Assembly (NCBI RefSeq): GCF_004010195.1
Contig: NC_057757.1
Location: 2,793,546 to 2,853,060 of the forward strand
Reading direction: 5' to 3'
Length of the DNA stretch: 59,515 nucleotides
From: Chiloscyllium plagiosum
Lineage: Eukaryota
In this document: positions 1 through 59,515 of the stretch, piece by piece
Numbering within the stretch: position 1 is the stretch's first letter
Layout: each line of letters opens with the position of its first letter
The notes under the pieces: generated by a model
Told to the model about the DNA's origin: nothing
The model's input: only the letters and a program-made list of their open reading frames with translations
Database searches by the model: none
Translations under genes and position numbers: made by a program

Positions 1-298
1 TTTTTGAGAGAGAGAGAATGTGTGTGTGTGAGAGAAAGTGTGTGTGTGAGAGAGAATGTGTGTGTGTGAGAGAGGATGAGTGTGTGTGTGAGTGTGAGAG
101 AGGATGAGTGTGAGAGTGTGTGAGTGTGAGACCATGTGTGAGTATGGGAGAGTGTGTGAGTGTGAGAGTGTGTGTTTGTGTGAGAGTGTGAGTGTGAGAG
201 AGCGTATGTGTGTGAAAGAATGTGTGTGTGTGTGTGTGAGAGTGCGTGTGTGAGAGAGAACATGTGTGAGTGTGAGAGAGAGCGTGTGTGAGTGTGAG
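1..298. repeat. Compound (TG)n/(GA)n microsatellite
   Basis: Almost entirely TG and GA dinucleotide runs. Confidence 0.95.
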
Positions 299-956
299 TA
301 CATGCTCTCAGTGAGCACCACACCATTCCACCCATTACACTACAGGAGTATACATTGCCAGCCTGTGACCAAGCCTCTGGCTGGGAGAGTGTGTCCGGAT
401 GATCCCAGGAACCTCACTGCACTGTCACGTGAGGTTACAGCGGAACAGGTCTGGCAAGAACTCCTCCTTAACCTCAGTGACCGATCCACCCTCCTCCCCT
501 CCCTCCCACCATGACATGAAGACCCCTCTGCCAGAGGTCAGCAACTCAATGACCCCGAGGTTCCCCAAACGTCCTCCAGCCAAACCCACCCATCCACAGT
601 ATTGCTCCCAATTCTCCATTCCCAAAGCCCTCCAAATCTTACAATACTCTGCTCTGAAAATGCTCCACGTTCCCCCATTCTGACACATCCCCTTGCACAT
701 CCTTAATGCCCAACTTCCTGATGACCTTCGGGGACAGCCCCAGCCCCTTCACGATTGAGGTGGTTTTCCAGGGCTCGGGAATAAATCCCTCCTGCTCTCC
801 GCTATCCTGAAATCGGCAGGTTCGGAAACTGCTGAGGAGAAAGGAAATCAGGGGTTTCTGTCCAGATTTACCGGGGAGCTCGGGAGAGAAACACACTTCA
901 AAGGTCAGGGTTAACTGAGCAATTTTACTGGAAGGTTTTCCATCCTATTGTAACCC

Positions 957-1334
957 CGGCAGAAAACTAGCCACCAGGATACATGGACACCAACTAACCA
1001 CAAAACGACATGACCCTCTCTCATGAGTATCCTTACATACAGATGAGGAAGGACGCCACTTCGACTGGGACACAAATCCATCCTAGGACAAGCCAAACAG
1101 AGACACGCACGAGAATTCCTAGAATCATGGCATTCCAACCGGAACTCTATCGACAAACACATTGAGTTAGACCCCATCTACCACCCCCGAGAGAAAAAGA
1201 ACAGGAAATGACATCACCAACCCAAGGAAACCTAAAAAGCGTTTCATCCAGAGGCTCACTGATGATGTAACCTAGTATGGTGACGAAACGTCTGAAAACG
1301 AACCTTCCAGCTCAGCGAGCAAACCTACATCCAT
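957..1334 (+). mobile_element. Penelope-like retroelement 3' fragment (GIY-YIG endonuclease C-terminus plus tail)
   Basis: Translates, with a stop and a frameshift, to GRKLATRIHGHQLTTKRHDPLS*VSLHTDEEGRHFDWD...ILGQAKQRHAREFLESWHS...KHIELDPIY. The tail carries CTGATGA..GAAAC. Confidence 0.85.
1256..1295 (+). ncRNA. Minimal type-I hammerhead ribozyme motif in the Penelope tail
   Basis: TCA-CTGATGA-T-GTAACC-tagtat-GGTGAC-GAAAC-GTC-TGA: core boxes, stem II with one mismatch, palindromic ACGT stem III, GUC triplet, 3-bp stem I. Confidence 0.65.
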
Positions 1335-1565
1335 GGTCGAGACACTTTGGAGTGCCGCAGAAGGGCGACAGGTGGTCGCGTTTAAGCCCCTGAGTGATTT
1401 GGGAGGCTGGATGAGTCACGTAAAGGACGTTGGTGAGGCCTGTACTAGAGAACTGTCTCCACTTCTGGTCACCCTGTGACAGGAAGGTCATTATTAAACT
1501 GGAGAGGGTTCAGAAGAGATTTATCGGGATGTTGCCAGGACTGGAGAGTTTGGGTTCTTAGAAGC

Positions 1566-2148
1566 TCATAGATTCCCTACGGTGTGGAAACAGGCCGTTC
1601 AGCCCAACAAGTCCACACCGACCCTCCAGAGAGTAACCCACCCGGACCCATTCCCCTACCCTAATACTCTACATTTACCCCTGACTAATGTACCGAACCT
1701 ACACACCCCTGAACACAGAACATTCCAGTGCAGTACAGGCCCTTCGGCCCTCGATGTTGTGCTGAGCTGTGGAACCAAACTGAAGCCCATCTAACCGACA
1801 CGATTCCATTCTCGCCCATATGGCTACCCAATCAAATGCCCTTAAAGTTGGCGAGTCTACTGTTGCAGGCAGGGCGTTCCACACCCCTATTACCCTCTGA
1901 GTAAACAACCGACCTCTGATATCTGTCCTATATCTATCACCCCTCAGTTTTTAAGCTATATCCCCTCGTGTTAACCTTCACAATCTGAGGAAAAACGCTC
2001 TCACTGTCCGCCCTCTCTAACCTTTTGATTATCTTGTATAATCACGGGGAGAATGTGCAAACTCCACACAGACAGTCCCCCGAGGCTGGAAGTGAACCTG
2101 GCACCCTGGGCGCATGAGGCAGCAGAGCTAATCACTGAGTCACCCCAT
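1566..2148 (-). mobile_element. HE1/V-SINE interrupted by a LINE 3'-end fragment (~1715-2040), nested in a CR1 fragment
   Basis: SINE tail (agattccctac..gtggaaacaggcc) and head/V-domain (gggagaatgtgcaaactccacacagacag) are separated by a gaacattccagtgcagtacaggcccttcggccc LINE tail. Confidence 0.7.
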
Positions 2149-2237
2149 TATAAAGAGAAGCTTGATAGGCTGGCACCACATTTTTCTTAGAGAGTAGGAG
2201 GTTAAGGGGTTAATATACAAAGGTTTATAAAATCATC

Positions 2238-2970
2238 ACTTGCACATTCTCCCCGTGTCTGTGTGGGTTTCCTCCGGGTGCTCCAGTTTCCTCCCACAGT
2301 CCAAATGTGTACAGGTTAGGGTGGATTGGCCATGCTAAATTGTTCCATAATGTCCAGGGATGTGCAGGTTAGGGTGGATTGGCCGTGCTAAATTGTTCCA
2401 TAGTGTCCAGGGATGTGCAGGTTAGGGTGGATTGGCCGTGCTAAATTGTCCCATAGTGCCCAGGGATGTGCAGGTTAGGGTGGATTGGCCGTGCTAAATT
2501 GTCCCATAGTGCCCAGGGATGTGCAGGTTAGGGTGGATTGGCCGTGCTAAATTGTCCCATAGTGCCCAGGGATGTGCAGGTTAGGGTGGATTGGCCGTGC
2601 TAAATTGTCCCATAGTGCCCAGGGATGTGCAGGTTAGGGTGGATTGGCCGTGCTAAATTGTTCCATAATGTCCAGGGATGTGCAGGTTAGGGTGGATTGG
2701 CCATGCTAAATTGTTCCATAATGTCCAGGGATGTGCAGGTTAGGGTGGATTGGCCGTGCTAAATTGTTCCATAGTGTCCAGGGATGTGCAGGTTAGGGTG
2801 GATTGGCCGTGCTAAATTGTCCCATAGTGCCCAGGGATGTGCAGGTTAGGGTGGAAAGGCCATGGGAAATGCAGGGTTATTGGGATAGGGTAGGGGAGTG
2901 GGATGCTCTTTGGAGTGGCCGGCCTGGACATGATGGGTCGAATGGCCTGCTTCTGCACTGTCGGGATTGT
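2238..2970 (+). mobile_element. HE1/V-SINE containing ~11 tandem 53-bp units (~2305-2860)
   Basis: V-domain ttgcacattctccccgtgtctg..gggtttcctccgggtgctcc, followed by AGGGATGTGCAGGTTAGGGTGGATTGGCCGTGCTAAATTGTCCCATAGTGCCC at 53-bp spacing (GGTTAGGG at 2473, 2526, 2579). Confidence 0.9.
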
Positions 2971-2974
2971 ATGA

Positions 2975-3290
2975 TTCTATGAAGGGCATGGATAGCGTGA
3001 ATAGTCAAGGTGTTTTCTGTGGAGCGGGGTTCAAGGTGCGAGGGGAAAGGGACCCGAGAGCGATCTGTGTCACACAGAGGGTGGTACGTGTATGGAATGA
3101 GCTGCCAGAGGAAGTGGTGGAGGCTGGTACAATTGCAACATTTGAGAGGCATTTGGATGGGTATATGAATAGGAAGGGTTTGGAGGGATATGGGCCGGGT
3201 GCTGGCAGGTGGGACTAGATTGGGTTGGGATATCTGGTCGGCATGGACGGGTTGGGCCGAAGGGTCTGTGTACATGCTGTTTGACTCTCG
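2975..3290 (+). mobile_element. CR1 LINE 3' end
   Basis: ORF2 C-terminus TQRVVRVWNELPEEVVEAGTIATFERHLDGYM plus 3'UTR. Confidence 0.9.
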
Positions 3291-4685
3291 TGCTGGATGG
3301 GGTGGGGTGAGGTGGGCAAAACGAGGACGGGAACCATTCCCCGCCCCCCCCGGGTCATTGGCATTCGGAATTCTCTCCCTCACCACCCTCGCCTGCCCAG
3401 GTTACTTTCAAGGTAAATTTTGTTTTGATGATGAGGGGGGGGGTGGGGAAATGTCTCGACTGATCGGAAGGGGATGTCACAGGCCGTGAGGGAGGCCGCA
3501 ATCTGATGGTTTTATGGAACGGGGTAGCAGCCCTCAATGGGCTGAACAGCCTGCTCGTGATCTTCTCATAGCGACTTTCCCTTCCTCCTCAACCTTTCCG
3601 AGTTGGAGAGATGACTATCGCCCCAGGGCTGAAGAACGGGTCGCTGCCTTACTGCTTTAACAAGGGTCCGACTACACAGGAGAATAGTAAGCCCAGAGCC
3701 CGGGGGGGAAGCATCTCAGGAATCGGATTAGCGCGACTCAACTCGGTACCGCGTCTCCTCCTGCCCACACCCGGACCCACTCCTGTGTGTAACCTCTCCA
3801 GCTCTCCTGCAGAATGTCTCTGACCCTCCCTCTCAAGCCCTCCCTCCGAAACAGTCTTCCTACAAAGGGGGCATTCCTGGAATAAAAGACATGGAACAAA
3901 CCAGACCAGGGAGCTATCAACCAACCTGGGATTTGAACTTTCCCCTCAGGTCGCAATCTCTCACGTCTCCCTGAGGCTGCAGTCGCTCAATGAAAGCTCA
4001 GGTTGACTCAGACTGACCTGTTGCAGAATCCGAGAGTGTTCTCTCTCTCTCTCTCTCTCTCTCCCCGCCTCTCTAACAGGGCAGCGCTGACGGTCTCTCT
4101 CTATCGATCATCCCCCTCTCTGGTGCAATCTTCCACAAACTGTGTTTATTCCGAGCCAAGCCTGGCTCCCGAACCAATCAGCCCCAGCTTCCTGGTGTTC
4201 ATTCCAAACAGACGAAACTGAATTGAGCTGAACCAGATTGTTAACCCTTTGAGAACACTTTCATCAGTGTCCTGACAGTCATCTAATCACTTCCATTTCT
4301 GACTCAGTGGTTGGCACAGCTGCCTCACACAGTACTATTCCACCCCAGGGCGACTGTCTGTGGGGGGTTTGCACATTCTCCCTGTGTTTGCTCCAGGGAT
4401 GTGCAGGTTAGGGTGGATTGGCCGTGCTAAATTGTCCCATAGTCCCCAGGGATGTGCAGGTTAGGGTGGATTGGCCTGTGCTAAATTGCCCATAGTGCCC
4501 AGGGATGTGCAGGTTAGGGGGGATTGGTCGTCGTTTATAGATTCCACGGGTGGGTGGGGGTGCTGTAAACCACTCAACATCGCAACTCAAGGACTGAGCT
4601 CGTTTCTTCTGTTCACAGGACGTGGGTCCAGCATTTATTGCCTGTCCCTAGTTGCTCCTTGAGGTGGTGTTGGGGAGACACCTTA

Positions 4686-5092
4686 GAGATGTACTGCACG
4701 GAAACAGACCCTCCACTCCAGATCGTCCATGCTGACCAGATATCCTAACCTAATCTAGTCCCATTTGCCAACATTTGGCCCATATCCTTCTAAATCCTTC
4801 CTATTCATATACCCAGTCACACGCCTTTTAAATATTGTCATTGTACCAGCCTCCATCACTTCCTCGAGCAGCTCATCCCATACACGCTCCACCCTCTTTG
4901 AGAAAATGTTGCCCCTTTTAAATCTTCTCCCCCCTCACCTTAAACCTATGCCCCCTCTAGTTTTGGATTCCCCCCATCCCAGGGAAAAGACCTTTGTCTA
5001 TTTACCCTACCCCTGCCCCTCATGGTTTTACAAACCCTGATAAGGTCACCTCTCAGCCTCTGTCACTCCAGGGGCAACTGCCCCAGCCTGTC
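4686..5092 (-). mobile_element. CR1 LINE 3' end
   Basis: Reverse complement of the CR1 tail seen at 2975 and 31620. Confidence 0.85.
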
Positions 5093-6239
5093 CCTCAACT
5101 ATTTTCATTGAAATAGTGACTGTGGCATCCTTCACCTGAGGGGGGGGCAGGTTGATGGCACATCCAAAAGGTGGCCTCTCCGGCTGTTCTGTTGGGAGCA
5201 ATATTAAATGATTTTTGATTTCTTCTGTCGCTGGGGAGAGGGGGTTCGAACCCAGGGGCTTTTGCTTTCAGAGACAGTTTGTGAGCTGGGTGAGGAGGGA
5301 GCTATTGAGTCAGTCCATCAGAAATAGCTCACGTAGGAGTTCACCGGGCACTCCCCGATTCTGAAAGACTTGATTGTTTGCCTGCCTGAAATACCTCCGG
5401 CGAGCGTAAATACCGCCACACCCATCGAGTACTGCTCTGGGATCAGGCACCTAGAAGCCACAGGCAATGGCTCAGTTGGGAAGGGGGATAAGTTTTGGTG
5501 GGTGGGGGGAGTTCCTCCAGGAATCGCGTTGGGTTGAGGAAGTCACGTTGGTTGCTGAACCTCTCAATCGTTAACGGAACTACCGAGTCAAGGACACCTC
5601 ACCAAAGCCTTGGGCTTGTTTGGGGGAGGAGTAAAGTCGCCCTGAGCCCTTGCTCGTTCTCATGGAGATGCTGACATCTCTCCATAGCATCTGAAGTGTG
5701 ATGTAACCCACCTTCATAACAGGGGAGCGAGACCGCGGGTTTTAATGATTAGCCACAATTAAATCTCACATTGCCCTCAGGATAATCAGTGTGCGGCTGA
5801 CTCATTCCTCTCTTGGTAAGGTAGGAATGTAAGCATTTGTACGGAGGTGGGTGCAGCAATTCAAATCCTCGCACCCGCATTCGTACGTGTTTCCAGTTGG
5901 CTTGAGACACTCCAGGAGAATTGGGCACAGGAGATTTGCCAGTGGTCCCTATCTCTTGGGAGTCTGTCCAGTTTCTCCTTTGTAGGTTTCGGCTCTTCCG
6001 TCTTGGTGCTGTCAAGCCAAGTCAAGTCTCCTCCAATAAGGTGTCACAGATGGGGAGGTCAGGAGGCAATATCGTTACATGGGTACAGGGTCGGTTAGCC
6101 AACGGGGAGCAGAGAATGGGAAGCAATTCCATGAGGCTAAGTCCGTGGGAACTAAGCTTGCCAGGAGCGTCGAGCCCAGTTGGAGGGTAAACGGGCAACA
6201 ACTTTGCCTCGGAGGGGGGGGCGAAACGGAGCAAGTTTG

Positions 6240-6630
6240 GCCAATCCTCTTCAGTTTAGAGGAATCGGAGGAGATTGAATTGAGATCTTTAAGGTGCTAA
6301 TTGCCAAAGTCAACGCAGACAGGACATTCTTTCTCTCCCCCCCCCCCCCCCCCCCCCCACGGTCTAGAATGGGAGGTCACGGATTTAGGACAAGGGGCGG
6401 CAAACTTAAAAACAGATGGAATTACCTCTCTCAAAGGCTGGCGGGTCTGTGGAACTCACACCCAGAGGGTGCGCTGGATGCTGAGACACCGAGTAAACCT
6501 AAGGAGGGGACCATTTTCAAATCAGTAATGGGTTCAAGGGGCCAGGCAGGAAAGTGGAGTTGAGGCTGAGATGAGATCAGCACATTAAACGGTGGAGCAG
6601 GCTAGAGGGGCTGAATGGCCCTGAACTCCT
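6240..6630 (+). mobile_element. Degenerate CR1-type LINE 3' end
   Basis: SQRLAGLWNSHPEGALDAET motif and aggggctgaatggcc tail. Confidence 0.6.
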
Positions 6631-6831
6631 AGATCTTAGGTAGAGAATTTCCCAAAACGGGTAGGCAGGAAAAATAGAAAAAGCTGAGNNNNNNNNNNNN
6701 NNNNNNNNNNNNNNNNNNNNNNNNNNNNNNNNNNNNNNNNNNNNNNNNNNNNNNNNNNNNNNNNNNNNNNNNNNNNNNNNNNNNNNNNNNNNNNNNNNNN
6801 NNNNNNNNNNNNNNNNNNNNNNNNNNNNNNN

Positions 6832-6996
6832 GAGATGTAGAGAGAGAGAGAAAGGGAAGTAGAGAGAGAGAGAGAAGGAGAGAGAGAGAGAAGGGGGGAG
6901 AGAGAGAGAAGGGGGGAGAGAGAGAGAAGGGGGGAGAGAGAGGAAGAAAGGGGGAGAGAGAAAGGGGACAGAGAGAGAGAGAGAGGGAGAGAGAGA
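6832..6996. repeat. GA-rich low-complexity repeat next to an N gap
   Basis: (GA)n with G runs. Confidence 0.9.
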
Positions 6997-7429
6997 TTGC
7001 AGAACTCTATTGTACAGGATGGTCTGCTGTGTGAGGCAGTAACAGCGGGTGATTAGGGAGACAACTGAAAGGGTGCCACTTGGTGGAGTTGAATATAAAA
7101 GTATGGAGGGTTTGCCAAGAGGTGAAACCACACCAGGAGGTTTGGACGCCTTCTCTCGAGAAGACATTTTCAATGCACCGAGGGAGTCAAGGAGCACGAT
7201 GTGCACCGACAGTAAAGTCAGGGTTAAAACTGTAACCACATCTCCATGAACACAGTCATTCAAACCTCCCACATCCTAAAGCTCCTCTATGACCTTCCTC
7301 GTTCCTTCATTTGTCCCAAAACCTCTCCCACGGGTCTCGGAGCAACTATCCAAAACTTGCCTGTCATTCCTTCCAGCCATGGATTTGGACCGAAGAGAGA
7401 ATTGAGATGGCTGGGCGAGGAGACAGGAC

Positions 7430-7960
7430 AGTACAGTCATACAGCAGGGAAACAGTCTGTGCCGACTCAGTGCTCCTGGCACGTATCCCTCCAACCCTAT
7501 CCTGTTCATGAACTTAGATGGAAATGTGTTCCTGAAGAAGGGCTAATGCCCGAAACGTCGATTCTCCTGTTCCCTAGATGCTGCCTGACCTGCTGCGCTT
7601 CTCCAGCAACACATTTCCATCTCTGATCTCCAGACCTCATTTTCTGTTCATGAACTTACCCAAATGTCTTTTAAACGGTGTATAATTGTACCCACATCCA
7701 ACACTTCCTCAGGAAGTTCATTCCACACCCTCTGAGTAAAAAAAAAAATTGCCCCTCCGTCTTTAAATCTTTCATCTTGAAATCCCCCCCCTATCTGAGG
7801 AAAAAGACCCCCGCTATTCACCTTATCCATGCCCCTCATGATTTTGTAAACCTCCATGAGGTCACCTCTCCTATGCTCCAGTGAAACAAATCCCAGCCTC
7901 TCCTAATAACCCAAACCTGGCTCTGCCCTGGTAACTCTCTTCTGAACCCTCTCTCAACTC
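7430..7960 (-). mobile_element. CR1 3' fragment interrupted by a Penelope-type tail (~7528-7635, +)
   Basis: CR1 FFTQRVWNELPEEV on the minus strand. The insert cctgaagaagggctaatgcccgaaacgtcg.. is flanked by a ctgttcatgaactta direct repeat. Confidence 0.75.
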
Positions 7961-8351
7961 CAGCTCAACCAGATATCTGGCACCACATGAATTCAGGGCT
8001 TTTGCAACCCCTCCCTATTTTCCAGGTCTCTGAAATCTATCTTCAATAAGTTCTGACAAGCCCATCCCTTTGACTAGAGGATTGGGTGCGTGTTGCAGTT
8101 CTGCACGAGGTAGCCGCTGTCAGATTCTCAGGTCAGCATCCCCACACACCACCAGGTGTCCAGCAAACCCTGAGTGGTTTATATAGGTCTCGCCCTGGCA
8201 TTTCCCCCCGATGCTCTCCTCAGTTAGAATGGCACCGAGACAGTAGCCAATCTCAGAGTGGTGGCGGGCAACAGTCACACATCACTACAGCAGCTGCAAA
8301 TGCCAAGGGGCACATTAACACTCCAGTGAAGACGGATTTGATGCAGAGTCA

Positions 8352-8357
8352 TTTATT
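8352..8357 (-). promoter_or_regulatory. Probable taf6 polyadenylation signal
   Basis: First AATAAA seen on the minus strand downstream of the stop, in AU-rich context. Confidence 0.55.
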
Positions 8358-8629
8358 CTTACAAATTAAAACATAAACCAGGAGTAAGGTTTGTGTGATT
8401 CGAGCGATCGGAGAGTATCTAGCCAGAGGCCACGGTCACTCTGCCAGTATGTACACAGGTAACACTGCCCCCAAACCCACCCACCCCTCCCCTGCCCAGC
8501 CTGTACACAGCACAGTGGGGGCAGTGTCACCAACTGTTCAGTCATTGCCAATCCGGGATGAGGGAAATAATCTACCGGACGCCATTCATCACCGGCCACC
8601 AACCTCCCAATCTATACCTCCTGCCCCTC

Positions 8630-9412
8630 TCTCACACACAGGCAGGCAGGTGGACAGACATACACAGGTGCACACACACGCACCTGCACACAAGCAGACA
8701 GACAGGCGCGCGCACACAGACAGACATCCAGGTATATGGACAGGCACACGCACACAGGCAGGCAGGCAGACACACACACACAGAGGCAGGCAGACAGACA
8801 AGCACACGCACTGGCAGAGGCAGACAGACAGGAGCGCGCGCACACAGGCACACACACACACAGGTGCGCACATACATACACAGGCAGACAGGGGCGCACA
8901 TATATACACACAGGCGCACACGCACACACAGGCAGACAGGCGCGCACATACATACACACAGGCGCACGCACACAGGCAGACAGGCGTGCACATACATACA
9001 CACAGGCGCACGCACACAGGCAGACAGGCGCGCACATACATACACACAGACGCATGCGCACAGACAGGCAGACAGGCGCGCACATACATACACAGACAGG
9101 CAGACAGGCGCGCACATACATACACAGACAGGCAGACAGGCGCGCATATACACACAGACGCATGCGCACACACAGGCAGACAGACGCGCACATACATACA
9201 CAGACAGGCGCGTATATACATACACACAGGCAGACAGACGCGCACATACATACACAGACAGGCGCGTATATACATACACACACAGGCAGACAGGCGCGCA
9301 CATACATACACACAGGCGCACACACAGGCAGACAGGCGCGCACATACATACGCACAGGCAGACAGGCGCACGCACACACAGGCAGACAGGCACACACACA
9401 GGCAGGCAGAGT
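8630..9412. repeat. Complex CA/CAGA/CAGG minisatellite in the presumptive taf6 3' UTR
   Basis: Repeats of caggcagacaggcgcgcacatacatacaca with variants. Confidence 0.9.
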
Positions 9413-9683
9413 GGGTAACTGGGATTGGCAGCTTCATTTTCCTCCCAATGTGGACCCGCTCCCCTCAGACCCACGTGCAGCTTGGAGATTCCCTCACTGC
9501 TCCCATCGGCATTGCCGCCCACTCCTCCTCAGTCAGCGCTGAGGGAGGGGCAAGAGAGAGAGAGAGAAGCTGCCGGGGGGAGCAGACAGAGGCGAGTCTG
9601 TCACGTCAGTGGGGAGACAGGCAAACCATTGCTTTGTTGCCTTCTTCCCCCGTCTCCCCCACAATGCTCCCTCCCTCCCTCCC

Positions 9684-9911
9684 TCACTTGGGCGAGTGCT
9701 GTTGTAAGGAGTTGTTACTGGACTGGCTCTTGCTTTCTGACGTGGAGGGCAGCGACACCACTATGTATTTCTGGGTGCTGCCAGTCACTGTGCTGCTGGG
9801 CGCAGTCTGAGAGGTAGACACCAGCTTGACGATCGGCTGAATGCTGGCCACCGTGGTGGTGACCGGTGACGTACTGCCTGTCCCACATGGAGTTGTCCTC
9901 AGTGTGATCAC
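9684..9911 (-). CDS. taf6: TAF6 terminal coding exon (VITLRTT...[11 protein letters not shown]...QKYIVVSLP...SPK*)
   Basis: Matches the vertebrate TAF6 C-terminus ([24 protein letters not shown]). Acceptor cccctcag at 9912-9914. TGA at 9684-9686. Confidence 0.9.
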
Positions 9912-10435
9912 CTGAGGGGGGGGAAAGCAAGGAGACAGAAAGGTAAACCCTCTTGTTGCTCCTGTATTAGGCTGCAACGATCAGGTAGCATCGGTGGAGA
10001 CAGAAACACTTTCAAGGCTGCTTTGACATCTTCAACGGGCCGACTCTAGGACTCCACGTTAAGCAAGCGAAACTCCGCCACCTCCAACACCCACTGCTGT
10101 GACTCACCGAGACTCTTCCTACACACCTTCTAAATCAAAGAAAGTGTCACCCCAAAGGACAAGGGCAGCAGGCACCTGGGAACACCGCTCCCCAGCTCCC
10201 CCCCTCCCCACGTTCCCCTCACCATTCCGACTCGGAAAGGTACCTTCAATACCGCTGGGACAGAATCCTGCGACTCACTGGTGGCCTCCCGATTTTGAAG
10301 TCCATCGTAAATATGATCATTTGACAGAATTTGATCCTTTTCTCTTCCCCCTGGGGAAGTTTCCGGGGAAGTGGGTGGATATTTCCCAGCCTGAACTACC
10401 CCTCTCGAGGAGGTGGGGAGCTGGCTTCCTGAGTA

Positions 10436-10656
10436 CGGTCGGTTCTGATAATAACGCCATGGTTCTGTTCTCGCGCGATCCCGAAAATCGCGGGATAGCC
10501 GCACCGTTTAAACTAACGGGGGGGGGGGGGGGGAAATCGCGTCAGACTCAACACAAGGTAGGGAAACCTCGCACTTGGCAAAGAACACTTTAACCTCTTC
10601 AGTCGCGTTAAAGCCAACGCGCGCTGAAGAAACGCGGGTTACAGCAGAACCGACTG
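10436..10656. mobile_element. TcMar/Tigger-like MITE
   Basis: Imperfect TIRs CGGTCGGTTCTGATAATAACGC and GCGGGTTACAGCAGAACCGACTG, with TA on the left flank. Confidence 0.65.
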
Positions 10657-10856
10657 CAGCACCTGAGTGGCTTGTTTGGCCTTTCTGAGGGCAGTTAAGA
10701 GTCGACCCCGTCCTCCCCCCAGTGGGTCTGGATCACGCGTAGGTCAGACCTGGTAAGGACGGCAGATTTCCTGCCCCTGAGGAACACCAGGATGGGGATT
10801 TACGCCAAGTGCTAACGGCCGTTCCCAGGGTCGCCGCTCCCCCACGGTCGGCTCAC

Positions 10857-11057
10857 CTGCTGAGTGCTGGGGGAGGTAGAGCTGGAGGACATCACAATGT
10901 AGTTGGTCGGAGATGGGGACGACTGGGTCGGGGTGGATGGCCGGGTGAGCAGGGTCTGCATTGGCAGCGTGATGGAGCTCGGGACCTTGAAGATGCTGGG
11001 ACTGGTGGAGGGCTGCGACGACTGTGGGCTCTGGGAGATCGTCAGCGTGGGTCTTGG
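10857..11057 (-). CDS. taf6: TAF6 penultimate exon, copy B (67 aa)
   Basis: [67 protein letters not shown]. Acceptor ttgttacag, donor CAG|gtgagc, 201 bp, phase 0/0. Confidence 0.85.
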
Positions 11058-11342
11058 CTGTAACAATACACACACAGGAAACATCAAAAACACCGCTGCG
11101 TAGGGAACACTGAGTGGACCGTAAATGCCGCACAACAGGAATCTGACAACAGTCCTTGCTGGGTCAGGGGAGAGTTTTTGATCGATCAGCTGCACCTCCC
11201 CAGATCACTCACTTCCCCAAAGTACAGGCTGCTGCAACACAAACGGACGAGAGCGGTTTCCAAAGCGCAAACTTCTAAAACATGCATTGGCCCGTAGCAC
11301 CATCGCATCGTCAAAATCATGTCCACTGAGCAATTTTTATAC

Positions 11343-11666
11343 AGAGACATAGAAATGTACGCATGGAAACAGACCCTTCGGTCCAACCTGTCCATGCTGA
11401 CCAGATATCCCAACCCAATCTAGTCCCACCTGCCAGCACCCGGCCCATATCCCTCCAAACCCTTCCTATTCATATACCCATCCAAATGCCTCTTAAATGT
11501 TGTAATTGTACCAGCCTCCACCACTTCCTCTGGCAGCTCGTTCCATACACGTACCACCCTGAGGGACATGGATAAGATAATTAGACAAAGTCTTTTCCCT
11601 GGGGCATAGGTTTAGGGTGAGAGGGGCAAGATATAAAAGAGACCAAAAGGGCAACTTTTCTCGCAG
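11343..11666 (-). mobile_element. CR1 3' end with an inverted 5' segment (11560-11666)
   Basis: 11343-11560 is a CR1 tail on the minus strand. 11560-11666 is the immediately preceding CR1 segment on the plus strand. Confidence 0.8.
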
Positions 11667-11799
11667 TGTGAGTTCCGCACAGGAACGCAGCTATCGCGTT
11701 CTGGCAGAGCTGCCTGTACAGAGGGAGTGTCCTCTACTTGTGCACCACTTGTGGTAGGGGCACCCCCCCACTCCACTCCGGACACAGGGATATTCCACA

Positions 11800-12085
11800 C
11801 AGATCCACCCCTATACTATCCCTGTAATATCAGCATTTCCCATGGTTAACCCACCTGGGCACTATGGGACAATTTAGCACGGCCAATCCACCCTAACCTG
11901 CACATCCCTGGGCACTATGGGACAATTTAGTACGGCCAATCCACCTTTGGACCGTGGGAGGAAACCCACACAGACACGGGGAGAATGTGCAAACTCCACA
12001 CAGACAGTCACCCGAGGGTGGGCTTGAACCCGGGTCCCTGGCGCCGTGAGGCAGCAGCACCAACCACTGACACACCGCGCTGCCC
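11800..12085 (-). mobile_element. HE1/V-SINE
   Basis: tRNA-like head and V-domain (CVEFAHSPRVCVGF translation), about two 53-bp units. Confidence 0.85.
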
Positions 12086-12275
12086 CAACCCGACGCAATC
12101 TTGATTCTCGTCCCTGTCGGAAACCATGTTGCGGTCAGCGCTTTGCAATCTGGAAGGAAGCTTCGCAACGTTTCAGCGAAGGTTATCCCGCGCCCCCCCC
12201 ACCCCATCCCCCACCAACCTTCCCGGACGGAGAGGGGGAGGGTGACGGGGGGGAAGACGGGATCAGAGCCCCTAC

Positions 12276-12470
12276 CTGCTGCGTGCTGGACGAGCCGGAC
12301 GCCGAAGACATCATGATGAACTTGGTGGCCGGGGGCGATGCCTGAGTCGGGGTGGACGGCCGGGCAGAGACCAGAGTCTGCATGGGCAGCGTGATGGAGC
12401 TGGGCACCTTGATGATGCTGGGAGCCCGCGACGTCTGTGGGGACTGCGATATGGTCAGCGTGGACCGAGG
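12276..12470 (-). CDS. taf6: TAF6 penultimate exon, copy A (65 aa)
   Basis: [65 protein letters not shown]. Acceptor gttgttgcag, donor CAG|gtaggg, 195 bp, phase 0/0. Confidence 0.9.
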
Positions 12471-12959
12471 CTGCAACAACATCATACGCCCGAGTCAACA
12501 AAAAACAAATCAAAAACAGCACCGCCCTCTATCGCAGGCCGCGAGAACGCCTGGCCCTTGGGAGGCCCTTTGGTTTTTATAAACCACCCCCCCTCCCTGC
12601 TTTTCCCAACCACTTGGTGAGATAAAGCGTGATTAAACCATTACGACAGAGAGACAATGCGATTGCAAAACTCCCCCACAAGCAAAGCGCACCCAATCAA
12701 AATCTTGCAATAAGGACGAGATAATTTTATAGCTAACAGCTCAAATCTTCTCTGGAAGAAGAAACGCAGATAAATCCCCTCTGGCTGTGCAGATTCGTTT
12801 CCCACGTACACCAAAGCAGTTTAAAACAAAAAGATAAACCCACAGCAATCAATGGAATAAAGTGCACTCTGCTGTTCACCTCAACACTCCTCCATGACAA
12901 CATAAAAATGACTTGCATTGAGATAGCGCCTCCAAATATGGCATCTCCACTAATATATT

Positions 12960-13990
12960 GTTTCCACCAATCAATGGGCTGAAGGGTGGCAGATGGAGCT
13001 CAATCTGCATAAGTGTGAGGTCCTGCATTTTGGTAAAACACATAAGGGCAGGACGGATACAGTTAATGGGTAGCGTTGGAGAACACAGACACCTAGGGGT
13101 TCAGGTACATCATCCTTTCAGGTTTGCATCACATATAGACAGGGTGGTACAGAAGGCGTTATATCTTACCTTCACGGCTCAGACCTTTTGAGTGTAGGAC
13201 ACAGTGAGGGCTGCAGATGCTGGAGATCAGAGTAGAGTGTGGTGCTGGAAAAGCACAGCAGGTCACGCAGCATCCGAGGAGCAGGAGGATCGACGTTTCA
13301 GGCAAGAGCCCTTCATCCTAGTGAAAAGCTTAGGCCTGAAACGTCAATTCTCCTGCTCCTTGGACGCTGCCTGACCTGCTGTGCTTTTCCGGCACCACGC
13401 TCTCGACTTTGAGTACAAGAGTCGGGGGCGTCATGTTGAGGTTGTACAGGACATTGGTGAGGCCTCGTCTGGAGAACTGTCTCCAGTTCTGGTCCCCCAG
13501 TTATAGGGAGGTGATTATTAAACTGGAGAGGGTTCAGACGAGATTTACCAGGATGTTGCCGGGCCTGGAAGGTTTGAATTATTAGAGAGGCTGGATAGGC
13601 CAGGGCTGTTTTCCCTGGAGTGTAGGAGGCTGAGGGGTGACCTTATAGAGGTTTATAAAATCATGAGGGGCATGGATTAGGTGAATGGCAGGTGTCTTTT
13701 CCCAGGGGTGGGGGGATTTCAAGACACAGAGGGCATACTTTTAAAGGTGAGGGGAGAGAGATTTAAAAAAAGACATGAGGGCCTGTTGTTACACAGAGGG
13801 TGGTCTGTTGTGTGGAATGAAGGAAGAGGTGGATGTAGGGGCAGTTACAACCTTTAAAGACATTTGGATAAGTTCATGAACAGGAAAGGTTTGGAGGGAT
13901 ATGGGCCAGGAGCAGGCAGCTGGGATTAGTTAGGTTTGGGATTATGGTCGGCACGGACTGGACGGACCGAAAGGTCAGTTGGATGACACT
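12960..13990 (+). mobile_element. CR1 LINE 3' fragment with an inserted Penelope-derived palindrome (~13203-13407)
   Basis: CR1 RT C-terminal motifs (LVRPRLENC.QFWSP, LRGDLIEVYKIM). The insert has inverted arms gtggtgctggaaaagcacagcagg / cctgctgtgcttttccggcaccac. Confidence 0.85.
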
Positions 13991-14159
13991 CAGTCGTGTA
14001 GTCACTGAAAGGGGATTGGTGCGCAGCAAGATTCACCCGAAAACAGCAACGTGGCAATGATGAGGTGGCTCTTGGATGATGCCCACTGGATTGAAACTGG
14101 CCAGGGATCCTTTACTAAAGGACTGAACACTCTGGAGGTAGGGAGCATGTTTCTGCTGA

Positions 14160-14450
14160 TGGGTGAGTTTAAAAATAAGGGGGAGGCCATTTAGAACAGA
14201 GTTGAGGAGGAACGTCGTCACCCAGAGAGTGGTGGGTGTGTGGAATGCTCTGCCCCAGAGGGCAGTGGAGACCCAGTCTCTGGATACTTTCAAGAAAGAG
14301 ATGGATAGAGCTCTTAAAGATAGTGGAATCAAAGGTTATGGGGACAAGGCAGGAACAGGATACGGATTGTGGATGATCAGCCATGATCATAATGAATGGT
14401 GGTGCAGGCTCGAAGGGCCGAATGGCCAACTCCTGCACCTATTGTCTATT
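14160..14450 (+). mobile_element. CR1 LINE 3' end, second subfamily
   Basis: GRPFRTELRRNVVTQRVVGVWNALPQRAVE..LDTFKKEMDR. Confidence 0.85.
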
Positions 14451-14812
14451 GAAATGGTGGGGGGGGAACTGCTTAACCATGTCATAGGGCTGCTCACTGT
14501 CCAGCTCAACTGGCATGGCCTCGGTTTAATCTCTCAGGGGGAAGGGGGTGTTTACACGTCAGAGCAGTGCAGCAACACCAGGAGTGTCAGCTTCGCCTGT
14601 TGCAAAGCCTCTGGAATGCAGCCTGCTCCTGGACTCAAACGAGGGGGTACCCCGCTTGAGCTCGCTTGCGCGAGGCAGGGTCTGCACTGATTAAGCAGCC
14701 GCCCGCTGGCCGGAGAGAACCAGGAGCTGGGAAAGGAGATAGAAACAAAAGCCGACTGAGTAACCCCTCCCTACCAAGCGGCGCCAGACCAACGCGGGCC
14801 GCGCTCTCTCAC

Positions 14813-14986
14813 CTGGGTGATGGTCAGGGTGGTCCGGTTCACTTGCTGGGCCTGCATCGCTGCCTGGGCACGGGCCTTCACCACGTGGGTACATAGCATG
14901 GGGCCCAGGTACCCGTAGTCCACCTTGTAGGACTCCTGGTTGTCCGGAGGAGACCGGATCTTCGCCACGACCGGCGCGCAATGTTT
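14813..14986 (-). CDS. taf6: TAF6 exon ([17 protein letters not shown]...[10 protein letters not shown])
   Basis: 174 bp, acceptor ttcctcttccag, donor CAG|gtgaga, strong match to TAF6. Confidence 0.96.
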
Positions 14987-15571
14987 CTGGAAGAGGAAAT
15001 CGTCGCAACTTTACAAAAGGGGAACGCGGGCCAGAAGCTCAAAAACTGACCAAAGCGGTTTCAACAGCGAGTGGAAACGGGGGAGGAGGTGGGAGGGGGA
15101 TTGTTAGCAGGAGGTCGACACAGGGGACACAGTGTCCAACTGCAACTGCTCATGTGCAGATCCAGCCCAGGCTGTGGGATTGCACCTTCTGAATTATCAG
15201 CGCATATTGGTTCCCGCTTCAGAGATCTGGCACTCTTGCGGAAACCGTCCTGACGAGCGCAAGACAAAATACCGCTGATAGCATTTTGCTTTCGAAAAAC
15301 AGAGATGGCCTTAAACTCTTTGCAAAATCAAGGGTGGCAGGCTTTAGGACTCATTGCTTGGGCCTCAGAGGCAGCGCGGGGCTCAGTTCCAGACACTGTG
15401 ACAACGCTGCGACAGTAAGAGGTGTACGTTTTTTCCTGGTTGTTTTGGAGAAGGTTTGAGACCGATTCACGGAGTTCTCGACTTGGAGAGCTAGTAAACA
15501 GCCTGAGGGACCTTGTGGCTTTTTTTTTTAGAAAAAGGTTGGACCAACAGAAGCAGCCTGGTTAGACTATA

Positions 15572-18272
15572 AGACATAATAACAGAAATTGGGCTATTCA
15601 GCCCACCAAATCTGCTCCGCCATTCAATCACGGCTGGTAAGTTACCCAACCCCATTCTCCCACTTTCTCCCTGTAACCCTTGATACTCAAGAACCTACCT
15701 ATCTCAGTCTTAAGTTAAAAGTCACACAACACCAGGTTATAGTCCAACAGGTTTAATTGGAAGCACACTAGCTTTTGGAGCGACGCTCCTTCATCAGGTG
15801 ATCAGGTTGTCAATCACCTGATCAAGGAGCGTCGCTCCGAAAGCTGGTGCTTCCAATTAAACCTGTTGGACTATAACCTGGTGTTGTGTGATTTTTAAAC
15901 TTTTAAACCGCCAGAGATTCCCCGCTCTCTGGCTGAACACGTTTCTCCTTCTCTCCGTTCTAAAAGGTCTCCCCTTTACTCGAAGACTATGCCCTCAGGT
16001 CCTAGTCTCCCCGACCAATGGAAACATCTTCCCAACGGTCACTCTGTCCAGGTCATTCAGTATTCTGTAGGTTTCAACTAGATTCCCCTCCCCCCCCGCC
16101 ACCATCCTTCTAAACTTCATCGAGTCCAGAGTCCTCAAACGTTCCTCTTACATTAAGCTTTTCATTGCTGGGACCATTCTCTTGAACCTCCTTCAAACCC
16201 GCTCCTGGGCCAGTACATTCTTCCTGAGATATGGGGCCCAAAACTGCGCACAATACTCACTGACCAGAGCCTTATAGAGCCTCAGAAATATATGCCTGCT
16301 TTTATATTCAAGTCCTCTCAATATAAATGCCATCATTGCATTTGCATTCCTAACTACTGACTCAACCTGCAAGTTCACCTCGAGAGAATCCAGGGCTGGA
16401 ACTCCCCGAGTCTCGTTGCACTTCTGAATTTTCTCCCCATTGAGAAACAGTCCATGCCTCTGTTCTTCTTAGAGAAGTGCATGAGCTCACACTTCCCCAC
16501 ATTGTAATCCATCTATCATTTCTGTGCCCTCTCTCCCAACCTGTCCACATCCTCCTGCAGCCTCCCTGCCTCCTCAATGCTACCTGTCCCTTTTCATAGC
16601 TTTGTATCATCTGCAAACGGAGCCAGAATGCCCTCAATTCCTTCATCCAGATTGTTATAATGAATACAGTGAGCTTTGTGGCACACACCACTGGTCACCG
16701 GCTGCCATCCTGAATAGGACCCTTTTATCCCCACTCTCTGTCAGACAGCCAGGCTTCTCTCCATGCTAGCACCTTGCCTCTAACACCATGGGGCCCTTAT
16801 CTTACTCAGCAGCCTCCTGGGCAGCACCTTATCAAAGGCCTTCTGGAAGTCCAAGTAGATAACATCCATTGGCTCTCCTTGGTCTAACCTGATCATTACC
16901 ACCTCAAAGATTTGTCAGGCATGACCTCCCCTTGCTGACTTTGCCCTATTTTACCAAACACTTCCAAGTATTCAGAAATCTCATCCTTCACAATGGGCTC
17001 CAGGATCTTACCGAGGTTAGGCTAATCGGTCTGTAACTTCCCATCTTTTGTCTAACTCCCTTTTTAAACAGGGGTGTCACTTTAGCGATTTTCCAGTCCT
17101 CTGGGACCCTCCCTGATTCTAGCAATTCCTAAAAGATCACCACTAAGACCTCCACCATCTCTTCAGCTATCTCTCTTCAAACTCTGGAGTGTAGTCCATC
17201 TGGTCCAGGTGATTTACCCACCTTCAGGCCATTCCGTTTTTCTAGCATCTTCTCCTTGGTGATAGCCACCATATTCAGCTCTAGCCCCTCACTCTCCTGA
17301 ATCTTTGGGATATTACTCGAATCCTCCACTGTGAAGGCTGACACAGAGTAATTATTGAGTTCCTCAGCCATTTCCTTGTTCCCCACTAATACCTCTCCAG
17401 GTATTAGTCCACTTTTGCCCTGTATATATCAAAAGAAGCTCTTACAATCTTCTTGTATATTACTGGCTAGCTGACCCTCATATTTAATCTTCTCCCTCCT
17501 TATTTCTTTTCTTGTTGCCCTCTGTTGTTCTGTGTAAGCTTCCCAACCCTCTGTGTTTCCCACTGCTCTTCGCCACATTACATGCTCTCTCTTTTCTTGT
17601 TATGCTGTCCCTGACTCCCCTGGTCAGCCTTGGCTGCCTCATCCTCCCTGTACCATGCTTCTTTTTCCTCTGCTGTGTCTCCAGAATTCCTCCTCGAATC
17701 TGCTGCCATTGTTGTCCCACTGCCTTTCCTGCTGGGCTCCTCCCCCAGTCAGTTCTACCCAGCTCCTCCCTCATGCCTCTGTAGCTGCCCTCACTCTGCT
17801 GTAATCCTGTTACCTCTGATTCTAGCTGCTCCCTCTCAAACTGCAGAGTAAATTCGATCATATTATGGTCACTGCCTCCTAAGTAGTTCCTTCACTTTCA
17901 GCTCCCTTATCACGCTTGCTTCATTGCTACAACACTAAATCCAGTATTGCCTGCTCCCCAGTGGGCTCCACCACAAGCTGCTCCAAAAAAGCCATCTCAT
18001 AGATATTCCACAAATTCCTTTTCTTGTGAACCACCACCAGCCAGATTTTCCCAGCCCACCTGCATACAGGAATTCCCCGTGATCACTGTCACTTTGTCTT
18101 CCCTAGACATCTCGTCTACCTCCTGGCATATCTTGCGCCCCAGCTCCTGACTAGTCCATAACTCCAGCTGGGGCTCTTTCTAACCACTGCGGTTCCTCAA
18201 TTCTACCCTCACAGATTCTACACCAGCTGACCCTACTTCGTTCCTTACTATTGATTTCATTTCATTTCTTAC
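15572..18272 (-). mobile_element. Long decayed CR1 LINE fragment (endonuclease end to 3' UTR)
   Basis: Minus-strand remnants MAEELNNY..AFTVED, KSPGPDGLH, LYKALV..EYCAQFWAPYLRK. Confidence 0.9.
15712..15902. mobile_element. Palindromic Penelope-derived element inserted in the CR1
   Basis: Inverted arms of about 90 bp around a short spacer. Same family as 20550-20781. Confidence 0.75.
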
Positions 18273-18335
18273 CGGTTGTATCAGTTATTCTGTTAAGTTT
18301 TCCAATAGAGTTAGGTTATTCCAAACTCTTTTTAC

Positions 18336-18640
18336 AGAATCCCTAGAGTGTGGAAACAGGCCCTTTGGCCCAACAAGTCCACACCGACCCTCTGAAGAGT
18401 AACCCACTCAGACCCATTCACTTACCACTATATTTTACCTGGGACCAAGGCAATTAACCTACCCATCCCCGAACACTATGGGGCAATTTAGCACGGCTAA
18501 TCCATCCTAAACTGTGCCTCTTTGGACTATGGGAGGAAATCCATGCAGACACGGGGAGAATGTGCAAACTCCACACAGACAGTTGCCAGAGGTGGGAATC
18601 GAACCCGGGTCCCTGGCTCTGTGAGCCATTGTGCCACCCC
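18336..18640 (-). mobile_element. HE1/V-SINE
   Basis: Tail, V-domain and partial head. Confidence 0.85.
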
Positions 18641-19036
18641 TCATTCTGTTATAATGCCCGTTTTGTCAATGCAAACGCGCTGTTATCCGAATGATGGACT
18701 GGGGACACAGTTTCTACAGCGTGAACCTTTAGAACGGGTGTTGGCTGTTACACTTTCAGCACCATTTGTAAAGTGCAATGTTTCTATAATGTGAGGTCGC
18801 ATAAAAACACAACCATGGTGTTACAGAAGACCTGACTGCAACTTAAAGAGAAGTAAATTCAGGGGGAAACGGGACTGCCCTGCACTGGCGCGATGGGTCA
18901 AATGGCCACCGGCAGTAAAACACAGTGCATTTGAAGTTTGGCAGACAATCCTGCAGTGCCCCAGAGACACAAAGCTCACCTTTCACTCCCTGAGTCAAAG
19001 GCAGCTGCTGAAGGAAGTCTTCCCTGGGCCACCTAC

Positions 19037-19162
19037 CAGTAAGAGGTTCTGGACGTGATCCGCTCCAATCTTGTCGATATTACTGACGACAGGTCCCTCG
19101 AGTACAGCTCGGATTCGCTCCCCTTCAATCTGCAGCCTCTGGATGATCAGGGTCTTTATCAC
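19037..19162 (-). CDS. taf6: TAF6 exon ([42 protein letters not shown])
   Basis: 126 bp, acceptor gctaacag, donor CTG|gtaggt. Absent from the ORF track and translated by hand. Confidence 0.96.
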
Positions 19163-19242
19163 CTGTTAGCGTTTTGCCAATGGCGTTTGGTTAATGGGAA
19201 TGCTTGAGTTTAGACAGAGGTTTTACACAATGTGCAACATGA

Positions 19243-19545
19243 TTAGAATCCCCTACAGTGTGGAAACAGGCCCTTCAGCCCAACAAGTCCACACTGACCC
19301 TCCGAAGAGTAACCCACCCAGACCCATTTCCCTCTGACTAATGCACCCAAAACTATGGGACAATCCAGCACGGCCAATCCACCCTAACCTGCACATCTTT
19401 GGATTGTGGGAGGAAACTGGAGCACCCGGAGGAAACCCACGTAGACACTGGGAGAACGTGCAAACTCCACACAGACAGTCACCCCGAGGGTGGGATCGAA
19501 CCCGGGCCCCTGGCGCTGAGAGGCAACCACTAAGCCACCTGCCAC
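19243..19545 (-). mobile_element. HE1/V-SINE, near full length
   Basis: Head, V-domain and ..ctgtaggggattctaatc tail. Confidence 0.9.
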
Positions 19546-20549
19546 CCCCTACAAACCTGCATCTCAGCAAGGCTCCTCTACTTTACAAACATGTGGCCTC
19601 TATCCCCTACACCCCCCAAAGTACAAAGGCAGCAGGTACATCGCAAGCTGCACCTGAGTCGCTCAGCACCCTGCCCCTGCTCGAAACCACGTCACTGCCC
19701 CCTTTGCTGGGTTGGCACGGTGGCCGAGTGGTTACCACCTGCTGCCTCTCAGTGCTGGGGACCCAGTTCGATTCCAGCTTAGCAGTGGCGGAGCACTGCA
19801 ATGCCACGTCTGTCTGCACACGCGCGCTTACTGCTCCCAGCGGGCGACGACAGTAAGGTCAAGCGCAGGCCCTGAAACAAACCAGCAGTTTGTCACCACC
19901 TTCTCGAGAGTAATCAGCCACGGGGAACAACCGCGGGGCCCACACTCCCACCCCCGGAGCAAACCTTCAAGAACTTGAAATGAAAACCAGAAGTGCTGGA
20001 GAAACCCAGCAGGTCTGGTAACATCAGTGGGAAGAAAGCAGTTACCATTCCGAGACTTATCGGGAGGAGGAAACTGACATTTGAGAGCATTCAGACTGTC
20101 AGATAAGACAGAAGGGAGATTAAAAAGCAAGGCTGCGTTTTTAAATTGAAGGTTTGTACCATAAATTTAAGATAGAGTGAATGCTGTTCGAAACTGAAGC
20201 CTTTGTGTATGCGACTAGATGGCAGTCCCAGAGTGGACTGGAAAATTGAAAATACCTAACATTCGGCTACAAAACGGATACTTCGAGTTTTGGTTGCTGA
20301 TTTGACAGCAATTCGAATTTAAGCAGTTTAAATTATACCCCAGGATACTAAAACCCAATCGAGTTTGAATTGATTAGTTTGTCATCATTGAACAATGAGA
20401 CGATCTGATGTCGGGGATATAAAAATGCAGGCATTTCGAAAATCAGACAGAGCAACTGCCATCAACACAGACCCAAGACGTTAAGAAACACTCTCTACCA
20501 AAGGTATCTCTTCATACTCGCAGTAAAAAGATAGATGATGACCCAGGGA

Positions 20550-20781
20550 TGATTTGGAGGTGCCGGTGTTGGACTGTGGTGGACAAAGTTAAAAATCGCA
20601 TAAGACCAGGTTACAGTCCAACCAGTTTATCTGGAAGCACTAGCTTTCGGAGCGCTGCTCCTTCATCAGGTGGTTGTGAGAACTCCACAACCACCTGATG
20701 AAGGAGCGTCGCTCCGAAAGCTAGTGCTTCCAGATAAACTGGTTGGACTGTAACCTGGTGGTGTGTGATTTTTAACTTTGT
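20550..20781. mobile_element. Palindromic Penelope-derived element with a 12-bp target-site duplication
   Basis: ATGACCCAGGGA at 20538-20549 and 20782-20793. Inverted arms of about 95 bp. Confidence 0.85.
20638..20726. ncRNA. Divergent pair of minimal hammerhead motifs (20638-20672 minus, 20692-20726 plus)
   Basis: CAC-CTGATGA-A-GGAGC-nnn-GCTCC-GAAAG-CTA-GTG on each strand. Confidence 0.55.
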
Positions 20782-21349
20782 ATGACCCAGGGAGATCCTC
20801 AGCAGGAAGACGACAGATACTGAAGACATCCGGCTTTAAAACGAATTTAATTAAGTAATTTAATAAGTGTTTTATAGGAACAGCATGTTGTTATAGAGTT
20901 GGAGGCAGGTAACAAACTGTTAAGAAGTTGGGGGAGGAGCTTAGAGTTGTTATTTCATGTTCACTTTTAGAGTTAAAGAATAAATTGAAGTTTTTTTTAA
21001 AGAGTGGAATTTGGGACTTCTCTGTCACTCACATTCTACCAGATTATGAGGCGGGGGGAGCTGGGTTTTTCTGAGTGTTTGGTTTAATTAACAGAGGGGT
21101 TGACCGCCCTGCTGTAACAGTAGCTTCCAGCTTAAAAACGGGCTACAACGACCATTTAACATTTTGAGCTTTAGCTAACCCAGCCTCGTTGAAGTGACTC
21201 GCACAGCCTGCAGCTTTCAAAGCAACACCCTTTCCAGAGCACCGACTGGAAGAGACTGACGTGGGGAAGTGCGGAGTGCCAGGGTTTCACTGGCCAGATA
21301 TATCAGGGGCTCGGGGGGGTGGGAGGGGGAGCGGCGTTCAAATACTCAC

Positions 21350-21424
21350 ATCGTGGCCGAGCTCAGCCAATCCTGCGATGCAGCCGTACCTGGTCGTCCA
21401 GGGGGTCTTGTCATCCAGCCAACT
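21350..21424 (-). CDS. taf6: TAF6 exon ([25 protein letters not shown])
   Basis: 75 bp, acceptor ctgtttcag, donor GAT|gtgagt. Confidence 0.96.
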
Positions 21425-21886
21425 CTGAAACAGTAACCAAGAGAGAGACTGCGTCACACGGGCAGCTCCCAGTGACAACTCTCTGGCCCTGGCTCGGTGC
21501 ACACCAGCTTCCGTTTAACTTCTCGAGCTGCGCCCTGACCCAGGGCAATTTCTCCATTCCCATCTTGCTTTAGAGATCACTACCTCGTGAACCCTTTCCA
21601 GATGCTACAAACTCTCAGCTCCCCCCCCCCACCAGGCTCCTGCAACCCTGCCCACTTTCTTTGCATTCTTATACCTGCCAGACACATTCCCCCGTTCCAT
21701 CACTGGTAGCCAGCTCCCTTCAAGTTGTCTGAACCCTCACCTCCAACCCCCCCCCCTCCAAGACACCCGCAGACTCCTCTGTCTGTCCCCGACCCATAGT
21801 AACGGCATGTCTGTTTGAGAACCCGCTCCATGGGGGGAGGGGTGTAGAGGGAACCCTCTCACTGATGGCCACGGGGCCGGCCTTAC

Positions 21887-22054
21887 CTTGGTGAAGGTTT
21901 TGGTGATACGCGACTGGATGTTATTGGTGGTGGTGCTGAAGTTCTTGCAGATCTGTGCCATGAGGCGGGCGGCAAAGTCCCGGAGTGCCCAGTGGTTGTC
22001 CACATCCGGGCGGAGGCAGAGTTGGCGGCTGACGATGCAGGTCACCACCGCGGG
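21887..22054 (-). CDS. taf6: TAF6 exon, 5'-truncated as assembled ([30 protein letters not shown]...TKTFTK)
   Basis: Near-identical to the TAF6 HEAT-repeat region, donor AAG|gtaagg. The expected VHELI codons and the acceptor are absent. Confidence 0.92.
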
Positions 22055-22839
22055 GCCCCTCCCGCCCCGACGTGCCCAGCGCCTCCTTTACCCCGGTGAC
22101 ACATCCAGCTCTCTCCCATGGAACACCTCCCTGTCACTCCCACCCCATCTCTGCAGCTTCCTACCACCCTCCGGTCTTTTCCTTCTTTTCAAAGTTCAGT
22201 AACAGGACGTGGGCATTTATTGCTGGCTTCAGGCTGGAGTCACGTGTAGGTCAGACTGGGTAAGGACGGCGGTTTCCTTCTCGGAAGGATGTTAGTGACC
22301 CAGAGGGTTATTTCCAGGGACTGATGATGGTCATTGCTGTTCTCTTTATTTCAGATTGTGGGGCAGGAATTCCAAGGGGTCCCCACGACATGGCCTGGGC
22401 CTAACTGGGCTGTGGCAATGACACTGAGCCATCATCTCCCTCCCTCTCCCCATCTCTGATCCCAGTCTCCTGCACCATTCCCCACCTGGTCCCAGCTTCC
22501 CCCACACATCTCCCACCCCCAGTTTTAACTCCCGCACCGGTGACTGGCTGCACTGGCAGCTAACCGGGGGCCCAGATCTTTCTCCTCAAACCCTCTCCGC
22601 CCTCCCTCACGACGCTCTGTTAAAAACCCCACCCTGGGTGAGCCACCATCCTGCTGCCGCCTCCTAGTGGCCCCCTCCTCACTCTGCGGGGTGTTACATG
22701 CTGACAAAACATCGCTGGAGCACCCTGCGACGACTTGCCCATGCCAAAGGGCGCTACAGAAATGTAGCGGCTGATGAGAGCCACACCACTGGGCGCTGTG
22801 TAGTTATGTTTCCCCATGTTGCCAGTGGGACCCTCTTCA

Positions 22840-23175
<336 letters not shown>

Positions 23176-23444
23176 TTATATTGACGACTCCTAGTTCTGG
23201 TCTCACTCTTAGGCAGAAATACCTTTACCCGAGATAAACTGCTTTCTTGTGATATAGATACACATTTAGATGGACTCTGCTCCATCGTTCAGAACAGGAC
23301 AGTAGGAGGTTGGGGGGGTGGAAAAGAGAACAGAACAGTCGGGGGGGGGTCTTGGTGACAGTACAAGAGGAAATGGTTTCTCCTCTACCTCAGCGTCATT
23401 TTCCTGCACTGTTCCTCATATCACTCCATACCTTTCAAACTGTG

Positions 23445-23945
23445 ACACGGCGGCTCAGTGGTTAGCACGGCTGCCTCACAGCGCCAGGGACCCAGGTTCG
23501 ATTCCCACACTCGGGCGACAGTCTGTGTGCAGTTTGCACATTCTCCCCGTGTCTGCGTGGGATTCCTCCGGGTGCTCCGGTTTCCTCCCACAGTCCAAAA
23601 GGTGTGCAGGTTAGGGTGGATGGGCCGTGCTAAATTGTCCCATAGTGCCCAGGGATGTGCAGGTTAGGGTGGATTGGCCGTGCTAAATTGCCCCATAGTC
23701 CCCAGGGAGGTGCAGGTTAGGGTGGATTGACCGCGGTACGTTGTCCCATAGTCCCCAGGGATGTGCAGGTTAGGGTGGATTGGCCGTGCTAAATTGTCCC
23801 ATAGTGTCCAGGGATGTGCAGGTTAGGGTGGATTAGTCAGTAGTAAATGTATAATGTTAGGGTAGGGAACGGGTCTGGGTGGGTTACTATTTGGAGGGTC
23901 GGTGTGATCTTGTTGGGCGAATTGGCCTGTTTCCACACTGCAGAG
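23445..23945 (+). mobile_element. HE1/V-SINE with ~5 tandem 53-bp units
   Basis: Head ggctcagtggttagcacggctgcctcacagcgccaggg..ggttcgattccc, V-domain, repeats and tail. Confidence 0.9.
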
Positions 23946-24120
23946 ATTTTATTTTTTAAAATCTCAATGACCCACCCCTCATCTCGAGACTGCCCCTCCC
24001 ACTCCCTCCGTGCTCGGCCACATACCAAACAGAGAGAAATGTCCTTTCTACATGTACGCTGCTGAGCCCTGGGTTACAATATGTACGAGGTCACTCAGAT
24101 AACTGGAGTTAGGGGACAGA

Positions 24121-27100
24121 CAGAGAGAGAGAGACATGTAGAGCGAGAGAGAGAGACATGTAGAGCGAGAGAGAGAGACATGTAGAGCGAGAGAGAGAGA
24201 CATGTAGAGCGAGAGAGAGAGACATGTAGAGCGAGAGAGAGAGACATGTAGAGCGAGAGAGAGAGACATGTAGAGCGAGAGAGAGAGACATGTAGAGCGA
24301 GAGAGAGAGACATGTAGAGCGAGAGAGAGAGACATGTAGAGCGAGAGAGAGAGACATGTAGAGCGAGAGAGAGAGACATGTAGAGCGAGAGAGAGAGACA
24401 TGTAGAGCGAGAGAGAGAGACATGTAGAGCGAGAGAGACATGTAGAGCGAGAGAGAGAGACATGTAGAGCGAGAGAGAGAGACATGTAGAGCGAGAGAGA
24501 GAGACATGTAGAGCGAGAGAGAGAGACATGTAGAGCGAGAGAGAGAGACATGTAGAGCGAGAGAGAGAGACATGTAGAGCGAGAGAGAGAGACATGTAGA
24601 GCGAGAGAGAGAGACATGTAGAGCGAGAGAGAGAGACATGTAGAGCGAGAGAGAGAGACATGTAGAGCGAGAGAGAGAGACATGTAGAGCGAGAGAGACA
24701 TGTAGAGCGAGAGAGAGAGACATGTAGAGCGAGAGAGAGAGACATGTAGAGCGAGAGAGAGAGACATGTAGAGCGAGAGAGAGAGACATGTAGAGCGAGA
24801 GAGAGAGACATGTAGAGCGAGAGAGAGAGACATGTAGAGCGAGAGAGAGAGACATGTAGAGCGAGAGAGAGAGACATGTAGAGCGAGAGAGAGAGACATG
24901 TAGAGCGAGAGAGAGAGACATGTAGAGCGAGAGAGAGAGACATGTAGAGCGAGAGAGACATGTAGAGCGAGAGAGAGAGACATGTAGAGCGAGAGAGAGA
25001 GACATGTAGAGCGAGAGAGAGAGACATGTAGAGCGAGAGAGAGAGACATGTAGAGCGAGAGAGAGAGACATGTAGAGCGAGAGAGAGAGACATGTAGAGC
25101 GAGAGAGAGAGACATGTAGAGCGAGAGAGAGAGACATGTAGAGCGAGAGAGAGAGACATGTAGAGCGAGAGAGAGAGACATGTAGAGCGAGAGAGAGAGA
25201 CATGTAGAGCGAGAGAGACATGTAGAGCGAGAGAGAGAGACATGTAGAGCGAGAGAGAGAGACATGTAGAGCGAGAGAGAGAGACATGTAGAGCGAGAGA
25301 GAGAGACATGTAGAGCGAGAGAGAGAGACATGTAGAGCGAGAGAGAGAGACATGTAGAGCGAGAGAGAGAGACATGTAGAGCGAGAGAGAGAGACATGTA
25401 GAGCGAGAGAGAGAGACATGTAGAGCGAGAGAGAGAGACATGTAGAGCGAGAGAGAGAGACATGTAGAGCGAGAGAGACATGTAGAGCGAGAGAGAGAGA
25501 CATGTAGAGCGAGAGAGAGAGACATGTAGAGCGAGAGAGAGAGACATGTAGAGCGAGAGAGAGAGACATGTAGAGCGAGAGAGAGAGACATGTAGAGCGA
25601 GAGAGAGAGACATGTAGAGCGAGAGAGAGAGACATGTAGAGCGAGAGAGAGAGACATGTAGAGCGAGAGAGAGAGACATGTAGAGCGAGAGAGAGAGACA
25701 TGTAGAGCGAGAGAGAGAGACATGTAGAGCGAGAGAGACATGTAGAGCGAGAGAGAGAGACATGTAGAGCGAGAGAGAGAGACATGTAGAGCGAGAGAGA
25801 GAGACATGTAGAGCGAGAGAGAGAGACATGTAGAGCGAGAGAGAGAGACATGTAGAGCGAGAGAGAGAGACATGTAGAGCGAGAGAGAGAGACATGTAGA
25901 GCGAGAGAGAGAGACATGTAGAGCGAGAGAGAGAGACATGTAGAGCGAGAGAGAGAGACATGTAGAGCGAGAGAGAGAGACATGTAGAGCGAGAGAGACA
26001 TGTAGAGCGAGAGAGAGAGACATGTAGAGCGAGAGAGAGAGACATGTAGAGCGAGAGAGAGAGACATGTAGAGCGAGAGAGAGAGACATGTAGAGCGAGA
26101 GAGAGAGACATGTAGAGCGAGAGAGAGAGACATGTAGAGCGAGAGAGAGAGACATGTAGAGCGAGAGAGAGAGACATGTAGAGCGAGAGAGAGAGACATG
26201 TAGAGCGAGAGAGAGAGACATGTAGAGCGAGAGAGAGAGACATGTAGAGCGAGAGAGACATGTAGAGCGAGAGAGAGAGACATGTAGAGCGAGAGAGAGA
26301 GACATGTAGAGCGAGAGAGAGAGACATGTAGAGCGAGAGAGAGAGACATGTAGAGCGAGAGAGAGAGACATGTAGAGCGAGAGAGAGAGACATGTAGAGC
26401 GAGAGAGAGAGACATGTAGAGCGAGAGAGAGAGACATGTAGAGCGAGAGAGAGAGACATGTAGAGCGAGAGAGAGAGACATGTAGAGCGAGAGAGAGAGA
26501 CATGTAGAGCGAGAGAGACATGTAGAGCGAGAGAGAGAGACATGTAGAGCGAGAGAGAGAGACATGTAGAGCGAGAGAGAGAGACATGTAGAGCGAGAGA
26601 GAGAGACATGTAGAGCGAGAGAGAGAGACATGTAGAGCGAGAGAGAGAGACATGTAGAGCGAGAGAGAGAGACATGTAGAGCGAGAGAGAGAGACATGTA
26701 GAGCGAGAGAGAGAGACATGTAGAGCGAGAGAGAGAGACATGTAGAGCGAGAGAGAGAGACATGTAGAGCGAGAGAGACATGTAGAGCGAGAGAGAGAGA
26801 CATGTAGAGCGAGAGAGAGAGACATGTAGAGCGAGAGAGAGAGACATGTAGAGCGAGAGAGAGAGACATGTAGAGCGAGAGAGAGAGACATGTAGAGCGA
26901 GAGAGAGAGACATGTAGAGCGAGAGAGAGAGACATGTAGAGCGAGAGAGAGAGACATGTAGAGCGAGAGAGAGAGACATGTAGAGCGAGAGAGAGAGACA
27001 TGTAGAGCGAGAGAGAGAGACATGTAGAGCGAGAGAGACATGTAGAGCGAGAGAGAGAGACATGTAGAGCGAGAGAGAGAGACATGTAGAGCGAGAGAGA

Positions 27101-27293
27101 GAGACATGTAGAGCGAGAGAGAGAGACATGTAGAGCGAGAGAGAGAGACATGTAGAGCGAGAGAGAGAGACATGTAGAGCGAGAGAGAGAGACATGTAGA
27201 GCGAGAGAGAGAGACATGTAGAGCGAGAGAGAGAGACATGTAGAGCGAGAGAGAGAGACATGTAGAGCGAGAGAGAGAGACATGTAGAGCGAG
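24121..27293. repeat. 22-bp minisatellite CATGTAGAGC(GA)6 with a 260-bp higher-order period
   Basis: An 18-bp variant unit occurs at 24421, 24681, 24941 ... 27021. Confidence 0.97.
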
Positions 27294-27378
27294 GAGAGGG
27301 AGACAGACACAGAGAGAGGGAGACAGACACAGAGAGAGGGAGACAGACACAGAGAGAGGGAGACAGACACACAGAGAG
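27294..27378. repeat. 20-bp tandem repeat AGACAGACACAGAGAGAGGG, about 4 copies
   Basis: Read directly from the sequence. Confidence 0.9.
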
Positions 27379-27897
27379 CATATAGAGAACAATGTTANNN
27401 NNNNNNNNNNNNNNNNNNNNNNNNNNNNNNNNNNNNNNNNNNNNNNNNNNNNNNNNNNNNNNNNNNNNNNNNNNNNNNNNNNNNNNNNNNNNNNNNNNNN
27501 NNNNNNNNNNNNNNNNNNNNNNNNNNNNNNNNNNNNNNNNNNNNNNNNNNNNNNNNNNNNNNNNNNNNNNNNNNNNNNNNNNNNNNNNNNNNNNNNNNNN
27601 NNNNNNNNNNNNNNNNNNNNNNNNNNNNNNNNNNNNNNNNNNNNNNNNNNNNNNNNNNNNNNNNNNNNNNNNNNNNNNNNNNNNNNNNNNNNNNNNNNNN
27701 NNNNNNNNNNNNNNNNNNNNNNNNNNNNNNNNNNNNNNNNNNNNNNNNNNNNNNNNNNNNNNNNNNNNNNNNNNNNNNNNNNNNNNNNNNNNNNNNNNNN
27801 NNNNNNNNNNNNNNNNNNNNNNNNNNNNNNNNNNNNNNNNNNNNNNNNNNNNNNNNNNNNNNNNNNNNNNNNNNNNNNNNNNNNNNNNNNNNNNNNN

Positions 27898-28193
27898 AAT
27901 TTAGCATGGCCAATCCACCCTAACCTGCACATCCCTGGGCACTATGGGACAATTTAGCATGGCCAATCCACCCTAACCTGCACATCCCTGGGCACTATGG
28001 GACAATTTAGCACGGCCAATCCACCCTAACCTGCACATCACTGGGCACTATGGGACAATTTAGCACGGCCTATCCACCCTCACCTGTAGATCATTGGATT
28101 GTAGGAGCAAACCCAGGCAGACAGTTACCTGAGGCTGGAATCGAACCCGGGTCCCTGGTGCTGTGAGGCAGCAGTGCTAACCACTGAGCCACC
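27898..28193 (-). mobile_element. HE1/V-SINE with 53-bp repeats running into the gap
   Basis: Reverse-complement units plus SINE head. Confidence 0.85.
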
Positions 28194-29682
28194 TTTCGTT
28201 TTGCCTCTGTCCTGTCTTCTGAAGTCACTCAAATTTCACCTTATTATATTCTTGTCACCAAGTACCTCACTCTTTGAGATTCAGACAGTGGATATCATTA
28301 CAGGTATTTGACAAGGCATCTCAGATGAGACAGTTCTGCTGAAGGAACCTTACTCTATGATGTAGGTTTTTTTCAGCCACGCTTGCTTCCATTATCCCCC
28401 AAAAATCAGAAACTGTGTTGGGTTTACATCGTGCTGAAGAACCCAGCAAACATTACAACTTGTTATTATAGACAAACGTTACATTCAGGGGTACATCAGC
28501 GTCATTAAGCTACCAGAAGGTAGCAAGCTTCCAGTAGAGTGGCACGCTTCAAGTGACCCAGGTTCTGATGGCATCTGAGCATCTTCAGGTCACATACAGA
28601 GAGTGTGTTAAAGTGTGGTCTTGTGCCCCATTCCCAGCTCACACCGCACCAAACTTAACATCAACTTGGTAGCAGCAGTGGGGAGGAGATGGTTTTGTGG
28701 TATTATCACTGGATTGTTGACCGAGATGAGTGAGTGCATTTTAAAATGTCGGGAAGGGATACATACTAACAGGTTTGAGATGCGCTTGAACATCCCACAC
28801 GTTTCAACGCAAACACGCTGGATTTAATTCACCAAAGGTCAAATCGTTTGACAGGAACTTGGAACATAACAGGGGTCGACAGGTTCGAGTCCAGAATCCC
28901 ATTACAGGGGCGGGAATGCTCTCGGGTTACACCTTCCTTGGGGCAGTAATGTTTGCGAGTGACCTCACACACAAATAAAACAAGATGGGGCTCTTCGGAA
29001 ACCGGTGTGCGTGGAGATGTCGAGCAGTGGGATGGAGCGCCTTGATGGAAATCACGGGGTGAACAAACTGATTGTTGTGGCTGACTGAGCAAGATCACTG
29101 AAGCTACAGTCATCAGGAGATGACATGGGCGAGCATATTATTAACATTTCAAATCCTCTTCTTTCTGCAGGGATGACAGGCTTAAGCTTCTTTTTAAATG
29201 ATTTCAGAACCCACACAAAAAAGATATTGAGGAATGAGAAAACTACATTGACACACCAAATTAATTAATTGCAAGTCAGCCTCAGAATTCAGGCATTGTA
29301 TTGAAAGTCAAAGAGCAGAAAGGTACAGGCGCTTCCTCTACAATTATGAAATGGGACTGAAAGAAAGACAAATTGAACTATAAAGGTAGTATTGCACCCG
29401 CTGCCGAGCCTGCAGTGATAATGGTAGAGCTTTCAATCTGAACTGTTTAAGATTATGTGTGTATCATCGGATTAACTCTTGAGTGGTCAGAGTTGACTGT
29501 GTGTCTGTGTCTACACACACGTGTGTCCATGTTGTATCTCTGTGCCTGTGTGGGTGTCTGTGCACATGTATGTCTATATCGGCTTGTCCGTGTGTGAATG
29601 TCTGCATCAGTGGTGTGCCTGTGTGTGTATCTCTCTGTCTGTGTGCATGTCTCTGTGGGTTTTTTTCATGCACTCACAGGAC

Positions 29683-30035
29683 AGGGGTGTCACTGGCTGG
29701 GCCCAGTATTTATGGCCCCGTCCCTAATTGCCCCCTTGAGAAGGTGGGGGTGAGCTGCCATCTTGAACCGCTACAGTCCACGTGCTGTGGGTTGACCCAC
29801 AATGCCCTGAGGGAGGGAATTCCAGGATTTTGACCCAGTGACACTGAAGGAACGGCGATATATTTCCCAGTCAGGATGGTGAGGGGCTTGGAGGAGAACT
29901 TGCAGGGGGTGGTGTTCCCATGTATCTGCTGCCCTTGTCCTTCTAGATGGAAGTGGTGGTGGGTTTGGAAGGTGCTGTCTGAGGACCTTTGGTGAGTTTC
30001 TGCAGCGCATCTTGTAGATGGTACATACTGCCGTT
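29683..30035 (-). mobile_element. LINE-type 3' remnant of a family also seen near 4615 and 10140
   Basis: Shared tctagaaggacaagggcagcag..tgggaacacc and atttattgcc..tccctaattgccc motifs. Confidence 0.55.
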
Positions 30036-31255
30036 ACACATTGAGATGCCCCACCCAGGGTACATTCTGTGACCTTGCCACCCTCAGAGTGTGTGAGAGT
30101 GTGTTTGTGTGCGTGTGTGAGCGAGTGTGACTGTGTGCGCGTGTCTCCGTAAGTGTGTGGGGTGGGATTGCTCACATGCTTGTGTGTGGTTGTCTCTACA
30201 TGACTGTGTGCATGCATCTGTGTGTGTTTGTGAGTGTGAGAGTCTGTGTGTGTGTGTCTCCGTAAGTGTGTGGGGTGGGATTGCTCACATGTTTGTGTGT
30301 GGTTGTCTCTACATGTCATTGACAGAATTCTAGATTGTGAAGGGAGCAAGAGAGAGAGATGGGGATAGTATGTGAATACGCCACTGAGGCCAAGTTTCGG
30401 AATGTTTGAGCAGGCTCGAGGGGGCAGGCTCCAACCCTATTTTCCAATGTACCCTTCCCAAACCCGTGCGCTGCTCTCTCCTCCTCGTCATATCCAAACC
30501 CCACTGTCCTTCATGCTGTTTGCGGATCGAGAAGCCTTAAAATTGGGAGGGAGCAGCGGAAACAGAAAACCAGAGTGGATGGGGCCTAATAAAAAGTCCA
30601 AAGACATTTCAGAAAAGCAGACAGTGCGAATGGAGCTGAAAACCTTTCTGCCTGTCTCCCTGGCAGCTGGAAGTCACACTGGGACAGCAGCACTGCTCTG
30701 ATGTACACCCACTGCAATAGAACAAAGTCAGGGCACTCAAACATTCTCACTCTCCCTTCCCCTTCAGCCCACAAAAGTTGCAACGCCTCTGTACCAGCAA
30801 TGGAAGGCAGCTGCTGAAAAAGGTGAGAGGGTGGCCCTTTCAAAAGGGTAGGAATAGTTCCTGTGGCCGACTTCAATGATGTCAGCTCAAGGTGAGTCTT
30901 TGAAGAGAGAGAGAGAGAGAGGGAAAAATGATTAATTATCAGCCAGATAATTTATTTTCAGAAACAGCAGAATGTGACCTCCCCTATTGCTACGGTGGCT
31001 AAACTATGCAAATAACAGTATGGGCATTCTCATTTCAATTCATGAGAAAACAGCCACTTAAGTAAATATTAATGTATTCAACACAAATTGGAAACCATTA
31101 TTACTGAAGGACTGATTCAGAACACCGTCCGTCACACAATGAAACATGGGTGACACCATCAATGCTGTTCAGCCTATCACTTTCTCTTTAGCTTCTGCAG
31201 CAGCCACTCAGCTGGTCTCACTCCCCTGTGAATGATCAACACTTACCATCAGATA

Positions 31256-31430
31256 ATGAACCTCCCTCCCCCTACACTCTCAGACAGTACATTCCAGACC
31301 CTAACCCCTCGAGTCAACCTGCCTCCTCCCCCACACTCTCAGACAGTACATTGCAGACCCTAACCCCTCCAGTGAACCTGCCTCCCCCCCACACTCTCAG
31401 GCAGTACATTCCAGACCCTAACCCCTTGCT
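31256..31430. repeat. ~58-bp tandem repeat, 3 copies
   Basis: acactctcagacagtacattccagaccctaacccc occurs three times. Confidence 0.85.
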
Positions 31431-31619
31431 GTGAGAAAAAGATTTTGTTCATGTTGTCATTGCTTTTGTTGTGAAACACCTTCAATGCATGTCCTCCAGG
31501 GAAGGTTCTTGTTCATTGTATCAATGAGAACCCAGTCAGATCAGCTTCACTCAATAGACCAGCCTTAATGCTGGAGTATGGACACTCAATGCCGGGCCAT
31601 ATAGGAGGAAGAATCCATG

Positions 31620-32338
31620 GGCAGAATAGAATAAAGAGACCTTGGAGTGCAGGTTCATAGCTCCTTGACCGTGGAGTCGCAGGTAGATAGGATAGTGAAG
31701 GAGGCGTTTGGTATACTTTCCTTTATTGGTCAGGGTATTGAGTACAGGAGTTGGGAGGTCATGTTGCGGCTGTACAGGACATTGGTTAGGCCACTGTTGG
31801 AATATTGCGTGCAATTCTGGTCTCCTTCCTATCGGAAAATGTTGTGAAACTTGAAAGGGTTCAGACAAGATTTACAAGGATGTTGCCAGGGTTGGAGGAT
31901 TTGAGCTATAGGGACAGGCTGAACAGGCTGGGGCTGTTTTCCCTGGAGCGTCGGAGGCTGAGGGGTGACCTTATAGAGGTTTATAAAATCATGAGGGGCA
32001 TAGATAGAGTAAATAGGCAAAGTCTCTTCCCTGGGGTGGGGGGAGTCCAGAACTAGGTTTAAGGTGAGAGGGAAAAGATATAAAAGGGACCTGAGGGGTA
32101 ACGTTTTCACGTAAAGGGTGATACATGGATGGAATGAGCTGCCAGAGGAAGTGGTGGAGGCTGGTACAATTACAACATTTAAAGGCATTTGGATGGGTAT
32201 ATGAATAGGAAAGGGTTTGGAGGGACATGGGCCAAGTGCTGGCAAATGGAACTAGATTAATTTAGGATATCTGGTCGGCATGGACGGGTTGGATCGAAGG
32301 GTCTGTTTCCGTGCTGTACAGCTCTACGACTCCATGAC
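31620..32338 (+). mobile_element. CR1 LINE 3' fragment
   Basis: LYRTLVRPLLEYCVQFWSP, LERRRLRGDLIEVYKIM and the tail. Confidence 0.92.
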
Positions 32339-33045
32339 TCAACTCTCTGGCAGTTTTGATTCCACTCACATTCCCACATCCATGCTGCCAGTCTCGTTTT
32401 CTTTTCAAACCACAAGTTTCAAATGTGCAGACAGGTCTTTGTGTGGCACTTGACCAAATACCTTCTGGGAATCCATGTGCACCAGCCATTACCTCAGCGG
32501 TAAACTCAATTTATTAAAATCCAAGCTGTCTTTAGCTGGCTTAACTAATCGGCATTAGTGCAATAATCAATCTCAACAGGTTCCCCCAACCGCGGTGAAC
32601 CTGATTAACCTGCAATCGCTGCATTTATCTTCACTGTTGTTTATTTCTGGAATAAAGCTGTAGCACTTCATAATTCTCCAGTCCTCTGGTATCTGAGGAC
32701 ACCTGGAAGATTCTGAGTCCATAGTTTCCATCCTAACTTCCTTCAGTATCTTTGGATGTATTTGATGTAGTCCTGGGACTTTATCAACATCGCCAGCCTA
32801 TCAAATACCTCCTCTTTATTAATTCTCGGTCCTTCTGGCATCTGAATGATCTCGTCTTTCACTGCCTCTTTGGCAGAACCTATTCCTTCGGAAAGACAAA
32901 TGAAAATGACTTATTCTGTGCCCTCCTCTCTGTGTGCAAATCCTCTCCTTCGTTACTGATCAGTCCTATTCTGTCTTTTGCCATCAGTTTACTATTTATT
33001 TGCCTATTGGTGACTTTTGGATGGCCTTGGATGTTTGGATGGCCT

Positions 33046-33748
33046 TGGATGACCACTCCCTCCATGACTCCCTCGTCAGGTCCACACCCCCTCACCAACC
33101 CAACCTCCACTCCCGGCACCTTCCCCTGCAACCGCAAGAAATGCAAAACCTGCGCCCACACCTCCCNNNNNNNNNNNNNNNNNNNNNNNNNNNNNNNNNN
33201 NNNNNNNNNNNNNNNNNNNNNNNNNNNNNNNNNNNNNNNNNNNNNNNNNNNNNNNNNNNNNNNNNNNNNNNNNNNNNNNNNNNNNNNNNNNNNNNNNNNN
33301 NNNNNNNNNNNNNNNNNNNNNNNNNNNNNNNNNNNNNNNNNNNNNNNNNNNNNNNNNNNNNNNNNNNNNNNNNNNNNNNNNNNNNNNNNNNNNNNNNNNN
33401 NNNNNNNNNNNNNNNNNNNNNNNNNNNNNNNNNNNNNNNNNNNNNNNNNNNNCACCGCCTTCCTAACCTGCAATCTTCTTCCTGACCTCTCCGCCCCCAC
33501 CCCACTCCGGCCTATCACCCTCACCTTGACCTCCTTCCACCTATCGCATTTCCGATGCCCCTCCCCCAAGTCCCTCCTCCCTACCTTTTATCTTAGCCTG
33601 CTGGGCACACTTTCCTCATTCCTGAAGAAGGGCTTATGCCCGAAACGTCGATTCTCCTGTTCCCTGGATACTGCCTGACCTGCTGCGCTGTTCCAGCAAC
33701 ACATTTTCAGCTCTGATCTCCAGCATCTGCAGCCCTCACTTTCCCCTT
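33046..33748 (+). mobile_element. Penelope-like element 3' part spanning an N gap
   Basis: PGTFPCNRKKCKTCAH Cys-linker. Tail with CTGAAGA-A-GGGC-ttat-GCCC-GAAAC-GTC. Confidence 0.8.
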
Positions 33749-34677
33749 GGATGTTTTCTGCCAGGCTCCACTCACACTCTCTCTTGTGTCTCTCATTTAA
33801 TTTCCTGCTTCTCTCCTGAACGTCCGATATTCAGGCAGGTTCTCACTTGCGTTGTCCACTTGAGATCAGTCACAAGTGTCCATCACCCTGGAATGGCTTA
33901 ATGCTTCATCCAAGAGGTGGGCACCTTCGACAATGCAAGCAGTCTGTCCGTGCTGCCTCACGTGGAGTTCAGTGCTTGAGTTTCTGCACTGAAGGCCCCA
34001 AACGTCTGCCTCAGAGGTACAAAGAAACGCCCATTCCTGATGAAGGACTTTTGCCCAAAATGTCGACTCTCCTGCTCCTCGGATGCTGCCTGACCGGCTG
34101 TGCTTTTCCAGCACCACACGTTTTGACTCTGATCTTCAGTCCTCGCTTTCTCCCACAAAAAATAGCCCAATAACAATGAAGGTGTAACTGATGACGTGAC
34201 CCATCAGTTGAGTTTTGTCAAATGACAAAGGGTCGCTTCATTTCTCGTCGCTCGCCCCAGGTTACTGTCTGTAGCAGTATATGTAGGTGTGCCACACCAC
34301 ACCTGGGCTGACGACCCCAAACTGGTAACTCTTTACAGGCCCAGGATTATTTGGTAAGTGTCATCCTGTTGCTGCCTTTTGCAGTCAGAAAGGTCATGTA
34401 CGCACATTGGGCCTGCATCTGTTCTCAGGGCAGTGCCTTGACCAATCAGCGTGGTTCAAAACGCAAGCAAATCTTGGCTGTGAACTGTCAGTTGTCATTC
34501 ACTGGTGCATTCGCCTTGGTAATGTCTCCACCAGTGTCCACCTGCCCATCAACCTCCCCTACAATATAAATGTTGATTTGCCTTTACTCTGGGTTATCCT
34601 TGCAAAATGTCTGAACAACTGCAAGATCTGAAGCTTTGACAAAATGTGTCTTTCCTCAGCAATATTCAAAAGCAGAG

Positions 34678-34943
34678 TTAGATTAGATGACTTACAGTGT
34701 GGAAACAGGCCCTTCAACCCAACATGACCCTCCAAAGAGCTGCCCATCCAGACCCCTAACACTACGGGCAACTCAGTATGGCCAATTCACCCGACCTGCA
34801 CAGCTTTGGACTGTGGGAGGAAACCCACGCAGACGCAGGGAGAACGTGCAAACTCCACACAGACAGTCACCTGAGGTGGGAATCGAGCCCGGGTCCCTGG
34901 CGCTGTGAGGTAGCAGTGCTAACCACTGAGCTACCGTGCCAGC
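34678..34943 (-). mobile_element. HE1/V-SINE
   Basis: Head, V-domain and (TCTAA)n tail. Confidence 0.85.
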
Positions 34944-35287
34944 CCCAAAGGCCTAGTGCTGTGACTGCTCCAGAGCCGTCCACATTTCAAGACTCCATAA
35001 AACTTACAGCAGAGGCAGTGTTGCAGCACTAAAACAACTTTTCACCCTGCCCTGTTTCCTCAGCGGAAAACCAGGCCACAATTCGTGAATGAGGATCGAA
35101 TAAGACAGCTGGCACAAATCCTCAATTTCATGGACAGTCAGAGCAGCACAGTCATGACTCATGAAGCAAGAGTGGGGGGGGGGGATAAGCGATCACAACG
35201 GAATGAGAGAGGCCGCACATAGTTTGCACATCATTCAGGAATAACAGCAAGGAGTTGATCATGCTTGAGCCCTGAAGAGAGACCCAG

Positions 35288-47664: not shown

Positions 47665-48299
47665 TGCATATGGAACTCGCCCATTTTTTCAATCTCCAAC
47701 TCTCGATCCACATACGTCATTTCCGATTTCTGCTCTGTGTAAACTCTAAAAGCTGGACACACTTTGAGGTTGGAGATGCGGAGGAGAACCCCCGACCCCT
47801 CTGCCTACGCACTCTTAACCCTCGACTGCAGTGTGCAGAACCGGACTGACTTGCTCCGAAAAACTGCCTCTTACTTCTTTCTCAGGGAAGGAAACATGTA
47901 TTCCCTCAAAATATCATGAGCCTTTAGATTTCGATATACAATCCATAGACAACTGCAAAGTAAACGCAAGTTAAGAAAATAATAGAATGACAATGATGTC
48001 TTTATTGTTGGTGTAAAATGAAAGACTGGTGACTGGAGATAATGAGAATGATCAGTTTTTCAGGTTTGCCATGACTACAGCATTCTGCAGTAAGTCTGCA
48101 GTGTCTCCTGTCTCAGCTCGTTATTCCAACCAAACTGGGGACGAAGCAGTGAGTGTAATACAATTCGAGAAAGTGAGGTGCTCGTGGTACGGGGAACGAA
48201 AGGCCAGGTTCAATTTATATTGATCAAAAAGTGCAAAGAAACCGCGAGTTCCATTCCACGACTCTCAAAGTAAAATTTCACGTTGAGTCAGTAGGTAAT

Positions 48300-50560
48300 A
48301 ACTACAAATACAATGATGGTATTTATTTTGCCAGAACTTGCATATGAAAGGAGGGATTTATTTCTGAGTGTTATCTGAAGTTTGGGTCCCATATCTCCGG
48401 ACGGACGTCCTGGCCCTGGAACGAATTAAAAGGAGGTTCATCAGAATGGCCCTCGGAATTTAAAGCTGAACATTTGGGGAAAGTTTGAGGATAGTTATTC
48501 TCCACTCGATTCAGTTTAGAAGAATAAGGAGGGATCCAACTGAAACAGACATAATGCTGAATCGCTTGGACCGAGCAGATGTTGAGGAGATGTTTCCATT
48601 GCGAGAACAGACGAGGACACGAGGGCACAGTCTGAGAGTAAAGGGAAGACCTTACAGTACGAAGATAAGGACCAACGTCTTAAGCCAGAGAATGGTGAAT
48701 GTATGGAATTCATTGACACAGAGGGGTGTGCAGGTCAGCTCATTCAGTGTATTAAAGAACGAGATGGATAGGTTCTCGACTGTCGAGATTAAGGGTTACA
48801 GGGAGACAGCTGAGAAACTTGTCAGCTATCATTGAATGCTGGACCAGTGTCGGTAAGGTGAATGCCCTGATTTCTGCTTTTGTCTTATTTTATTATTGTT
48901 GATACTGACATAAACCTACTACTAGTGATTTTAGTGGTCGTGAAAGTGGCTGGGTTTGGGGGTTCACGAAATTTCTTGTTGAGCTGCAGCCAATAAAACC
49001 CCTCTCAGTCAACATCTCCTCCTTTCAGCCAGATACCATCATCAGCTTCCCATCTCCCCACCATCCCATGGAGCCCAGAGTCCTTTTGATCACACCGGTA
49101 GCCAGCCAAAAGGACATTTATTGATCAGTTGGGATATTTCACAAATAAATATCGTAGCTTCCTACTCACCTGTTCTGTGTGCAGCCTGAGAGACTAGCAG
49201 ATACTTTCAGCTGCATTTTGCAAACTGCTCTGTGATTGGGAAAATGAAACTCTGTTGTAAAAATGGAAGCAACAGAGCTATTAGAAATACATTATCAAAT
49301 CAACCAGAATCAGCATAATTTTGTGAAGAGGAAACCACAGCTGACCCGTTTATTAAAATAACTTGTGGAGTTAGCAGCAAGATAGATTTTGGGGAAATCA
49401 ACAGACAGAATATGTTTGGATTTCAAACATTGATTCTGCATGGTATTGAAGGTGAGAATAATTCAAAAAGGAAGAACCCTTGAGCTAATACTGCTGAGGA
49501 GAAAAGTCAGCCAAGGATATTGACCAAGACTTAGGTAATGAATTGAAGACACTGAGTTGAGACTAAAAGAACATCTTTATGATCGCAAATGGTTACATGT
49601 AGAAACCTACGTTCATCAGTATTGAAGCGACATTATTTATAATAAATACTAATCATAATTCTCTTTGCACTTCTTCCAAGTCACCTGTACAATCGAAACA
49701 AATGCACTGTAATCAAGTTTGCAGAACACCAAACGGACATGGAGGCAGCTAGTGAGGATGGGACAACAAATTACAGAGGGCTATAGACAACTAAGCAAGT
49801 GGACAACAACATAGCGGATAGAATATGGTGTGGGAAAAAATGAGGTTTATGCATTTTGGCAGGACGAATCGAAGAGGTGAATGTTAATTAATTGGGGAAA
49901 AATGCAGAAATCTGCAGCACAGAGAGAATTGTGGAGCCTTCTGTTGAAATGTGAAAAGATCGCATCCACGTTCTGATGGGAAAAAGCAAGTTAAATGATA
50001 TGTCTATCTTATCGCAAAGAAAATGCCGGGAAACTATGAACGTTTTGCTAAAACAACACAAGATGCACATCGCCTTACTTCAGGAAAGGCAGTCCAGAAA
50101 GCTTTCACAGGAGTGATGGTGGACATGAATTGATTTATTTCGAGGGATGAGATTTTCCAGACTGCTCCTGACATTATCGATATTTAGAAGAAAGAGACAA
50201 GACGTTAGTGAACGGTAAAAAAAAAAAGAGTGGTTTGGCGGGATAGATTCAGAGCTATTGCTTCTACTTGTCTGCGAGCCTTGGACCAGAGGATATAATC
50301 TCAGAGAAAGGAGTCACATATTTAAGATAGCGATGTTGACGAATTCTTTCTCTCAGGGTGCTGAATCTGTGGAATTATTTTCCGCAGTGTGCTTTCGAGA
50401 TTGGTTGATCAGTGTATCTAAGGCTGAGGGAAGCAGATTTTTAATTAGTAAGGGAATCAAGGCTAAGGCAATAAGGCAGGAAAGTCGAGCTGACGATTAT
50501 CACATCAACCCTGATCTTATTGAATGGTGAGAGTAGACTCTATTGGTTGAATTGCCCATT
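48300..50560 (+). mobile_element. Two heavily decayed CR1 fragments (~48300-48870 and ~49260-50560)
   Basis: TRTRGHSLRVKGRP..SQRMVNVWNSL, plus KFA.. and WTRGYNLR remnants. Confidence 0.7.
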
Positions 50561-50743
50561 CTTCACCTCCACTTATCTTGTTTTCGTCCTTTACTGGGCT
50601 CTCACCAGTCCCTTTTTAAAAATATTTTCAACGAATTTAACAGGGGAGGACGATTTGCACAGAGGAGTCTTAAAACCAAACATCACTTCTGTATTTTACG
50701 CAATTACAATTTTTTACAGCCTGAATAACATTGGATTTTGAAA

Positions 50744-51413
50744 ATGGAAGGGAAAAGCATCATTCACAGCGGGGAGAAACCGTAAACGTGCTGTCCGTGT
50801 GGACAAGGCTTTAATAGAACATCTGCCCTTTCACAACCTAAATACAGTCACAGTGGTGAGAGGTCATTCTTCTGTTCCAACTGTAGGAAAGCATTCACTC
50901 CATCAACCACCCTGCTGAATCACTAGCAAGTTCACACAGATGACAAATCACTTAATTGTCCAGAACATGGGAAATGCTTTAAAATCTCTGGGTCACTGAT
51001 ATCCCATCGACATGCACACAGTGATGAGATATTATTCAGGCTCTCTCACTGAGGAAATGTGTTCAAACAATCATCTTGTTCTCATTGAATGCCAGCAGAT
51101 CCATATTGGGCGAGATCATTGACTTGCTCAGAATGTGGGAAAACATTTCATCGAAAATCCACCGTGCTCAAAAAACAGCGAATTCACACAAAGGACGGAC
51201 CTGAAAATTGCCCGGACTGTGCCAAGTGCTGAAAATGCTCTGGAGCTCGAATGACAGACCGTTCGGCTTTTATCACTGTGGGAGTGAGTTCGAATGTTCA
51301 TCTCAAATGCACAGCGACCTCACACTGGGGACCGGCCGTACATTTGCACGCAGTGTGGGAAGGGATTCGCTGCAATATTCAAAATGCTGACGCAACAGCA
51401 TCTTCATGAGTAA
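50744..51413 (+). pseudogene. C2H2 zinc-finger pseudogene (about 7-8 degenerate fingers)
   Basis: MEGKSIIHSGEKP*TCCPCGQGF...HSGERSFFCSNCRKAF..LLNH*QVHTDDK..CSECGKTF..QRIHT..PYICTQCGKGF, with stops and frameshifts. Acceptor ttttttacag at 50719. Confidence 0.9.
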
Positions 51414-51787
51414 TGAAAGCGACTGGATTTTACTGTGAATATGCTCGTGCTTCATAATGTCCCTCCATCTCGGCCATACGATTGGGTTTCAAATCCAATC
51501 TCCTGTTAAGCTCCGTCAAAGAGATGAAATTCTTTTTTTAATTGATGATCGAATGATGCACGTTGGGGGACTGCTTCTGCTGAAGTTAGAGCATGGAAGA
51601 TATAACATAGTACATTGAAAACAGAACATAGAATATTGAGCAATACAGCACAGTACAGGCCCTTCGGCCCTCGAAGTTGCACCGACATCTGAAAGCCACC
51701 TTAAGCCCATCTCCACGACACTGTCCCAATGCCACCATCTACTTATCAAATGACCATTTAAATGCCATTAAGTTTGAAAAGGGCAAA

Positions 51788-52145
51788 AGCGAGTACTGCA
51801 GATGCTAGAGATTGGAGTCCAGTGTGGTGTGCTTGAAAAGCATAGCAGATCAGGTAGCATTCATCAGAACTGTCCTGCAGAAGACCTTTTACCCGAAACG
51901 AGGTAAAAACAATGATTGCAGATGATGGAAACCAGATTCTGGATCAGTGGTGCTGGAAGAGCACAGCAATTCAGGCAGCATCCGAGGATAGGCAAAATCG
52001 ACGTTTCGGGCAAAAGCCCTTCCTGATGAAGGGCTTTTGCCCGAAACGTCGATTTTGCCTGTCAAGACCTTTTACCCGAAACGTCGTTTCTACGGCTCCT
52101 CGGATGCTACCTGGCCTGCTATGCTTTTCCAGCACCGCACTCTAG
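51788..52145. mobile_element. Nested palindromic Penelope-derived tails
   Basis: Inverted cgacgtttcgggcaaaagccctt / aagggcttttgcccgaaacgtcg. Intact hammerhead-like core at ~52021-52052. Confidence 0.7.
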
Positions 52146-54519
52146 CCCTAAAATTGAAGAGTTTGGTACTTTTGCACGAAATGTATTCATACCCTTACTA
52201 CGGTCTGAGTAAAGAAGCTACCTCTGAAATCTTCCCAATATCTGTCTTCCCTCAGTTCAATGCTATGTCCCCTCGAGTTAGCCATCACCACCCGAAGTAA
52301 TGGACTCCCATTGTCCACTTTATCTCCTCCTCTGATCATCTTGCCTGTGTCTATTACGTCACCTCTTAATCGTCCTCTCTCGAACGAATTTAGTCTCAAG
52401 CCACTCAAACATTCCCCCGACGTCCTTCACTTGAAATCATACAGCATCCTGGTAAAAAAAAAAATCTCTGTGTACTGACGACAAAAATAAAACGGAGTGG
52501 CTCTGATTGAATGCACAGTATCATCGATCTGTTTATTGACGATTGAGTACAACCTGGTTGTCCTGCTGTTACTGCCTTGCATTACTTTGCTGATGATGGA
52601 GAGTTGATCGACATTAGTACAATAATCGGTGGGGTTGATTTGTCCTGTTTTTGTGGACTTGACATTATCAAGACCAGTTTTAAAGAATGTGCGTCAATCC
52701 GAATATTGTGGTTACACTGGACTAGGTTCGATGTTGTGAAAACGATAGCAATGCACTGAATATTATGACCATTCATCTTAGGACTGAACAGGAGGCCAAG
52801 CTCAAAGGTCCAAATGACTGCCTGCTCTTCTGATACGTCGATGCTGGAGAGCTTCAGAGGGGACTGATACCGAATCGTACAGATTTATATCATTTCGCAT
52901 ATCTGCCTGAAGGTTCTTAGCACTTTAGCGCTATCTGTTGCACGCATTGTGATGGGATCCCCCATCTTCCTTGTGGACAGAAACTGTCTTTGAGATGGGT
53001 TGCTCCTTTCCAGTCCATCTTGTTTGATTGAGCACAGATCAAACTGTCTCACTCAGTGGCCTCCACTGTCAATCGGCTCAGCCCCGCTTCTCCCTCACTC
53101 AGTGGTTGTAAGACAAGACAGCCTGCCCCCCTAAACCTGTTATTCAGTCGCTGCTGTCAATCATCGGCCCAGCAGAGAGTAGTGTGAAGCGGTTGCGCTG
53201 GAGAATACCGGCGAGGGCGACACAAACAACGGGCTGCCACTAAATGGACTGGGCCGAGGCATATTTACAGCGTGAGGCGAGAAAATACCCGGCATGTGCC
53301 GGAAATTTAAAATCAGACGGTTTCGTCTTTGCTCTGAGATGGAGTCAGCTGCAGGTTTTGTTCAGGAAGCAGGCCATGGGTTAGCAGTCGAGGCTGAATC
53401 TGTGAATTCCAAGATAGAGTGATGGGGTCGGAATATAGATTGGAACAAGGATTGGAAACACTGCCTTAATTCTGACCAACACATATAGGAGTTAATTTAT
53501 CAGCACGAAGGGAGTCAGAAACCAGGATGGACTACTAGACTGCTTCCAGATGTAATTGAGAATGCGTGGGGAAATAATGAACAAAAGATACTCCAGCAGG
53601 TTAGGAAAACTACCTAGCCATGACAGGCTCCAGCAATGAGACATTTTAGCCATGAGGTTCTGTCGCAGAAGGCTGAAAGAACATTTTTGAAAAAAGTTTT
53701 CAAAGTCATGCAAGTTCCCGACAGAAAAGATAGTGATAGAATGTTTCCAGTCGGAAAAGTAATGTTGACAATAACAGTGGAGATATCAAATAAATAAAAA
53801 GAGAATTAAATGTGATGTGAGAAAGAAACTTCACACAGCGAGTAATTAGATCAAGAATTTATTGTATTGTGTTCATTCAAGGACATTATATAACTTTTAA
53901 TCAGATACAAAGGACATCATTACCTGGAGAATGCTGGGAAATTGCAGAAAGTCATAAAGCGTGGACAAAGCACTGTGATCATGCAATGATTTGAATGGCC
54001 TCCTTCTTTACTTAACAATTCTGTGAATCACAATTTAGAATTGAATCTACACACTGTTAGTAAGGAATATATCACTAATAGCTGACATTTTGTTTGGTCG
54101 ATCAAGCGTGATCAGATTAATGATTTGTGATGGTGAGTGACTAAAGTTAATTATCAAATACATTGCAGTCTCGAATTGTGACTTTTGTTTCCGAAAAACA
54201 TTTCCAAAGCAGAATTTGGATTCTGGTAAAGGTTGATAGGAAAGTGAGGCGTATGGAATTATAACTTTAAAGGGAACCAAAAGGAAACATGTTCAACAGG
54301 AGATAAATTTTCCTGGCAAAAAATTCGATTCTGTTTTACAGAGCTGAGTGTTACAATTTTGTTTTCAAGTGAACGTGTAAGAGAAGATGTGCTGATGGGA
54401 ACTTAGCCAATACATCGCGCTGAGAACTTAGAATGGCCCTCGATTCATCAGGACCTTAATGTTACCTTTGACTGTGTTCATCTGGAATGTTTTAAACAAT
54501 AGCATTATTGAATCAGAAC

Positions 54520-54772
54520 GATGAGGAAACAAGCCAGTCGCAACAAATGTCTGAAGAGCATCCCACATAGAGTCACCACTCTACACTACATTTCCAATCG
54601 TTCGCCCAAACATCTCTGGCCACAGTTGGAAAGCCACCTAAACTGCGCACCTTGTACTGTGGGTCGAAACACACACACACGTGGGAGAATGTGAAAACTC
54701 TACACGGGAAGTCACCGAAGGCTGGGGTTCAACTTAGGTCCTTGGCGCTGTGAGGCATCAGTGCTGAACACC
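54520..54772 (-). mobile_element. Old, diverged HE1/V-SINE
   Basis: Degenerate gggagaatgtgaaaactctacac and ggcgctgtgaggcatcagtgct. Confidence 0.7.
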
Positions 54773-55469
54773 ATAATATTCTACTGGAAAATTCCAGCAT
54801 GTGGACACAGATTGAGCGTGCTAGTGAGCAGACTGTGGAAAGAAATTGAGCTAGTTACACAGCCTTAAAGTCAATTGTTTGTAAACGTTGAGGGTTACGC
54901 ATCAAAACACTTTTGTGATTCTTTGATGCTGGCAACGACAAGTCTGATTTAATAGTTAACTTACTTAAATATCAAGGGATTTTCTGTTCAGTCAAGTTCC
55001 TTCTTCTTCCAGCCAGGGTAAGCATCGTGGTTCTTTCTGCTTGAGATTTTGAAGTCAACTGATAATGTTTTGCAGGTGATCTTTATTATTAGTATTGTCA
55101 CTTGCCCTTTCTTGACGGCCTGTTAATGGGAACATTACCTGCAAGAAATATTGTCCAATTATTGACTGTTCTCGGAATGCATAGTACATAAACATGCAGG
55201 CATCTTATACCAATATTCTTAGAACTGCAACAATGATACAGCTAACTGACTGCGTTTCTGCACCTTAATTATGAGACAGCTAATGATCTTGGTTTCAAAC
55301 AACCCCGATAATGATTCATTTTCCTCAGCTCCACGCAGAACAACACAGGAAAAAAGAGTGAAGCAGTAATATTACAGACGTATACAGTCCAATCATCTAC
55401 TGTCAGTGAAAAACAACAATCCATTTTCATTTGTGGTCTACTGCAAAACCTTGGGATGTGAGATTCTGG

Positions 55470-55544
55470 AAAAAAAAACTTGCATAATTAAAGTGGAGTG
55501 GCGAGTTCCCGAATCTCGGCTATTCTCTGATTTGGTTGGATTTC

Positions 55545-55587
<43 letters not shown>

Positions 55588-58500
55588 TGTTATTTATGGG
55601 GATGGTTGAAAGTATTATCATCATTAAATTGGGATAGACTGTTGTGTTTTCGGTTAGGACAGGTTATTCAATATTCTGATTTATGCTCTTTCTATTTCCA
55701 TCATGAATGTTGTAAATAAATCCAATTTTGCATAGAACTACGTAGTTCGACCATCTGATTCTCTGTCGAATATCCACTATACACGTACTAAAATTCAAAG
55801 AGCAAAATTAAAGCCCGGGCTACTTTCTTGATTTGTTTTGAGGGTTCTTTCCTGATCTAGCCTGTGCCACAACAGTAAAGACTAAGCTGTGGGAAGCAGC
55901 AGACAAGAGAGATTTGGAGATGCCTCCTTCCGTGAAGAAAGAAGAAATAATTACAGCAGTAGATCAATATTCATATTTGTTGGATACACTCACAAAATCT
56001 TCAGAGAATGCTAACGTTCAATTGGAATTGAAACAGTTGCTGTTCAAGGCAAAAGACAACGAAAGGGAAACGGAACTGAAACCGTTTAAATTACGGTTAA
56101 AACCAGAGAGAGAAAAAAAGAAATCTTTTGAACTTCAGAAATTGGCACTTGGGAAAGTCAGCATGAAAGGAGGAAGATGAAGGCTGAAGGTAAGCTTAGT
56201 GAGGGTGAGCAAACCTATGGTAGTTAAAGACCTGGAACTGATCTGTTTAAATATATTCACCATTGCCTTAACTTGATTAGAAGGATGCAGAAACGTATTT
56301 TACCTCATTTGAATACGTGGCTAAACAAATGCAGTAACCAAAAATCATGTGGATTTTGTTGATCCAAACCACATTTGCAGGTAGAGCGAATACGGTATTC
56401 ACATCATTGTCACAGGGGGTATATGAGGCATATGAGGAGGTGAAGTAAGACATCTTAAGTGCACATAAGCTTGGGCCAGAAGCCTACAGACAACGTTTCA
56501 GGAATCTAAGGAAGGATCCTGTTTAAAGCAATACTGTTTTTTGAAAATCAAACAAAGTGATTTTGATTGTTGGATAAGAACTTTAAAAATAGAGCAAATG
56601 TCCAACGTTTTTCCAGAGGCAATTATTGTGGAGGGGTTCAAAACTTCACCTCATGATGTAGTGAGAACTCATATCGATAAGCAGGAAGTTATCCTGCCAA
56701 GTTCGCAGCTGAAATGGCTGGTTATTACAAGCTTGACCACAAAGCAAAGTTTGGCTTCCAGAATCAATATCGATCTGTAAGTGATAGAAATTCTGTAAAA
56801 GAACAATCCTCAAGTGGAAAAGGAAATATAGATCTCGGTGAAAATCATAAGGACAACTTGCCACAGGGTAAAATGGAAACTTTAAGGCTAGCAGAGAAGT
56901 CAAAAAAAACACTCCGGTGTTTTCATTCCGATTAAGTAGACCACATGAAGTCACGGTGTTGGTGGGTTAGGGGAGGCACTGGGAAGCCACATGTGGGAAA
57001 ACGGGAAAATCCAGTGAATTTTGTTGGAGTGGTAACAGAAAACACAATAGAAGCTAGAAAGTTGCACCCAAATGTATATTCTGGTCAGAGATTGGTTGAT
57101 GAGGAAGTACCACATCTTCTGAAAATATATATCTGCAAAGGTAAAGTTTATTCGCTTAGGGCAGGGGCAACAGGTAAAGAGGTTACAATACTGAGGGACA
57201 CAGGATACTCTCAGTCTATGATGTGAAAAATTTGGAGATGCTTACTCCTGAAGCAGAATTGCCAGGAAAGATACTATCAACGGGAATTCATGGTGAGGCA
57301 AAAAGCGCTCAATTATGTCATTTGTGGTTAGAGTGTCCAGTAAAGAGTGCAGATTTCATGATAGCAGTAGAGGACAAACTCTCAGCTCCCTGAAGACTAT
57401 TTGTACTTGCTCATGATATAGCTGTTTCACAGATTGCAGTGCTGTCTAACGTGGTTGAAAAGCAAGTGGAAACTCACGGAACTGGGCAGTTGCAGGACAC
57501 TGCAACTGGAATCTTTCCTGACGATGAGGTAAGTAAGTCACAAATTCATTAGTAGAATCAGGACAGATCAAAGAGTACAGGTAAGAAAGTTGTTTGATCA
57601 GATTGTTGGCACAAATTGCGAGCAATAGATGACAATGCAGACATCTTTAGCTCAAATAAATTAATTGAGTTACAATAGGAAGGTGGAAATTGAAAGCAGT
57701 TTTATCAAAAGGCACACACAGAAAAGGAATCCAAATGCATACAGAAATATTTTTAACATAAAAAAATGGTGTCTTAGCGAGGAAACGGAGACAGTAACAG
57801 GTTCAAGCAGATGAGAACTGGTCAAAAATTCTACAAATCGTATTGTCAGTTGTGTACAGAAAGGATGCGTTGCAAATGGCGCATGACCTACCACTTGCGG
57901 ATTATTTAGGAGTGAGGTAAAGACAAGCTAAAATACAGAATCAATTTTACTGGCCTGGACTGCACAAGGATATAGTTGATTTTTTCCAGATGAGAATTAC
58001 TTGTCAGATATTTGGAAAACTACAGGCAGTAATAAAACCTTCACATCTAATACTTATTCTTGCATCTGCGAAAACTTTTAAAGGAGGCTTAGACACATAT
58101 TTCCCCTACCACAGGTAAAAAGTTGTAAATCAGGATGTGTTAATAATACTGGGTGTATCGACGAGATTTCAAGAGGCCATTCCAATATTCAATATCACAT
58201 CTAAAATGATAACTACTCAACTATTTCTCCCAATACAGATATAGTCAGATCAAGGGTCAAACTTCACATTAAAATTATTCAACGAAGTTATGGACAAATT
58301 AAAATTACAACAATTCAAATGTACTATCTGGAATTGCAGGGAAGGGGAGAAAGGTGGCATCGCACATTAAAGATCCTGTTGAGAGGGTATAGTCAAGACT
58401 ATCCAGATGGTTGCGATCACAGATGCACCATATGAATTGGCAAAATGCGTCCATTTGAATTGGTTTTGGGGTATGAAGTGAGAAGATCATTAAAAATGTT

Positions 58501-58860
58501 TCAGGAGAAATGAGGAAGTCAGGATTCAGAGACCAAGTACTTAAACACTCTTTTTCCAAATTTCAGGGAAAGATTAAATAGAGAATTGGAGTTGGCTAGA
58601 CACTACTTAAAAATATCGCAACATACCATGAAACAGGAAGCAGATAAGAAATCGCAAATAAGATATTTTGCTATAAGCGATAAGGTGTAGTTGTTACTTA
58701 AGTGACATATAAGAAATATCTAAGTTCACAGCCTTCTGAATTAGACTTTCCTCAAATTAAATTTGTTAATGAAGAAGTTGTCAAAATTGGGATAAATTAC
58801 TGAGTTATCTTCCAGAGGAAGTAGCGGAGAGTCGTAAATAAGTTGGCAAGTCACATTGAT
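55470..58860 (+). mobile_element. Decayed Gmr1-like (Ty3/gypsy) LTR retrotransposon: LTR remnant, gag, protease, integrase
   Basis: Gag/SCAN-like YFTSFEYVAKQMQ*PK..W..L...PEAYRQRFRNLRK, knuckle CFHSD*VDHMKSRC, protease ILRDTGYSQS (~57197), then integrase AHDLPLA..LG..FYWPGLHKDI..TCQ and SDQGSNFT. No RT seen. Confidence 0.8.
55546..55586. repeat. (GT)n microsatellite
   Basis: About 20 perfect units. Confidence 0.95.
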
Positions 58861-59515
58861 TGTCATTTGATCTCTCAGGTTGAAGTGAGAATGACCTTTT
58901 CTTAATTTGTCAGCAGTATTATGGTGACTTTATCTTGGAATTCATTTGAAATACTTTATAACAAATGGTAGAAATTAATATCCTTCCATACTAAAGTTTG
59001 TATAGAATTTAGTCGCGTTCTCAGTGAAAAACAAATATTCAGATTTTTGGTAAATAATGCCGGGCAGCTAGCAAATGTCTGGCAAGGAATAAGAACTTTA
59101 TAAGCATTGTAAATGACCTAAGGTACATAATGAAGGCATCCATTAGACATCATGTGATTATAGGAGTACGTACACTTGACTATACAGTTGTCCATCAGTG
59201 ATCGTGTTTTAGTAGATTATGTTTATAGATTATTTTGTTGTGGCTAACACTGACATCAGTATTGCATGCAATTATTGTATTGCAAAGAGTATGATTCGTA
59301 GCATTTCGCTTTGGAACTCAGACGGAATTGACGTATGCTCCCAACTGCATTTAAGAGGGCAACTACGTCCCACAAGAAACACCGTTTTGGAGTCGTCTCC
59401 GGCCATTCTTACGTACATGGTATCAGAACACTTAATAAAGATTGCTTGTTCTGAGCAACACAGCACTGAAGATTCCTATTTGACACTTCACTCTCCAACA
59501 GCCTCTTTCCAATTT

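What the first reader, a model, noticed from the sequence alone, without database searches (positions are those of the whole stretch)
10857..12470. taf6 has two intact, diverged copies of its penultimate coding exon: candidate alternative or mutually exclusive exons in a core TFIID subunit
Seen: exons at 12276-12470 (195 bp) and 10857-11057 (201 bp) both encode the [12 protein letters not shown]...[13 protein letters not shown]...STQQ segment. My hand alignment gives about 48/68 identical columns. They differ by frame-preserving indels only (+3 and -1 codons), have no stops, keep canonical CAG acceptors and CAG|GT donors, and are both phase 0/0. Flanking introns show no obvious similarity, so this is not an assembly duplication. 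One UGCAUG (RBFOX motif) lies between them at 11281-11286, which alone could be chance. Known: human TAF6 has this segment once. Each copy keeps different human-like residues (A: LVSAR, TKFI; B: PRPT, IVMSSSS, PSTQQ). Inference: an old exon duplication kept under selection, allowing A, B or A+B isoforms that retune the Ser/Thr/Pro-rich tail. I cannot tell whether this has been described.
Basis: partly seen in the sequence, partly recalled or inferred. Interest (0 to 1): 0.78.

Follow-up and report, generated by a model that had tools for sequence, protein, structure and literature searches.

The report
Doubled tail exon in shark TAF6
Sharks and rays carry two old, well-kept copies of one exon in TAF6, a core part of the machine that starts transcription; the RNA assemblies that could be read join both copies in a row instead of choosing one, so the duplication likely just lengthens the protein's flexible tail, and forms that skip one copy exist only as predicted minor variants in two species.

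Summary
In detail: exons A (12276-12470) and B (10857-11057) are intact paralogous copies, 48/68 identical, phase 0/0, dN/dS 0.23. It is no assembly artefact and not special to this genome: A+B in tandem is annotated in 16 of 18 shark and ray species found (the other two have broken models) and in 0 of 176 other TAF6 records, chimaera included. All B copies form one clade (100/99). A is the ancestral-type copy; B fixed several changes and then froze. The mutually exclusive reading fails: two of three contig sets carry A>B>last exon in one contig, with no A-only join seen in the fully listed run; the third is unresolved. A-only and B-only forms appear only as predicted models in two lamniform sharks. 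The RBFOX motif is at chance level (P=0.31). Verdict: a lineage-specific, mostly co-included tandem exon duplication that lengthens TAF6's Ser/Thr-rich tail, likely doubling its short binding motifs. It is already in database gene models; I found no paper on it. A new example of a known process, of modest interest.

The parts
14813..14986 (-). taf6 exon U: last helix of the HEAT domain and start of the tail; ends in phase 0
   Evidence: last helix 444-480 in the model
12471..14812 (-). intron U-A, 2342 nt
   Evidence: GT..AG ends
12276..12470 (-). exon A, 195 nt, 65 aa: ancestral-type copy
   Evidence: its 3' end is joined to B in contigs of X1 and X5
11058..12275 (-). intron A-B, 1218 nt, spliced out in X1 and X5; long enough that both exons can be joined
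11281..11286 (-). single UGCAUG, chance level
   Evidence: at least one in 31% of 1000 shuffles
10857..11057 (-). exon B, 201 nt, 67 aa: derived copy, one clade across sharks, rays and a skate
   Evidence: covered by contigs of X1, X5, X7
9912..10856 (-). intron B-C, 945 nt
   Evidence: joint skipping 945 nt in 3 of 3 contig sets
9684..9911 (-). exon C coding part, 75 aa and stop; about 20-50 residues shorter than in chimaera and bony vertebrates
19037..23049 (-). four upstream taf6 exons for the HEAT domain (22948-23049, about 21887-22054, 21350-21424, 19037-19162)

Best explanation
A phase 0/0 exon of taf6 is present twice in sharks and rays, likely duplicated once in their common ancestor, and both copies are spliced in series (A then B) in the RNA assemblies that could be read, which lengthens TAF6's predicted-disordered Ser/Thr/Pro-rich tail and likely doubles the short hydrophobic motifs and modification sites through which that tail would bind partners. 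Shown: two intact copies, their spread, one B clade, purifying selection, A>B>C joining. Inferred: timing after the chimaera split; A kept the ancestral sequence while B fixed several changes (it lost an Arg and a Lys that are invariant in all A and single copies) and then froze; the gain is one of valency and length in an unstructured tail, not a new fold; skipping of either copy is at most minor.
For: Two copies in 29 of 35 elasmobranch records (16 of 18 species; galeomorph and squalomorph sharks, stingrays, manta, electric ray) and 0 of 176 other records. B clade 100/99 incl. a partial skate copy; 10 columns separate all 16 A from all 16 B. Mean identity among species: A 92.5%, B 93.6%, exon C 86%. 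A vs B dN 0.17, dS 0.75, ratio 0.23 (bootstrap 0.10-0.49); 4 of 4 listed differences of run X7 in B are silent. Run X1: one 1928-nt contig, depth 249.6, runs A>B>C; the only other contig entering exon C is intronic (depth 5.13); all 7 laid records are listed. Run X5: one 1955-nt contig with A ending at 1681 and B starting at 1682. Segment lies outside Pfam domains and after the last helix, pLDDT under 50 from 477 to 692. Ser+Thr after the HEAT domain: 80-87 in 16 elasmobranchs, 44-68 in 16 outgroups. [quoted passage not shown]
Against: A-only (625 aa) and B-only (627 aa) models exist for Carcharodon and Cetorhinus. In run X7 exon B is a contig of its own (depth 345.7 against 217.8 for the B>C joint), so paths branch at both ends, and only 8 of its 17 records are listed. 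Contigs drop rare variants; tissues are unknown and the runs are only guessed to be RNA; the raw-read run gave 3 reads, none exonic. The tree cannot date the event against chimaera (p-AU 0.605 and 0.543) and chimaera DNA was not searched. The fold is low-confidence overall (mean pLDDT 45, also under 50 at 81-276). No partner of this tail was found in print; the human TAF6 disordered region did not form droplets in one test (10.1101/2024.02.05.578926, passage). Sharks evolve slowly (PMC8455134, passages), which inflates identities.
Confidence: 0.62

Rival explanations
1. A and B are independent cassette exons whose skipping is regulated by tissue or stage, so that A+B, A-only and B-only TAF6 build different TFIID complexes.
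For: Both single-copy forms are annotated in two lamniform families. Both exons are multiples of three in phase 0/0, so either skip keeps the frame. Exon B is bounded by branch points in run X7. B has its own fixed residues.
Against: No single-copy model among the records read for the other 14 species with whole models. In X1 98% of the contig depth entering exon C comes from B and no A>C contig is laid; X1 and X5 run unbranched through the B acceptor. RBFOX motif at chance level.
Confidence: 0.18
2. The duplication was fixed by drift and does nothing new: B is a tolerated spacer in a floppy tail and looks conserved because it is coding sequence in a slowly evolving lineage.
For: Symmetric exons in disordered regions duplicate readily (PMC3632108, abstract). 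Cartilaginous fishes have low substitution rates (PMC8455134, passages). No function of the segment was found in print.
Against: B is as conserved as A and more than exon C of the same tail (93.6, 92.5, 86%); no species with a whole model has lost it (16 of 16); its diagnostic residues are fixed across sharks and rays; dN/dS 0.23.
Confidence: 0.15
3. The duplication is older than the chimaera split, and chimaeras lost B or carry it unannotated.
For: The tree does not reject A plus the chimaera copy as a clade without B (p-AU 0.543). Only two chimaera protein models were seen.
Against: Both chimaera models have one copy; A+B without chimaera is not rejected either and has the slightly higher likelihood; one gain is simpler than gain plus loss.
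Confidence: 0.1
4. A and B are mutually exclusive exons.
For: Homologous, adjacent, similar in length, same phase.
Against: Both are joined in one contig in X1 and X5 and in 29 of 35 records; a 1218-nt intron puts no steric block between them and joint inclusion keeps the frame.
Confidence: 0.02
5. The second copy is an assembly artefact.
For: The locus is poorly assembled: the 5' half of the gene lies on the other strand beyond an N gap.
Against: The copies differ at 46 of 192 aligned bases, mostly third positions, and both occur in 16 species.
Confidence: 0.01

Closest known systems
COE/EBF transcription factors, helix H2d-H2a (PMC2394523, abstract read)
   Same: Lineage-specific tandem duplication of one coding exon in a transcription regulator, with both copies included.
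   Different: There the exon encodes a helix of a folded HLH motif and the event is vertebrate-wide; here it is a low-complexity tail segment, limited to elasmobranchs in the records seen, with possible minor skipping.
Constitutively included tandem exon duplications of symmetric, disordered exons (PMC8373072, passages; PMC3632108, abstract)
   Same: Phase-symmetric exon, predicted disorder, joint inclusion as main outcome.
   Different: Those surveys are of human genes; 'TAF6' occurs 0 times in the main text of PMC8373072 and of PMC9013439; supplements were not read.
Tandem-exon substitutions / mutually exclusive homologous exons (PMC8373072)
   Same: Adjacent homologous exons of similar length and equal phase, kept for a long time.
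   Different: Defined by one-or-other inclusion; here both are joined in the main form.
Known TFIID isoform diversity: TAF6delta (PMC4099370, passages) and human TAF8s (PMC12871804, abstract)
   Same: Variation in a core TFIID subunit made at the level of exon use; TAF8s is lineage-specific too.
   Different: TAF6delta comes from an alternative 5' splice site in exon 2 and TAF8s from intronic polyadenylation; neither is an exon duplication and neither touches this tail segment.

Membership tests
TAF6 (TFIID subunit 6) | histone fold PF02969 plus HEAT domain PF07571, high identity to human TAF6 | tested here: met
   P0004, identical to the window in A and B, has both domains and matches human TAF6 chains at E=0; window exons match it at 95-100% for most exons
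tandem exon duplication | adjacent homologous exons of one gene with the same phase and own splice sites | tested here: met
tandem exon duplication | both copies under purifying selection | tested here: met
   dN/dS 0.23 between copies; 4 of 4 listed differences in B silent; protein conservation; no per-branch codon test across species
constitutively included tandem exons | both copies in the same transcript | tested here: met
   2 of 3 contig sets; 29 of 35 records
constitutively included tandem exons | no appreciable skipping in any tissue | tested here: inconclusive
   single-copy models in 2 species; X7 unresolved; no raw junction counts
mutually exclusive exons | never both in one transcript | tested here: not met
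   A>B join in X1 and X5
mutually exclusive exons | an enforcing device: very short spacer, frame shift on joint inclusion, or competing pairings | tested here: not met
   spacer 1218 nt, frame kept; no long pairing that covers both acceptors among the 25 longest of 45 inverted repeats shown; conservation of intron pairings across species not testable
regulated cassette exons | tissue- or stage-dependent inclusion | not testable with these tools
   runs carry no tissue labels and are kept as contigs; the raw-read run had no exonic reads

The most novel reading that the evidence does not exclude
B is a neofunctionalised copy of a vertebrate TAF6 binding module (two invariant basic residues removed, new aromatic residues fixed), and sharks and rays regulate skipping of A or B to build TFIID variants with different tails; since TFIID holds two TAF6 molecules, mixed complexes would be possible. 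The pair would be a natural experiment that exposes what the unexplained TAF6 tail binds.
Probability: 0.12. Interest if true: 0.6.

Novelty: new member of a known kind. Interest (0 to 1): 0.3.

Why it matters
It is a structural change in a core transcription factor shared by sharks and rays and absent from the other vertebrate records seen: a candidate molecular marker of elasmobranchs. The functions of TFIID's disordered regions are called unknown in a recent paper (10.1101/2024.02.05.578926, abstract); a module that was doubled, altered at fixed positions and then kept shows which residues matter and gives ready-made variants (A, B, A+B) for binding tests. The process itself is ordinary, and the main form is already in database gene models.

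Tried and rejected
The profile search of 1.84 billion representatives gave 29 hits and no second lineage with a doubled segment: of four multi-stretch hits one is the electric ray, one a kiwi TAF6 with a single copy on inspection, two are unrelated repeat proteins (one of them judged by name and E-value only). ESM Atlas gave no usable hit for the tail. No remnant of the longer ancestral C-terminus was found downstream in the window (best E 0.058). No Rfam match in the window. Tree tests could not date the duplication against chimaera. Literature: 10 searches; 'TAF6'+'exon duplication' 0 papers, 'TAF6'+'shark' 8 papers with no relevant title; none of the 25 listed of 62 holds 'TAF6'. Subscription journals are mostly not covered and no supplements were read. 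The position of O-GlcNAc sites on TAF6 could not be found; PMC11381892 (passages) says only that TAF6 has mapped sites and is an OGT interactor. PMC11370418 (passages) concerned TAF6L and was of no use. Earlier findings of the scan: none on this gene.

Full report
OBSERVATION. The proteins align at 48/68; of 64 aligned codons 28 are identical, 20 differ silently, 16 change the residue; first and second positions agree at 107/128, third at 39/64. Nei-Gojobori dN 0.171, dS 0.745, ratio 0.23 (bootstrap 0.10-0.49). The own genome has 2 matches, these two. Flanks do not align better than shuffles; the single UGCAUG is expected in 31% of shuffles. The gene is taf6, not TAF6L: window exons match shark TAF6 records, which carry PF02969 and PF07571 and match human TAF6 in the PDB over residues 1-543 and 592-680, the gap being the extra copy. 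The window's A, B and C are identical to a record named Chiloscyllium plagiosum (P0125), which may come from this same genome and is not independent.

SPREAD. Among 211 protein records held, 29 have two copies, all elasmobranch. The 35 elasmobranch records split into 29 A+B, 2 A-only, 2 B-only and 2 broken models (Chiloscyllium punctatum, A followed by unrelated sequence; the skate Rhinoraja, a B-type piece in a model lacking much of the HEAT domain). A+B is seen in 16 of 18 species: Chiloscyllium plagiosum, Hemiscyllium, Rhincodon, Stegostoma, Carcharodon, Cetorhinus, two Scyliorhinus, Mustelus, Heterodontus, Heptranchias, Pristiophorus, Hypanus, Hemitrygon, Mobula, Narcine. None of the other 176 records has two copies; they include two chimaera models, coelacanth, lungfish, sturgeon, paddlefish, bichir, gar, teleosts, amphibians, reptiles, birds and mammals. 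These are protein models, and each search lists only its best hits (120 of 127, 120 of 409, 53 of 53); an unannotated copy in genomic DNA would be missed. No lamprey record was seen.

HISTORY. In a tree of 16 A, 17 B and 18 single copies, all B rows form one clade (100/99); A and the chimaera copy are unresolved. So the duplication happened once, before sharks and rays parted, and there is no sign of later homogenisation. The tree cannot place it against the chimaera split (p-AU 0.605 for A+B, 0.543 for A+chimaera; partial skate row left out); the simplest reading is the elasmobranch stem, after about 420 million years ago (date from PMC8455134, passage). Divergence was lopsided: 10 columns separate all A from all B; in the 8 outside the indel region A has the majority outgroup residue in 7. 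B lost an Arg and a Lys that are invariant in 16 A and 18 single copies, gained a Phe, and lost one residue; A changed one Val to Met. Afterwards both froze: mean identity among 16 species 92.5% (A), 93.6% (B), against 86% for exon C and 64-81% between A and B within a species. Single copies are closer to A than to B in 18 of 18 outgroups. In run X7, a relative, the 4 listed differences in B are all silent (6 are counted, 4 listed), against 2 of 4 in exon C. Slow shark evolution (PMC8455134, passages) explains part of the high identity but not the gap to exon C.

SPLICING. Four runs were laid on 9500-11300. X1: a 1928-nt contig of depth 249.6 covers B, skips the 945-nt intron into C, and goes on beyond B's start with the 3' end of exon A; 1505 nt lie before A, enough for the whole upstream coding sequence (1455 nt). 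Exon C has depth 255.7 and its only other inflow is an intronic contig of depth 5.13; all 7 laid records are listed and none joins A to C. X5: a 1955-nt contig has A ending at letter 1681 and B starting at 1682, then C. X7: B is a contig of its own (depth 345.7), the B>C joint has 217.8, C 189.9; branches at both ends of B could be skipping, unspliced RNA or allelic variation, and only 8 of 17 records are listed. X19 (raw single-cell reads, about 2 in 100 read): 3 reads, none exonic. The three contig sets are only guessed to be RNA, though spliced joints show it; tissues are unknown and contigs drop rare forms. Thus mutual exclusion is refuted, co-inclusion is the main form where it could be read, and minor skipping stays open. 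The only positive sign of skipping is the pair of predicted models X2 (B-only, 627 aa) and X3 (A-only, 625 aa) beside X1 (A+B, 692 aa) in Carcharodon and Cetorhinus, both Lamniformes. That such models usually rest on RNA-seq introns is recalled, not checked.

HOW IT LIKELY WORKS. The segment begins just after the last HEAT helix (444-480) and has pLDDT under 50 throughout (weak evidence, as the model is poor elsewhere too); no Pfam family covers it; a structural paper takes the HEAT domain as residues 215-482 and says TAF6 is present in two copies in TFIID (10.1101/2023.04.05.535704, passages). The exon is a Ser/Thr/Pro-rich linker carrying three short hydrophobic stretches that are kept from shark to human (alignment). 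Such stretches in disordered regions usually act as binding motifs (general knowledge; no partner known to me or found). TAF6 is an OGT interactor with mapped O-GlcNAc sites (PMC11381892, passages; positions not seen). Doubling raises tail length from 154-192 to 207-221 residues and Ser+Thr from 44-68 to 80-87 (16 species each). The likely effect is more motif copies and more modification sites per TFIID, with B a less basic variant. This step is inference. In the same lineage the far C-terminus is shorter and lacks the [VI]K[QL]E motif (0 of 17 elasmobranchs, 12 of 16 outgroups, one record per species; that it resembles a SUMO consensus is recalled), so the tail was remodelled at both ends; whether the two changes are linked is unknown.

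COMPARISON AND NOVELTY. It works like other co-included tandem exon duplications, the common outcome according to PMC8373072 (passages), favoured for symmetric, disordered exons (PMC3632108, abstract); the nearest named case is the duplicated helix exon of vertebrate COE/EBF factors (PMC2394523, abstract). It fails the test for mutually exclusive exons. Known TFIID isoforms (TAF6delta, PMC4099370 passages; TAF8s, PMC12871804 abstract) arise otherwise. The A+B protein is already in RefSeq and UniRef models; ten searches of the open library found no paper that describes it, with subscription journals and supplements not covered. Verdict: real, old, conserved, elasmobranch-wide, mostly co-included; a new member of a known kind; interest 0.3.

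Noticed in passing
G000:C48:2777234-2785002 (L006, L007) and window 9684-23049: The 5' half of taf6 (residues 1-159) lies on the + strand just before the window, beyond an N gap, while the 3' half lies on the - strand in the window; RNA contigs are long enough for an unbroken coding sequence, so this is likely a local assembly inversion. Residues 160-265 were not found in either.
   Followed up: partly
window 9684-9700: Elasmobranch TAF6 stops 20 residues after the last conserved motif in most species (39-70 in outgroups) and lacks the [VI]K[QL]E motif; the stop codon sits in a donor-like site, and ray models show several alternative short tails starting at this point. X1 and X7 read through unspliced.
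   Followed up: partly
window 11368-11496 and 13853-13980: Two inverted repeat fragments (81% and 75% complementary over 90 and 51 nt) flank exon A and could loop it out in the pre-mRNA of this species; they look like retroelement pieces.
   Followed up: no
window 14813-14836, 12444-12467, 11031-11054: The end of exon U resembles the start of A and B (D5); this short protein repeat is present in all vertebrate TAF6 seen, a hint of an older small duplication.
   Followed up: no
window about 22040-22070: The first codons and the acceptor of one HEAT-domain exon seem missing from the assembly although protein records have them.
   Followed up: no
window 24123-27305 and 35289-37229: A 3.2-kb array of 22-nt units (97% matches) and a 1.9-kb array of 53-nt units; the 53-nt unit recurs at 2308, 4393, 23603 and 27898.
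   Followed up: no
protein P0035: A sturgeon record named as a calcium channel holds a piece of this TAF6 exon: a chimeric gene model.
   Followed up: no
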